From: Tortispora ganteri
Taxonomy: Eukaryota
Assembly (NCBI GenBank): GCA_003707115.1
Contig: PPNB01000012.1
Coordinates: forward strand, 62,001 to 126,000
Direction: 5' to 3'
Length of the DNA stretch: 64,000 nucleotides
Shown: positions 1 through 64,000 of the stretch, piece after piece
Position numbering within the stretch: the first letter of the stretch is position 1
Layout: every line of letters starts with the position of its first letter
Program-made: the position numbers and the translations under genes
Notes under the pieces: model-generated
What the model saw: the letters and a program-made list of their open reading frames with translations, nothing else
Told to the model about the DNA's origin: nothing
Database searches by the model: none

Positions 1-1
1 A

Positions 2-1309
2 CCTGAAGAAAGTACTATGTCCAAACCTGGTAACCGCGGAAAACGTGATTCTCAAGTTATACTTATGAGTTTCTTGCAGAAAGTAACGTTTGATGATCGT
101 ATGACACAACTTGAATACGAGATTTTCAATGGAATATGGCGCATTACGGGATTATCTCCTGATTATTATGAAGTTGTTTTGATGGTTGACGCTGATACGA
201 AAGTGTTCCCGGATTGTATGAATCATATGGTTGCTGCAATGGTGCACGATCCTACAATTATGGGTTTATGTGGAGAGACTAAAATTGCCAATAAGATGGC
301 TTCTTATGTTACGATGATCCAGGTGTTTGAATACTATATCTCTCATCATCAAACCAAAGCATTTGAATCTGTTTTTGGTGGTGTTACATGTCTACCTGGT
401 TGTTTTTCGATGTACCGCATCAAGGCACCTAAGGGATCTGAAGGCTATTGGGTACCAATTCTGGCGAATCCTGATATTGTGGACAAGTACTCTGGAAATG
501 TTGTCGATACACTGCACAAAAAGAATCTATTACTTTTGGGAGAGGATCGTTACTTATCAACGCTGATGTTGCGAACGTTCCCTAAAAGGAAACAAGTTTT
601 TGTTCCTCAGGCGGTTTGCAAAACAGTTGTACCTGATAAGTTGAAAATCTTGATGTCTCAGCGCCGACGCTGGATCAATTCTACTGTGCACAATCTTATG
701 GAGCTAATTCTTGTACGAGACTTGTGTGGTGTGTTCTGCATATCTATGCAATTTGTGGTATTTATTGAACTAATCGGAACATTAGTTTTACCTGCAGCTC
801 TTGCCTTTACATTCTATGTTGTTGTCATTGCTATTGTCAAGAGACCTGTGCCGATTATCTCGCTTGTTTTACTGGCATTGATTCTAGGTTTGCCCGGAGT
901 GCTGATTATTGTTACGGCTAAGAGATGGTCATATGTGTTGTGGATGCTCATATATCTTTCTGCGCTACCCGTCTGGAATATCTTGCTGCCATTGAACGCA
1001 TATTGGAAGTTTGACGATTTCAGCTGGGGTGAGACAAGGACCATTCAAGGCGAAGAAGGTAAAGGACACGATACGGCGGATGGAGAATTTGACCATTCTA
1101 AGATAATTATGCGCACATGGAGAGAGTTTGAAATGGATCGCATTGAAGCAGCGAAGAACGCAGATGATCCATTCCCTGATCGGGAATATGTTTATGATCC
1201 GAATGCTCCAAGATGGCACGAGAATATTGTGATTCCATCTCGCACCGACTATGACTATGACGATTGGGATTCGTTTGCTGACTCTGTTCACCGTAGAGAC
1301 AGTACATAA
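2..1309 (+). CDS. CHS3: Chitin synthase, class IV (Chs3-like), 5'-truncated C-terminal part
   Basis: Frame is open from the window edge. [44 protein letters not shown] and DDFSWG motifs, followed by TM helices. Confidence 0.95.
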
Positions 1310-1380
1310 TTCATCACTGGCTAACGTCTATTAATTAAATTTAAAATATGCATTATTTCTTGCAGTAGAGATATGTAGGG

Positions 1381-1938
1381 TCACATAACTGGCATGAAAC
1401 TGAACGCTGACAGGCCGTCAGGTAGCGTTTTCTTCACAATAGTATGGTTTTCAAGAAGCGTAGCTGCAGCTGGGTTTGCTGATAAGCCTTTTATGGAACC
1501 ACCATCATTGTAAGAGTCAGCACAAAGATAAATCATGGCGTGACTAGAGGACCTGAAGCGAGCGAGTGCTTTTGGCGAAAGAGGCATGAGTGATGCGAAT
1601 ACGCCTATTGATTTTTCAGTTTCGCGACCCAGAACACCTTCCAGTTCGCGAATATTGATCTCACCTGGTTTTTTTGAAGTTGCTTTGCATTGAACAACTA
1701 TTTTAATGTGTTTCCAATTCCCTCTGAGATCTATACCGTGATCGCCGCCGCCGCCGACAATGAACAGATCAAACCCTAGCGGTTTAAGTGCGTCACGAAC
1801 AGTATGTTCAAAGAGTGTACCCTTGTAGACCTGAGAGTCATCAATTCCATGCATTTTTGCATACTGTGCGTATTCTTGTGCGGAATTAAAGTTTTTGAGC
1901 TTTGCCGATGAAGAGTGGCGGACCACTAAGCGTGCCAT
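1381..1938 (-). CDS. RRG7: Rrg7-like / DUF2034 PD-(D/E)xK nuclease-fold protein, probably mitochondrial
   Basis: GTLFE, GGGGDHGIDLRG, VVQCK and IRELEG motifs. Likely ATG at 1938 (MARLVVRHSS, presequence-like); the ORF-track start upstream is TTG. Confidence 0.75.
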   Translation of the reverse strand: MARLVVRHSSSAKLKNFNSAQEYAQYAKMHGIDDSQVYKGTLFEHTVRDALKPLGFDLFIVGGGGDHGIDLRGNWKHIKIVVQCKATSKKPGEINIRELEGVLGRETEKSIGVFASLMPLSPKALARFRSSSHAMIYLCADSYNDGGSIKGLSANPAAATLLENHTIVKKTLPDGLSAFSFMPVM

Positions 1939-2260
1939 GGTGTTTGACCTGATCTGCGTAGGTGTGTGTCGAGAGAGTAACAGTGAAGCTTTACAGAACC
2001 GCGGAATATGATACGTTACAGTATTAAAATTTCGAGGATTATTCTGGAACATATGCCAATAATTTAAAGGAATTAAGGCGCTATAAGTGGTACAATTACC
2101 ACGAATACGGCCGTATTGCATTTGAGGCAGATACTGCGTCAAGGGAGATATGATGTTGGGGTGTGCAAGAAAGGGTATAGACTATAGGGCCCTAAGGGGG
2201 GAGTTCGGCTCCACCTTGATTGCTTTACAAACACTAACAAACCAGCTCTAGTACGTCACG

Positions 2261-3454
2261 ATGCCGCAACTTGAGGAATGGGAAATCAAAAAATATTGGG
2301 AAATTTTCAGCGGGTTGAATCCACAAAATAACGTACTCACGGGTCAACAGGCAGCAAGTGTTTTGAAAAACAGTCGATTAAGCGATGAAGAGCTGGAACG
2401 AATATGGGACCTAGCCGATGTGGACAATGACGGTAATTTGGATTTTGAGGAGTTCTGTGTAGCCATGCGGCTCATTTTTGATAGAATAAATGGTGTCTCT
2501 GCAGTTATTCCTTCGCAGTTACCGGACTGGCTCGTCCCATCGTCTAAAGCTCATCTCGTTACTGCACAATCGGCGATCGCACACCCGCAGCCATCCGGCT
2601 CAGCATACACAGATTATACAGACGATGACGATGACGGTATCCCGCTTAGGGACGATTTTGACTGGTATATGTCGCCTGAGGACAAGAAAAACTACGAAGC
2701 TATCTACACCGCTGACAGTGATCGCCGCGGTATAGTCTCGTTCGAGGCTTTCTCAGAGCTCTACTCGACACTGAACCTACCCGACACAGATGTCCTATCT
2801 GCATGGAACCTTGTCAACCCCAAGAGCGACGAAGGTATCGGCAAGGACCAGGCACTTGTATTTCTCCACATACTCAATAAGCGCACACAGGGGTTCCGCG
2901 TCCCGCGTACAATCCCCGCCTCTCTCCGCGCCTCTTTCCAGACTAATCAGATAAGTTACTCTTTGGATGATAATGCACCACCACAAAGACGGCCCCAGGA
3001 ACCAACTACCTCCAAGCGCACATTCGGAGAGTCCTACCTCAATCGACTAGGTGTGCGTTCGAAGTCCGTCGCAGACATCAAGGGTACAGATTTTAACGCC
3101 ACAAAGGGCACTGACTGGGAAGAGGTCAGACTGAAACGCGAGCTTGAGAATCTTGAGGCACAAATTAAAGCAGCGACAGAGGCTAGGGAACGTCGTAAAA
3201 GAGAGATTGCGAAATCAAATGCCCCGCTTGTCAAACGAGAACTGCAGCAGCTGCACGAGTACAAGCGGGAAGTCCTACGTAAACTCGAAAGTGGCGACCT
3301 TAACGGCGGAAATTCTAACAATAGTTTAGATTCCATTCGCGAAGATATAGATTTAATCAAGTCGCAGATCGGAATGCTGGAAGAGTTCGCTGAGCAGCGC
3401 AAAAAAGTGCTTAGTGATATAAAAGCAGACATCGAATACGAGAGAAGAAAGTGA
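2261..3454 (+). CDS. END3: EH-domain endocytic protein End3
   Basis: MPQLEEWEIKKYWEIF start, EH/EF-hand IWDLADVDNDGNLDFEEF, second EH domain, TDWEEVRLKREL, C-terminal coiled coil. Confidence 0.95.
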   Translation: MPQLEEWEIKKYWEIFSGLNPQNNVLTGQQAASVLKNSRLSDEELERIWDLADVDNDGNLDFEEFCVAMRLIFDRINGVSAVIPSQLPDWLVPSSKAHLVTAQSAIAHPQPSGSAYTDYTDDDDDGIPLRDDFDWYMSPEDKKNYEAIYTADSDRRGIVSFEAFSELYSTLNLPDTDVLSAWNLVNPKSDEGIGKDQALVFLHILNKRTQGFRVPRTIPASLRASFQTNQISYSLDDNAPPQRRPQEPTTSKRTFGESYLNRLGVRSKSVADIKGTDFNATKGTDWEEVRLKRELENLEAQIKAATEARERRKREIAKSNAPLVKRELQQLHEYKREVLRKLESGDLNGGNSNNSLDSIREDIDLIKSQIGMLEEFAEQRKKVLSDIKADIEYERRK

Positions 3455-3516
3455 CGTCGCACCGTAAAATGAATAACATTTGTCTTTTAATTAGATGTAG
3501 AATAAATCATTAGTTC

Positions 3517-4737
3517 TTAGTCTAGTGGCTCCCTCTCGAGATCTTCTAGCGTTATCAGGGGAGAAGAGTCACGGACTTGGGCCATTTCTGCCGGAGCGGG
3601 TGTGGCTGTGGAACTGGACGTATGTGTATGTAGATTATCTCTTCTGAAATTGTGTTCGCGCGGACTCAGACTAGTCAGATCAATATTTGTTCTGCAGACT
3701 GGACATGATATAGAACGGCTTAACCACGTCGTTATGCATTCTTCGTCAAAATCGTGCTGGCAAGGCAGAGTAACGATTGTAGTGCTGGGCGAATAAGACT
3801 CTTGACATATCGGGCAGGCTGATGCGGAAGTCAGCATGTCTGGAGTGGGAAAAGATCTTGTTAGCCTGTCTATCTGCTCCGTTGAAAGATGGTTTAAGGG
3901 CGGTGGGCCGCCAGTCATCATTTGCAAAAAGCCAGATCGGTAGAGCGCATCATATACCGGCGCCGATATGATAGACTGCAATGGTCCAGATCCGTCAGAA
4001 AATTCTCCAGAGCCGCGAGGTAAGGAGTTTATGTCGCCGTTGCTTGAAACCATCGATAAGACAGGAGAGTTGCTGGAAACGTAGTGGGTTCCTCGTCTGG
4101 TGCGTCGCGACCCAGATGTGTTCACTGCACTGGAATTTCTGCTGCGTATACGTCCCAACAAGTCATGTATCTGTGTGATTCTACTCATTTGTGGGGAGGT
4201 AGCAGGATGTATAATATCATCAGGCCCAGGGCCCGATGATCCGGGTGAGTGAAATGGATCAATGGGGTTGGCAGAGAAGGCGCCGAAGAAGTCCTCATAC
4301 GGACTCACGCCTTCACCGTCGTCTGTGCCCATATGTTGTCTATTTGCTGGCGCAAAATTTAGCAGCATGTTGAATAAGTTCTCAATAGTGATATAAGGGT
4401 CTGGAGAGGAATCGGAAGCGCGAAAGTCCGCATCCGATGAATCAAACTGCGACTGTTGCGCAGGTGAGTCGGTGACGACATCAGGAGAGCTAGGTAGATC
4501 GTCCTCCTCGTATAAAAAACTATCAGCGTTGAAGAATGAAGCTACTAATGTGCCAGGGTTATCTGGTGAGGACGTTGCGCTCATAATCGGTGAATCTGGT
4601 GATTGGTGATTACGATTGACGGCAGGTCTATCAAGAAGCTGAACGAAGGAGCTACGACAAATAACGCATGCAGGCTCTTCAGGCTCAGACTCTAAAGCGA
4701 ATATCTGTTGGCAGTTATAGCAATAGTATTCAGACAT
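3517..4737 (-). CDS. RING-type E3 ubiquitin ligase with N-terminal C4 zinc ribbon (RNF115/RNF126-like layout)
   Basis: N-terminal YCYNC..CVIC..SFV, long Ser/Pro-rich linker, C-terminal CPIC-x15-CQHDFDEEC..W..CPVCR. Confidence 0.85.
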   Translation of the reverse strand: MSEYYCYNCQQIFALESEPEEPACVICRSSFVQLLDRPAVNRNHQSPDSPIMSATSSPDNPGTLVASFFNADSFLYEEDDLPSSPDVVTDSPAQQSQFDSSDADFRASDSSPDPYITIENLFNMLLNFAPANRQHMGTDDGEGVSPYEDFFGAFSANPIDPFHSPGSSGPGPDDIIHPATSPQMSRITQIHDLLGRIRSRNSSAVNTSGSRRTRRGTHYVSSNSPVLSMVSSNGDINSLPRGSGEFSDGSGPLQSIISAPVYDALYRSGFLQMMTGGPPPLNHLSTEQIDRLTRSFPTPDMLTSASACPICQESYSPSTTIVTLPCQHDFDEECITTWLSRSISCPVCRTNIDLTSLSPREHNFRRDNLHTHTSSSTATPAPAEMAQVRDSSPLITLEDLEREPLD

Positions 4738-4992
4738 TGTGGGGTTTGTGCAAAGTGTTGAAACAAAGTGAGGGTTCCGTTATGGGCGGGATCCAATGAG
4801 GCAAATGGGGATGGGGGGGAAGGGAAGGAGTCAGAGCGTAGCTGAGGGGGGGAGGGACAGAGTCAGTATGAAGCCAGTCGGATTTTGCAGCAACGGAAGC
4901 AATAAAAAGTCAATAAGAAAATATATGCTAGACACTAAATAGTCTGGTTCGGTGATCATTGATGTTTTCTGACAATATCCAACTAAACGACC

Positions 4993-5554
4993 TCAACGTT
5001 TACGGGCGGCAATTGCAGCGATAATGCCACCTGCTGCGGCGATGATCCCACCGGCAACAGCGAGCCCAATAAGGCCTTCCTTTGTGACTTTTCCATCGAT
5101 ATACTTGCCTAAAGATATCGCCTGTTCATTATGGGGCTCACGTTCTAGAAGGATATCGTTATAACGTCTAGCGTCGCTGTAGTTGCCAAGTTTGGTATGG
5201 CCGAGCGCCAGGTAGTAGAGACACTCTCTACGGCGATCAGGCACATCGCGAAACAGTTCAGAAAGTATTTTGACACCTAACTGTTGGGCAGATCGTTTAC
5301 GCGAGCGAACAAGACCCCATGCGTAGTTAAAACTCAGCTGTGTAGTGACATATTCGCCCTCACGCTCGTATTCTCGGCGTAGTACGTCTAATTCTTGATC
5401 CGATATCGGGCTACATGGGTGTTAGCGCGTTATCGCGGGTAATCTAGGGATGTAACTTACAATTCCAAATCTGCAATATCTAGAGTATCAGTGTTAGCGA
5501 CCAGTCCGGCTGTTACCGCGTAGGCTGCTACTTACAGGGCAGCTTCTTCTCCAT
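4993..5554 (-). CDS. FIS1: Mitochondrial/peroxisomal fission protein Fis1; 3 exons (5554-5536, 5479-5461, 5410-4993), 151 aa
   Basis: Spliced product reads [57 protein letters not shown] plus C-terminal TM and RKR. Both introns have GTAAGT, GCTAAC and TAG and keep the frame. Confidence 0.95.
5411..5460 (-). other. Spliceosomal intron 2 of FIS1 (50 nt)
   Basis: GTAAGT donor, GCTAAC branch point, GTAG acceptor; frame preserved. Confidence 0.9.
5480..5535 (-). other. Spliceosomal intron 1 of FIS1 (56 nt)
   Basis: GTAAGT donor, GCTAAC branch point, CTAG acceptor; restores the conserved LPY. Confidence 0.9.
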
Positions 5555-5651
5555 AGCTTGCATTAGTGGTGGCGGAGGTTGGGAAGTGGGTGGAGTGGGC
5601 GCGATGGAGGCAGACAGTCCGCGAGAGTGCGTACTCGCTATGGCGACGACA

Positions 5652-6759
5652 CTATTGAGCACTCACGAGGTTTTCACATTCCTTACCGCTTAGCAGCGTA
5701 GCACAATTGGCTGCGGTCGTGTCGGCAATGTTCTCGAGTGCTTCGCGCGTTAGGAATGCCTGGTGGCCCGTAACACTCACATTCGGGAAAGTCAGCAAAC
5801 GGCTGAACACGTCATCCTGTATAATGTTGCTGGACGAATCTTTAAAGAATAGATCGCTCTCATCTTCATAGACATCCAACGCAACCGAGCCGATCTTTCG
5901 GCTCTTTAGCCCATTGATGAGCGCCTTGGTGTCAATCAGCCCACCGCGGGAAGAATTGATAAGCATAACGCCAGTCTTCATTTGCTCAATTGTGTTAGAG
6001 TTGATAATATACTTAGTTTCAGGTGATAAAGGACAGTGTAGCGAGATAATGTCGGACTTGTTCAGAAGTTCTGGCATATCAACGTACGTATACCCCTCGG
6101 TTGGGTAGAGATCGTAACAAATGACGTTCATTCCGAATCCCTTAGACAAAATTTCTATTACACAGCGTCCAATCTTTCCTGTACCAATAATTCCAGCGGT
6201 TTTGCCCGACAAATCAAAGCCAGTTAGCCCCTCCAGGTTGAAGTTACCTGCACGCGCTCGCGCATACGCCAGATGAAGCTTCCTATTGAGCATAAGAATC
6301 TGGCCGACAGCGAACTCGGCAACCGCATGTGGAGAGTACGCCGGTACACGCGCTACCTTTATGTCAAACTCTTTACATGCAGCCAAGTCGACGTTGTTGA
6401 ACCCTGCGCATCTTAACAGGATGTGTTTCAGACCTTTACTTGCCAGATAGCTGATAACCGTAGCGTTTAGATCATCATTGACAAAAACACACACAACTTG
6501 GTAATTTTCTGCTAGAACAACGGTCTCTTCAGTGAGTGCCGATTCAAAAAAGAAAGGGCTAAACCCGAATTTCTTAAAAGCTGGTTCCAGTGCGTGTTTG
6601 TCGTATCGTTTAGTGGAGAACACAGCGATGCGAGTCCTAGTCTGTTAGAAAAGCTGTCCAAAATCTGTTTAGTAAACATATATACAATTGCACTAAACAC
6701 ACTTACTCTCGCAGATGATCGTGGATAAATTCAATGATTTTAGGCGCTCTATGCATCAT
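5652..6759 (-). CDS. NAD-dependent D-lactate / D-2-hydroxyacid dehydrogenase, LdhA-like; 2 exons (6759-6707, 6636-5652), 345 aa
   Basis: RIAVFSTKRYD, RCAGFNNVDL, RVPAYSPHAVAE, GTGKIG (Rossmann), SLHCPL, NSSRG, DVYEDE, TGHQAFLT. Splicing gives MMHRAPKIIEFIHDHLRE-TRIAVFST. Confidence 0.92.
6637..6706 (-). other. Spliceosomal intron of the D-LDH gene (70 nt)
   Basis: GTAAGT at 6706, TCTAAC branch, TAG acceptor at 6637. Removes an in-frame TAA and joins an ATG-containing exon in frame. Confidence 0.85.
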
Positions 6760-7298
6760 CGATGAGTCTTTATTGATCTTTACTTATCTGATATCAACCT
6801 TGGCATCTTTAAATAAGAACCCTAATCCATGATTATATAGCAGAAGCAATTTTTTCTTCCCTCTTTCACCTCAGATTCTTACAACCATAAGTACAATAAG
6901 ACACATTTGAGTCTTTGATACCTGTTTGACCTTTTGTACTACTGTAGAATGTAACGTAATTAATTATTTGCAAGGACATTTGCCTTTTGTTTGGATTTAC
7001 ATAACTTGAAAAACAGAAACTGTCCTATGCTATAGCGACTTGTCACTAGCTCCACCCTGGTTTGGTCTTTCTCTGTACCCTTTCGGGACTACAAACTAGT
7101 GTACATATTTGAATTATCTAGTGCATCTACTAGAACTACTTACTCCATACTTGCTCATAAAACAACTCGCCTTATTCGGGCACCTGCTACTTTTCACCCA
7201 CACTTTTGCGTAACCTTATTAGCGAACAAACCTCTCCCCCTTTTCCTTTCCTCCCCTCCCATCCTTTTTTCCACCTTTTACCGTTCAGCCATATAGTC

Positions 7299-8368
7299 AT
7301 GTCTTCAGTACGTATATATTCCTGCCTAGGCAGTTGATTAGCCTGCAAATCATTACCTGCCGCGATTTGTTTGTGCGAATCGCCATTATTTGCCTCAAAC
7401 CCCGCAATAACGCCGCTACTTAAGGTGTTCTCTCACACGTTGCACATGCATGCGTTGTACATCCTTTATCTACGCCCCATACTAACAGTATCTAGGGATA
7501 TGGAAACTATGGTCAGCAGCCCAATCCGTACCAGCAGTCGTACGAGATGGCGCCATACACTCAGCAACAGCAGGTTAATGCAGGCAGCAGCGACCTGGAA
7601 GCCTTTTTCCAAAATGTAGACCGCATTCGCTCCGACATAATGCAGTTCGAAGACCGCGTCTCACACATTGAGACTCTTCACGCCAAGACTCTCAATGAAA
7701 TAGACGAGGAAAACCAAATGATCGCCGAACAACAGCTCGAGGCTCTTGCTACCGACGTCTCCTCCGCAGGTCAAGGCCTCAAGAAACAAATCCAGCTTCT
7801 TGAAAATTCCGCAAAGAATGACTCTACCAAGAGAATCCAAACCCAAAATGTTAAAAGAAAGTTCATGGATGCCATACAGCGATATCAGAGCGTTGAAGCT
7901 GCGTACCGGTCACGCTACAAACAACGTGCAGCCCGCCAGTATCGAATCGTCCGCCCGGAGGCCACTGACGAGGAGGTCAATGCGGCTATAGAAGACTCCG
8001 CAGGTCAGCAAATATTTTCCCAGGCACTACTGCAATCAAATCGACGCGGTGAGGCTAGAACTGCTCTCACAGAAGTTCAGGCACGTCACCGCGATATACA
8101 GCGTATAGAACGCACTATGGCCGAACTTGCGCAGCTCTTCAAAGACATGGAACTGATGGTTGCAGAACAAGACACAATGATCGCCCATATTGACGACCGG
8201 GCACAAGCCGTACAGAACGATATTGAACAGGGCGTTGCTGAAACTGACAAAGCCGTACAACACGCTCGAGCTGCTCGCCGCAAACGTTGGATCTGTTTCG
8301 GTATCATATGTGCTATCCTGATCATTGTTGCCGTCATCATCATCGCATGGTATTTCTCTACTCACTAA
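7299..8368 (+). CDS. SSO1: Plasma-membrane syntaxin (Sso1/Sso2); 2 exons (7299-7307, 7496-8368), 293 aa
   Basis: Habc domain, RQYRIVRPEAT, SNARE motif EVQARHRDIQRIERTMAELAQLF, ARAARRKRW plus C-terminal TM. A 9-nt first exon (ATGTCTTCA) splices in frame to GYGNYGQQPNPY. Confidence 0.93.
7308..7495 (+). other. Spliceosomal intron of SSO1 (188 nt)
   Basis: GTACGT donor, TACTAAC branch point (7480-7486), CTAG acceptor; frame-consistent with the ORF at 7547. Confidence 0.85.
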
Positions 8369-8660
8369 GCACCCCAGCCCTCTCTCCTGGCTTAGTGAAT
8401 CATGCACATATAACTGCTCCGTTCTTCGCCCTACCTGTACACTGTGTTCCTATATGGTACTATGCTGTTTTACAGTCTAAACAAGTCTCTCTTTACCGTA
8501 CTCCAGTTCTATTACACTAATTTCATATTTGCTTTATGTAACCCTGACCAATCATAGCCCTCCAATGATCCCAAACTTTCGTACCCACCTCGAAGGTCTT
8601 TTTTATGTGCAATTTTCTCTCTTCAGTTTTCCTCTCTGTGTAATTTTTAATTCAGAGATC

Positions 8661-10709
8661 ATGAATATTCATCGCTGTCGTTTTGTCGATTGGGAGCCTG
8701 CAGTTGTCACTACGCTTGCATTCTCCGATGCTGAAAGTGAGGACACTTTGAGGCTTGCCGCCGGCCGTGCTAACGGTGACATAGAGATTTACGACCCGCG
8801 ATACAACTGGGCCTTAGAGTCGTCGATCAAGGGTGGTACTGGCAGATCCATTGAGAGTATGACCTGGTGTAAGGGATATTTATACACTACTGGTGGAAGT
8901 GCGACTGTGGTGCAGTGGGATCTGGTGTTGGCAGCACCTATGAATCAGTATACGCTACATTCGATTGTCTGGTGTATTGCGTCAAACGGATCAAACTTGG
9001 CTGCAGGGTGCGACGACGGCGCTGTGGTAGTCCTATCGGCAGAAGGTGACCAGAAAATTTTGCAAAGACAGCCGAGTAGAGTTCTCAGCATCACCTGGAT
9101 AGATCATCGCATAGCAGGCGGTTGTGCTGACGGCCGTATACGAATATGGGATTCACAGACCGGCCATATCATTGCTACAATGACCGCCGACAAGCCCTCA
9201 AGGGACGAAGACGTAGTTATATGGTCGATAAAGACTCTCGGAGATGGAAATATTGCCACTGGAGACTCTACTGGTGCCGTATCGTTCTGGAACACTACCC
9301 ATTATACCCTTATGCAAGTTTTTCGCAACCACAAGGCCGATGTGCTTACTTTGGCCACATCTGGATCTATATTGTATTCAGCAGGTGTTGATAAGATTAT
9401 ACAATGCTATACGAAGACAGACAGGAAGTGGATGCAGACTAATTCCCGGTTACTACATTGCCATGATGTCAGAGCCTTGTCTCTACATGAGTCTCCATCG
9501 CTTAAGACGCTCGTTTCTGGCGGAGTAGAACGATCTATTGTTATAAGTTCAGCAGAACCTTTTGAGTTTGCCCAAGGTCTATTCCGCCGGATCCCCATAT
9601 CCCCACAGCGACCCATTGTCTCTGTTAACCGGTCCAAGAGGCTCATTGTACTCTGGTATGAAACGACTGTGACTATCTGGAGACTAGGTGCAGACGCAGA
9701 GCACAAATCATACCGAAAACTTGTTTCAATGCAGCTGAAGACTGAGGAATTCATTACACATGCTGCACTGTCTTTAGACGCATCACTTTTGGTAGTTGCA
9801 ACTGCCTTTGAAACTAAACTCTACAAGCTCAAATGGACTTCGGATTCACCCGCTCCTGAAGTATTAAAAGCTGATCTTCCTTTTGACCACGGCGCTAAGC
9901 TTGTTGCTTTTGCAGGTTTGGCGCAGCACCCTTCACTGGTTCTTGTCACCGAAACCTCAGATGTCCTGCGTCTACCTGCCCCGGGTGCAGACCGGCCCGG
10001 CACGATTGAAGTGATCAGTGATGAGCAAAATGACCCTTCAAACCCGATAAATATCATAGCCACAGGAGATACCGATCTTGTTGCAGTTGGTAGACTATCA
10101 GGTACAATAGACGTGTACAGCGGCGCTCGTGGCCGGCATGTATGTCGTGTACCTGGACTCGGTGCCATGATAACGTCGTTGTCGCTACATAATAATCTTC
10201 TAGTAGCAATAACGGCTGAAATGAACATTATCGAGTACGACACCTCGTTAAAATCGTTTACTAAATGGAGTAATAGGAACGCCGATGCTGTTCCCGAGGA
10301 ACTTAGATGTCTCGTGGACAAGTGTCTGGGGATCTTTTACACCGAATCTAAGCCGGAATTTATATGGCTTTGGGGAGCTAATTGGTTGGCATATATAGAC
10401 AAATCAAGCGACTTTGTGTTAGAAGAAGGCCGCAATCCTCTCAAGCGTAAACGTGATGTCCTTTCGATCGCGCGCGAAGAGACTACAGACGGTATCTCAA
10501 ATTTGGTACTGCTGCGGCGAAACGATTCGTCTGATAATGTGTCTTCCGCTGGTCAGGGAAAAGGCTACTGGATCACGTACAAATACAGGAACATACTGTG
10601 TGCATCGTCACTGTCGACCGACGAACTGGTAGTGGTTGAAAGACCGTCATTTGACATCAAATTGCCACGGTCGTTCTGGACAAAGAAGGTTGCAGTGAAT
10701 GGACTGTAG
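8661..10709 (+). CDS. UTP4: U3 snoRNP / SSU processome WD40 protein Utp4
   Basis: MNIHRCRFVD start, RLAAGRANGDIEI, WD40 repeats, HDVRAL, WLWGANW, C-terminal ELVVVERP. Confidence 0.93.
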   Translation: MNIHRCRFVDWEPAVVTTLAFSDAESEDTLRLAAGRANGDIEIYDPRYNWALESSIKGGTGRSIESMTWCKGYLYTTGGSATVVQWDLVLAAPMNQYTLHSIVWCIASNGSNLAAGCDDGAVVVLSAEGDQKILQRQPSRVLSITWIDHRIAGGCADGRIRIWDSQTGHIIATMTADKPSRDEDVVIWSIKTLGDGNIATGDSTGAVSFWNTTHYTLMQVFRNHKADVLTLATSGSILYSAGVDKIIQCYTKTDRKWMQTNSRLLHCHDVRALSLHESPSLKTLVSGGVERSIVISSAEPFEFAQGLFRRIPISPQRPIVSVNRSKRLIVLWYETTVTIWRLGADAEHKSYRKLVSMQLKTEEFITHAALSLDASLLVVATAFETKLYKLKWTSDSPAPEVLKADLPFDHGAKLVAFAGLAQHPSLVLVTETSDVLRLPAPGADRPGTIEVISDEQNDPSNPINIIATGDTDLVAVGRLSGTIDVYSGARGRHVCRVPGLGAMITSLSLHNNLLVAITAEMNIIEYDTSLKSFTKWSNRNADAVPEELRCLVDKCLGIFYTESKPEFIWLWGANWLAYIDKSSDFVLEEGRNPLKRKRDVLSIAREETTDGISNLVLLRRNDSSDNVSSAGQGKGYWITYKYRNILCASSLSTDELVVVERPSFDIKLPRSFWTKKVAVNGL

Positions 10710-10801
10710 TAGCAGCATGCACTGACATAATAACTATCTACTATACTATTCCGAGACGAATTTCGATGACAATCAGTATATTCACATGTACTTTATTTGG
10801 A

Positions 10802-10810
10802 TCACGTGAC
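10802..10810. promoter_or_regulatory. bHLH E-box TCACGTGAC (Cbf1/Tye7-type site)
   Basis: Exact motif about 170 nt upstream of the ATG at 10978; single occurrence. Confidence 0.35.
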
Positions 10811-10977
10811 AGATAAAGTTTATAAGCCGTAGTTCCGTTTCAGATGGGAAGTAAACAAATAAGAGATAAATTTTGCTATTTTCCCCACCCAAGGTCGCAA
10901 CTTAGCTTCTTTCAATACCGAGATCGCTGACCGGTTTTGTTCATCCTTGCCACATTTTATTAGTCTCCGTTAAGCCG

Positions 10978-11526
10978 ATGCTGTGGCGTTGGTGGAGACG
11001 TGATAAACATGGGCCGAGAGCACCGGACGAGATGAAAGTTGACATCGGCAGGGGTATTGTGCCGGTTGTTCAATCGGACAAGATTGTATGGCCTATGTCG
11101 GCTCGATTCTCGGACCTGGAGTCCATGTCAAGCGTAAGCACATGCAGTACATTTTCTGAACCTGAAGTATCGTACGTCCATGCGTATGCTGAAGGCCATA
11201 ATATTAAAACGAAAGAGATTTTGCCTGAGCGTATTAAGCAGCCAAACACTTCTGACGGGCTCGATGACTGGGGCTTACCGTTAGGTATATCGCAGTGCAA
11301 TGAAGACAATCATAGTCATCAGTTTGTGAGCGAAGACGTCCATAAACTATTGGCCTTGCTGTATTGCATTTCAATTATCAGGCCGAAAGTGTCATATGAG
11401 AGCCAAAGCCTTGTTTTGTTCTTATTAAAATGCTACCATGAAGTATCGAAACAACAGCTGAATAATAATACTGCTGTGGAGCAGAGTAGTGAACCTATTC
11501 TCAATTTTCAGTTATGGGCCTTTTAG
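10978..11526 (+). CDS. Hypothetical protein, 182 aa
   Basis: ATG-initiated ORF filling an otherwise empty gap; no recognisable motif. Confidence 0.45.
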   Translation: MLWRWWRRDKHGPRAPDEMKVDIGRGIVPVVQSDKIVWPMSARFSDLESMSSVSTCSTFSEPEVSYVHAYAEGHNIKTKEILPERIKQPNTSDGLDDWGLPLGISQCNEDNHSHQFVSEDVHKLLALLYCISIIRPKVSYESQSLVLFLLKCYHEVSKQQLNNNTAVEQSSEPILNFQLWAF

Positions 11527-12004
11527 CAATATCAAATAGTTACGGTGTGTATTCCTATTACAATCTATTCTAAATACAATGCATTATAAATTATCTAAAG
11601 AGTAAAGCTTCAGTAATGAGAGCCATACAATGATTCACAATTAATTGTAATTTTTATACTCAATTCTAGTAATTTCTACTTCTTTACAATTGCAATAAAT
11701 ACAAATTCCTATATGTTTAGTGATGATAGAAATATATCAGAGCTGTTTTTTCTTCTGTTAATCTTTATGCTTCAATTTTGTCAAATGCAATTCCTTTCCA
11801 GGTGCGTTTCATTGCGTCTATCCATTTATAGACGCAAAAGTCTTTTAATTATAATGCAGAAAAAAAGGAAAGCACAAAATAATTGCGCCAGTAACTATTA
11901 ATTCATGCAAGAATGCGTATGTTCGTATGTTAATATGTATGTGTGTATGCAACAGGAGACACAGACGATATTCATCTATATTTTATTTTCTTTCTTCAGA
12001 TCAC

Positions 12005-14629
12005 TTAGAAAAGCTGCTCTTCGTCGTCTTCTGTCCAGTCACCGAACTTAAAGCTGCCCATGTGCTTCTGTTTAGCCATATTCTCGGCCGCAATGTAAGG
12101 CTGCAATGTCTCGTCGGTAAATCCTTGAGATTTATTCGCAGCTGCCCATCCCTCGGCAATAGTGAACAGATTCAGCGAGTCTTCTGAGCTGGACGCTGTT
12201 TCCGGATCGTACAATACAATGTAGTCTTTACCAGGTCTTTTAAGTAGACCGGCAGCCAGAGGCTTAGATTTCCCTTTCTCGTAATCAATTAGCTGCTTAA
12301 AGAACGCCAGTCCTGGTTCTAAAAATCCTGTGCTTTTAGGCGGAAACTTCACAAATGCAATAGTCGCTTCTTTAGCAGCCGGTGGAATCTGTTGTACAGA
12401 TAGTGTAGGGGGTAGAGGCAGAAGCTTAGTTAACTGAGTGTTTATCAACGCTCCAGTATCGACGTTCCGCACCGTAATATACTCTTTTGTCACCGAAACA
12501 ACCTGGACGCGCAACCCACCTGTAGCAGTATTCAAAATGGCATATTCTCCTTTTTTGACAGAGTCCAAGTTCGAGACAGTAGACCCAATTGACAAAGCAG
12601 ACATAGCTTTTGTCACATCCCCAACATCATGCAGCTGTGAGTAATACAATGTTCCGTCTTGTCCAACACTCCGTACCATAATGTCAATATATTCATCAAC
12701 CTTGTTAGAATATTTTTCTTGTGATCCGTTGGTCTCTCCCGTCGATTGTACAGGTTCACTGTAGTTCTTCCAAATGTTGATACTTGCAGTCTTCGCAGCC
12801 TCTTGTGTGTCCACGAGCTCCTGATATATGGGCGACTTGTCAGCAGACACTTCGTGTACCGTTGCGAGTCCTTCACGCACTAAAGTCACATTGAACGCTT
12901 CCTTAGATCCCAGTGTGTACAACAGTCCAATGAAGGCGCCAGTTCTATCGACATTAAGGACTTCAACTTCCACATCCCGCTGCATGAGTCTGTCTGAGCT
13001 GTAGTCAAATGACTCCTGGCCAAACGGTTCGCCCTTATCTTCTGGGTTACGAGCAAATCGCGGTGCGCGAACACCTGCTAAAATAAAGCTTATACGAACA
13101 TTCTCACGTGGTATAAGAATGCGAAAACGTGAGCCAGAATTAACAAAATCAACGATAGCAGGTACACGGCCTCTGCGCACGAGCGAGTTCAGGAAACTTT
13201 TCGCTTTTGTTGCCGTTTCGGATGCGTTGACTGTCCTATCTGGAGGTGGAAGTTCGGCAGCGAACATACCTTTCTTTTCTTTGGCAGCGATGCTGGAAAC
13301 CTCGAGTAGCTGGTCCCATAGCGGTGAGCGGTCAGTGTCGCCCTTACGATGGTGAACTATCGAAACCATTCCAGCCTCACTGAGCTTCAACGATACGTCT
13401 TCGCCCTGTACACACACGGTTGCGATAACGCGCTCGTCAAAACCTTCTGACGCCGGGCGTTTGCCAAGCTGAGTAACGGTGACGCGTTTACCGATTAGCA
13501 GACGACGAACAAACTCCTTGGCAATTGCGGTAAACGGTGCCTGTGCAGGGTCAGACTGTCTTGGTCCGCGGACCGAGGCAAGACTGATAGTGGTTTCTTT
13601 GCGGGCAGCGTTACGGACAACAATGGTGTCGGCAGAAATGACGCGAGAGACAGTGTAATCGTCAGACCTGACAGGCGCAGCCGCAGAAAGAGGCTGGGCC
13701 TTGCCCTTCCAGATACCGATACCAGCAGCTCGCGCAGCCGCTTCAGCACTTCTCAAGCTCTGCATAATTTCAAACCCGACGTAAGGGCTCTGCCAGTCGG
13801 AGACGGTAGCACAACCGGCTTCGAGTATCTTTTGCGCGACGTTGACGGAGTCTCCGACTGTGACCAGCGCGACCGGAAGGCCCTGCTGCGTAGAAGTGAC
13901 GAGCGAGACATAAACATTGCGTTGCAAGAGATGCGATTCCACAAACCTTAGGGACTCATCGCCGAAAAACTCTACACCGGGCCCATCCTCTGAGGGACGG
14001 TGCGAGGAGCGAGGTGCATGGATGCCGGCAATAGAGAGCCAGGTAGATATGTGGTGAGACGGGGTAAGAAATATGCGAGCATGCAGACGATCACCATTAG
14101 CCACACGTTCGATAACGGCAGGAAGGGGTTTATTGACAATTTCCTTGAAGAGGTCGTTGGATATATGTAAGTCAAGGTTGATAATGTTAGGCTCTGCAGT
14201 CCATATTCCCTTTTCTTCGAGCTTAGCGGAAGCCTCGGATGTCTGTAAAAGTTCGAGGTAATTTGGATCAATTTCCTCGCGCCTAAAGGTTTCATCGCGA
14301 AGCTTTGCGAGGCCTTCGCGTAGCAGGATTTGAATGATATCGCGATCGCCGAGATATATATTTCCGAACTCGCGAGGTTGTTGGGAACCAAGTGAGTAGA
14401 AAATCTTAAAGGTGACGTCCTTTCCGACAAGTCGGGTACGGAGATATTCGCGGACGAAAAAATTGAAGTAATCCTCGCACCCGGGGCCCAATTCGTCCCT
14501 TCTATGTTGGTATGAGGTGATGTAGGCAAGACATAGTGTTCGTTCTGCAGGAAGCTTCCCGGGTACTTCTTTCGTCAAAATAATTGTGTCGGAAGATAGA
14601 ACTTGTTTGACCTTACCGGTATAGAGCAT
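12005..14629 (-). CDS. SND1: Tudor staphylococcal nuclease (Tudor-SN/SND1/p100)
   Basis: Four tandem SN domains (GKVKQVLSSDT, IERVANGD, VSRVISADT, VDFVNSGSRF..MQRDVEV), then a Tudor insertion in the fifth SN domain ending FKFGD. Confidence 0.93.
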   Translation of the reverse strand: MLYTGKVKQVLSSDTIILTKEVPGKLPAERTLCLAYITSYQHRRDELGPGCEDYFNFFVREYLRTRLVGKDVTFKIFYSLGSQQPREFGNIYLGDRDIIQILLREGLAKLRDETFRREEIDPNYLELLQTSEASAKLEEKGIWTAEPNIINLDLHISNDLFKEIVNKPLPAVIERVANGDRLHARIFLTPSHHISTWLSIAGIHAPRSSHRPSEDGPGVEFFGDESLRFVESHLLQRNVYVSLVTSTQQGLPVALVTVGDSVNVAQKILEAGCATVSDWQSPYVGFEIMQSLRSAEAAARAAGIGIWKGKAQPLSAAAPVRSDDYTVSRVISADTIVVRNAARKETTISLASVRGPRQSDPAQAPFTAIAKEFVRRLLIGKRVTVTQLGKRPASEGFDERVIATVCVQGEDVSLKLSEAGMVSIVHHRKGDTDRSPLWDQLLEVSSIAAKEKKGMFAAELPPPDRTVNASETATKAKSFLNSLVRRGRVPAIVDFVNSGSRFRILIPRENVRISFILAGVRAPRFARNPEDKGEPFGQESFDYSSDRLMQRDVEVEVLNVDRTGAFIGLLYTLGSKEAFNVTLVREGLATVHEVSADKSPIYQELVDTQEAAKTASINIWKNYSEPVQSTGETNGSQEKYSNKVDEYIDIMVRSVGQDGTLYYSQLHDVGDVTKAMSALSIGSTVSNLDSVKKGEYAILNTATGGLRVQVVSVTKEYITVRNVDTGALINTQLTKLLPLPPTLSVQQIPPAAKEATIAFVKFPPKSTGFLEPGLAFFKQLIDYEKGKSKPLAAGLLKRPGKDYIVLYDPETASSSEDSLNLFTIAEGWAAANKSQGFTDETLQPYIAAENMAKQKHMGSFKFGDWTEDDEEQLF

Positions 14630-16480
14630 AGATAGATATGACTAGCGTGAAGAATGGTAGAGAAGGTGAAGGGGGGAGAAGAGAGTGAGGAGGTGGTAGA
14701 AGTAAAAGCAGATTTCGAAAGAAGTAGTTCGATTGAAAATCACTGATTACAACTAAATTCGAAACGCGCAGCAAAGTGCAATAATGTCTAATACTTATTT
14801 GAGTGTATTTGAACAATAAAAAAGAGCTTGTAATACCAATATGATTGGAGATTGCTATGGATTTGTTCCGTTTGTGTAGATTTTTTTTGGCTTTTCTTGT
14901 GTTTTTTATATAAGTTTTTTCTAGTCCTCGAGATTTTAACCTTCACGCAATTAAACTTTTATCCGGAGTCCCAAGACTCACGGCAGACCGTGGTTAGGTT
15001 TTATTTGACTTTATAGGAGGTTATAGGTCCCGTTTTATGGCCTAGGATCTCTTAGCATAGCCTGAATAAAGCATAGCCACTGCTGGCCCTCCACCTTACT
15101 ATATTCTATCTGCATCATACACAAACAAATGTTGTGATTCTAGAATATTCTTTAAAGAGTTTATTTCTTGCGATTACTTATCGGTGGGCATCTAAAATCA
15201 TGTGAATGTCGTCTATATTATCACCAAACGTTTGCGTACCTAGCGTCTGATTTCTCTTATGTGCCTATTCTTCTTTTTGCCTATCTTTGCTAAACCCTTG
15301 CCACTTAAATCGGAACTTTCTTCTGGTCAATCGTTTCCATCGTTCAATAACTACTACTGGCTTAAAAAAATAGTCTAGAGAATCGTTCTCATTGATGGAT
15401 ATTGTTTACTATAATCTGGACGCCACTCTTATGTCAGGTTGTGCTATCGTACGATAGCTGAATCGCTCGATCGCGTATACAGTTCTAGGCCTGAACCTCA
15501 TTCCGCAAAACGTTATTGAACCTTTCAGTTTAACACTTTATTAACTACACTAGGCGAACTGCTTTCGAATCTGAAATAGAACGTTTACGCAAGTTCGATC
15601 GCGTTTCGCATTTTATCGCAAAACCTGATCTTTTAATTAAACTGTCTCTGTTTTCTTCTTTGTGGTTTCTCATTCGTGTTTTTGCTTTATCTCTCCATTA
15701 AGCTCGCGTGTCGTCTGCCAATAAACTTCCCGTGTCTAGATCTATTCATAGACATCGCCATTGGTCCCCGTCTTGGCACATCACGCATAATACACAGGCG
15801 ATCTATCTCAATACATTCACATGTATGTATGTACAAGTGTTTTTCGATTTTCATATATCTACCTCTTCACTTCCTATTTCTGCTTCTTTAACACTACAAA
15901 CCTCCTTCCCACTGGCTTGGCACTTTGTCTACCCATAGACAATTTAGCCCTTCTCTAGTTTCGTCTAGTTTGTTCTTTCAGGCCGAACTTTAAACTTATT
16001 ATACTCCGCAACAGCTGATTTCAGATTATACTCCTTCCTTCCGTTAGGAACGTTCTCGGCTAATCTGGGAAATGAAAAGAACTTTTCAGCGCTAAACGAG
16101 TTTCGAAAAATGCAGAAATAAGCTTTTAACTTTCATACCCTTATAACCCTGACCCTTGATATTGGTTTACGTTATACGTCGTATTTCGTTACTCCCAAAA
16201 TGCCTTCTTCTGTTCATTCGAGCTTTGTTGTCTCGCCCTAGTCGTATTTCCAGCCCTATAATGATGTCTACGCCTTATATTCTACTCGTGCCTTAAAAGA
16301 TGGCTTGCTGAAGCCCTATGCGTCCAACCGCTGTGGCCTCTGCGCTCTCCAGCGCTACTCTGATCGATACATAATTGGGAGTTGCCGTTTACGGATCATT
16401 ATTGCCAGCCATTCACTTTTCAGTTGATGCAAGTATATATGTGCTTCTCTGCTCGGAGTTTCTTCGACACTTCATCGACA

Positions 16481-17689
16481 ATGTCCCGATACAACGATAT
16501 ATGCGATGTCGAAACGCTTAATTCCGAAGTGATCATTTCGAAGGTGTTCCAGACACCACAGTCGTCCGCTGAAAAGCTCAAAAAACACTTCCGCAAAAAG
16601 ATCATGCGGACTAAACAGTGCGATTCGCCGATCCCTACACAACTCAATACCTGCACAGATATAGATCAATTATTTGACTCTTTGCCAGCTCAAGACACAG
16701 TTTATGAGGGCCAGGCGTTTCCGAAGGCGACAAAAGAACAGCTACGGGAACGCCGTAAGCTTCTGTTCGTCAATAGGGCACCCGTAGCATCGCACTATAG
16801 TATAGACAATCTCGCGACTAACGATCCCGATTTTATGCCGCCAACAAAACTACCCAGCATGCTGAAACTTCGTGTGCCGGTATCGCCACCACACCCGCGA
16901 AGGATTGTCAGCGATTCAGCTGCTCGCAAACCGCGCCCTACTGAAGCATCTACCGCAAGAAAACTCTCCATCTCGAACATTCCCGATACCACATCATTTT
17001 CGGAGTTCATAGACGATTTCATGGCTTCGCAGAGGTTTCTCGATACCACCAAACATATCCAGCACTTACCACCGAAACGTCGTCACGTATCGTTGCCGCA
17101 GACAACTAAAAATTCCGCTGACGACGACATTCCCCCGACAAATGCAGCTAACAAGCATAATTCTTTAAGCGTGCCTAAAACACGCAAGGTCTCTATCCCC
17201 GCACAGCCTAATTGCATTAGTCATCCGACACCTAGAGTAACCAAAATTGTATACAATTCACCGCCTGAACAATCTACGCCCGCGTCTGCGCCCGCTTCAC
17301 GCCAGATGTCCGCACCAATCTATACGCCGACTCTATCGCCAACAGGGCAGTCTAAGGCTCTAGTAAGTCTGTCTAAAGCCTTTTCTTGGATGACGAAACC
17401 GAAAGCGAAACTAAAAACTGCGGAAGACAAGTCACTCCTTGCAGTATTAGTGAACATCTACACGACTGTGATCTCAGAATACTGTCCACCATTACACGCG
17501 CCATTTGAAATTATTGATAGAAATGAGACCTATCTTAGAGCGACTATTGTTGGTATTGAACTGTCTGCCGTTATTTATGGGCTCTACGAGGTTGCAGGAA
17601 TAATACAATACATCTGTTGGCTGGTCCGCACCGTATGTATTCCTATAGTTCTTCTGTTCCGGCTATTTTTTGCACTCATAGGCATTTAG
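16481..17689 (+). CDS. Hypothetical protein; Ser/Pro/Thr-rich, with a hydrophobic C-terminal segment (possible membrane anchor)
   Basis: About 400-codon ORF; probable ATG at 16481; C-terminus IIQYICWLVRTVCIPIVLLFRLFFALIGI. Confidence 0.65.
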   Translation: MSRYNDICDVETLNSEVIISKVFQTPQSSAEKLKKHFRKKIMRTKQCDSPIPTQLNTCTDIDQLFDSLPAQDTVYEGQAFPKATKEQLRERRKLLFVNRAPVASHYSIDNLATNDPDFMPPTKLPSMLKLRVPVSPPHPRRIVSDSAARKPRPTEASTARKLSISNIPDTTSFSEFIDDFMASQRFLDTTKHIQHLPPKRRHVSLPQTTKNSADDDIPPTNAANKHNSLSVPKTRKVSIPAQPNCISHPTPRVTKIVYNSPPEQSTPASAPASRQMSAPIYTPTLSPTGQSKALVSLSKAFSWMTKPKAKLKTAEDKSLLAVLVNIYTTVISEYCPPLHAPFEIIDRNETYLRATIVGIELSAVIYGLYEVAGIIQYICWLVRTVCIPIVLLFRLFFALIGI

Positions 17690-17779
17690 ACGCGGTTTTC
17701 AGTCTCATAGAAGATACACTGATGAGTTATTAGTTTATTGTTATTTATTGTAATATCAATTAGCCCCAGTCGTTCGTCA

Positions 17780-18820
17780 TCAATCAGTAGCTTCGCTGCC
17801 TTTGTTTTCGGCCGATATCACAGACATGCACTGAAATGGTCCTGAGTACGCCGATTTCCATAGCCGAATGCGTCCATCATCGCCTGCAGACGCCAAAACA
17901 GTTCCTGTAACGTTCCATGATACCCGCCACACCTGTGCCTTGTGGTCATCGAATTCACCAATAAGCTCAATGTCGTAGTGGTGGTGGTTTGCCGGTACAG
18001 TGTCGGCGCTTTGCGGTAGACGGTCTGGAGTCGAGGAAACAAGGGCTTGACTACTTTCAGCCTCTGGTTTCGGCGAGAGCTTGAATATGCGCACCTTCCC
18101 GTCCTGGCATGCGGTCGCGACCAGCTCAAACGAACGGCCCATAGAGGGGGCCCAAGTGACTTCACGCACTGATCCTGAGTGACCGGCCAGCTCCTCGCAC
18201 TGGGCATACTTGTCGTCAGATGATTTACGAAATATATAGCAGCGCGACAAAAAGCCCACAATCAGTTGTTCGGGCGCATATTTCGAACCGCACCAGCTCA
18301 AGCAGTAGGAAGCGTCTGCTTCACGGGCAATTTCAGGCTCGGGGACGACAACTTTCTCGAACACCAACGACCAGTAGTACAAATTGTGCGGCTCTATAGC
18401 TTCATAGACACGTACAGTACCGTCTGCACCCGTTGAGGCTAGTTTCAACCCTAAATGTACTGGTGCGAATGAGATATCGTACACGGGCCCACGAGAATCA
18501 GGCAACACGGCAACTCGTTTCCATCGCCGTCCAGATGTACGCGGCTCATGGTCTACTTCTTGGAATATCTTGATTGTTCTGTCGAACGAGCAGGTGGCAA
18601 TCACCTGACCAAATTCCGGATGAGCCCATACGACTCTAGTAACAGAAGCTTCATGCGCTTTGAACGAATCGTTCAATATCCAACTTGTGCTGTCCGCTGA
18701 TTCGTCTAAGTCAAACACTTTAACTGTTTGATCAGATGAGCAAGTTGCAAGTCGTGTACCGTAAAAATTATACGATACGTCGTGAATTAAATCCTCATGA
18801 TTGGTGTTGAAATTGTGCAT
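17780..18820 (-). CDS. SEH1: Nucleoporin / SEA complex WD40 protein Seh1
   Basis: HEDLIHDVSYNFYGTRLATCSSDQ, WAHPEFGQVIATCSFDR, WAPSMGRSF, VSWNVTGTVLASAGDDG. Confidence 0.95.
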   Translation of the reverse strand: MHNFNTNHEDLIHDVSYNFYGTRLATCSSDQTVKVFDLDESADSTSWILNDSFKAHEASVTRVVWAHPEFGQVIATCSFDRTIKIFQEVDHEPRTSGRRWKRVAVLPDSRGPVYDISFAPVHLGLKLASTGADGTVRVYEAIEPHNLYYWSLVFEKVVVPEPEIAREADASYCLSWCGSKYAPEQLIVGFLSRCYIFRKSSDDKYAQCEELAGHSGSVREVTWAPSMGRSFELVATACQDGKVRIFKLSPKPEAESSQALVSSTPDRLPQSADTVPANHHHYDIELIGEFDDHKAQVWRVSWNVTGTVLASAGDDGRIRLWKSAYSGPFQCMSVISAENKGSEATD

Positions 18821-18928
18821 CTCGATGGCTAAGTTTTGGTACTTCAAGTTTCGCCGTTGCTATGCAAACTACCGCTAATCATCACATAAAACACGTAGGA
18901 TGACCTGTTCTCTTACTTTGCGTTCTTG

Positions 18929-20248
18929 ATGATTTTCGTGATCGCGTCACTGTCGCTTTGCACGCTCGCTGTGTATCATGGAAATGCGATTTTAACGTGC
19001 ATAGCGTATTCAATTGCTGCCTATTTTGTCACATTGGTACTGATCCCCTATTGGGCCCCAAATTTCGTAGCAATAGGCCTCAGCGGTACCGATCTCAATA
19101 AGGCCGATCGTCCTGTTATCCCTGAGACAATGGGTGCTGTATGTGGTATAGTGTACCTTTTTGTGCTCTACTTATTTACACCGTCAATGTTTTATCAATA
19201 TATTGTTACCGAGACTTCAGGCGGTGGAAACCGCGACGCTGGGATAGAGCTCATTGGACAATCAATGTCATCATTCCCTCATTCCAAACTCGCAGGCTAC
19301 CTATCCGGCATTCTGAGCCTCCAAAGCATGCTTATCTTAGGCGTTGCTGATGACCTGTTTGATATCAGATGGAGGCACAAGATTCTTTTGCCGGCAGTCG
19401 CCGCTGTGCCTTTACTGATTGTCTATTACGTAGACTTTGGAGTTACCTTCGTGATGATCCCTCCGAAACTGCAGTCATTGGTAGGTGTGCCACTAATAGA
19501 TCTCGGTATTTTCTACTATATTTATATGGCAAGCGTCACAATATTCTGTCCTAATGCGATTAATATATTTGCAGGCGTCAATGGTCTTGAAGTAGGCCAG
19601 TCGGTGATTATCGGTATATGTACCATAATAAACGACTTGTCGTACATATCAAGACCAGATCATCCGGCACAGTTCTCGCATTTGATGTCATTTTACCTTG
19701 TACTTCCGTTCCTTGGAGTCTCTTTGGCTTTGTTGAAACTCAATTGGTTCCCGGCAAAGGTATTCGTTGGAGACACGTACTGCTATATGGCGGGCATGGT
19801 GTTTGCAGTTGCAGGTATACTAGGTCATTTCAGCAAAACAATGCTGCTATTCTTTGGGCCACAAGTGTTCAATTTTATTTATTCGGCGCCGCAGCTGTTT
19901 GCATTAATACACTGTCCTCGGCATAGGCTGCCAAAACTAAACGAAAAAACAGGCCGACTTGAGCCTTCACGTGCCAACTTAAAGGAAAACCCCCCAGGAA
20001 CGCTAGGAAAGTTCATACTTTGCTTATTTGAAAAGCTGCATTTAGTTAAACTGTGGCGTGACGATAAAGGCAACCTAGTTGAAACTTCAAACCTCACATT
20101 CATGACGCTTGTTCTCGTTTGGTTTGGGCCCTTACGTGAGGACATTCTCTGCACAGTGCTTATGGTGATACAAGGAGTATTCGGACTTACTGCGCTCGGT
20201 ATGAGACACTATATTGCGGCCATTGCATTTGGTTCAGATAACTTATAG
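18929..20248 (+). CDS. ALG7: UDP-GlcNAc:dolichyl-phosphate GlcNAc-1-phosphotransferase
   Basis: G.DLNK, LGVADD, RWRHK, NAINIFAGVNGLE, VFVGDTYCY, HFSKT, CPRHRLP; multi-TM. Confidence 0.96.
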   Translation: MIFVIASLSLCTLAVYHGNAILTCIAYSIAAYFVTLVLIPYWAPNFVAIGLSGTDLNKADRPVIPETMGAVCGIVYLFVLYLFTPSMFYQYIVTETSGGGNRDAGIELIGQSMSSFPHSKLAGYLSGILSLQSMLILGVADDLFDIRWRHKILLPAVAAVPLLIVYYVDFGVTFVMIPPKLQSLVGVPLIDLGIFYYIYMASVTIFCPNAINIFAGVNGLEVGQSVIIGICTIINDLSYISRPDHPAQFSHLMSFYLVLPFLGVSLALLKLNWFPAKVFVGDTYCYMAGMVFAVAGILGHFSKTMLLFFGPQVFNFIYSAPQLFALIHCPRHRLPKLNEKTGRLEPSRANLKENPPGTLGKFILCLFEKLHLVKLWRDDKGNLVETSNLTFMTLVLVWFGPLREDILCTVLMVIQGVFGLTALGMRHYIAAIAFGSDNL

Positions 20249-20253
20249 CGGTA

Positions 20254-20847
20254 TTATTGCTTTTGTTGGTGCTTTAAAACATTCCGTTCTTTGATCACTA
20301 GATCTGCCCATTCTTTCACCTTGGGATGCGAGATTGCAGGAAGCACCGACAGGAAGTCCGACAAGTCAAGCGAACCATTCGATTGTCGTTCATATTCTAC
20401 CATTTGCAATAGGAGCTCAAATTTGTCGACACTTTTGACGAATAATGCTTCAGGTGTAGTGCCCTGTTCATACTCGTGCCAAAGTTCTTTCATATGAAGA
20501 TCGCCTGTCCCGGCTAGTTTGGTGAGTAGGTCCATAGTCACTGACTCTCTACGGTGTTTCTCCTCAGAGGAGATGTTGTCGCGGGGAGTAAAATCGCCAA
20601 CTAGTGATTCAGCCATATCATGGACGATAGACATTTTTATACAGCGGTCGCGATCTAATTCTTTAGGCGCTAAGAAGCTGATTATGCCCATCCTATACAT
20701 GTGATCTGAGATTGATTCAGGGTTAGGCACGCCGAACTGCAGCCAGCCGGTACGTTTTGTCGTTTTAAGGTTCTCCAGGATATGGAAGAAGCCAATAGGC
20801 GATTTTTGTAATGCCGACTCTGATAGCTGGTCGTCTGGGGACCACAT
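20254..20847 (-). CDS. HD-domain 5'-deoxynucleotidase (HDDC2 / Ygk1-like)
   Basis: LKTTKRTGW, ESISDHMYRM, VHDMAESLVGDFTP, EKHRRE, DKFELLLQ. Confidence 0.92.
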   Translation of the reverse strand: MWSPDDQLSESALQKSPIGFFHILENLKTTKRTGWLQFGVPNPESISDHMYRMGIISFLAPKELDRDRCIKMSIVHDMAESLVGDFTPRDNISSEEKHRRESVTMDLLTKLAGTGDLHMKELWHEYEQGTTPEALFVKSVDKFELLLQMVEYERQSNGSLDLSDFLSVLPAISHPKVKEWADLVIKERNVLKHQQKQ

Positions 20848-21933
20848 AGTAGAAGTGGCAGGAGATTGTGGAAAGGTGAGAAAAATGTACATTTTTTGAG
20901 TTTTTGTGAACTCTTACAAAATAGCCGCACACAACATCTAAACTCAACCCCCTTTTTTTTTTTTTTTGGCGGGATCACAAAATGTTAGAAGTGTTCACAG
21001 TTTAATTTTATTCATGAAACACCTAAAAGCGCGCGTCAATACGTTAAAACAATTTAACGAAATAATATTGCGTATCAATAGAGTTACGCCGGCTGATTAG
21101 AAAGTAGTCTAATTTTAAGGCGAATGCGGGGTCGTTTCGATCAGATCAAAATAGCCAAGAGGGGTGAATCAAACCTTCTTCTAACAGTAGTTGCTGTTAG
21201 CTATATTGATGCTTATTGGCTTGAACTAAAAAAGTTTAGCTTTTTGCACGCAAGTTATTTGTAGAGTTGTACATTTTTCGTTTCGGGAAATTCGGCTGTG
21301 AGGGCAATTTTAATGGAGATCATAATTGAATAAGTGCTCGTTTAGTTTATTAGTTAAGTTTGCGATCATCTTAAACTTGTGTTTTTACAACAGTTTCGCT
21401 GGTTATTTAGCTAGCATCACATCTGACTTAGAAATAACTAAGATTATTCATGCATTAGCATTGTTGGGGGGGAAGAATGGGCTCTAGGGTTCTTAGCATG
21501 CGGGGATGGGGCAAAATACTAGCAACTCCAGAATTCGTAGGACCACATATACGTAAAATATCAAAGATTATAATACTAAAAATTTAATAAATCAATTCAG
21601 TTCTTGTAATTGAACCAATTATAATGTTTGTTTTGTCTACATTAGTTGTATAACAACACAAAATGGAAGATCCATCCACTGTCCGGTATCATAATAAGGT
21701 TTCATTCTAATTCAAAAAGCTTATGTCCAATGAAACCCAAACTCACTGTCCGTTCCCCTCGTTAATAAATAGGCGCCAAAGCTGCAAAGAATTACAAAGC
21801 TCACGACAACTAGTCTTTTTCTTCGTCACTTTACCTAATCAGTTATCGTAAAGTTTTTCATCTTTTTTGAAACATTATCATTAGATCATTCTATAAGCGC
21901 TAATTGTACTTATTGCAATCCGTGTTCGTGAAA

Positions 21934-24054
21934 ATGACCCCGCAAAAGAAATATTCCCGGAACATTGTTTACGACAAACCTCCTTTCTCTGTTATCGTTT
22001 CAGAGCCTGAAGAAGGCGCTACGGGCATCTTTCGTAGTCCAAGCTCCAAAGATGCTCTCATGACATCACCGGATCCCAGTATTACCACCGTATACAACAT
22101 CATGGAGTATGGCGCGAGAAAGTATCCCTCTAGACCCTGCCTTGGATCGCGCGTCCTCAAAACCGTTATCAAGGAGTCAAAGAAAGTACCCAAAATGATC
22201 AATGGTGAACGAGTAATGGTCGACAAAGAATGGGAGTTTTTTGAACTTTCTCCCTACAAATTTATAACTTACTCTGAGGCCCACGATATCGTCAAAGCGA
22301 CTGGATCCGGCCTTAGAGAGCTTGGCATACAACCAAATGGCAAAGAACGCTTCCACATGTTCGCCGCTACTTCCGCGTACTGGCTCACTACCGCTCTAGG
22401 TGCTATGTCGCAGAATATTCCTATTGTCACTGCTTACGACACTCTTGGTGAAGACGGTCTTATCCACTCTATTAAAGATACTGAAACTCGCGCCATGTTC
22501 ACAGATGCTACCCTGCTGAAGAGCCTCGTCAACCCAATCAAGGAATGTCACCTTATTCGGTATATATTCTACCGTAACGATCATCCTTCCGATGCTCCTG
22601 CCGATATCGACAATGAAATAATCGCTACTCTGAAAGGTATCCGCGCCGACATCCAGGTCATGCCTATCGACGACCTTATCAAGATTGGAAAACTTCACCC
22701 TCATGACACTATTCAGGCTGATCCCGCCGACCTGGCATGTATCATGTACACCTCTGGCAGTACAGGCAAACCCAAAGGCGTTATGTTGAAGAACTCTAAT
22801 GTAGTAGCTGGCGTAGCCGGCGCAGACGGCACCGTTAACCGTTTCCGCTGCTTCTTGTCACCTGATGACCGAATTATTACTTATCTACCTCTTGCTCATA
22901 TCCTCGAGTTTGTGGTCGAACTTTGTGGTTTAATCTGGGGTACAAGTTTGGGTTACGGCACCGTACGCACTTTGTCGGATTTGAATGTCCGCAACTGTGT
23001 GGGCGATATCCGCGCATGCCAGCCAACCATTATGGTTGGTGTTGGCGCTGTCTGGGAGACTATCAGAAAGGGAATTATGAATAATCTTGAAAAGCAATCT
23101 TCGCTTGTGAGGAAGCTGTTCTGGAGTGGTTTTAAATTGAAACAGATTATGAATACATATGGACTCCCTGGACAAGGTGTAATTGATTCGGTGATTTTCA
23201 AGAAAGTCAAAGCTGCTACGGGCGGCAAATTGCGAGTTCTTTTTGCTGGAGGATCAGCTGTTTCTTTGCATACTCAAGAGTTCTTATCGCTTACAGTAGC
23301 ACCAATGATTATTGGTTATGGCTTGACCGAGACTTGTGCTATGTGTTGCATTATGCCTCCCTCCGAGTTATGTCTAGGCACAGTGGGTGGACCTGTCACT
23401 TGTATAGAAATGAAGCTAATTGACATTCCCGAAGCTGGCTACTCCACGAAATCTAAACCTCCGCAAGGTGAAATTGTCGTCCGTGGACCGCCCGTCACTT
23501 CTGAGTACTACAAGAACGAGGAAGAGACCTCGGCTGTGTTCAAGGACGGCTGGTTCTACACTGGTGACGTTGGTGAGCTGACTTCTACGGGTCATGTGAA
23601 GATCATCGACCGACGCAAGAACCTTATAAAAACGCTGAACGGAGAGTACGTGGCATTGGAGAAGCTGGAGGCTATTTACAGATCGAACGCGTACGTTGCA
23701 AATGTGTGTGTGTATGCCGATTCTACTCGCATGAAGCCTATTGCTATTGTGCTACCCAACGAGCCCAAACTAGTTGAGCTTGCGAAATCAATGGGCATAG
23801 AAGGTGATCATTTGCAGTCGCTCGTTCACGACGAAGCGTTGGTTAGGAAGGTATCTGGATCGCTTATTGAAACAGGCAGGCAAGGAGGACTCAAAGGCAT
23901 TGAGCTGATTAATACTGCAGTGCTGACGGACAAAGAATGGACTCCTCAGAACGGGTTTGTAACTCCTGCGCAGAAACTGCAACGTCGTGCTATTCTCGAG
24001 GACAACCGTGCTGCAGTGACTGAAGCATACAACCGCACTGAGGGCGATGCATGA
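21934..24054 (+). CDS. FAA1: Long-chain fatty acyl-CoA synthetase (Faa1/Faa4 family)
   Basis: IVTAYDTLG, MYTSGSTGKPKGV, YLPLAHILE, GYGLTET, GWFYTGDVG, IIDRRKNL..GEYVALEKLE. Confidence 0.95.
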   Translation: MTPQKKYSRNIVYDKPPFSVIVSEPEEGATGIFRSPSSKDALMTSPDPSITTVYNIMEYGARKYPSRPCLGSRVLKTVIKESKKVPKMINGERVMVDKEWEFFELSPYKFITYSEAHDIVKATGSGLRELGIQPNGKERFHMFAATSAYWLTTALGAMSQNIPIVTAYDTLGEDGLIHSIKDTETRAMFTDATLLKSLVNPIKECHLIRYIFYRNDHPSDAPADIDNEIIATLKGIRADIQVMPIDDLIKIGKLHPHDTIQADPADLACIMYTSGSTGKPKGVMLKNSNVVAGVAGADGTVNRFRCFLSPDDRIITYLPLAHILEFVVELCGLIWGTSLGYGTVRTLSDLNVRNCVGDIRACQPTIMVGVGAVWETIRKGIMNNLEKQSSLVRKLFWSGFKLKQIMNTYGLPGQGVIDSVIFKKVKAATGGKLRVLFAGGSAVSLHTQEFLSLTVAPMIIGYGLTETCAMCCIMPPSELCLGTVGGPVTCIEMKLIDIPEAGYSTKSKPPQGEIVVRGPPVTSEYYKNEEETSAVFKDGWFYTGDVGELTSTGHVKIIDRRKNLIKTLNGEYVALEKLEAIYRSNAYVANVCVYADSTRMKPIAIVLPNEPKLVELAKSMGIEGDHLQSLVHDEALVRKVSGSLIETGRQGGLKGIELINTAVLTDKEWTPQNGFVTPAQKLQRRAILEDNRAAVTEAYNRTEGDA

Positions 24055-24484
24055 TTGGCGTCAATATATTTGTTCTTTTTCCTGAGAATTGGTATGTAGA
24101 CTATATGAGCCATTTAATTAACGACCACTGGCCCGTTTACGTGACGATAAAGTAGCGTAACATTGTTCGATTGTTATTGTATGGGGAAAAAGCATTAAGA
24201 TTCTTAAACTCTAAATTAGAGTTTATTGAGATGATATTTTTTTAATCCGAGGAACAGTGTTTCCCCACAGTACTTAATTCTTTTCAGTCAAACATTTTTT
24301 AGCTATTTGGTACGTCGTTTTGCATTTTTGAGGTTGCGAAATAGTTGATTTTGTGTATCTTTTTGTATTGCTCGAAGAAAACGGCGATACGATTTGAGTG
24401 GCGATCACAGAGCGTTAGAGAAGCAGCTAAAACGCTTGTGAACAGCGGTTGTAGCGGTTTGCAAAGGAGATCAACAGGACAGAA

Positions 24485-25417
24485 ATGTCAAGTGTACGCG
24501 TGTTACGCTCGGTGAAGGAAGTGCGCGCATGGAAAAAGAAATTTCAGAGCATAGGACTTGTACCGACAATGGGTGCATTGCATGAGGGTCACCTAGAACT
24601 TGTGAAGAAGAGTATAGCGATGAACGAGAAAACACTTGTTTCTGTATTTGTCAATCCGTCGCAGTTTTCACCAACAGAGGATTTAAGTACTTACCCGCGG
24701 ACTCTGGAAGCGGATTTGGCGTCGCTTGAACGGCTCGGATCAAGCGTGTCGGTGTTTCATCCGCCGGTATCCGAAATGTACCCATGCGGGATCAGCACTA
24801 ACGTGGACGAGCAAATAGGAGCATTTGTGAGTGTTGACGGAATAGGTTCAAAATTAGAAGGACAGTTTCGACCTCACTTTTTTCGTGGAGTATCAACAGT
24901 TGTATCAAAATTGATAAATATATGCGCGCCGCGATACACTTACTTTGGACAGAAAGACGTACAACAAACCGTGGTAGTTCGCCGTTTAGTGAATGATCTA
25001 TTTCTACCTACAGAGATTGTTGTATGCCCAACAGTACGGGAATCTACTGGGTTAGCTATGAGTTCACGAAATATATATATGGACGATACAACGAGATACG
25101 AGGTGGCACCGAACATTTTCAAAGCATTATGCGCGGCAGAGAATCGTTATCGAGAGAAGGCACAGACAGAAGAAAGTGTAAACGCGCAGGAGATAAAGGA
25201 GGCAGGACTTGAAATTCTTGAATCTACACCTGGTATTCAGATTGAATACTTTGAGGTTTCTGATCCCGTGACGCTCGATTCTATGGACACAGTCTCATCA
25301 GCGGCTAAATCCTCACAACCACAGCACCCAGAACAATGGACTGCTATTATATCTACTGCAATTACTCTACCAGGTCGCGACCGACGCGTGCGTTTAATTG
25401 ATAATGTCGTTTTGTAA
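24485..25417 (+). CDS. PAN6: Pantoate--beta-alanine ligase
   Basis: VPTMGALHEGH, SVFVNPSQF, RPHFFRGVSTVV, FGQKD, GLAMSSRN, RLIDN. Confidence 0.96.
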   Translation: MSSVRVLRSVKEVRAWKKKFQSIGLVPTMGALHEGHLELVKKSIAMNEKTLVSVFVNPSQFSPTEDLSTYPRTLEADLASLERLGSSVSVFHPPVSEMYPCGISTNVDEQIGAFVSVDGIGSKLEGQFRPHFFRGVSTVVSKLINICAPRYTYFGQKDVQQTVVVRRLVNDLFLPTEIVVCPTVRESTGLAMSSRNIYMDDTTRYEVAPNIFKALCAAENRYREKAQTEESVNAQEIKEAGLEILESTPGIQIEYFEVSDPVTLDSMDTVSSAAKSSQPQHPEQWTAIISTAITLPGRDRRVRLIDNVVL

Positions 25418-25498
25418 TGTACATAACAATTATTTTGATATTATTATAACTCATTTAGCTTGTTATTGACTTAACTATTTACTTGCTTTAATTGCCTA

Positions 25499-27157
25499 AT
25501 GTACCTTTTACCTTCTACCACCAACCCCCCCCCCCCAAAAACACTCCACATGTCATCTTCACAGGAGGACAACCATTCGGGCCGTAAGATCGCCGATTCT
25601 TCTGATCCGCCGTTTCATATGCCTATAGTATTTAAACGGGCGGCAGCTGATTTGCCAGCAACGCATATAGATACCAAAGACGACCAGCAAAGTGCAGAAA
25701 TCCTCGATATATACGGTCCAGATGAAGGCTCGCCGTATCCGGAAACTGAGATAGAGAAACAGATCCAATCGCGCATAAAAGCTGATATTCTACGTTCAAA
25801 ACTCAACTACTCTGACCCGTTTGACGACATCCACGACAGGTACGGGTTCAGGCGGCAAACAGCCAAGATTTCGCTTGACCAATATAACACTTGGTGGAAT
25901 GAGTACAAGCCATACATACAACGCAGAGAACGTAAATGGCAAGATTTGATGTCAGAAGTTGGATTGTACCACAAGGATACAGCTATTCCACCTACAAGGT
26001 TCCCACCGCGGTCGTCAAAGGTCACCAGGTATATACGTAAAGGCATCCCTGCTGCATGGCGCGGCAATGCCTGGTTCTGGTACGCACAAGGACCTCAATA
26101 TCTCGCTAAACATCCAGGACTTTATGATTCTATGTGGAAAAGAGCATTTACTAATCACAATAGAGACATTGATGTCATAGAACGTGATCTGCACCGCACT
26201 TTCCCGGATAACCTGCTTTTTACCAACCATAATCAAACAGACGACGAGAGTCCCATGATTTCCGCTCTCAGACGCGTGCTGCTAGCCTATTCTGAATATA
26301 TACCTGCTACGGGGTACTGTCAGAGCTTGAACTTTCTTGCTGGCGTGTTCCTGATCTTTCTAGATGAAGAAAAGGCATTCTGGATGCTCGTTATCATTAC
26401 ACAAAAGTATCTCCCAGGAATGCACGACGAAAACCTCGAAGGAGCAAACATTGATCAGGGTGTCTTAATGATTTCCGTCAAAGATACATTGCCAACAGTA
26501 TGGAGTAAGATTGGTATGGGGTTTGATGGATTTTCTGCGGATCAAGTACGTGAAACAACTGATTCTGCTGGTGCAACCTCTCAAGACGACAAAGAACTAA
26601 TTACGCACAGTCGCGCGTCTACGGAATTTATTAGGAAATTACCCCCAATCACATTATCTACAACTTCATGGTTTATGTCAGGGTTCATAGGAACGCTTCC
26701 TTTTGAGTCCGTTGTGCGTATATGGGACTGCTTCTTCTATGAGGGTTCCAAAGTGTTCTTCAGAATCGCTCTAACAATACTCAAACTTTGCGAACCAGAA
26801 TTGAATGCGTTATCTGATCCTATTGATGTGTTCCAAACAGTTCAGGATGTACCAAAATCTATGGTAGACCCGAACTATCTTCTGACATCTTGTTTTAAAA
26901 GGAACAACGGTTTCGGTCATATATCCGAAGCCGAAGTGCGCGCACGACGGATGTATGTATCTGAAATTCGACGACGCACTTCCCGTGGCCAGCTAGGACT
27001 CAACAGGAATGGCAACCCGCCATCAGACCAAAACTTCCAGCAGTGGGATAACAAAATGTATAAGTTCCAGAAGAGAAGTAACAGCCCTCTTCTGCATGGG
27101 CTGCCGCTCCGCTTGAGAATGCATCGTCTAAAATTAGCAGCTGATAACAATGCTTAG
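25499..27157 (+). CDS. MSB3: Rab GTPase-activating TBC protein (Msb3/Msb4-like); start may be ATG 25550
   Basis: DRYGF, RFPPRSSKV..IRKGIP, IERDLHRTFPDN (Arg finger), GYCQSLNF (Gln finger), RIWDCFFYEG. Confidence 0.88.
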   Translation: MYLLPSTTNPPPPKTLHMSSSQEDNHSGRKIADSSDPPFHMPIVFKRAAADLPATHIDTKDDQQSAEILDIYGPDEGSPYPETEIEKQIQSRIKADILRSKLNYSDPFDDIHDRYGFRRQTAKISLDQYNTWWNEYKPYIQRRERKWQDLMSEVGLYHKDTAIPPTRFPPRSSKVTRYIRKGIPAAWRGNAWFWYAQGPQYLAKHPGLYDSMWKRAFTNHNRDIDVIERDLHRTFPDNLLFTNHNQTDDESPMISALRRVLLAYSEYIPATGYCQSLNFLAGVFLIFLDEEKAFWMLVIITQKYLPGMHDENLEGANIDQGVLMISVKDTLPTVWSKIGMGFDGFSADQVRETTDSAGATSQDDKELITHSRASTEFIRKLPPITLSTTSWFMSGFIGTLPFESVVRIWDCFFYEGSKVFFRIALTILKLCEPELNALSDPIDVFQTVQDVPKSMVDPNYLLTSCFKRNNGFGHISEAEVRARRMYVSEIRRRTSRGQLGLNRNGNPPSDQNFQQWDNKMYKFQKRSNSPLLHGLPLRLRMHRLKLAADNNA

Positions 27158-27267
27158 ACAGTCTGAATATGATGAACCATTTGCATGATACAAAAGAAAC
27201 ACCAAACAATATATCCCCATTAAACCACCCTTTTCATTAATTTTTATGTATCAAGAATTAACCAACA

Positions 27268-28773
27268 CTAGTTCCACTGGCTTCCCTCAAAGACGCTGGC
27301 AGATGCAGTAAACGAGAAATTAGGGAAATCTAAATTCTCCTTTTCAGGTTGTGCCGCTGGAATGGGAAACCCTCCATTCACTTCCGGCGATGACACGTAT
27401 CCGTTGTCGATAATATCGTCGGTCGCTCGAGGTGTCGGAATGTCCACACCGCCGCTTGTCATTGTCCCTTGTCGAGAAGACACATTGCTCACTGCATCCG
27501 CAAACGCATTCCGCTTGGCTGGCATCTTAGTAGCCTTTTGTTCGGGCGATATCAGCGACATTGTCGTGAACTCATCCGAGAAATTCTCCGCCAGCGCAGG
27601 ATCGGTGATAATAGGGACAATAGGCGGAGTGATGCTTCTGTAGTCGTGTTCTAAGGCATAGAAATCAACTTTGCGAAAGAACTTATGCTTTTTTATCTTG
27701 TCTAGGTCTGCAGGCATGCATCCGCCAAGTCGCTTTCTAGGATTTTTTCTGAGCAAGCGGGTGACGAAGTCTTTTGCGTAGGGACTGAGATGGAACGGTA
27801 ACACAAGTTTAGACTTGGTGATCTTCTCTATAATTTTCGAATAATTATTGCCAGTAAATGGTGGAGACCCAGTAAGCAAGTCAAATGTCACTGCACCTAA
27901 AGACCACCAGTCTACTGCGCTGTCGTAGGGTTCGCCGAGTAGTACCTCGGGCGCGATATACTCTGCAGTTCCGAGTATTGTATCGCACTGTTCACCATCT
28001 TCAGGGATCTTCGATAAGCCGAAATCAGTCAACACCAAATGCCCGTGCCTATCTAAGAGACAATTTTCAGGTTTGAGGTCTCTGTAGACCACACCGACAT
28101 TGAGATGTAGGTGTGAGAGAGCGAGCACAAGTTCGGCAATGTAGAAGGAAGCAACAGATTCTGTAAACAGACGCTGCTGGATCAAGTGGGTAAATAATTC
28201 GCCACCTTGAGCGTATTCTAAAATCAAATATAGTTTGGCTTCGTCTTGCAGTGCGTAGTAGAGCTTGACGATGAACGGATGCCTTACCGATTCGAGGATC
28301 GCGCGTTCGTTCTTAGTCTGTTCGTATGTGTGTTTCTGAACCACCATAGTGGCCTTTTTGAGCTGTTTCTGCGCAAACAAACGGTTCGTAGTCTTCTCTT
28401 TCACAAGAAGTACTTTGCCATAGGCGCCGCGACCTAGAACACGGATAGGTTCGAAATCGTCTGGACGCGGTTTGTTGGGTAGACCGTCTTTCTCGGCTCT
28501 AGTACTGACGTAACTATTAAGTGTGGCTATAGGTACTTCATAGGATGTTCCAAGTCGCGCTGCTGATGGCGAACAAAGGCCACGAAGGCTCGAAGAGAGA
28601 TCTAAACCAGCATTTGTCGTTGAAGCAGCAGTATAGTCTTCTGCCTCTTCATCGAGATCCAATGATCTGAGTCTGTCATCCAACTGATGCATGTTTGGAG
28701 AGTCGAACATCACAGCGGGTTGTAACGACGTCTTTCGAGAGTCATCCAGATCGTCGAACTGGAACACGTCCAT
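27268..28773 (-). CDS. YPK3: AGC-family S6-kinase-like protein kinase (Ypk3/Psk1-like)
   Basis: [53 protein letters not shown], hydrophobic motif FPNFSF. Confidence 0.85.
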   Translation of the reverse strand: MDVFQFDDLDDSRKTSLQPAVMFDSPNMHQLDDRLRSLDLDEEAEDYTAASTTNAGLDLSSSLRGLCSPSAARLGTSYEVPIATLNSYVSTRAEKDGLPNKPRPDDFEPIRVLGRGAYGKVLLVKEKTTNRLFAQKQLKKATMVVQKHTYEQTKNERAILESVRHPFIVKLYYALQDEAKLYLILEYAQGGELFTHLIQQRLFTESVASFYIAELVLALSHLHLNVGVVYRDLKPENCLLDRHGHLVLTDFGLSKIPEDGEQCDTILGTAEYIAPEVLLGEPYDSAVDWWSLGAVTFDLLTGSPPFTGNNYSKIIEKITKSKLVLPFHLSPYAKDFVTRLLRKNPRKRLGGCMPADLDKIKKHKFFRKVDFYALEHDYRSITPPIVPIITDPALAENFSDEFTTMSLISPEQKATKMPAKRNAFADAVSNVSSRQGTMTSGGVDIPTPRATDDIIDNGYVSSPEVNGGFPIPAAQPEKENLDFPNFSFTASASVFEGSQWN

Positions 28774-29375
28774 GGCAGTTAAAGGAGCGACAGCGTTAGG
28801 TGACTTATAGCGAGCGTGCACGTGTTAAGAGTAGGTGGTATGTCTGATAAAGGAGAGAGAAAATTGGTAACTATGGGCTCTTATTGGTGGGTTATAATGA
28901 GCCGCACTTAGGGTCTGAAGCATGCAGACGAGGGTCGTTACTGAGTAAAGCACTACCACAAAATTTCTACCTGCGAATTTAATTGAGGCATAACTAACGC
29001 AGAACGAAAAAAGCGTATAACAATACAAACATAGAAGTGGGGGATCGCTGGAGCATAAGTGATCTGAAACATGAGGCCAACGGCCACAAGACCTAAAAAT
29101 GTAGACTTGGGAGATTTAGAGTGCTGTTATTGGCTGAAATTGACTAGGATGAGTTAACCACTGACAGGCCCACCGAAAGTGAAAGGTCTGTGACAGTTGA
29201 ATTAAGAATGTGTACTCCGACTCGCACTCCGACTGCGTGCTCAAGGAAATAGAAAAGTACTGATACCGGTTGAACTAGCGTAGACTGTGGAGGATTGACT
29301 GATTAGTGTGAGTTTTTTTTTTTTCGGTATCAGACACGGTTTGCTGTTGTGTTTTTGTTTAGATAACAAGTACAA

Positions 29376-30206
29376 ATGGGAACTGTTACAGAAAGTACAG
29401 GCGATGCGCTCATCGACCGGGCACTCAGACAAATGAAAAACTCATGGGCAGATGCCGAAAATGAGATGATGGGTAAACGTGATCCTCTTCTTGTTGAAAT
29501 AATTGTTTTACCACCAAGTCCGTTCACTTGCGAAGCGATAAGTCTTGCAAGGTACGAGCGCGCTGAGGAGCATTTAACCGATGCCAAGGATGATCCCGCT
29601 TTTAAGAATTTAGAGCTCGCAATGAATTCGATGATCACTGTCATTGAAAATGAACTACGTGATGGACAACTACTTCTGGATCATTTAGGAATTAAATACA
29701 AAGATTCCGGCGATGACGAGAGACTGTACTCGCCAGACTTTTCAATTGCACGCCTTGCTACGCCGTCAACGTCTGTAGACAGTCTCAATGGCGGATTTCA
29801 TTCTTCAGTTAGCACCTCTCAACCTAGTCTGGCAAAAACTATACAAAATGAAGCAATTGCAAAGAGATTCTTCCTTAAGTCAAGTCCTCCACTCAGCATA
29901 TCAGAATACATTCACCGCCTACAGAAGTTCACGCCAATGGCCTCGATCGTCTACTGGGTTGCACTGCACTACCTGCAGAACCTACCAATGCGTTTACAGG
30001 ATCGTAATGTGCACAGAATTGTTCTTGCTGCTCTAAGAATTGCTAACAAAATGTCAGATGACCATATCTTTGCACACAAAAAGTATGCTAGTGTCTCGGG
30101 GATATCGTCCAGCGAATTAACTAACCTGGAAATCAGTTTCCTCTATCTCATGAATTTTAATCTTTCAGTGGACAAAAAGACAATCTCGCAATACTTTCCT
30201 GCCTAG
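29376..30206 (+). CDS. Pho85 cyclin (Pho80/Pcl6/Pcl7-like)
   Basis: KRFFLKSSPPLSISEYIHRL, NVHRIVLAALRIANK..DD, YASVSGI..ELTNLEISFL..F.L.V. Confidence 0.88.
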   Translation: MGTVTESTGDALIDRALRQMKNSWADAENEMMGKRDPLLVEIIVLPPSPFTCEAISLARYERAEEHLTDAKDDPAFKNLELAMNSMITVIENELRDGQLLLDHLGIKYKDSGDDERLYSPDFSIARLATPSTSVDSLNGGFHSSVSTSQPSLAKTIQNEAIAKRFFLKSSPPLSISEYIHRLQKFTPMASIVYWVALHYLQNLPMRLQDRNVHRIVLAALRIANKMSDDHIFAHKKYASVSGISSSELTNLEISFLYLMNFNLSVDKKTISQYFPA

Positions 30207-30354
30207 TACACCGGTCTGTATTGATTCTCTAAGTGGGTGCAGCTAGGGTCTGACTAGCCCCTTGAGCATACATATACACACATCATTGCTACCCCCCCTC
30301 CGCCAGATTCTACCACCCTCGTCAAACTTATACTTTGATCTCTCCACAACAATA

Positions 30355-31152
30355 ATGACTGTACTATCACCAAAACTGAAGTTTCAAATTGGAATTCCTA
30401 CTCAAGTAGATGATACAACATACAAATGGTCTACTGATGATAATTTAAAAATGTTCATACTGGCCTTGGCTCGTGTGCCTTCAGATCAGGCTTGGATCTT
30501 CTTCAACACTAGACACGATCTCGCCTGGCCTGTCTTCTATTCCAGATATGTTCAAATTGTCTCCCTTAAAAATGCTATGGAATCTGATAATCTAACTGTA
30601 TCTCCACCAGCTGCTCACATCATCGCAGCCTATACCACTGTCGCTCCTTTCTTATCTCTCCCGCAGTATAACACAACTAGACAAGTATCCACCCCAAACC
30701 TCCCTGCTCTGTCAGCCTCTGTGCCTGAACCAGAACTGCAAGACCAGTCAGAATACCCTGCATACGTCTATGCGCTGCCACAAAAAACGACTTCACTATA
30801 TGTGACTGGCACCACACCGGCGATGTCGGGCTCTAGCATGCGCAGGCAAAAATTCGTCGAGCCTTCAAACCAATCGGTGTATGCTCCACATGTCACCGCA
30901 GAATCGGCACTCGCTCCACAAAGTGTGTCAACAAAGGACGAGTCAGCAGGCGGCGACACGGTAACGCCACCAAAATGCGAGCAGCTAAAGACCGCCGTCG
31001 AGCAGTTGCACACACCGCAGTCGATCGACTACGACAGCTTTTCAGTTTCCAGGATGATGCTCGCCTCAGATACAGTAACTCTCAGTTCCAAAAAATCACA
31101 TAGGTTGTCTCCACGGCGCCTTTTTAAACGTTTCATTAAGACGAGTCACTGA
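30355..31152 (+). CDS. Hypothetical protein, about 265 aa
   Basis: Long ORF, first ATG at 30355; aromatic-rich N-terminal region, Ser/Pro-rich rest, basic C-terminus. Confidence 0.6.
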   Translation: MTVLSPKLKFQIGIPTQVDDTTYKWSTDDNLKMFILALARVPSDQAWIFFNTRHDLAWPVFYSRYVQIVSLKNAMESDNLTVSPPAAHIIAAYTTVAPFLSLPQYNTTRQVSTPNLPALSASVPEPELQDQSEYPAYVYALPQKTTSLYVTGTTPAMSGSSMRRQKFVEPSNQSVYAPHVTAESALAPQSVSTKDESAGGDTVTPPKCEQLKTAVEQLHTPQSIDYDSFSVSRMMLASDTVTLSSKKSHRLSPRRLFKRFIKTSH

Positions 31153-31172
31153 AATGCAAAACTATTTAACAA

Positions 31173-31961
31173 TTAAAACTCGTCATCCCATCGTCGTCGC
31201 ATCCACGAGGCCTGTGTGGGACCGTGCGCCCCGCCATTTTCTGAAGGATCTTCGCCCGGAGGTGCCCAGTTTGCTCCCATAATAGGAGAGTATGTGCGCG
31301 ACATGGTATACGTTGTGACAAACGAAGCCGCTTTCCCTTTAGATTTGAATAAGCTGTATGAAGAAGTAGGAAATAAAGGAGATGTATTCGTTCCTGTCAC
31401 GGAATGGCCAGGAAGACGCTGCATAGTAGCGTACTTAGCCATACCGGTAGTCTGTTGAGGGTATGGAATAGTATAAGGGCCTGCTGTCTCTGTGGGTGCA
31501 GGAGCATTTACATTAACAGGTTCCTGTCCAGGCGGCGAAACAAGAAAGCCGCCATCACCTGCAGCCGGTGAAGTGCCTGTCATGTCTGTCAGTTGAAATC
31601 TACCAGAGTACACAATAAAAGGCTCATCGGGCGAGTCTGTGAGAAAACCTGAGAACTGGAGAAAGTAAGGGCCATCTGTACCTAATGAAGCATCGATGAT
31701 ATAAGAATAGGACATGGACGTTTGGTAGGCTGAGTAATCAACAGCTTCCAGTAGATAATCAAAACAGTTAATATCAGTGTTGGGACCTGTACAGATCATA
31801 ATGCTGAAGGTCTCGCAATCTGAAAGAGACCAAGCGCTTGTGCCTTCATCGGACCACTCAACAGCCATAGTGGCGCTAGCGGCAAATGTCGCTGAAGGAG
31901 TAGGGCTGAGTATTTCAAGACTAGCAAAAACATATGTAGCTAGCAGGAGAATAAGAAGCAT
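31173..31961 (-). CDS. KRE9: Secreted beta-1,6-glucan synthesis protein (Kre9/Knh1 family)
   Basis: Signal peptide, ICTGPN..INC, YS.RF.L..MTG, YTIPYPQQT...KYATMQ..PG, C-terminal RRRWDD. Confidence 0.9.
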   Translation of the reverse strand: MLLILLLATYVFASLEILSPTPSATFAASATMAVEWSDEGTSAWSLSDCETFSIMICTGPNTDINCFDYLLEAVDYSAYQTSMSYSYIIDASLGTDGPYFLQFSGFLTDSPDEPFIVYSGRFQLTDMTGTSPAAGDGGFLVSPPGQEPVNVNAPAPTETAGPYTIPYPQQTTGMAKYATMQRLPGHSVTGTNTSPLFPTSSYSLFKSKGKAASFVTTYTMSRTYSPIMGANWAPPGEDPSENGGAHGPTQASWMRRRWDDEF

Positions 31962-32354
31962 GCTGTGGGTTTAATTAGTATTGATACTCGGTTTGAGTGA
32001 TATGCAATAGAAAAGGGATGAAGAAATTTCGCGTTCGGAAGTGTTTTCAACGAAATAGGCAGGCTAAAGAGCGTCGGGAAGGTGATCAAGTGCAAAATAT
32101 TTATATACTGGAATCAACCTGAGATTCAGTATTAATGCAGACTAAATAGCAGGGAAACAGTGATTCGTCGAAAAGAAAGGAGAGATTCAGCCTTAGCCGC
32201 GCGTGGTGTATTAAAATCGCAAAAGGTTCCCAAAAGGGAAAAAGGGGGATTTTTTGGTTGTTTGGGGTTAGTAGGGTTAATTTGTAAATTTGCTTAAAAT
32301 ACCACGCACACTTCCGAAACCACCAAAACTGCTCGAATTTTTGCGCCTGATATT

Positions 32355-32732
32355 ATGATTTGGCTCAAGAGCATTGTCAAAGTGATTGACAATTCTGGCG
32401 CGAACTTAGTAGAATGTATTCAGATTATGCGTAAAGGCAAAAAATCTGCAGGACGAATGGGCGACATGTTTGTATGTGTAGTAAAAGACGCACAACCGAG
32501 CACAATGAATACAAAAGTAAAGAAAGGAGAAGTACGTCGTGCCGTATTAGTACGATCAAAGAAAGAGATGCAGCGTCCTGATGGCACAGTCATAAGGTTT
32601 GACGACAACGCGTGTGTCCTGGTAAATAACGCCGGTGACCCTATTGGCACCCGCATCATGGGCGTCGTGGGCAAGGAAATCAAGAATTCTCCTTATTCGA
32701 AACTAGCTGCGCTCGCTCCTCGGATTGTCTGA
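32355..32732 (+). CDS. MRPL38: Mitochondrial ribosomal protein uL14m
   Basis: MIWLKS..KVIDNSGA, RAVLVR, RFDDNACVL, GTRI.G, LAPRIV. Confidence 0.95.
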   Translation: MIWLKSIVKVIDNSGANLVECIQIMRKGKKSAGRMGDMFVCVVKDAQPSTMNTKVKKGEVRRAVLVRSKKEMQRPDGTVIRFDDNACVLVNNAGDPIGTRIMGVVGKEIKNSPYSKLAALAPRIV

Positions 32733-32893
32733 TTTAATCTTTGTCTGGCGTGTTGTAAATAAATATCACAAGCAGTCCGGTACCAAGAGCTGCAAAGAAA
32801 GCTATTGCACGACTATCGGGCGCTACCTCTCGATGGTAGTAGCTCCACTCGACTCTACATCTAACCTACTAATAACACACTCATAACTCATAA

Positions 32894-33229
32894 CTAGCGA
32901 AACGTCTTGTTGCACACCACACACACATAGAATAGCGTCATGGCGGTCTCGGCCCTACGCTGCTGCGACTGGAAGAACACGCATTCGTGCGCATGACAGT
33001 TGGGGCATTCGCGGTCCGATCGTGGCAATGTCAAGTCGCTTCCAATATCAGTCACTACACCGGCGGTCTCCTGTGCCGACGCCATTAGTTCACGCTGCGA
33101 AACCAGCGGCGAGTCCGCAACTTCAACGTACGAACAATTTCGACACGCATATAGCAACCGCCGTTCCTCCTTATCTTCCTGCGGGTAAAGCATGTTGTTG
33201 CATTCTAAACAGAAACGAAAGCTACTCAT
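32894..33229 (-). CDS. RPB9: RNA polymerase II subunit Rpb9
   Basis: [46 protein letters not shown]. Confidence 0.96.
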
Positions 33230-33459
33230 GACTGTGAAAGACAAGCAGTACCCAGCAAGATATATAAATATCTATGCAATAACAGTAGTTGTATGTGCTT
33301 GCAAGAAATCGACCTGCTCGGTCAGTGCAAACAGTTCTTCAGTAAACGATGTTACCATAGCAACAAAATCTCATTATTTTTCGGCACACTCGAGGACCAG
33401 AACAGAACGCAACCCGAACGAAACTTCGCGGCATAAATTTCATCTGAGTTTACTGCGAA

Positions 33460-33978
33460 ATGATAGCTTTAAGAGCGGCCGCCAGATTACGTATAGCCGG
33501 TGTTTATAGAAATGTTAGCGCCAGGACTGTTACAGTTTTGCCTAGTCTTGTGAGGATGAACTCCAGCGAAGCCAGTATTTCGCCTAAGATCGATGCACTT
33601 GTGAACGATATTTCGCAGTTGACGCTGCTAGAAACCGCTGAACTCGTTTCTGCGCTGAAAGAGAAGCTGAATATTGCTGATATAGCTATGCCTGTTGCAG
33701 CTGCTCCGGCTGCTGCACCTGGACCTGCAGCTGCTGCTGAAGAAGAGCCTGCTGAAGAAGAAAAATCACTTTTTGCTCTTAAACTAGAGTCTTTTGAAGC
33801 TGCGTCAAAATCAAAGGTTATCAAGGAAGTCAAAGCACTACTTGGACTCTCTTTGGTAGATTCGAAGAAATTTGTAGAAAGCGCACCAAAAGTCATCAAG
33901 GACCAGCTCAACAAGGAGGATGCTGAGAAGCTCAAGAGTACTTTTGAAGGTATCGGAGCCAAGGTTGTTCTTGAATAA
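33460..33978 (+). CDS. MNP1: Mitochondrial ribosomal protein bL12m
   Basis: Arg-rich presequence, ISQLTLLETAELV, Ala-rich hinge, KVIKEVKALLGLSLVDSKKFVESAPK. Confidence 0.95.
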   Translation: MIALRAAARLRIAGVYRNVSARTVTVLPSLVRMNSSEASISPKIDALVNDISQLTLLETAELVSALKEKLNIADIAMPVAAAPAAAPGPAAAAEEEPAEEEKSLFALKLESFEAASKSKVIKEVKALLGLSLVDSKKFVESAPKVIKDQLNKEDAEKLKSTFEGIGAKVVLE

Positions 33979-34038
33979 GTCTCTGCAATGTATATAACGA
34001 CTTCTTCCAAACATATTTCCTGAGAGCTGAAATGTAGT

Positions 34039-34746
34039 TTAAAGACTCGTAGAAGCCGCGTAGATTCTTGCCTGTTGTTTCATGCTGATACGATGTTTCT
34101 GGGTCAAAGGCAGAGTAGAAGTCCATTCCTGTTCGAAATCGTCCTCGATCGTGTTGTTCTCTATCTGCCATATCTGTTCTTTGAGCCTTTTATGTCTTTC
34201 GCGGTCTTGTTCCATCCGTGCGAGTATATCTTTGCGGGACATACCTTCTTGAAGGGTTTGACTCTGCTGCGTTTTCTCGCTGAGCTCATTAAGTAACGCA
34301 TCGAGACTGGTTGTATCGCTCAAAAGACCCAGTGGTTTAATTGATTCAACTACTCTACGTGCAGATTCGAGATTCGTCAGTCCTCCGCGTTCTGGCACAC
34401 ATAATTGAATGACCTTTTGGAAATCTTGTGCTACTAGCCGCTTGTATGTACCACCTACCGTGTTTTCGCCGCCTCTAGCTTTTGCGACAACCGCAGCAAG
34501 TGATTCAATAAAAAACAAAATATTTGCCTTCACATTAATTGATGCTTGCTCCAGTTGTTCGATAATACAGCTCCATAGATCTTCGGCCACCACATCGTCT
34601 ACTTCTTCATCCTCAGGATTCAAGTTTCCTGGCTCGATAGCTGAAGCTTTCATAAGAAACTCGCCTACTCTACGTGCAGTTGCGCTTGATGGATCCATTC
34701 GTTGAATCATCTTTACAAATTTCAATCGCGCTTCAAAAGGATCCAT
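34039..34746 (-). CDS. CTK3: CTD kinase I gamma subunit
   Basis: MDPFEARLKF, EDLWSCIIEQL, ANILFFIE, ILARMEQDRERHKRLKEQIW, F..EW. Confidence 0.92.
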   Translation of the reverse strand: MDPFEARLKFVKMIQRMDPSSATARRVGEFLMKASAIEPGNLNPEDEEVDDVVAEDLWSCIIEQLEQASINVKANILFFIESLAAVVAKARGGENTVGGTYKRLVAQDFQKVIQLCVPERGGLTNLESARRVVESIKPLGLLSDTTSLDALLNELSEKTQQSQTLQEGMSRKDILARMEQDRERHKRLKEQIWQIENNTIEDDFEQEWTSTLPLTQKHRISMKQQARIYAASTSL

Positions 34747-34791
34747 TGATAATTCCCGATCCTTAGCTGTCTGTTGCTAGAAGGGTTTACA

Positions 34792-34831
34792 GTTGATGCG
34801 TTGATGCGTTGATGCGTGGATGCGTTGATGC
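34792..34831. repeat. Tandem 8-mer (GTTGATGC)x5 with one variant unit GTGGATGC
   Basis: Read directly: GTTGATGC GTTGATGC GTTGATGC GTGGATGC GTTGATGC. Confidence 0.95.
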
Positions 34832-34960
34832 GCCTCTATTGCCTAACTGGTCAACCCTTATTAAAATTAATACCTATCTATTCCTGTATAATATCTTTTT
34901 TTTTCATATATTAAAAAAAAGTAGTTAGATCTGTCACATCGCGGTGTACGATCTGTAACA

Positions 34961-36805
34961 CTACCTGTCCATCGTAAACCCAATATGATCTCGATTATCG
35001 TCTAACAGCCTAGCAAACTCCAGTAGCAGTAGAAGTATATATACATCGACATCTTCATTCCGTAAAACCATTTCAGCGTGTTTACGCCCATTCAGCGCTA
35101 TACGCTCAGCCAGCCCTTGGTGAGGCTCAATCACTCCTTCCAGTCCCGAAAAGTACGTCAGTAGCTTCTTAGCATCAGCAATACCAACATCAAGCGGAAC
35201 ATAATGCAACCACGGTATTAGTCGTGAATCATGCCATTCGCGAAATATAGTCGCCTTGAAAGGCAAACTTTTGCTTTCTAGAAATGACTTGAACCTCGCA
35301 GAATGCGCATGTCCGTCAACGTCAATAAGGTACTTTCTTTTGAATTGGTCTGAGCTCGGTATACCCTCCAGCACGTCGTAGTATGGTTCCAAAATCTCTC
35401 CGCCTGGTAAGTTCAAGCTCGTTAGTCCAATATTGCTATGCTTTTGTAAGTATTCAGTCAGATCAACCTCGCATTCTTCGTACACTTTGCTCCCTGCAGC
35501 GTTTATCCGCTCGCAAAATACAGTGTCAGGTATTCGGTCCGTATACGTTGCATTGAATGAATCAATCATGCGAAGCCTGTGCAGCGTCCGGAAATTACTT
35601 TTCTGCACAAACCCACCAGTTAGAACTCCTCTCCAAACAATTTCGTCCATCTTGTGGTTCCAATCCAAATCATGCGTTTCGTCATAGCCGTACGAACCCT
35701 GACCGAGACGATACTTGTCGCCAGGCAGGAGAATGTCATTGTTTAAACTCGTTTTTGAAGTAGAGAACGCAGGAGCCATTTTTTCTATCTTTTGGAAAAA
35801 TGAAGGCGATGATAAAAACCCGTGCTTGTCGCGCAGAAGTGGGCCCACAGTACACAGGTCACTCGCAATAGTTATATTCTTGACCAACCCGTTTTCTTTG
35901 TACAACGCTTCAATTTTTGAGAAATCTATGTCTTCGTCTAGCCACTGTTTCAAGAGCGAGTCGCTAGGACATGAAATATGAGCGTGCGAGAAAGTGTCCA
36001 CGCTTGTAAGGTCCACAATACTATACTCTTCTTTCTCCGAAAAATCTGAGGCTACTATGCTGTGCGAGTAAGAGTTTAGCAGACCTTCATTAGAAGCACT
36101 CAATGCGTGCTCATCTGCAATGTTTTCGAGTTTCCTGCGTAGCTTGTAGGGAACCATTATGCGTGGCTCGTCCCGGGAATTGACAATGATATCCATGTTG
36201 GGCAGATATCGAGCTATATTGTTAATGATACGTTTGACGTCGGTTATACGGTAGCCTTCAGAAGTCGAGGTCGCCTCACCATTGCGAATTGTTATAAGAT
36301 GGAAGTCTGGCATATCTTTGAGTCCATTTATACCAGCCCTAATTTTGGCAGCGGGCATTCCCCAGTACGGTTTGAGATCTTCGTATATGCGATCGAAATG
36401 ATCAAAATCAACACATCCATGCGATAAAGCGTAATCAAACCAAACGTCAAACCCAGGAGGTGGAGCCCGCTTGTGTTCCTTACGGTACTTCTGTACATAG
36501 TCTTTAAGCGTGTACCGTCTGTACTGAGGCTGGTGGTGCAGATACGCATCGAGGTAAAGCTGCGCAACTGGATCAGCTAGGCTAATGTCGTCACCTAAAA
36601 TTTGTACTATATGTTTGTCGAATTCTTCTGCAGAATTTGCATTGACATCTGGATATGCTCGCGTGTCCTTTAGCTTCGGTGATCTGGGCGTGTACAGCGA
36701 GCTTTCAAGCAAGATTAGACAGACAACTGCCACAGCAATGCCCAGATACAACTGAAGCTTGTAATCAGTCCGCAGCTTCCGTATGACGCGAGACAAGTGC
36801 CACAT
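34961..36805 (-). CDS. GT90 glycosyltransferase (Cap10/Cxt1-like, putative xylosyltransferase), type II membrane protein
   Basis: N-terminal TM, Y...H.RAPPPGFD.W, I.EDL.P.W, N.RDEPR, WRG..TGG, KYLIDVDG..S.RF, KATIFREWHDSRLIPWLHYVP, LLLEFARL.DDNR. Confidence 0.9.
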   Translation of the reverse strand: MWHLSRVIRKLRTDYKLQLYLGIAVAVVCLILLESSLYTPRSPKLKDTRAYPDVNANSAEEFDKHIVQILGDDISLADPVAQLYLDAYLHHQPQYRRYTLKDYVQKYRKEHKRAPPPGFDVWFDYALSHGCVDFDHFDRIYEDLKPYWGMPAAKIRAGINGLKDMPDFHLITIRNGEATSTSEGYRITDVKRIINNIARYLPNMDIIVNSRDEPRIMVPYKLRRKLENIADEHALSASNEGLLNSYSHSIVASDFSEKEEYSIVDLTSVDTFSHAHISCPSDSLLKQWLDEDIDFSKIEALYKENGLVKNITIASDLCTVGPLLRDKHGFLSSPSFFQKIEKMAPAFSTSKTSLNNDILLPGDKYRLGQGSYGYDETHDLDWNHKMDEIVWRGVLTGGFVQKSNFRTLHRLRMIDSFNATYTDRIPDTVFCERINAAGSKVYEECEVDLTEYLQKHSNIGLTSLNLPGGEILEPYYDVLEGIPSSDQFKRKYLIDVDGHAHSARFKSFLESKSLPFKATIFREWHDSRLIPWLHYVPLDVGIADAKKLLTYFSGLEGVIEPHQGLAERIALNGRKHAEMVLRNEDVDVYILLLLLEFARLLDDNRDHIGFTMDR

Positions 36806-37561
36806 GCCCTGCCAAATGTACCAGAGCGTGTGGTAGAATTAGCTGGTCAAAGTAAAGGAGAAAATGAGTCTAAAATAGATGGCTAGTCAATAAGGTTTAT
36901 TGGGCAAGTTTAAACATATGTCTAAAATGCTCCTCAATATGAAGTCCTAGTCGCGATATTACCACTCGTAGAGGCACAGATATACAGAGTATGTCAATCA
37001 TTTCATCACTTCTCATGTAAGTTCGCAATCATGTATGTACGTAATGACCACGAGAGATCAGTATTGTAGCTGTCATTTGCAACTTGTCTTTGACCGTTGT
37101 AGTTTGTACGGCTAGCTGAATACCGGTGCCGCCCACGCTAAAATCGCCTGCATGTTGCATTCTCGTATTTTCGATCGGTTTGACTGTCTTAATAATTTGT
37201 CCCGAGACCAAACTATGTGCAGAAAGCAGGTCTGTATCAGTTACAATTGCACGCTTTAGTCCGTACATACCTAATCGCATTATCGAGCAATCATTGAATG
37301 TCAGGCCTTTTATGAGCCTATTCATATCTCGTATCAGGTCTATTTCTGCCTATATCAAATTCTGCAGTCACGTAGATTGTCACATGTTGGAGTGACACAT
37401 TCATAGTACATTAGCAGGCCATAAACACGGAAGACGATCCAGGTGCCATACTAGCTGCTAGTGCGCTCCCCGCGGTCATCAGATAACCCTAACTTTTGAC
37501 AGCGCTGTGCACCACTTCCAACAGTTGGCAGCATATACACTTTCTGAGCAAGAAAAAAAAA

Positions 37562-38383
37562 ATGGCGTCAGTGTGTTTCCTTGGATGTGGTAATCTCGGT
37601 ACCGCGATTCTAGTCGGATATCTGAAAGCTACGAGCAGTCGCGGTGCAGTCAGCGCTTGTGTGACAAGTTCCGCCTCCGTGCAACGAATTTTGTCGATTC
37701 TCGAATCATCAGTGCCTATGGAGGCCTCGACCGTCCGAGTAACATGTGATACGCAAGAAATAGAGCAGTGCATTGCGTCATCGCAAATCGTCATTCTCGG
37801 GTGCAAGCCACAGGTGTTGCCAGCTGTAGGCACACAGTTTCGGGCACTATTCACTAAAAGTCATACTGTAGTTTCGCTGCTTGCGGGCGTCAAGCTCGTT
37901 AAACTGTTTGAGACCTTTGGCATTGAGAATATCGTCCGTGCGATGCCAAACACACCTGCTATGGTCGGTGTTGGAATGACTGCTCTGTGTGGCCAGTTCG
38001 GCGTATTCAAGCAAGACATTTTAAAAGTCTTTGAATCCTGCGGCAATGTACTCGAAATCGACGAATCGAAGTTCGACGCTGTTACAGCCGTCTCAGGATC
38101 AGGTCCTGCTTATGTGTATATGTTCATTGAAGCATTAACGGAAGGTGGCGTTCGCATGGGCCTACCATACGCGACCTCCTTGGAACTTGCGTCGCAAACC
38201 GTGCTGGGAGCTGCCACTATGGTCGGAGGAACTCAAAACCCAGGTGTTCTTAAAGCGCAAGTCATGTCACCGGCTGGTACTACAATTGCAGGAGTAGCTA
38301 CATTGGAAGATCATGGGTTCCGCGCCGCTATCATGAACGCGGTCAAGTCCGCGGCTGAACGATCCTCCGAACTTGGCAAGTAA
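37562..38383 (+). CDS. PRO3: Pyrroline-5-carboxylate reductase
   Basis: FLGCGNLG, LGCKPQ, SLLAGV, RAMPNTP, TAVSGSGPAY, SPAGTTIAG. Confidence 0.96.
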   Translation: MASVCFLGCGNLGTAILVGYLKATSSRGAVSACVTSSASVQRILSILESSVPMEASTVRVTCDTQEIEQCIASSQIVILGCKPQVLPAVGTQFRALFTKSHTVVSLLAGVKLVKLFETFGIENIVRAMPNTPAMVGVGMTALCGQFGVFKQDILKVFESCGNVLEIDESKFDAVTAVSGSGPAYVYMFIEALTEGGVRMGLPYATSLELASQTVLGAATMVGGTQNPGVLKAQVMSPAGTTIAGVATLEDHGFRAAIMNAVKSAAERSSELGK

Positions 38384-38905
38384 GGAACCTTCAACACTCT
38401 ACATGACCAAATGATCTCTTTTAAAACATCGCTAAATGTGCTGCGCTTTCAAATTCCATATTATTATATCCCTGTACCCTTAAACTTTACTATATCGGGT
38501 TCCCCACAACGGGAAACATACGCTCTACATGCAGATCTGACGATTTGCTGACCACTGGGAGAGGTGAATTTGCACAAGCTACACAAGCTGCGCGATTCCT
38601 TTCCCATAGCAACGCCGCATATCTCTTTGACTCTTGCTGCTCCCGTTCCCACCTTCCTCCCCTCTTTACTCCTCCGCAGCTGACCTAGAAAGGTATTCTG
38701 CAACACTTTTCTAGCCATACTGTTGATCCTCTGAACTTTTTACGAAGTGCTAGCACACAATTTTGGCTTTTGTTTATCTATAGTGTTTCTTTTTCCCTAA
38801 TTGTGCTTGCATAAGGCACTCTTCACAGTTCTACTATCAGGAACACCCTATAGCTTCTTTCCCCCCCCTTGACTCCATTTACTATCAACTGTTTTTGTTG
38901 ACCAA

Positions 38906-39991
38906 ATGGGTACTCACGGTCTGCATCTTCACCATATTATATCGGGGCATTCTCAGCCTGCCGAACCAGTAGTAACAGCTGCTTCAAGTAGCAATGTCAC
39001 CAAGACCATCACTACTAAGAGTACAGTTAGCTCTGGGAAGTACAACTTGTCCGATTTCAAGATTCTGCGCACTCTCGGTACAGGCTCCTTTGGCCGAGTC
39101 CATCTTGTGCAATCAGTTCATAACCGTCGCTATTATGCTATTAAGGTCCTCAAAAAGGCTCAAGTGGTCAAAATGAAACAGGTTGAGCACACTAACGACG
39201 AAAGACGCATGCTTAAACTCGTTGAGCACCCCTTTCTTATTCGAATGTGGGGTACGTTTCAAGACTCGAAGAATCTTTTCATGGTTATGGACTACATCGA
39301 AGGTGGTGAGCTGTTCTCACTTCTACGCAAATCGCAACGATTCCCCAACCCAGTAGCTAAATTCTACGCTGCAGAAGTTGTAATGGCTCTTGACTATCTT
39401 CACTCAAACAATATCATCTATCGTGACTTGAAGCCTGAAAATATATTGCTTGACAAGACCGGCCATATTAAAATAACTGATTTTGGCTTCGCCAAAGAAG
39501 TGCCTGATGTTACGTACACTCTTTGTGGCACTCCTGATTATATTGCTCCGGAAGTTGTTTCGTCTAAGCCGTATAACAAATCTGTCGACTGGTGGTCTGT
39601 CGGTATTCTAATATACGAAATGCTTGCTGGGTACACTCCATTTTACGATCGCACTCCTCTTAAGACTTACGAGAATATTCTGCAATGTCATGTTCGCTAT
39701 CCCTCATACATTCATCCCGATGCTCGAGATCTACTCGAACACCTTATCACCAAAGACTTGACTCGCCGTTATGGTAATCTAGCTAATGGAAGTGCCGACG
39801 TATACAATCATCCCTGGTTTGCGGAAGTTGTGTGGGAGAAGCTATACTCAAAGACTATAGAAACGCCGTACGAACCTCCAATTGAACCAGGTGTGGGCGA
39901 CAGCTCACTTTTCGATAGATATCCAGAAGAACAACCGGACTATGGTGCTACAGGGCCCGATCCTTATGCCAGCCTCTTCAAAGATTTCTGA
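38906..39991 (+). CDS. TPK2: cAMP-dependent protein kinase catalytic subunit (Tpk)
   Basis: [55 protein letters not shown]-terminal FKDF. Paralogue number uncertain. Confidence 0.93.
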
Positions 39992-40265
39992 TTTATTACA
40001 TTTCCTTATTTTTATTTCCAGAACTGCCTGTTATTTGTTGACTTTACTTCACTTCAGCTCTTTGCGTTTTATTAGCACTATTTTTGTCTCGAAACTGACC
40101 GTCTTAAAGGCTACCTAAGCCCTTTTCTCTTCAATAATACCGCTTAACTTCATTAACTTCGCTACATCTTCTTTTGTTCTTTCTTACTTGTTCTTCAACG
40201 ACGATAACCTCCACCTTATGTTTCTGGATTAGAATAATCATCATTATCAGTATAGCTGTAGTTGC

Positions 40266-41876
40266 TTAGCTTACTGCCGCCGGTAGATCAACCATTTGGC
40301 GGACAACGCCAGATATAGCGGGAATCGCGCTCAGTATGACTAATTGTGTGCCATAAATAGCGAATGAGAGAGACGCGATTGCGCCTGCACGTGGGAATTT
40401 TGTCAGCATATCCGCGGTGGCGACGGCAGATGAATTGATACCCTGTACGATCCCTCGTAGGAGGTAGTCGTCGTCACGTATATGCAGCCATTTGAACAGT
40501 TTATCGCCTATTAAGACGCCGAGTATACCGGAAAGAATTGCCACGGCAGAACCCGTGACTTCGCTGGCGCCGAGACTAGTGAGCATCGGAAGTGCGAGCG
40601 CAAGTGTGGCTGAGCGTGCGGCCATTGCGAGAGCACGCGTAGAAGAAATGCCGACTTTAAAGCTGATCAGCGGATAAAGGAAGAAACAGGTTATAGCTGA
40701 GACTGTGGTACACAGTAAGAGCAATATAGTGTTGCCGCGCATTCCCGCGCGGTAGTTGAACATAGGTAGGGCTAGTGAGACGATAGATACGCTCATAAGT
40801 GAAGCGAGTATATCGCCAGCGCCGGGCCATGTACCAGCTAGCAGTACAGCCTGTGGGCCTACTAGTGTATTATATGTCCTTCCTGTTCTGTAGCTGCGAA
40901 TAGCCGGAAGAAATTCCTTAGTATTACCGCCCGAAGCGGCCAGGGACACGAGGAATATTCCGAATACGGTGAGCGCAGAAGCGGTCAAGATCGGGTGAAG
41001 GACCTTGTTCCAGGGAGATTTGAGTCGTTTAGCAGCCATGTATGCCAGTACGTTGATAGGTCCATCGATGAACAAAGAATGACCTGTAAACGCGTAGACT
41101 ATAAGACCGATAAGAAAGAAGAGCGACCATATGATGGTGTCCTGGTAGAGTAGCATGTAAGTAGCGAGTTCCTGTGCTGGAGAAGGGATGGCGTCAGCAA
41201 GCGGGAATAGCGTATTTGAGGGGGCAGAAAACATAGCAGTATTCATAGACATGTTTGTGATACTTCGTACAGCAATTTCAGGTTCTGCTACCGGACTCGG
41301 GGTGCGTAAGATTGGATCGTGAGAAATGTCTGGCTGGAAGTGAGACTCCATTGGCTGGAGTTCTTCGTCGAACTGCTCATCAGGCTCGTCGCGACGTTCA
41401 GGGAGCGGTTTGAGAAACGGTATAAGTCTAAGCGCGAGAATTAGGTATGAAAGAATGGCGAACCAGAATAGATAGCCAATAAGGAATACAGCACCGATAG
41501 TAAAGGCTTCAGCGATAGATATGGGTGGAGATAACGGCAAAGTGACGAAAGCTGGCGTGAAACAGAGTCCTATTTCGCGAAGTGGTAAATCTAAAGGTAC
41601 ATTTATAATTTTAAGTACTCTCGAGAGCGATTTCCTGGAGACAGCATTGAGACCAGTGAGCGTTAAGAAAAGAATAAGCATTCCTAGTACTGATGCAGGA
41701 AACCTTATACCTGCAGTATACAACCCTGTATCGACTAATGCAAGTAAAATTAAAACAACTGTAATACTTATAGGTACAATTATATAATTATATAATATTT
41801 TATACCATGAGGTCATTACAGCAATGCCGATGGCCTGAATGGCGTCTTTCATTGTAATCGATCTTAAAAGATCCAT
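40266..41876 (-). CDS. Fused LrgA/CidA-LrgB-like multi-pass transporter (PLGG1-like architecture)
   Basis: LrgA-like FPASVLGML and L.FTPAFV, hydrophilic linker, LrgB-like HPIL, SIVSLALPMF, ARSATLALA, G...G.NSSAVATA; many TM helices. Confidence 0.85.
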   Translation of the reverse strand: MDLLRSITMKDAIQAIGIAVMTSWYKILYNYIIVPISITVVLILLALVDTGLYTAGIRFPASVLGMLILFLTLTGLNAVSRKSLSRVLKIINVPLDLPLREIGLCFTPAFVTLPLSPPISIAEAFTIGAVFLIGYLFWFAILSYLILALRLIPFLKPLPERRDEPDEQFDEELQPMESHFQPDISHDPILRTPSPVAEPEIAVRSITNMSMNTAMFSAPSNTLFPLADAIPSPAQELATYMLLYQDTIIWSLFFLIGLIVYAFTGHSLFIDGPINVLAYMAAKRLKSPWNKVLHPILTASALTVFGIFLVSLAASGGNTKEFLPAIRSYRTGRTYNTLVGPQAVLLAGTWPGAGDILASLMSVSIVSLALPMFNYRAGMRGNTILLLLCTTVSAITCFFLYPLISFKVGISSTRALAMAARSATLALALPMLTSLGASEVTGSAVAILSGILGVLIGDKLFKWLHIRDDDYLLRGIVQGINSSAVATADMLTKFPRAGAIASLSFAIYGTQLVILSAIPAISGVVRQMVDLPAAVS

Positions 41877-41891
41877 CTCATTATCGAAAGC

Positions 41892-42653
41892 TTAATTCTC
41901 AGAGAGCGATTTCAGCCAGCTATACCAAGGCTCTTTCTTGTCACCATGCGTAATCGTTGCTTTAAAAGTTAATCTACTTTTCAATTTTGTGAAATCGAGC
42001 CGTCCGTCTTGTACGAGCGCCGTAAGCTCTTCGAGTACGTTCTGCACTTTCGAGTTCATGTCCTCATCGACGGCCTCGATATTTTGCTGCTTTTCAGTCA
42101 ACAACGAACCGATTTCTTTTTCAAGTTCAGATTTCAGAGTCGCAGGAGGTAATGCAGCAAACTTGTCGCTCTTATTCGCAGTAACTAGGACCTTGTACCC
42201 CTTTTTCGTCATCTCAGCGTACGTCAACACTTCCAGAAGCCCAGATGCACACTCTCGTAACCCTTCAGGTGTCGCCGCCTCAGATGCATCCGTAACATAT
42301 ATTACGGCATATGCGCTCGCCAGTTCAGGCCCAGCTAGAGCATTCAGTTTGCTTGATCCTGGAACGTCTACAAGCTGGTAGTCTAACCACCGTGCTTTAC
42401 CGACCTTCTCAGACATAACTGTGGGGTATACGCGGCCATAGGAAAACAAGCTCAACAAACTGGTCTTGCCTGAAGCTTCTGGACCATACAAAACAATCTT
42501 CTTGAGTCCATCGCCCATGTCTTCTTCCCCAAATGTAATATACATAATAATAATCACAATCGCAAGTCCTATACATGCCGTGATCGGAATAACGTAATAA
42601 GGATTGTAACCAGCATCAGCAATAGTGTCACTGATAGTCATAAGCAACGACAT
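41892..42653 (-). CDS. SRP102: Signal recognition particle receptor beta subunit (Arf-like GTPase)
   Basis: N-terminal TM, GPEASGKT P-loop, PTVMS, DVPG, ANKSD, LE.EI, terminal W..W. Confidence 0.85.
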   Translation of the reverse strand: MSLLMTISDTIADAGYNPYYVIPITACIGLAIVIIIMYITFGEEDMGDGLKKIVLYGPEASGKTSLLSLFSYGRVYPTVMSEKVGKARWLDYQLVDVPGSSKLNALAGPELASAYAVIYVTDASEAATPEGLRECASGLLEVLTYAEMTKKGYKVLVTANKSDKFAALPPATLKSELEKEIGSLLTEKQQNIEAVDEDMNSKVQNVLEELTALVQDGRLDFTKLKSRLTFKATITHGDKKEPWYSWLKSLSEN

Positions 42654-42742
42654 CTTTAATATTTATTCCCTGAACAAAAAAAAAAAATAATAATAAAACT
42701 GGTTATCGGAGTACAAGAGATAATATAGGTCTCGGAGCATTA

Positions 42743-42752
42743 CCTAAATAGG
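42743..42752. promoter_or_regulatory. CArG/Mcm1-type site CCTAAATAGG
   Basis: CC(A/T)6GG with TTA/TAA-like flanks, 90 nt upstream of SRP102; identical 10-mer at 56247-56256. Confidence 0.45.
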
Positions 42753-42849
42753 ATAAAAAGGTTGCTAAAGTTTAATTAACCATGTGCGGCTCGACTATAC
42801 GACAGATATCTACAAACATTCAGCGCTATTCGCGGTGTATTAAAAAAGT

Positions 42850-44325
42850 CTATGACTTGCTCACAAGATAAGCAAGAAGGTCCACTTTAGTTACAACATG
42901 CAACGGGGTCAAATGACCATCAGAACGCTGTGTAACTACAACCGCAGAATTGAACTCGAAGAACTTGTTCAAAGCTGACAGCGGAGTCTCAGTGGTGATC
43001 TCCACGAACTCCTGTCTTTTCTTTTTCTTTCCAGAAGCAAGATCTAGCATCGCATTACTAGCGGGAACATCCTTTAGACGACGGAAATCGGTCATCACGG
43101 CTTCAACGGACGTCGCAGGTTTAGCACGGCCGCTCGAAATATATGACAGCAGGTTGCCTAGTGTAACTATACCAACCAACTCACCAGACTCAGAAAGCAC
43201 AGGCAACTGGTCGAATCCGTTCGCCTGTAGCACTTCAATAGCCTTTGAGGCACTATCTTTACAGGAAATAGTAACAACAGGCTTGAGGTTTAAGTCCTTG
43301 ATAGTAGCATCACCGTACGGGGAGCTCGCAGGCGCAGTATCAAGTTCAAGAGGGAGACCGTGGCTAGCCATCCATGCGTCGTCGACAAATTTAGTAAGGT
43401 AAGATCGAATAGAGTCCGGAAAAATAACAACAACAGTGGCCGTCTCAGGCAGGTCTTTGGCTGCTTCGAAGGCCGCTTGGAGAGCAGACCCTGTAGAACC
43501 TCCAACTAAAATACCCTCTGTCTGGATTACTTCTCTCGCCAGGGCGAAACTGTGCTCATCGTCAGTCTTGATCCATTTGTCGGCAATACTGCGGTCTAAT
43601 ACATCAGGGACAAAGTCGTAACCGATACCTTCAACTTGATACGGCGCAATTCCATCATTGAGCGATTCTGGAAGAGCAAGAATAGAACCCTTGGGGTCAG
43701 CGGCGACAACAGTGATATTAGGATTGTGTTTCTTTAAACCACGAGCAACACCAGTAATAGTTCCACCAGTTCCAGCACCAGCTACAATCATATCGATCTT
43801 TCCCCCAGTTTGTTTCCAGATTTCCTCGGCTGTGCCTTCTTCGTGTGCAGCCGGATTGTTAGGATTGGAGTACTGGTCAAGAATAACAGCGTGAGGAATC
43901 TCTTTTTCCAATCGCTTGGCTACACCTATGTGACTTTCAGGAGCATCCCAGGCAGCTTCGTTAGGTGTTCTAACAATTTCAGCACCTAACGCCCGTAAAA
44001 CAGACACCTTTTCGTGCGACATCTTCTCTGGCATAGTAATTATAGTACGATAGCCGCGTACAGCACCAATAAGTGCAATACCAATACCGGTATTTCCTGA
44101 ACTGGGTTCAATTAAAGTAGTGATACCAGGAGTAATTCTTCCTGATTTTTCAGCCTCATCAATCATCTTCAAGGCAATTCTGTCCTTCACTGATCCGCCA
44201 GCATTGAATAACTCAACCTTCGCCAGAATTCGCGCCTTGATTCCGTGTTTCTTCGGAACCCGGTTCAGTTGAACTAGCGGCGTATTTCCGATAGCTTCAA
44301 GTATATCACGTCTGATTTCTGTCAT
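42850..44325 (-). CDS. CYS4: Cystathionine beta-synthase
   Basis: IGNTPLV, GGSVKDR (PLP Lys), [25 protein letters not shown]-terminal CBS pair ([14 protein letters not shown]). Confidence 0.97.
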
Positions 44326-44498
44326 GACTATAATCTAATCGAAAATACCGATGGCGCAATATGGGAGGTGGTGAATTTCGAAAATTTCATTAAGTCATCG
44401 GCTCCGTGTCTGTGATTGGTCAGTTCAACAGCCGTTGCTACAAAGACCGAGTACGCGTTCGTCTTGATTGCAACAATTTTTACTTGTGCTAAAATCAT

Positions 44499-46163
44499 CT
44501 ATGGTTTGCAGCGTCCAGTGTATCTTGGATACAAAGAACAGTCGCGCACAGTGTACCTGTTGCAGAGCCACGCAAGAAGGCGTTCTACACCTAGCCCGTA
44601 TCCGCCATGCGGGCATGTGCCGTAACGGCGTTGATCAATGTACCAGTAATAGGGCTCTGGGCTAATACCTTCGCGCTTGAATCCTTCAAGCAGCTCGTCA
44701 GTGTCATCTATGCGCATAGATCCACCGACAATCTCACCTACACCAGGCATCAATACATCAACTGATTCCGTCACTCGACCATCCTCGGGTGTCTTCTTCA
44801 TGTAGAATGATTTCAAAGTTAATGGGAACTTGTTCAGCAGGATTGGCTGGTTAATCGTATCCGTCATCTTTCGCTCCTCTGCTTCGGCAATGTCGTCGCC
44901 AAACTCAAAGGGTTTGCCCTCTTCGTTGGTAATTTCATGGTCGTTGAGCCACTTTAACGCCTCCTCATACGTCATTCTAAGGAATGGCAGCTTGGGTTTC
45001 TCAAATCCGGGGTTCAGCTTCTGCACAAGTGGCCCGGCAATAGGGTCTTTCAGCACATATTCGACAGCGCGTACAATGACTGTCTCGATATGCGTCAAAA
45101 ACTCGTCAAACGTCAAAAAGGCCAGTTCGCTCTCTAAGTGCGTGTACTCGCTCAAATGGCGTCGTGTATGCGACCGCTCGGCACGAAAACTCTCCTGAAT
45201 GCAGAAAACATCGCCCAGCGAAGGCAATAGCGTCTCAAGGTATAGCTGAGAGCTCTGTGTGAGGTAAGCATCTTCACCGTAGTACTCAAACTTGAATAAA
45301 GTAGATCCGCCTTCTACTTGAGTCTGCACCATGCATGGAGGAGTAACTTCGGTCAAGTGCAAGTCTTTAAATACAGCTCTAAACCCATCTAATACAGCCT
45401 GTCTCACCTTCATGACCGATGACAATGTCTCTCCACGGAGCGTCAAGTGTCGCTGGTCCATGAGCACGCTGGGGTCTGCTCCTTCCTGCACCTTGTTGGT
45501 GAATGCGTCTTGTCCTCCAGGAGCAAGACCAATAACATCGTAATAATCCGCAACCAATTCCCTGTTTCCAGGAGCATGTTTGCCTTCAGGTAAACTGTGA
45601 ATTTTACCGTAAACAGCTACAGTGGACTCTAATGTGAGCGTCTGCGTACGTGCGCAGTTGGCAAGGTCGCCCGATAGCACAACTTGCAGGTATCCTGTAC
45701 CGTCTCGCACTACCATGAACGCCAGGCCTTTTTGCACACGAAGTTGCTGAACCCATCCTTTCACGACTATTCTCTCTCCGCTTTCAGGGTCAGTTTCGAA
45801 TATCCTCTTGGTATCAGCGGGAAGATCGGGCTTCACGATCTGAATAGCTTCAGCTGCAGCGAGTTTCGCCGCGTCCTTCTGAGCTTGAGCCGCTGCCTGT
45901 TGACGGGCCTTCTCTGCTTTCTTTGCTAATCCTTCAGCGCCTTTCTTCGCCTTTTTCAGCCCAGACGCAGAGATCTCCTCGTATTGACCATCTTTCTTTT
46001 GCATCACTTTGGCATCAGGCGCAATATACACAGCATAAGCTGCGCTTTTGAATGGTTTCTCGGCAGAACCATAGCCCGCAGAGTCTTCACCCTCTTCGCT
46101 AACATATACTTCGCTCAACTTGAGCTTCTCGAGACCGCTGGTGGTCTCGTCTAAATGAGTCAT
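44499..46163 (-). CDS. DED81: Cytosolic asparaginyl-tRNA synthetase
   Basis: RDGTGYLQ, QTQVEGGSTLF, YLTQSSQLYLE, SHTRRHLSEY, GEIVGGSMR, PHGGYGLG.ER, YPR..GRCKP. Confidence 0.97.
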   Translation of the reverse strand: MTHLDETTSGLEKLKLSEVYVSEEGEDSAGYGSAEKPFKSAAYAVYIAPDAKVMQKKDGQYEEISASGLKKAKKGAEGLAKKAEKARQQAAAQAQKDAAKLAAAEAIQIVKPDLPADTKRIFETDPESGERIVVKGWVQQLRVQKGLAFMVVRDGTGYLQVVLSGDLANCARTQTLTLESTVAVYGKIHSLPEGKHAPGNRELVADYYDVIGLAPGGQDAFTNKVQEGADPSVLMDQRHLTLRGETLSSVMKVRQAVLDGFRAVFKDLHLTEVTPPCMVQTQVEGGSTLFKFEYYGEDAYLTQSSQLYLETLLPSLGDVFCIQESFRAERSHTRRHLSEYTHLESELAFLTFDEFLTHIETVIVRAVEYVLKDPIAGPLVQKLNPGFEKPKLPFLRMTYEEALKWLNDHEITNEEGKPFEFGDDIAEAEERKMTDTINQPILLNKFPLTLKSFYMKKTPEDGRVTESVDVLMPGVGEIVGGSMRIDDTDELLEGFKREGISPEPYYWYIDQRRYGTCPHGGYGLGVERLLAWLCNRYTVRDCSLYPRYTGRCKP

Positions 46164-46340
46164 TATCTAATAATGTCAATGGTTGTGATGTATCTACACT
46201 AAAACAAATTTATGTCTTTCTGTCCTAGAACCCTTAACCCTGATACTTATCGATAGGTCTTACTGCATACTGATGATCAGTCTGTTGTATATATACTGTT
46301 TGAGCAAACAAGCGCTAGTTCAGGCTCTTGCAGCCTTCCA

Positions 46341-48932
46341 CTACACAGGAGTGTCAATGCTGTTTCGACTTTGCGGAATCGGCGATTCGTTCTCTATGAT
46401 TTTGTCCTCGCCATCTAGCAATTCTTCAGTGCCGCCTTCAGCGGACTTGTGTTGCAGTTGAACTAAATACTGCAACAGCACTTGGTTTCCAATAGCGTGT
46501 GACGCCATAGGACCCAGATGAGCAAATGCTTCTCGGCTATCGTTCACTACATCAGAGTCCGCTCTTTCTATGGAAAACCGTGGTGATGACAGCCCTCGTG
46601 AGCTTTCCGTGGATATCAAAGACGGTACTCCGCTAGCATTGCTCTCGTTTCCCTTGTCAGAGTCCTTGTTGTGCTTAGAAAACGCTAATTCGTCAAGACT
46701 AATAGTACCTTGAGTGTTGGTCTGTGCAACTGCTGCAGCTGCCGCAGATGCTGCCGCTGCCGCCATCTGTCTCGGAGGGTATCCACATCGATCTTTTCCA
46801 AAGTTTATTCGAAGGTTCTTGTACTTCGGCTGTTGCTTAATAGCTTCAATAGCTTTAATGGCATTAGCAATATTAGTGTAGTTCACAAAGGCACATGATT
46901 TCTCTGGTAAACGATTGATTTGTTCAACATCCCCATAAACTGAAAAATCTTCTCTCAATTCTTCTTCCGTAATATCGTCGCCCAGCCCGCCAACATACAC
47001 ATTGCGTGACGCACCGGCTGAAACAGCCAGTGCTATGTTGGCTGGAAGAGGGCCGCTGTGCTTTCCCCATCCAACTTTTAGTCGGCGATTATGCAGAAGC
47101 AGTCCTTGTAAATTAGACAATGCAAAAAATTGCGACGCAGCCGTGGCGTCCACAAAGGTAACAAAGCAGATACGCTTTTCGGGAATGAAGCGTACGTGCT
47201 GGAGTAGGCCTCCGCGCACTACATTACACACTTCCTCTAATTGAGTACCAGGGTGGATAGATCCAAGATAGACAGTTCGGTTGCCGACATTGTCCATACC
47301 TCCAGCTGCAGAAGCAACTGCTGCAGCTGCTGCATTTTGCTGAGCAAGTGTATTTGACAATAGTTCTCTATCTGCAGACATCATTAAATGCTCGTATCCT
47401 GGTGTTATACCAAGATACTGGGCAGCATTCTCTTGTTGCGTTTTTGAAACGTATGCACACCTATCTTTCCCGTAGAAAACCCTTCTGTTTGACCATTTCT
47501 CTTGTAAAGGTAACTGCTGTACACATTTGATCGCAGATGCTATAGAGAGAAAATGAACGAACGCAATATTCTTCTCTGGTAGCCTCTTGATAGCATCTAT
47601 AGGACCAAATCGACTAAGGTCAGATTCTATTTCTTCAGATGTGATATCAGCAGGAAGGTTTCCTAAATAGACATTGCGAGTAGCCCCACTCTGTTCAACA
47701 GCTGCACTAACAGCAGGAGGAACGGCAGAGGGTTTGCCCCAACCTATTTTTAGGTCTTGCCCACGAATATTGAGACGCTTTAGAACAGCATCGGAGTGAA
47801 AATGAACTGCTGAAGCCAAATCCAAGAAAGAAATAAAAGCACAGTTCTTCTCTGGAAAAATGCGACAGGCTTCCACTGTACCCGAATGAACGTGAGAAAG
47901 TAACTCTTCAGGAGTTGTGTCTTCGGGAACGCCTCCCAGATACACAGTTCGGCTTCTCCCAGAAAAATTTCTGCTCGCATTTTCCGACTCATAAGAAGGA
48001 TGATAATTTGGCATACCTGAGAGATTAGGTACAGCATGTGACACGGAGCCCGTATGGTACAGCGAATGAGGCTCTCCATCAGCAGCGTAAACAGGCTGAA
48101 CTGGAATGAATCCAGGATGCATTATAGGAGATGCAGGGTGGTATAAAGCAGGATACATGGTAGGATAAGCAGACACGTATCCGTTTTCCGGGTAATCTTG
48201 TTGATCTGTAGTATTTGAGCTATTGGAAGAATTGCGGAAGTGGCTAGTATATGATTTTGAAGAGCCGGGGTCCGACGGGCGATTCTCTGTTGGTTCATTA
48301 GCATCAGCAGCCGAAGTAGTACCATTGTTCTTCTTAGAACCGGATACGCTACTAGAACGACTTCCGGGTAAGGTGGGACTCGGTGCAATAGAGTACAGGC
48401 CAATATAAGGGGCGGGAGAAAACATCGGAGAGCCTGGTGACTGTTCAGAGAAGAAGCTTGAGGGGAGTCCAATGACATTTTGAGGTTCGGGGGCAATAGA
48501 GGGTGAAGGAGGTGAAGCTCCATTCTCTTTGGAAGAAGATTTGCTCTTGTGCGAAGAAGACTGAGCAGTCGACTTGCGATGCGAAGTAGAAGGCGGATGA
48601 GAGGGATACATGCGCGAGGGGTCGTATTGAAACTGTGGAGCGGGGATCATCTGAGGCGACATTGCCATTTGAAAATGTGGAGAGCCGAATACACCAGAGT
48701 TCGGGGTAGCGTTTTGAAAAGGAGAGCCTATAAGCAATTGAGATGGGATAAGAGACGCTGTGTAATGAATATCGTAAGGAGAGTATGGCTGAGGAGATGC
48801 AGTTGCGTGCACATAATTCGGTAAAGAAGCTCTGTCCAGAGTAGGGACTTTTTGGTTTCTGCGGGGAGTGGCAGTAGTTGTCTGTCCAGGTGCAGGAGCA
48901 GAAGCAGCTTGAGTAGAGATTGATGCGGGCAT
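46341..48932 (-). CDS. MRN1: Four-RRM RNA-binding protein (Mrn1 / S. pombe Nrd1-like)
   Basis: Two tandem RRM pairs (SRTVYLG..GWGK..GATRNVYLG..GKDRC; NRTVYLG..GWGKHSG..GASRNVY..FGKDRC). First ATG at 48932; the ORF-track start is TTG. Confidence 0.9.
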   Translation of the reverse strand: MPASISTQAASAPAPGQTTTATPRRNQKVPTLDRASLPNYVHATASPQPYSPYDIHYTASLIPSQLLIGSPFQNATPNSGVFGSPHFQMAMSPQMIPAPQFQYDPSRMYPSHPPSTSHRKSTAQSSSHKSKSSSKENGASPPSPSIAPEPQNVIGLPSSFFSEQSPGSPMFSPAPYIGLYSIAPSPTLPGSRSSSVSGSKKNNGTTSAADANEPTENRPSDPGSSKSYTSHFRNSSNSSNTTDQQDYPENGYVSAYPTMYPALYHPASPIMHPGFIPVQPVYAADGEPHSLYHTGSVSHAVPNLSGMPNYHPSYESENASRNFSGRSRTVYLGGVPEDTTPEELLSHVHSGTVEACRIFPEKNCAFISFLDLASAVHFHSDAVLKRLNIRGQDLKIGWGKPSAVPPAVSAAVEQSGATRNVYLGNLPADITSEEIESDLSRFGPIDAIKRLPEKNIAFVHFLSIASAIKCVQQLPLQEKWSNRRVFYGKDRCAYVSKTQQENAAQYLGITPGYEHLMMSADRELLSNTLAQQNAAAAAVASAAGGMDNVGNRTVYLGSIHPGTQLEEVCNVVRGGLLQHVRFIPEKRICFVTFVDATAASQFFALSNLQGLLLHNRRLKVGWGKHSGPLPANIALAVSAGASRNVYVGGLGDDITEEELREDFSVYGDVEQINRLPEKSCAFVNYTNIANAIKAIEAIKQQPKYKNLRINFGKDRCGYPPRQMAAAAASAAAAAVAQTNTQGTISLDELAFSKHNKDSDKGNESNASGVPSLISTESSRGLSSPRFSIERADSDVVNDSREAFAHLGPMASHAIGNQVLLQYLVQLQHKSAEGGTEELLDGEDKIIENESPIPQSRNSIDTPV

Positions 48933-50050
48933 TACTAAGTCGCGATGCAAAGAGCTGATCCTAAAAGCGAAGAGGAGTGGTTCGTAAAAGGAGCTTCTGA
49001 AGAAGTATTCGAAACGTGTATGTTCGAACAGAGGATCCAAAAGTTGAGCAGCAGATGATACTCAGTAAAGTGCAAGTCTTAAAGCGGACCGAATAAAGGG
49101 GGAACGCCTAAAATACGACCGAACAGATAATATGCGCCTAAGGAAAGGCTTATAGAGCTGATACAGTATGCAAAAACTAAGAAAGAAAAAAAGGAAGAAA
49201 GTAAGTAAATGCAAGGGTCCAGACCTAAGATGCAAAAAAGCAGGGGCCAGAACAGGCAATTATCAACCAATTAGAATTGCAAAAGCTTTGACGAATGCAA
49301 ATGCAGAAAAGTTAAGCTTCTATATAAAGAAGCAGATTTCACAAAGGAGAACGAGCGGCGTGGTTGTAGGACAGCTACTGGAAACGATCGATGGAATGTT
49401 CGCACGCGCAAAGGGGTGCAGATTTTTGAGGAAAAGATGAAGAGAGGACCTTTATGAAAGGGATTTTTTGAATCTAAAGACGTAGAATCCTTTAAGAATA
49501 TGTTTAGACAAAAAGATCAATGCAAATTTACGCGATCAACAAGCGAATGAAACACTGTAGTCGAAACGAATAAAAAGATAAAGTAATAGGGAGAACTTGC
49601 AAAGGCGCGCTATTGGAACGCGCACAATGAAAACGAAACAAAAAAACAATGATATAAAGAAAAAATTGTACGTTGTATGAACTCTTCAGTTCTATAATAC
49701 TGTACTTAAGAAAAAGAATACGAATAAAATCGATAAAAAGGCGGCGACTGTTCCGGTCTTCGGTTGAGGAGAAAAAGGGAGTCAAAAGGTGGGAAGGGTC
49801 AACTAAGCTTGGGGATGGTATTGTAGGAGTGAGATGAGAATTGGGTGGGAAAAAAAAGTCTAATTGAGCAGTCGGAGGAGAGGGAGGAGAGAGGGGGTAG
49901 GTTAGAAAACTTACAAATTAAGTGGGTTCAGGGTTCTTTATGCGATAATTACCGGCATGCAATTCGTCTGATTCGTCAATACTACCTAACGCGGTTCCAA
50001 CTGTCTTTAAACGGTATTCTTATCGTGCGCGTAAGGGTAGGTCATTCGTT

Positions 50051-52948
50051 CTATTCGTTGAGCAAACGCTCCAGTAGTTCTTGATTCGCTTCGTCCAGTG
50101 CGGCATACACGTCCTGTAGTCTGTTATTATTCATGAGATTCATCGCACATCCTTTGACGAAACCCTTCAACGGAACCTTGTGCGCTGGTCCAGTCTCCTG
50201 TAAACTTAGTCTTCGTCGGTCGCCTTCGTTGAGCGGCGTCTCGAAGGAATAATATACCTCCGAGTCGCCGTTCACCTCATGCACTTCTTCAATCATTAGC
50301 GCGACCAACGACAGTATCTCATTTGCAAGTGTGGTGTCAATCGCGCCATGTGCAAGTATAGCTACCATGCACATCGCATTCAGTTTTTTCTCATTCAATA
50401 CAATAATGCTCGAAAATCGATCAACCCATTCTCTCACAAGATCGTTCATCGTCCGAGATTGCCTGCCAACTGCAACTTTCAATAGCCCGATACCGAACTC
50501 AGCGTCCTTTATTACCAGATACGCAAATACTAGTAGGCTCTTCACTTCGAGTAGCGCATACTTCACATTTTCGTGCAAAATATCCTCAACAAGCACATCC
50601 ACTATCCCTATTGACTTTGTGCTCGTTTGCACGGAAAACAGTGCTCGAAGGTTTTCTCCCTCAAACAGTAGTTCCAACGTGCACAGGATATTGCATATCT
50701 CAACGCCAGAGTTTATTGACACATTAGGTAGTTGCATTATCAGGTTTTTCATTAATTGCACACCGCAGCTCTTGCACAACTCAAATCCATCTAGCAGCAA
50801 GTGCTGCTCAATAATACCGAGCAATAATTCAACGTCTTCAGGCGGTGTCTCCAGTAAGGCCACTGCCATCGGTCCAAATGCTTTAATTTTTTCATCAGGA
50901 TTAGCCGAATTAGTAAGTAATCTCGACCATAAAAGCAATGCATCGTCAATTAAATAAATGTAGTCTGGATTGTTTCGTTGAATAGAGTCCCACAGAAATG
51001 CAAATGAGACTTCATACAATGATTGCGGAATATCTGAGAGATTATCGGCTAAATGCGTAAGTGTTTGTAGAACTGCCACTTTCATTAGCTGTTCATCTTC
51101 GCTGTCTCTCCAAAGTGGTGGCAGTACCGCAAGAACCTGGTCTAATCTATCTTGCACCTTTGACCCACACGACCGAATAAGTATTGCCACTGCTTGTAGT
51201 ACGTAGAGTTTTGTTTCAACCATGTTTAATTCGCTGCAAAGCATAGACATCATTCTATCTAAAAAGAATAGTATGTATGGAGCGAATACATCAGCCTGAA
51301 ATTCCCAATCGTCCACGCAATATCGTAATGCCACCACTGCACTGAAACGCACAACAATATCATTCATTTCATTGGAAGGATCTATAGTCTGTTGCAAAAT
51401 TTTATACACGGCATCTCTGTCATTGCACTGCACAGTAACCCACTGAGATATGACCCAGCATATTCTATGTCTCAAAATCCTAAATGAAGGGTCATTACCT
51501 TGAAGGATAGGAACAAATGAGTTCTTAACAAACAGGTCAAAGTCTATATAATCATGCAAAAAAGTAGCACCTGCACCGAGTGCAGTGTATATTGCATCGC
51601 GGTTCATTATATTGTCGACACTGTCGGACTGTTCAATAAACTGAGCCAACTGAGGAACCATGTGGTCTGTGAACGCGGAGAGCATAACATGGAATATGTT
51701 CTCTGCGCAATGACGTAAATCATATTCCCACGAGGCCTGTGTCTCGTCGTAAATCCATTGCTCGGGATCCTCTTGCCATTGTTCGAGATGTGTCGGCGTC
51801 AGGGGGAAGAATTTCGTCAATAGCAAGTTAGATACGTAGTCAACATACTCGATAGTGAGTATATCATTTTTAGCAATGTGAAATGCAAGTTTAAACTGTT
51901 CATGTTTGTTATTGTCAGTATTTGATCTAACAACAAGTCCTCCTTCGCGTTTGACTATGAAAAGTGCAAGGCTTCGGAACAATTTTAAAGCCTGAAGCGA
52001 AACGTCCTTCCAGAAATCTACATCCATTTCTGGGGTAATTTCTGTAGGGTTTAAACAAAATATATCAGCCTTTGAATCTGCTAGAGATATATATGATCTG
52101 ATTATATTAGGAGCACCAGGCATGAGGACAAACGAGTAGGGCTTTGCTTCGATGATGGCAAGATAGCATTTACCTATACGTAGAATGTGTTTTGCTAGCA
52201 AGATAGACCCGATATCTGTAGATCTGATCTGAAAAAGTTGCGGTAGTGCGTTTGACATTTCCGAAAATATTATGCAAGTGTGTTCAGAGTTCGGCATATT
52301 GTCTACGCAAGAGACTATCAGTTTGCATGCACATTTGAGTGACAGATGTGCAAGCAGCAGGGAGTCTTCGCCTGCTTGCAAGAACTTTGATATGTAGTTA
52401 CGGTATGATTCAACACAGACTGAAAGTATTTGATCAGCCTGGGCAGCTATAGCGGTTTTGCGTCTACCGAATCGAACGTTGATGACGGCTTTCAGGCACT
52501 GGAGTAAACACGACCACAAACGCTCTAGTTGCGTAGATGGGTATTGCGATGTGGCAATACGCGCCAGGATATCATTAAACAAATCAGGCCATTGAATCGG
52601 ATAATCTACTCTTGCTATTGTCGACAAAGCGGCGGTAAGCTGTGCGGCTACTAGAGGATGCGGATCGAGCGCGGCATCTATGACAGTAGCTCGGATTGAT
52701 GCACGTACATCGAGCGGGATTGAAGATTGTGCGCTTCGCCACCTACGAGACACAACATTTTTGAAGTATGCTGCAGCAGCAAACTTTGAGTGCTCTGGAG
52801 CGTCAGGAGCTGTAGCAATACTAAGCAATTCTGTATAGAATCCAGGCATGGATTCTGCTTCTGTCAGCTGGTTGAGCGTCTCAGACTCACCTCCACCCGC
52901 TGACGCTCGTTGAAGTAACTCCTGTAATGTATCACGTGATACTGTCAT
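50051..52948 (-). CDS. KAP120: Importin-beta family karyopherin (importin-11/Kap120-like)
   Basis: IBN_N FKN.V...W, IARVDYP.QWPDL, W.EDPE.W, RDAIY.A.G, VDDWEF; HEAT-repeat composition. Confidence 0.88.
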   Translation of the reverse strand: MTVSRDTLQELLQRASAGGGESETLNQLTEAESMPGFYTELLSIATAPDAPEHSKFAAAAYFKNVVSRRWRSAQSSIPLDVRASIRATVIDAALDPHPLVAAQLTAALSTIARVDYPIQWPDLFNDILARIATSQYPSTQLERLWSCLLQCLKAVINVRFGRRKTAIAAQADQILSVCVESYRNYISKFLQAGEDSLLLAHLSLKCACKLIVSCVDNMPNSEHTCIIFSEMSNALPQLFQIRSTDIGSILLAKHILRIGKCYLAIIEAKPYSFVLMPGAPNIIRSYISLADSKADIFCLNPTEITPEMDVDFWKDVSLQALKLFRSLALFIVKREGGLVVRSNTDNNKHEQFKLAFHIAKNDILTIEYVDYVSNLLLTKFFPLTPTHLEQWQEDPEQWIYDETQASWEYDLRHCAENIFHVMLSAFTDHMVPQLAQFIEQSDSVDNIMNRDAIYTALGAGATFLHDYIDFDLFVKNSFVPILQGNDPSFRILRHRICWVISQWVTVQCNDRDAVYKILQQTIDPSNEMNDIVVRFSAVVALRYCVDDWEFQADVFAPYILFFLDRMMSMLCSELNMVETKLYVLQAVAILIRSCGSKVQDRLDQVLAVLPPLWRDSEDEQLMKVAVLQTLTHLADNLSDIPQSLYEVSFAFLWDSIQRNNPDYIYLIDDALLLWSRLLTNSANPDEKIKAFGPMAVALLETPPEDVELLLGIIEQHLLLDGFELCKSCGVQLMKNLIMQLPNVSINSGVEICNILCTLELLFEGENLRALFSVQTSTKSIGIVDVLVEDILHENVKYALLEVKSLLVFAYLVIKDAEFGIGLLKVAVGRQSRTMNDLVREWVDRFSSIIVLNEKKLNAMCMVAILAHGAIDTTLANEILSLVALMIEEVHEVNGDSEVYYSFETPLNEGDRRRLSLQETGPAHKVPLKGFVKGCAMNLMNNNRLQDVYAALDEANQELLERLLNE

Positions 52949-53165
52949 TTTAAGACGGTATTATAGAAACACCCTTGTGATTTCTAGTGAACTTGGCGTG
53001 TATTTTGTTACGACGCGAAGTAATGACGAAGAGATCTGCTAGTCATTAGCTGTGGGAGGTTGGGTGGGCACACAAGTAGGGTATTGGGTGGGCGACTCTC
53101 TTCTACTAACGCCTCTATAACCTTTGGCAGTACGACATTCACGTTGTACCCCACAAAACGTCATT

Positions 53166-54272
53166 ATGACATACAAATTGGCACAGTTCCTTAGAAATCC
53201 ATATCCAACGCCGCGTGTGGGTCAGCTAGATGCATCGCTGCTGGATGCTGAGCTTGTAGATACCTTAAACAAGCAGCTACTGAGTGCGTTTGACGGGTTC
53301 ATGCCGACGATCAAGACACATCACAGTACCGAGCTGTTAGTGGCTCTTAAGCTGCTTTTGTTCAAATTGACCATCTGGGATCATGGTACGACGTACGGTG
53401 GGCTGCTTCAGAATGTTAAGTTGACAAATTCTAAGGGCCAGCCGGCTACAAAAACCCAACGTGGCCTCTACGGTATAATCACTATCCTCGGCAGCTATGT
53501 CTGGCAGAAGTGCGAAGATACAATGTATAGAGAAGGATGGGAAGACGAACCACATGGATCATGGAGATCACGCGCTTCAGAAATACTTAAATCTGCAAAT
53601 AAGCTCTGGAAAGTGGCAACAGCCCTTTCTTTTGCACTATTCCTCTTCTCGGGACGCTACTCTACGCTGGTGCTACGTATTCTACGTCTACGGTTCACTC
53701 CCGGCCGCGTGGTATCCAGACAGACTTCATTTGAGTTCCAAAACCGCCAACTAGTGTGGAGCGTGATTACCGAGTTCCTCGTCTTCATACTTCCGATGCT
53801 GCGTATTCCGCGGCTCCGTCGACGCTTCGAACGTCTCTTCAACAAGCAGACCAGCGGCGAACTTGACTTCCTGCCCCTGAAGGTATGTGCTATCTGCTAC
53901 AAGGACTCTGATGTAGCTGCCGACATCACAAACCCCTATGAAGCAATTCCCTGCGGTCACATATACTGCTATGTGTGTCTACAGACCAAACTTAGCATCG
54001 AACAGGGCGACGGCTGGGCATGTCTGCGTTGCGGCGAACTTATTAAGTCTGGCAAACCCTGGATAGATGTTGTTGCTCCCCAGGGTTATGAAATTGAACT
54101 TGTCACAGAAAAAGAGATAGCTATTAATGAGAAACCTGCTGTCTCCGCAGACGTGACCGACCCTACAACCGTAGTCGCAGATCAGATTGCACAATCGGAC
54201 GCTTCACAGTCGGAAGACTCGTACTCAGACTCAGAAGCGTTTGAGTACGATGAGGATCAGTTTTCCGATTAG
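53166..54272 (+). CDS. PEX2: Peroxin-2, RING peroxin
   Basis: RVGQLDASLLD.EL, TYG..LQN, SFEFQNRQLVW...TEFL, CAIC..CGHIYCYVC..W.CLRC. Confidence 0.95.
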   Translation: MTYKLAQFLRNPYPTPRVGQLDASLLDAELVDTLNKQLLSAFDGFMPTIKTHHSTELLVALKLLLFKLTIWDHGTTYGGLLQNVKLTNSKGQPATKTQRGLYGIITILGSYVWQKCEDTMYREGWEDEPHGSWRSRASEILKSANKLWKVATALSFALFLFSGRYSTLVLRILRLRFTPGRVVSRQTSFEFQNRQLVWSVITEFLVFILPMLRIPRLRRRFERLFNKQTSGELDFLPLKVCAICYKDSDVAADITNPYEAIPCGHIYCYVCLQTKLSIEQGDGWACLRCGELIKSGKPWIDVVAPQGYEIELVTEKEIAINEKPAVSADVTDPTTVVADQIAQSDASQSEDSYSDSEAFEYDEDQFSD

Positions 54273-54350
54273 ATCTGAGATCGTTTATATGGGCAAACAA
54301 CTAACTAATGGTGAGGCCAATAAGATAAAGAATAGCATGGGGCGCATCTG

Positions 54351-54386
54351 CCGAGGTTTTACCTCTTTTAAACTTTATTTCCCCGC
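54351..54386. promoter_or_regulatory. Candidate CCGAGG (FarA/Por1-type) and CCCCGC (Mig1/CreA-type) sites upstream of the acyl-CoA dehydrogenase
   Basis: CCGAGG at 54351-54356 and CCCCGC at 54381-54386, within 120 nt of ATG 54471. Confidence 0.4.
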
Positions 54387-54470
54387 GGTGCTAGACATAT
54401 ATATTTTGGCACCTGGATTCCCGCCTTTTCAACTTATTTCTGCCATCTCAGAGTGCGCATAAAAAAAAAA

Positions 54471-56156
54471 ATGCCTGCAGCTTCGATTTACTCTGGGTTT
54501 GTTCAAAAACAGCCAAAACTTGAGAACCAGTACCACTGCGATTCTATCTTGAAGCGCGTCTTAAAACGGTACGTTTCCGATGCGGAATTGCATGCCCGTG
54601 CAGAACCGCTCTGGGTCAAAATGGGGGACAAAACAATCAGCGATGATTATTTCCGATGGCTATCAGATGCTGAAAAGCATCCACCGACTATCCGAAACCT
54701 GGACTCCTTCGGTAACCCGGTCCCGATCAAGGACTGTATCGTCACTTCAGAAGGCTGGAAACACCTTAAAGACGAATGTTTCTCTGAAGGCATTGTATCT
54801 ATTGGCTATGACCGCGACGAATGGGGCCAATATGCACGTGTTGTTCAGTTTGGCGTCTACTACTTGTTTTCTCCGTCGTCGGCGGTCACTACTTGTCCAT
54901 TTGCAATGACAGATGGCTGTGCACGCGTCCTCGAGGTCTACCACCCACAAGGACGCAATCACCCGGTGTTCAAACGTCTAACATCGCGCGACCCTAAAAC
55001 TGGCTACACGTCCGGTCAATGGATGACCGAACGTAGTGGCGGCTCTGATGTCTCTGGAACTGAGACATTTGCCACCAAGACTGCCTCGACTCGCGGTGGC
55101 GAACCCGAGTACTCTGTTAGCGGGTTTAAGTGGTTCTCGTCGGCGACCGAATCGCAGGTCACGTTACTGCTTGCACGTGAAGCAGAAGGCGCCAAGCTCA
55201 ACTGCTATCTTGGTTACGTACACGAGGGTGGCGTTCGCGTGTCTCGGCTGAAGGAGAAGCTCGGCACTAAAGCGCTGCCGACTGCAGAGCTGGAGCTCAG
55301 CGGCCTGAAAGCTACAAAAGTATCTAAGGATGGTCGTGGAGTGGCTACTATTGCATCTGTGCTGAATATTACACGCGCACATAACTGCATTTCTTCTACG
55401 TCATTTGCGGCACGCTCGTTCAGTATTGCTAAAGAATTCACAAAGCTCAGAAAAGTTTTTGGCAAGCCACTAATTGAGAATCCTGCTCACTTGAAAATCC
55501 TGGCGGCAATCGCCGTGAAACTGAGAGCTATGACGCATTTAGCGTTCTTCACTATTAGTCTACTTGGCAAGTCTGAAGCGGGAACGAGCACAGAAGCCGA
55601 GCAGATCCTTTTACGGCTTATATGCCCGCTATCGAAGGCATACATTGCAAAGAACTGTCTTGCGATTGTGTCTGAATGTGCGGAGGCGATGGGCGGTGTT
55701 GGGTACTTGGAGAACGACCAGGAGATCAATATCGCACGTTTACTGCGCGACTCACAGGTTCTGACAATCTGGGAAGGCACGACGAACGTGCTGTCTGATG
55801 ATTTTGTGCGTCTTGTGAAGAGCAAATCTGCGCATACGCTGCCTGCGATTAACGCACTAGTGAATGAAAGCTTGGCCAAGGATACGCACGGATGGGATCA
55901 GGTACTGCAGGCGGAGATGCGTGAACTGACGCAGACTGTTGAACAGTCGTCATTGGAAGTATTGCGGGCGCAGGGCAGATCAGTCATGTTTGCGTTTGCA
56001 CGTACAATATGCTCTGCGTTGATGATTGCAGATAGTGCTAGCGATCAGGATCCGATAGCAGTAGAATGCTCGCGTCGCTGGCTTGCAGGTGATGAAGGGT
56101 TGGCAACAGGTATTGAAAGCAAGGCCAGAATGGATTACAATATTGTATTTAAATAA
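54471..56156 (+). CDS. Acyl-CoA dehydrogenase, AidB-like subgroup
   Basis: CPFAMTDG, SGQWMTERSGGSDV, GFKWFSSA, RLKEKLGTKALPTAELEL, R.VFGK, EAMGGVGY, IWEGTTNV. Confidence 0.92.
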   Translation: MPAASIYSGFVQKQPKLENQYHCDSILKRVLKRYVSDAELHARAEPLWVKMGDKTISDDYFRWLSDAEKHPPTIRNLDSFGNPVPIKDCIVTSEGWKHLKDECFSEGIVSIGYDRDEWGQYARVVQFGVYYLFSPSSAVTTCPFAMTDGCARVLEVYHPQGRNHPVFKRLTSRDPKTGYTSGQWMTERSGGSDVSGTETFATKTASTRGGEPEYSVSGFKWFSSATESQVTLLLAREAEGAKLNCYLGYVHEGGVRVSRLKEKLGTKALPTAELELSGLKATKVSKDGRGVATIASVLNITRAHNCISSTSFAARSFSIAKEFTKLRKVFGKPLIENPAHLKILAAIAVKLRAMTHLAFFTISLLGKSEAGTSTEAEQILLRLICPLSKAYIAKNCLAIVSECAEAMGGVGYLENDQEINIARLLRDSQVLTIWEGTTNVLSDDFVRLVKSKSAHTLPAINALVNESLAKDTHGWDQVLQAEMRELTQTVEQSSLEVLRAQGRSVMFAFARTICSALMIADSASDQDPIAVECSRRWLAGDEGLATGIESKARMDYNIVFK

Positions 56157-56175
56157 TACATAAGCCTAATATCAT

Positions 56176-56399
56176 GATAATCAAAAAAAGCGAGGAAAAG
56201 AAAATGAAAGGAAAAAATATACACGACATTGAGCGCGGTTCATTAACCTAAATAGGTAAAAGAGATAAAATAAGGTTTTTCTATTTAAATAGTCTCCCCG
56301 CAAAGAAGGGATATGCGCTAGATAAGCCAATCTCGTATTGACGGATCTCTATTTAGCCTCTTATTTAACGTTTTAGTCTATTATATAAATTCCGATAAG
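56176..56399 (+). promoter_or_regulatory. Amidase promoter: GATAA cluster, CArG, CCCCGC, CCAAT, TATA
   Basis: GATAA at 56176, 56264, 56321 and 56394; CCTAAATAGG 56247; CCCCGC 56296; CCAAT 56327; TATATAAA 56382. Confidence 0.55.
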
Positions 56400-56435
56400 C
56401 ATCGCGTGAATTTCGCTCTTTCTCTTCATTCGACA

Positions 56436-58097
56436 ATGTTTGCCCATAAAAAGATTGTCGCTGCAAAGAAAGCTGAGCGCGAAAACCGTCTAAACACGGT
56501 CTCCTCAGATTACCAAGGGCCTATCACCCCTGCAGAGAAGACAATACTAAACCTTGAAGCATCTGAAGTGATCTCTAAAGTACAAGCTGGTGAAGTTTCT
56601 GCTACTACTGTGCTTCATGCTTATGGTAAACAGACAATTGCTGCGCAGAAACATTGCAATCCCGTGACCGAAGTAATGTTTGGCGCATCCGACAGATATG
56701 CCGACAAGCTCGCCGCAAAGGCTAAGTCTGGCCCTCTAGCCGGTTTCCCTGTCTCCCTCAAGGATACAGCCAATGTACCTGGCTATGATTCGTGTATGGG
56801 TTATTCTGCGCTTGCATTTAAACCGGCACAGAATAAAGGTGCAATCATTCAAATCCTTGAAGATGCCGGCGCAATTCCTTTTGTTAAGACCAACGTTCCC
56901 CTTACGCTGCTCACTTTCGAGTCGTACAACGATGTTTGGGGCAATTCCGAGAATCCTCACGTTGCTGGTTATTCATGTGGTGGCTCAACCGGTGGCGAAG
57001 CTGCACTACTCGCTTATGGCGGTTCACGTCTCGGTGTAGGCACCGATGTCGCCGGATCCGTTAGAGTACCTGCGCACTACAGCGGTATCTATTCGATCAA
57101 ATGCACTAGTGGACGTTTCCCCAAAGCTGGAAATAATACCAGTATGCCCGGTCAGGACGGAATTCCTGCTGTCTATTCGCCCATGTGCCGTACTCTCGCT
57201 GACCTATCATTCTTCACCAAGGTCATTATAGACATGAAGCCTTGGAACTATGACTACACCGTCACCCCAATTCCCTGGAAAGAGCCTAAATTGCCTGCCA
57301 AGCTCAAGATTGGTGTCATGGCTACAGACACAATAACACCGTTATCTCCTGCCTGCGAACGTGCGCTCTCCATGGCCACAGAAGCGTTATCTAAACAAGG
57401 TCACGAGATTGTCGAGTTTGTGCCCCCTAGAGCAGCTGACGCGCTCAATATCGCTACTAAAATCCTTTTATCGGATGCACTGAAAACTTGTAGCAGGAAT
57501 ATCAAGTGCGGTGGCTCAAACGATAATTTTGTCGGCTATGCTAAACGCTGGTACAGCCTGCCCAAGTTTCTGAAAAAGATATACGTTTGGTGGGTAAGAT
57601 ACGTGCGCAAAGACCCTATTTGGGCCACTCTCGCAGACGCATCTGAGCTTACTGCAAGTGAATTCTGGCAATATATCTACCAGCGTGAGACCTACAAAGC
57701 TGAATTCTATAACAAGTACAAGGAATCAGGTATTGACTACCTCATTACTGCTCCAGCCGCCACTCCTGCTTATCCATGCTACACTGGTTGGAGCGCTAAC
57801 TCTGCGTGTCTCTATACCTTCCTGTTCAATCTCGTCGACTATCCTGCAGGTGTCATGCCAGTTACCCATGTCGACAAAGATAAGGACCAGTATCCCGAAA
57901 CTTTCAGCCTCAAGAAACTCAACACTATCGGAAAAGGTGTTCACAGATACTACGACCCCGTCAAAATGCATGGACTTCCTGTTGGTGTACAGGTCGTAGG
58001 CCGCCGCTATGACGAAGAGGGTGTTTTGGCTGTCATGAAGAAGATCTATGACGGTCTAGAACAGATGGGCCAGTCCTATGAGCTTCTCAACGCTTGA
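56436..58097 (+). CDS. Amidase-signature family amidase (acetamidase/Amd2-like)
   Basis: Catalytic triad motifs PVSLKD, GGSTGGE and GTDVAGSVRVPA; FVKTNVP; GLPVGVQVVG. Confidence 0.93.
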   Translation: MFAHKKIVAAKKAERENRLNTVSSDYQGPITPAEKTILNLEASEVISKVQAGEVSATTVLHAYGKQTIAAQKHCNPVTEVMFGASDRYADKLAAKAKSGPLAGFPVSLKDTANVPGYDSCMGYSALAFKPAQNKGAIIQILEDAGAIPFVKTNVPLTLLTFESYNDVWGNSENPHVAGYSCGGSTGGEAALLAYGGSRLGVGTDVAGSVRVPAHYSGIYSIKCTSGRFPKAGNNTSMPGQDGIPAVYSPMCRTLADLSFFTKVIIDMKPWNYDYTVTPIPWKEPKLPAKLKIGVMATDTITPLSPACERALSMATEALSKQGHEIVEFVPPRAADALNIATKILLSDALKTCSRNIKCGGSNDNFVGYAKRWYSLPKFLKKIYVWWVRYVRKDPIWATLADASELTASEFWQYIYQRETYKAEFYNKYKESGIDYLITAPAATPAYPCYTGWSANSACLYTFLFNLVDYPAGVMPVTHVDKDKDQYPETFSLKKLNTIGKGVHRYYDPVKMHGLPVGVQVVGRRYDEEGVLAVMKKIYDGLEQMGQSYELLNA

Positions 58098-58183
58098 GCA
58101 TCCCGTAACAGTAAAAGGAGTGTAATAATAGGCTTCCTTTTTCAGGTTTTAAATAAAATGCCAGTTTTTTTTTTTTCTACTAC

Positions 58184-58845
58184 TTAAATTACATTAATGT
58201 CAAAGCAACTGGTGTAGTACTCTGTGACTCCTTCAACTTTTGGAAAGTACCATACCCATACCATCGGGTAGATCCCCTTTGGAGTACCCTCTGGTATCTT
58301 AAAATATCCCTTGCAAGGCTGCATCTTCCGCGTTGCAGTATCGCTCGTAGTACATGATCCATCGTCAAATGGTGTCGGCCCCGAAAGCACGTAGTTCTGA
58401 ACTATCTGGCCAGCCACAGTCAGCTCTACATTGGCACGCCCCGTCCACAGTATGACGAACTGTCCAGGATGAGGCTTATTATCTGGAGCGAGTCTGTCAG
58501 CTGTGACGTGTCCGTTCGGCTGGTAAATTATTTCAAGAGTCCCGCCCGATTGCGCTTGCACCATGGGGTACTTGTCGGAGTAGTAGTTGTTCATGTTCAT
58601 TTGGCTCTCCATGCAAATAGGATCGCTGCTGGAGGGGTTTAAAAGATGGTAGGTTTCAAGGTCATCAAAATGTCCAGCTGATAGTTAGTATTATCGATCA
58701 CTTTTAGTTCCATTGGGTAATGCTTACCGTATGCCCGTATGTAGCCTGTTGATAATAATGTCGACCCAACATAGCTGTTAATTTGGTCGATCCAAGAATG
58801 TGACAGGACTAAAGTGACAAAAAATATTAAAATAGTGTAGACCAT
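58184..58845 (-). CDS. Secreted protein with predicted N-terminal His (LPMO-like histidine-brace candidate); 2 exons (58845-58728, 58677-58184), 203 aa
   Basis: Splicing joins the ORF-track fragments 58639-58860 and 58184-58612: MVYTILIFFVTLVLS/HSWIDQ..GYIRAYAGHF..CMESQ..YQPNGHV..FDDGSC..WVWYF..EYYTSCFDINVI. Alternative in-frame ATG at 58860. Confidence 0.85.
58678..58727 (-). other. Spliceosomal intron (50 nt) in the secreted His-protein gene
   Basis: GTAAGC donor, perfect TACTAAC branch point, CAG acceptor; removal joins the signal-peptide exon to the downstream ORF in frame. Confidence 0.9.
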
Positions 58846-58951
58846 TTTGCCCGTAAACATATTTTGATAGTTTTGGTCTTATATATCTTGTTCGTTTCAA
58901 ATTCCACTCAAAGAACTCGACATGAAACAACAATATTAGAGAACGTCATAA

Positions 58952-61816
58952 TTATCGTAGATCGGGAGTTTCGGTCTTTAGTTCCGGAAAATCATCAACA
59001 ATACGCACAAGTTCCTTCATTGTCTTTGCAAGGTCAAAAGATACTCCAGCTAATCGCTGTTGGAACTGCATGTCTGATCGATCTTTCTGTGTAGCCGACA
59101 CATCGATATCATTCATGCGCGTACAGCAGTCCTCAAGCGATTTAATGATCCATCCAGCATGTGATTTAAATGCCGCATTGTTAGAATCGTTAAGCGCCTC
59201 CTGAGAATGTGTAATCATGTCTCGCACCATCTTCAGTATTTTGTGCACCTTGCTCGACAACTCCGGATACTTCAGGTTCTGTCTGATCACAGTCAATAGT
59301 TCCTGTATGCTTTCCACAACAATAACAGTGATATCTTCAAGATACTTTCGTAATTTAAGCACAGAAACATCGATAGCCGGCTCTCTCACGGTAAGCGAAT
59401 CTCTAGAGTCGTCATTAAATACATCGGCCGATGGTAATCCGTTAGCATACAGCTGCGCAGACTCTAGTTTCGATTGGGCTATTTGTCCCTTGAGATCAGA
59501 ACTATTTAAAGAGAGCCCAGTTATATCACGATTAGCACTCACGGGATACTCTAGGCTCTGCGGCTCATTCAGTAGTGGTTTCAATTCTAAAGGCACCAGT
59601 GTAGGCTTCCTACGTAAAGGAGTCTCCATAGGGGCAGCTGCAACCTCGGGTTCTTTCTTAGGATTTGAATTTTCTTTGACTTCAAAATCATTTACTTCTA
59701 GCACTTTGCCAAAGGTAGGTTTGATAGTCTCTGTGGTTTCTGAGACGCCATTCTTCACAACAGATAGCGGCGCAGTGGTTTCTTCAGTCTTAAGATTCTT
59801 CAGTTTCTCTTCCATGTCATTGACCGAGTTGTTCAGTCCGCTTAAATTGTTGTCAGTATTTTCGGAAATAGTTTCGCTTATGCTGTCGATCTTAAGAGAC
59901 TCCATTATCTCGTCATCCTCTTTTTTCTCCTCTTTAGGCTCTGGCACCTCTAAAGCTGATGAGTCCAATGAGGTTGACTTCCTGATTTTAACAGCAGTAA
60001 TAAGTTCAGTTACGGCTGCACATAAGTCTGCTACAGCGGCATTGCAGACGCTTATAGGGTATATACCGTTGGAAGATGCCATTCCGCGGGTTACTGTCAT
60101 GAGATTACCAGTAAATTGTGTAATCTTATCACACATTTCCTCTGTCCGATTTTCAAGGTCGTGTTGCTGGTCCTCGGCATCCAGTGCAGAGTTGATAATG
60201 GAACGAATAATAGACACGAGTGTTTGTAAGGTAGACAGCATGGTCTTAGTATTGTATTCCTCGTGGTAAGATTGAATAAAATCGTTAATGGCAATGTGAA
60301 ACTCAGAGAGCATCGGGGCAGGAATAGCTCCATCATCTGTGATATACAAAGAAGATCTTCTGACTAACATATCTGCAGAATACAGGTGTGTCTTGTCTGG
60401 TATTCCTGACTGTCGATATGACTTCAGTTGTGCTTTAGCATTGGCAAATGCCTTCTTCCAATGGGTAAGCTGTTCTTGTAGATCAGTGACTTCGTTAGAT
60501 AGAAGATCTGTAGTTTTCCGCGTGTCTTCCTCTGACTTTACGATTTCACGCATTTCCGCTAGAAGCTGTTGTGTTTCTTCTCGCACCTGGCGTGTAATAT
60601 CCTGCTGTCTTCCTAACTCAGTCTGCAATTGCGCTAGCTCAGAACGAAGTTTCGTATTTTCCTCGGCGAGTTGTTTGTGGTCCGAGAAAGATATCGAGCC
60701 TGTAGAGAAGGGTTCTCTTTGAGGTGAACGTGAAGCTTCACCAAGCGCCCTTTCGCTCGCTTTTTCGTGCTCTTTTGTTAGTGAAGATATATCTGACGGT
60801 ATGTGAGAAGTAGATGATGCGGTAGAATATTCATAGATGGATGTCGACCGGTATCTTGAAGAGCTTGCAGTGTGCTGTGACGGCGGATCAAATGGTTCTT
60901 GTAAAGTTCGAGTTGCGGGTGCCTGTTGCGAAGGCTTGTGCACTTCATGTGACTCTGAGGTATCTGGTAGCGCAGGGTATACACTAGGCAGAGGTGGTAG
61001 AATGTCTTTATTCGGCTTGGCTGGCGGAGAGGACTGTAAAAGAAAGGCAGGAAGGGTAGGAGAATCTGTAAGTGTTGTTAAGCGGTTTGTTTTCGCTATT
61101 TTGGGGCTAATATCGTGGTTGTGGTGGTTTGATTGGTGCGTGCCGTTTTCTTGTGATTGGTTGTGCAGTATATCGTGATCATGATTGTCATGATCGTCGT
61201 CCTCCTCGTCCTCGTCCTCATCCTCTACCATATGCGATATTTTGGGGCTGATAGAATCTTGTTTGAGAACGCGGGCGTTATTGCGACGATTAGGATTCTG
61301 TGGTGGCGGAGTTGCAGTATCGACTACAGGAAGGTTTGGCAATCGGCGTCTCATTTCGAATAGAATGTCGCTTGCAAGTTCCGAGAAACGAGAGTCGGGA
61401 AGTTTTGAGAGTTTCTGGCGGGCGACATTGCGTTTAGGATGGAAGTCATTCTGCGACTGAAGATGAGGCGCTGAAGGGCTAAGTATTCTTCGCTGGAGTT
61501 CATCGTAGACGTCTGTGCTGAGTTCTGAGAACTGCGCAGTTGATAGTCGCAAAAGTTTTTGTCGAGCTTTCGCCTGGCGTTTAGCATCATCGGGCGAATT
61601 GTGGAAAGAACGCTCACTGTGTGGGACAGCAGATATACATGTAACTGGTAGGTTTGATTGTGGATCTGGTACAGCTAGTGATGATTTGTAGAGGTAATTC
61701 GAGAGCGCAGCGTAGTGCGTTGCATAAACTGCTTGATCGGAGTTGGCGCGTGAAGCGGGATGCAGGGTCGTCGGCGATTGCGTCGAGGTCCACGGGTTCA
61801 TATTAGCGTAAGACAT
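58952..61816 (-). CDS. SPA2: Polarisome scaffold Spa2
   Basis: GIT/SHD-I repeats ARQKLLRLSTAQFSELSTDVYDELQRR and FHPKRNVARQKL, coiled coil, C-terminal LRKYLE..IQELL..RLAGVSFDLAK..KELV. Confidence 0.93.
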   Translation of the reverse strand: MSYANMNPWTSTQSPTTLHPASRANSDQAVYATHYAALSNYLYKSSLAVPDPQSNLPVTCISAVPHSERSFHNSPDDAKRQAKARQKLLRLSTAQFSELSTDVYDELQRRILSPSAPHLQSQNDFHPKRNVARQKLSKLPDSRFSELASDILFEMRRRLPNLPVVDTATPPPQNPNRRNNARVLKQDSISPKISHMVEDEDEDEEDDDHDNHDHDILHNQSQENGTHQSNHHNHDISPKIAKTNRLTTLTDSPTLPAFLLQSSPPAKPNKDILPPLPSVYPALPDTSESHEVHKPSQQAPATRTLQEPFDPPSQHTASSSRYRSTSIYEYSTASSTSHIPSDISSLTKEHEKASERALGEASRSPQREPFSTGSISFSDHKQLAEENTKLRSELAQLQTELGRQQDITRQVREETQQLLAEMREIVKSEEDTRKTTDLLSNEVTDLQEQLTHWKKAFANAKAQLKSYRQSGIPDKTHLYSADMLVRRSSLYITDDGAIPAPMLSEFHIAINDFIQSYHEEYNTKTMLSTLQTLVSIIRSIINSALDAEDQQHDLENRTEEMCDKITQFTGNLMTVTRGMASSNGIYPISVCNAAVADLCAAVTELITAVKIRKSTSLDSSALEVPEPKEEKKEDDEIMESLKIDSISETISENTDNNLSGLNNSVNDMEEKLKNLKTEETTAPLSVVKNGVSETTETIKPTFGKVLEVNDFEVKENSNPKKEPEVAAAPMETPLRRKPTLVPLELKPLLNEPQSLEYPVSANRDITGLSLNSSDLKGQIAQSKLESAQLYANGLPSADVFNDDSRDSLTVREPAIDVSVLKLRKYLEDITVIVVESIQELLTVIRQNLKYPELSSKVHKILKMVRDMITHSQEALNDSNNAAFKSHAGWIIKSLEDCCTRMNDIDVSATQKDRSDMQFQQRLAGVSFDLAKTMKELVRIVDDFPELKTETPDLR

Positions 61817-62125
61817 TTCACTGAAGCAAGTTTAATGTCTTATAAGAATAAAAGGAATGGATTTATGGGGCTGTAGGGGTAATTATACAAACATGCCTAG
61901 ACACGCGGTCGTAGTTTTCTACAATTGTTAAGTGTGGAAGGAGAGAATAGGGTTTAGGCGGGAGGAGCAAGGAAAACGACTACGGAACTCGGGGGGGATT
62001 TTATAAGGATGTAATAATATTTTTGCGCAGCAATATATCGCGCATTGGCTGAGCGATAGTTATGTGCGACGCATTGTCGGAAAATAGCGCCGGATTAAAA
62101 AGAGTTCGCGTCAACGACTCGTACT

Positions 62126-62293
62126 TTACTTCTTCAGGTAAGGATTTCTAGGGTCGTTCTTCCACTCGTCGGATTTCATTAAAGCATCCGCAGCTTTGGC
62201 AATAAGGTATGTAGAAACTACAGCACCAATTGCAAATGGCCATAATGGTTTAAAAAGTGGCGTAGGATACTTGCGGAACCCGAAAAATGACAT
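62126..62293 (-). CDS. ATP18: Mitochondrial ATP synthase subunit i/j
   Basis: KYPTPLFKPLWPF, single TM, S.EW.NDPRNP; ATG at 62293. Confidence 0.93.
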   Translation of the reverse strand: MSFFGFRKYPTPLFKPLWPFAIGAVVSTYLIAKAADALMKSDEWKNDPRNPYLKK

Positions 62294-62755
62294 TCTAACT
62301 GATCTTATAAGGGTGGTTGGTAAACGGTGTGTGCGAAAATGGTGGCCCGGGTTTCCCTGTAGATTGGCTGTCAAGTAGTGCCTTTTCCCTGGCAACCAGC
62401 CCGAGAAGGCCCGGTCTGCCCTCTTTTTGCTTCTTTATTGGGTCCAACTGTAGCCAAAATCATCGTACTTCAAGCCAGTAATTTTTTTAAAAAGAATTGT
62501 GTAACACATGCTATCGCTATTGCTACTATATTTTTCCAGTTGTCTCCGCGCCTTGCCGCCACTCTTTCAATAGACGGGCACGTATCTACCGTTTACTCTG
62601 TCCCGTGTTAAAACCCTTAACCCTACCAATATATGTCCCTCTCCCCCCACCTTAACCGACACAGGCGAACTACAACGTTTGACAACTTCCATCGCCATCG
62701 TCTGGCTCGTCTACTGGGTTAGCGATTGCCAGGTTTGCACCGCTTTAATACTATC

Positions 62756-63346
62756 ATGGATTCACTTCTACCTGTGCCGCCGCTGCCTCAATCAAACCGG
62801 CATACTGACACACAGATAGCCACCGCTACCTCTACAGCTGCTACCCCGGCAGCGATAACGTCATCAAAACCAGATGAACTCGTTTATGGCCAGTCACGGA
62901 TCCCCTCTGCGGCGCCACCGTTCACATCTGCACTGCAATATACGCTAGTACGTGACTTTGCGTACCCCGACACTCACCGTTTGCACTACGGCGGGCAGGC
63001 CCTTAAAGAGTTGCAACGATCTTCAGAGAGTAACAACGTCGAAGGTCCCCCATGGCACGAAGACGAGGACCTACGGTCCCCCGTGCGCGTAGAGGACAGC
63101 CCGCGCGAAGACCCAGGTGCAGATTTCAATTACGAGTTTTCAGTTACTAGTCCGGACGAGATCCACGGCAAGGCCATCGCTATGTACGATTTCGTTGCAG
63201 AGCACGAGAATGAAATGCCTTTGAAACAGGGCCAAATTGTCTGGATATCGTATCGTCATGGCCAAGGTTGGCTGGTGGCTCAAGATCCTCAGACTGGCGA
63301 AACTGGCCTGGTCCCTGAAGGATATGTTCAAATTGAGGCGCGATGA
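62756..63346 (+). CDS. NBP2: SH3 adaptor Nbp2/Skb5-like
   Basis: VRDFAYP..H.LHYG, EIHGKAIAMYDF..EHENE, WISYRHGQGWLVA, GLVPEGYV. Confidence 0.9.
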   Translation: MDSLLPVPPLPQSNRHTDTQIATATSTAATPAAITSSKPDELVYGQSRIPSAAPPFTSALQYTLVRDFAYPDTHRLHYGGQALKELQRSSESNNVEGPPWHEDEDLRSPVRVEDSPREDPGADFNYEFSVTSPDEIHGKAIAMYDFVAEHENEMPLKQGQIVWISYRHGQGWLVAQDPQTGETGLVPEGYVQIEAR

Positions 63347-63419
63347 ATAATACACGCTCGTGTACATTATACCTTACTTATTACTTAATGACACCGTTCT
63401 AATGCACTTCTGTTGATAA

Positions 63420-64000
63420 CTAAAGTAGTAGATCGTCTAGCGCCCCATTCGTCGATTTGCTGGCACTGGTGCTCGTTCCACTGGACGCCTTCGCGGCAGT
63501 AGTAGTAGTCGACGGAGAGTTCCACATTCCTTCAGTGGCCTTATGCTGTGCCATCTGCGCTAACCCTTTAGGGCCTTGTGTGGTGTTGTGCGGCTTCTTC
63601 ACGTCCTTAGACGCGAGATTCCAGATATCTCCAAAGACATCGTTCTTTGCCTTAGAGGAAACCGCCGGTGCTGCAGTTTTAGTGGGCATGGTAGCTGGAG
63701 AGCCACCAGCTGCAGCTCCAGGCACAGCGCTGGGACCAGCAGAAAAGCTTGCTGCGGGTGCAGATGTCGTAGCCGTAGGCACGGTGTTGAATAAGTCTAG
63801 GATAGAAGAAGTTGTATTCGAGGGTTGTGTAGCAGAGACGCCGGTGGTACTGTTTGAAGCACTCTGGAACTCTTCAAACTCATCGTCATCGTCGTCGGCG
63901 GCTGTAGCAGGCGCTGGAGCACCCACTGCCGCCTGCCGGGGCTGAGTGGGTTGATTTTCTGGCTCATCGAAAGAAAATAAGTCCTGCTCCTGTTTTTGAG
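63420..64000 (-). CDS. ENT3: C-terminal part of an epsin-like clathrin adaptor (Ent3-like), 5'-truncated
   Basis: Frame runs off the window end. DLFSFDE, DDDEFEEFQSA, DVFGDIW, GMW and terminal ALDDLLL adaptor/clathrin-type motifs. The ENTH domain is not in the window. Confidence 0.7.
   Translation of the reverse strand, partial: QKQEQDLFSFDEPENQPTQPRQAAVGAPAPATAADDDDDEFEEFQSASNSTTGVSATQPSNTTSSILDLFNTVPTATTSAPAASFSAGPSAVPGAAAGGSPATMPTKTAAPAVSSKAKNDVFGDIWNLASKDVKKPHNTTQGPKGLAQMAQHKATEGMWNSPSTTTTAAKASSGTSTSASKSTNGALDDLLL

What the first reader, a model, noticed from the sequence alone, without database searches (positions are those of the whole stretch)
58184..58845. Intron-hidden secreted protein with an LPMO-like histidine-brace signature
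Seen: the ORF track shows two unrelated fragments, but a canonical 50-nt intron (GTAAGC..TACTAAC..CAG) joins them into a 203-aa protein. A 15-aa hydrophobic leader is followed directly by His (HSW). There is a second His in Y..NGH (codon 58510-58508), four Cys, and a C-terminal W-x-W..E-Y-Y-x-S-C-x-D-I strand. Established: lytic polysaccharide monooxygenases (AA9/10/11/16/17) and X325/Bim1-type copper proteins need His1 after signal cleavage plus an internal His; LPMOs often end in a Q/E-x-Y-x-x-C-x-D/Q motif supplying the axial Tyr. Inference: a stand-alone copper histidine-brace protein that I cannot place in a characterised AA family. It could act in cell-wall remodelling, polysaccharide oxidation or copper handling in a yeast.
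Basis: partly seen in the sequence, partly recalled or inferred. Interest (0 to 1): 0.8.

Follow-up and report, generated by a model that had tools for sequence, protein, structure and literature searches.

The report
Unclassified LPMO-type copper protein in yeast
A small yeast gene split by one intron encodes a secreted protein with the shape and copper-binding residues of the sugar-chain-cutting enzymes called LPMOs; it belongs to a widespread, apparently unstudied family (DUF7492) that matches none of the named LPMO families tested.

Summary
The 50-nt intron (58727-58678) scores best of 23 possible GT-AG joins, and both exons hit successive parts of Pfam DUF7492 (PF24320). The family spans Lipomycetales yeasts, Taphrinomycotina, Pezizomycotina, Mortierellaceae, Zoopagomycota and oomycetes. 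His after the leader (140/140 aligned rows), the N-G-H His (207/209) and Tyr194 (196/202) are nearly invariant; Glu192 is common (154/198). A model of the Lipomyces orthologue (pLDDT 88) matches only LPMO or LPMO-like chains at Z>=8 (21 of 48,161), His aligned to His1, with no family standing out. By sequence the nearest family is AA11 (profile E 1.6e-8, same Tyr-Glu pair), but only over the C-terminal strands, and the AA11 second-His motif is absent. No paper names DUF7492 in the library searched, and the scan's earlier notes hold no look-alike. Best reading: a copper histidine-brace enzyme of an unclassified LPMO family that oxidises cell-wall chitin or beta-glucan (0.58). Rival: copper or H2O2 protein without cleavage (0.25). 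Splicing in RNA, copper binding, site geometry and activity are untested.

The parts
58728..58845 (-). Exon 1: start codon, leader, His1 and first strand (39 codons + 1 nt)
   Evidence: Pfam PF24320 positions 2-29, E 0.08; 11.8 bits against own profile of relatives
58846..58860 (-). In-frame upstream ATG, possible true start giving a 20-aa leader with a Lys; mature protein unchanged
   Evidence: His is residue 21 in the Lipomyces doorenjongii and L. starkeyi orthologues
58801..58845 (-). Predicted signal peptide ending Val-Leu-Ser before His
   Evidence: hydropathy; small residues at -1 and -3 in relatives; no SignalP run
58798..58800 (-). His16 = His1 of the mature protein, first histidine-brace ligand (inferred)
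   Evidence: 140 of 140 aligned rows; aligned to residue 1 of LPMO structures in the orthologue model
58678..58727 (-). 50-nt phase-1 spliceosomal intron with TACTAAC branch site at 58690-58684
   Evidence: best of 23 possible joins
58184..58677 (-). Exon 2: rest of the DUF7492 beta-sandwich domain and stop codon
   Evidence: Pfam E 5.5e-20, 72.1 bits against a cut-off of 27; model pLDDT 91.8
58508..58510 (-). His96 (His81 mature) in N-G-H, second histidine-brace ligand (inferred)
   Evidence: 207 of 209 aligned rows; Asn94 199 of 209
58220..58222 (-). Glu192, predicted second-sphere Glu (as Glu139 of AfAA11B)
   Evidence: 154 of 198 rows; aligns with the E of AA11 E-x-Y; role from PMC12186267
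58214..58216 (-). Tyr194, predicted axial Tyr
   Evidence: 196 of 202 rows; aligns with the AA11 Tyr; at the start of the last strand in both models
58313..58354 (-). Cys148 and Cys161, predicted disulfide
   Evidence: both present in 203, both lost in 5, never one alone, of 208 rows
58205..58615 (-). Cys61 (58615-58613) and Cys197 (58207-58205), predicted disulfide
   Evidence: both present 165, both lost 3, one lost 6 of 174 rows; weaker support than the other pair

Best explanation
The gene is real and spliced. It encodes a secreted single-domain member of DUF7492, a family of LPMO-fold copper proteins not assigned to a named AA family. Signal peptidase frees His1; His1 (amine and imidazole) and His81 bind one copper; Tyr179 sits axial and Glu177 in the second sphere (mature numbering), the arrangement of AA11 enzymes. 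After reduction the copper uses H2O2 or O2 to hydroxylate a glycosidic C-H bond and break the chain. The likeliest substrate is the organism's own wall polysaccharide (chitin or beta-glucan) during remodelling. Shown: gene structure, family, conservation, predicted fold. Inferred: cleavage site, copper site. More weakly inferred: catalysis, then substrate and role.
For: Intron and ORF. Conservation of His, His, Tyr, Glu, two Trp and four Cys. Among 86 relatives, the residue before His is A 43, G 20, S 14, C 6, T 2 (one starts at His), and 80 of 81 have a hydrophobic stretch ahead of it. Orthologue model pLDDT 88.4; all 21 of 48,161 chains with Z>=8 are LPMOs or LPMO-like, best AA15 5MSZ Z 10.8, rmsd 3.3, 150 aligned, from model His21 to chain residue 1; 35 Foldseek matches at E<=0.001, the listed ones all AA9 or AA10. 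A family profile finds 3 PDB sequences, all AA11, E 1.6e-8 to 4.4e-6. Tyr-Glu is the AA11 catalytic arrangement and the Glu is needed for productive H2O2 use (PMC12186267, passages). Of 110 relatives scanned, 4 carry CBM96, 1 Carb_bind and 2 Tos1 wall-protein domains; 20 of 76 have a GPI- or membrane-like tail. One copy in this genome, grouping with Lipomycetales orthologues at 98/88 support, which fits inherited housekeeping more than an expanded degradative family.
Against: No activity, copper or RNA data. The tools gave no coordinates, so clustering of His, His and Tyr and a flat substrate face were not measured. The full-length model is of the 45%-identical Lipomyces protein, not this one; the model of this gene's exon 2 gave no Foldseek match at E<=0.001, best Z 8.4, and a non-LPMO beta-sandwich (Magnaporthe NIS1) tied at Z 8.2. 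X325 scores Z 9.0, within about 1 of most true LPMOs. A histidine brace and LPMO fold do not guarantee cleavage: X325/Bim1 (PMC7924993) and two AA16 proteins (PMC10088020) do not cut polysaccharides. The Glu is replaced by Ala in 23 of 198 rows, including all five Phytophthora/Hyaloperonospora proteins checked. Binding-module fusions are rare, come from unverified gene models and are absent from the yeast orthologues. The substrate rests on distribution only.
Confidence: 0.58

Rival explanations
1. A histidine-brace copper protein that does not cut polysaccharide: it buffers or delivers copper at the cell surface (like X325/Bim1) or makes H2O2 from small reductants (like AA16).
For: Precedents in PMC7924993 (passages) and PMC10088020 (abstract). 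X325 6IBH aligns at Z 9.0. The yeast proteins have no binding module, and an oomycete branch lacks the Glu. No AA9 or LPMO_10 match was found in this genome, though those blanks are weak.
Against: Glu-x-Tyr is kept in this protein and in all 8 Lipomycetales orthologues. No PF20238 hit for the query. No GPI tail: the chain ends 6 residues after Cys197. A separate BIM1-like gene exists. Some relatives carry carbohydrate-binding modules.
Confidence: 0.25
2. A very divergent AA11: a chitin-active LPMO that CAZy curators would file inside AA11, so not a new family.
For: The only PDB sequence matches are AA11, sharing P-x-G-x-Y, W-x-W and E-x-Y-x-x-C. AA11s give the highest identity (18-21%) among the top structural matches of the exon 2 model. 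Tyr-Glu is described as unique to AA11.
Against: The match covers about 65-70 of 310 profile positions. The AA11 second-His motif H-G-G-G-S-C (seen) is in 0 of 218 family sequences. The second His is at mature position 73-123 against 60-61 in AA11. AA11 structures (Z 9.7, 9.4) do not stand above AA15, AA9, AA10 or AA13. No named relative carries an AA11 or LPMO label.
Confidence: 0.12
3. The intron is not spliced or the gene is decaying, so no mature protein is made.
For: No RNA evidence. Only 91 nt separate the upstream Spa2-like stop from the first ATG. The branch is long (0.92 against 0.2-0.36 for most orthologues), and Pro replaces the Glu that all 8 Lipomycetales orthologues have before N-G-H.
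Against: Canonical splice signals and an intact frame with every near-invariant residue. Pro at that site is common in the family (61 of 209). The neighbouring Pex2 is similarly distant from non-Tortispora yeasts (39-50%).
Confidence: 0.04

Closest known systems
Pfam PF24320 DUF7492 (e.g. Lipomyces starkeyi LIPSTDRAFT_4109, ODQ72736.1)
   Same: Same family: 72.1 bits on exon 2 alone; 44-48% identity over the mature domain to 8 Lipomycetales proteins of 215-220 aa, all single-domain.
   Different: Database members are labelled hypothetical, uncharacterised or DUF7492. No Tortispora member came up, although the neighbouring Pex2 has a 94% identical Tortispora match.
AA11 LPMOs (AoAA11 4MAH/4MAI, AfAA11A 7P3U, AfAA11B 9EXJ/9HDG)
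   Same: Fold (Z 9.4-9.7), His1, C-terminal P-x-G-x-Y / W-x-W / E-x-Y-x-x-C strands, Tyr-Glu second sphere.
   Different: No sequence match over the N-terminal two thirds; H-S-W start and N-G-H second His at about 81 instead of H-G-G-G-S-C at 60-61; an extra F-D-D-G-x-C...C disulfide loop.
AA15 (TdAA15A 5MSZ), AA9, AA10, AA13 LPMOs
   Same: Fold at Z 8.1-10.8 with His aligned to His1 in most rows; weak sub-threshold AA9 or LPMO_10 Pfam hits in 7 of 110 relatives.
   Different: Identity 6-17%; no Pfam hit for the query; AA9 has Tyr-Gln and the AA10s cited have Phe-Glu.
X325 / Bim1 LPMO-like copper proteins (LaX325 6IBH; Pfam PF20238)
   Same: [quoted passage not shown]
   Different: No PF20238 hit, no GPI tail, keeps Glu-x-Tyr, longer domain (188 against 150 aa); the genome has its own BIM1-like gene.
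Other proposed His-brace families: PxLPMO1 (PMC8035642), Egh16-like TrsA (PMC12377627), AA18/CelOCE
   Same: Secreted fungal copper proteins proposed as LPMOs outside the classic families (TrsA, PxLPMO1).
   Different: PxLPMO1 uses His1/His52 and models on X325; TrsA uses His24/His72 with Phe; AA18 is cited to Santos et al. 2025, which I take to be CelOCE (the different fold of CelOCE is recalled). None was described as DUF7492.

Membership tests
DUF7492 (PF24320) | Score above Pfam gathering cut-off (27 bits) | tested here: met
   72.1 bits, E 5.5e-20 for exon 2; exon 1 hits positions 2-29
LPMO superfamily | His directly after a cleavable signal peptide | tested here: met
   At sequence level only: Val-Leu-Ser then His; His at that column in 140/140 aligned rows and 109/115 leader-bearing sequences. 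No SignalP or N-terminal sequencing.
LPMO superfamily | Conserved second His | tested here: met
   207 of 209 rows; invariant column in alignments A1 and A2
LPMO superfamily | Immunoglobulin-like beta-sandwich LPMO fold | tested here: met
   Predicted models: orthologue, 21 of 48,161 chains at Z>=8 all LPMO or LPMO-like; own exon 2, best Z 8.4, rmsd 3.4, 129 aligned
LPMO superfamily | Axial Tyr/Phe with second-sphere Glu/Gln two residues before | tested here: met
   By alignment: Glu192-x-Tyr194 on AA11 E-x-Y; 154/198 and 196/202 rows
LPMO superfamily | His, His and Tyr clustered in space on a flat surface | not testable with these tools
   No coordinates returned (one search lists no model file); only topology and the His21-to-His1 start of the alignments
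LPMO superfamily | Binds one copper and oxidatively cleaves a polysaccharide | not testable with these tools
   Needs bench work
AA11 | Tyr-Glu second sphere | tested here: met
AA11 | Second His at about 60 in H-G-G-G-S-C | tested here: not met
   Motif read; 0 of 218 family sequences; His at mature 81 here, 73-123 in the family
AA11 | Sequence similarity over the whole catalytic domain | tested here: not met
   Family profile matches AA11 only at about positions 152-234 of 310; single query E 0.16 and 1.4
AA11 | CAZy/dbCAN AA11 profile above threshold; second-sphere Asn | not testable with these tools
   No dbCAN library on hand; Asn94 is conserved (199/209) but its place relative to copper was not measured
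AA9 | Pfam PF03443 match; Tyr-Gln pair | tested here: not met
   No hit at E<=1; Glu, not Gln
AA10 / AA15 | Pfam PF03067 match | tested here: not met
   No hit at E<=1 for the query; 1 of 110 relatives at E 5e-4, below cut-off
X325 / Bim1 | Pfam PF20238 match and GPI anchor | tested here: not met
   No hit; no hydrophobic tail; the same profile does find another gene in this genome at 131.6 bits
X325 / Bim1 | Asp as additional copper ligand | not testable with these tools
   Feature from PMC13353379; conserved acids exist (Asp20, Asp145, Asp199) but no coordinates
AA13, AA14, AA16, AA17 | Family-level sequence or structure match | tested here: inconclusive
   No Pfam hit besides DUF7492; AA13 Z 9.7, AA14 and AA16 Z 7.2; no chain titled AA17 in the rows shown

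The most novel reading that the evidence does not exclude
DUF7492 is a new LPMO family that oxidatively cuts beta-1,3-glucan, the wall polymer shared by fungi and oomycetes, and is kept as a single gene in basal yeasts for wall remodelling. Leads: its range across fungi and oomycetes, fusion to a Carb_bind module and to Tos1 wall-protein domains, and GPI-like tails in a quarter of full-length relatives. That Carb_bind (PF10645) is the beta-1,3-glucan-binding CBM52, that oomycete walls are glucan-rich and chitin-poor, and that no LPMO is known to cut pure beta-1,3-glucan are recalled, not checked here.
Probability: 0.15. Interest if true: 0.85.

Novelty: new variant of a known kind. Interest (0 to 1): 0.6.

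Why it matters
Each LPMO family so far was opened by one biochemically tractable member, and several brought a new substrate. DUF7492 is a candidate for another: broad in fungi and oomycetes, with the full LPMO residue set, and unnamed in the papers searched. The yeast members are compact single domains; this one has no N-glycosylation sequon and no tail, so it is an easy protein to express and assay. Lipomyces starkeyi carries a clear orthologue for a knockout. It would test whether yeasts use oxidative cleavage to remodel their own wall, and whether the Tyr-Glu site called unique to AA11 occurs in a second family. The gene itself is not an orphan, and the LPMO likeness may already be stated in the Pfam/InterPro entry text, which I could not see.

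Tried and rejected
Word-index homologue search with exon 2 found nothing among 12 candidates; the full HMMER search found 188 relatives. No RNA holder was listed, so no reads were laid. NCBIfam: no family for 4 proteins. Papers: DUF7492, PF24320, IPR055915 in 0 papers (the IPR number is recalled and may be wrong); LPMO + AA11 + yeast + Lipomyces in 0; six further searches and one search listed no paper on this family by title or abstract start. PxLPMO1 and TrsA were read as possible described members and rejected on His spacing and axial residue. The yeast CAZyme survey PMC8254220 has no 'AA11' or 'LPMO' in its main text (supplements not read). Other introns or acceptors rejected. Horizontal transfer not indicated: the protein groups with Lipomycetales inside an Ascomycota clade (midpoint root, 57 of about 218 sequences). 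AA9 and LPMO_10 searches of the own genome were blank, which does not show absence; the AA9 control rang nowhere. Viral structure library: one match at E 7.9e-4, TM 0.36, not followed. Neighbours (Spa2-like, amidase, acyl-CoA dehydrogenase, Pex2, importin) suggest no functional cluster. Earlier scan notes: no look-alike by sequence or place; three word matches concern other His-brace families. No paralogue search by alignment and no whole-genome script was available for this genome, so copy number rests. No complex prediction was run.

Full report
Observation. The minus strand carries the gene as described: exon 1 at 58845-58728, a 50-nt phase-1 intron at 58727-58678 with GTAAGC donor, TACTAAC branch site and CAG acceptor, and exon 2 at 58677-58184. 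The product is 203 aa with His16, His96 (codon 58510-58508), Cys61/148/161/197, Trp180, Trp182, Glu192 and Tyr194. Unspliced, the frame stops after 68 codons. An ORF finder sees only a 142-aa piece. An in-frame ATG at 58860 would lengthen the leader to 20 aa without changing the mature protein.

Is the intron real? Three tests agree. Exon 1 matches Pfam DUF7492 positions 2-29 (E 0.08) and exon 2 positions 57-237 (E 5.5e-20), in order. Of 23 GT-AG pairs that leave an open frame, the proposed one scores 201.0 bits against a profile of 86 relatives built without the query; the next scores 165.9 and exon 2 alone 177.5. The spliced product aligns without a gap across the junction to the Lipomyces orthologue, and the best local alignment spans the junction in 68 of 150 hits, many of the rest being fragments. 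No RNA was available to show splicing directly.

The family. HMMER over 1.84 billion cluster representatives found 188 relatives at E<=0.001 and listed 150. Of 101 of these scanned, 100 show DUF7492 at E<=0.01. Named members come from Lipomycetales (Lipomyces, Dipodascopsis, Myxozyma, Limtongia), Taphrinomycotina (Neolecta, Saitoella, Savitreella), Pezizomycotina, Mortierellaceae, Zoopagomycota and oomycetes. Their names are hypothetical, uncharacterised or DUF7492; two carry an automatic 'chitin-binding type-4' label and two, probably fused gene models, a folylpolyglutamate synthetase label. In a tree of 57 domains the query joins 8 Lipomycetales proteins (98/88) inside an Ascomycota clade (100/99). 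The neighbouring Pex2 is 94% identical to a Tortispora caseinolytica protein, so the host is a Tortispora-like basal yeast and inheritance looks vertical. The 9.6-Mb genome has one DUF7492 match.

Conservation. Across 218 sequences aligned to the profile (they include 12 near-identical Lipomyces and 5 Aphanomyces entries, fragments and at least one non-member), counting rows with a residue in the column: His16 140/140, Trp18 139/141, Asn94 199/209, His96 207/209, Trp180 205/207, Trp182 207/207, Glu192 154/198 (Ala 23, Gln 8), Tyr194 196/202, and the four Cys 180/185, 204/209, 204/209, 195/202. The His16 count is helped by the profile, which was built from His-starting sequences. A fairer count is 109 of 115 sequences with a hydrophobic leader; two of the six misses visibly have His after the leader. 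The residue before His is small in 85 of 86 relatives (A 43, G 20, S 14, C 6, T 2; one begins at His), the pattern of a signal-peptidase site (established knowledge). Cys148 and Cys161 are lost together in 5 rows and never singly; Cys61 and Cys197 are lost together in 3 rows and singly in 6, suggesting two disulfides.

Fold. The full-length Lipomyces orthologue P0001 (45% identical) folds at pLDDT 88.4 and this gene's exon 2 at 91.8, both as beta-sandwiches with the conserved Tyr at the start of the last strand. Against 48,161 solved chains, all 21 with Z>=8 are LPMOs or LPMO-like: AA15 (Z 10.8, rmsd 3.3, 150 aligned), AA9 (up to 10.1), AA10 (9.9), AA11 (9.7), AA13 (9.7), X325 (9.0), fusolin (9.0); most alignments begin at model His21 on the chain's first residue. 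Foldseek gave 35 matches at E<=0.001, best 5.5e-6, TM about 0.43. The exon 2 model, lacking the first strand, is weaker: no Foldseek match at E<=0.001, best Z 8.4, with one non-LPMO (NIS1) at 8.2 among the top ten. Identities of 6-21% and near-tied Z values mean it is about equally far from every solved family. Coordinates were not returned, so the copper site was not measured.

Nearest characterised family. A family profile finds three PDB sequences, all AA11 (E 1.6e-8, 1.9e-8, 4.4e-6), over the C-terminal strands only. There Glu192-x-Tyr194 falls on the AA11 Glu-x-Tyr. PMC12186267 (passages) describes Tyr-Glu as unique to AA11 and the Glu as crucial for productive use of H2O2. Membership in AA11 fails on other tests: the H-G-G-G-S-C motif is in 0 of 218 sequences, the second His lies at mature 73-123 rather than 60-61, and AA11 does not lead the structural ranking. 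So it probably works like an AA11 but is not shown to be one. CAZy's own profiles could not be run.

Mechanism. Shown: gene, family, conserved residues, predicted fold. Inferred with high confidence (about 0.9): secretion, His1 exposure, one copper in a His1/His81 brace with axial Tyr179. Inferred with moderate confidence (0.58): reductive activation and oxidative chain cleavage of a polysaccharide, most likely the organism's wall. Support for a polysaccharide target: among 110 relatives scanned, CBM96 in 4, Carb_bind in 1, Tos1 domains in 2, and GPI- or membrane-like tails in 20 of 76. The genome has chitin synthase and GH18 matches, which only shows chitin is relevant. Against: X325/Bim1 and two AA16 proteins have the brace and fold yet cut nothing (PMC7924993 passages; PMC10088020 abstract), and the Phytophthora/Hyaloperonospora branch has Ala for the Glu. 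A Bim1-like role is less likely because this protein has no GPI tail, keeps Glu-x-Tyr, and the genome holds a separate BIM1-like gene.

Novelty. Ten full-text searches found no paper naming DUF7492 or describing this family. The library lacks most subscription journals, bioRxiv supplements are closed, and I read no supplements, so a listing in a table or a paywalled paper is possible. Papers seen: PMC13431639, PMC13353379, PMC8254220, PMC12377627, PMC7924993, PMC12186267 as passages; PMC8035642 as abstract and passages; PMC10088020 as abstract; the rest as listings only. The scan's own notes hold no look-alike. The ESM Atlas puts exon 2 with DUF7492 clusters (0.91) and next an automatically named Mucoromycota LPMO cluster (0.86), so the likeness is latent in databases.

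Verdict. A real, intron-split gene for a secreted DUF7492 protein: a candidate founding member of an unclassified LPMO-type family. It is a new variant of a known kind, interest 0.6. The family already has a Pfam number and no activity is shown, which caps the score; its breadth, full catalytic residue set and ease of testing raise it.

Noticed in passing
window 58860-58846 (-) and 58885-58878 (-): In-frame upstream ATG, with a TATATAAG element 25 nt before it, inside a 91-nt gap behind the Spa2-like gene's stop; the element could be this gene's TATA box or the upstream gene's 3'-end signal.
   Followed up: partly
P0043, P0162, P0163, P0182, P0184 (Hyaloperonospora, Phytophthora): This oomycete branch of DUF7492 has A-A-Y in place of E-x-Y, so it lacks the second-sphere Glu while keeping both His and the Tyr; possibly a non-catalytic or retuned copper site. 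The two Aphanomyces proteins checked keep the Glu.
   Followed up: partly
L002 1243-2019 (-) = G000:C624: A BIM1-like gene (PF20238, 131.6 bits) with a GPI-like tail whose predicted mature N-terminus appears to be Gln-His rather than His.
   Followed up: no
P0053, P0067: DUF7492 fused to Tos1/YJL171C cell-wall protein domains in two unnamed proteins; P0067 lies in the oomycete branch.
   Followed up: no
P0039, P0041, P0059, P0100; P0008; P0117: Fusions to CBM96 (4, unnamed organisms), Carb_bind (Syncephalis) and a weak TSP1 domain; several other relatives have Cys-rich tails with no Pfam match.
   Followed up: partly
ESM Atlas, query P0001: With DUF7492 clusters left out, the top look-alike (0.90) is an unnamed cluster that is 83% viral, mostly Nucleocytoviricota; a viral structure search gave only weak matches.
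   Followed up: partly
window start, G000:C613:61570-63135 (+): A chitin synthase (PF03142, 934.8 bits) overlaps the start of the window, about 57 kb from this gene; probably coincidence.
   Followed up: no
window 6706-6637, 5535-5480, 5460-5411 (-); 8737-8784, 43891-43982 (+): Five more short intron-like GT..CTAAC..AG matches that may hide other split genes.
   Followed up: no
PDB 8XGL: The Magnaporthe effector NIS1 aligns to both models (Z 8.2 and 7.4), close to the LPMO range.
   Followed up: no
P0179 (Limtongia smithiae): Orthologue starts His-Pro-Gln instead of His-Ser-Trp: the His is kept while the next residues change.
   Followed up: no
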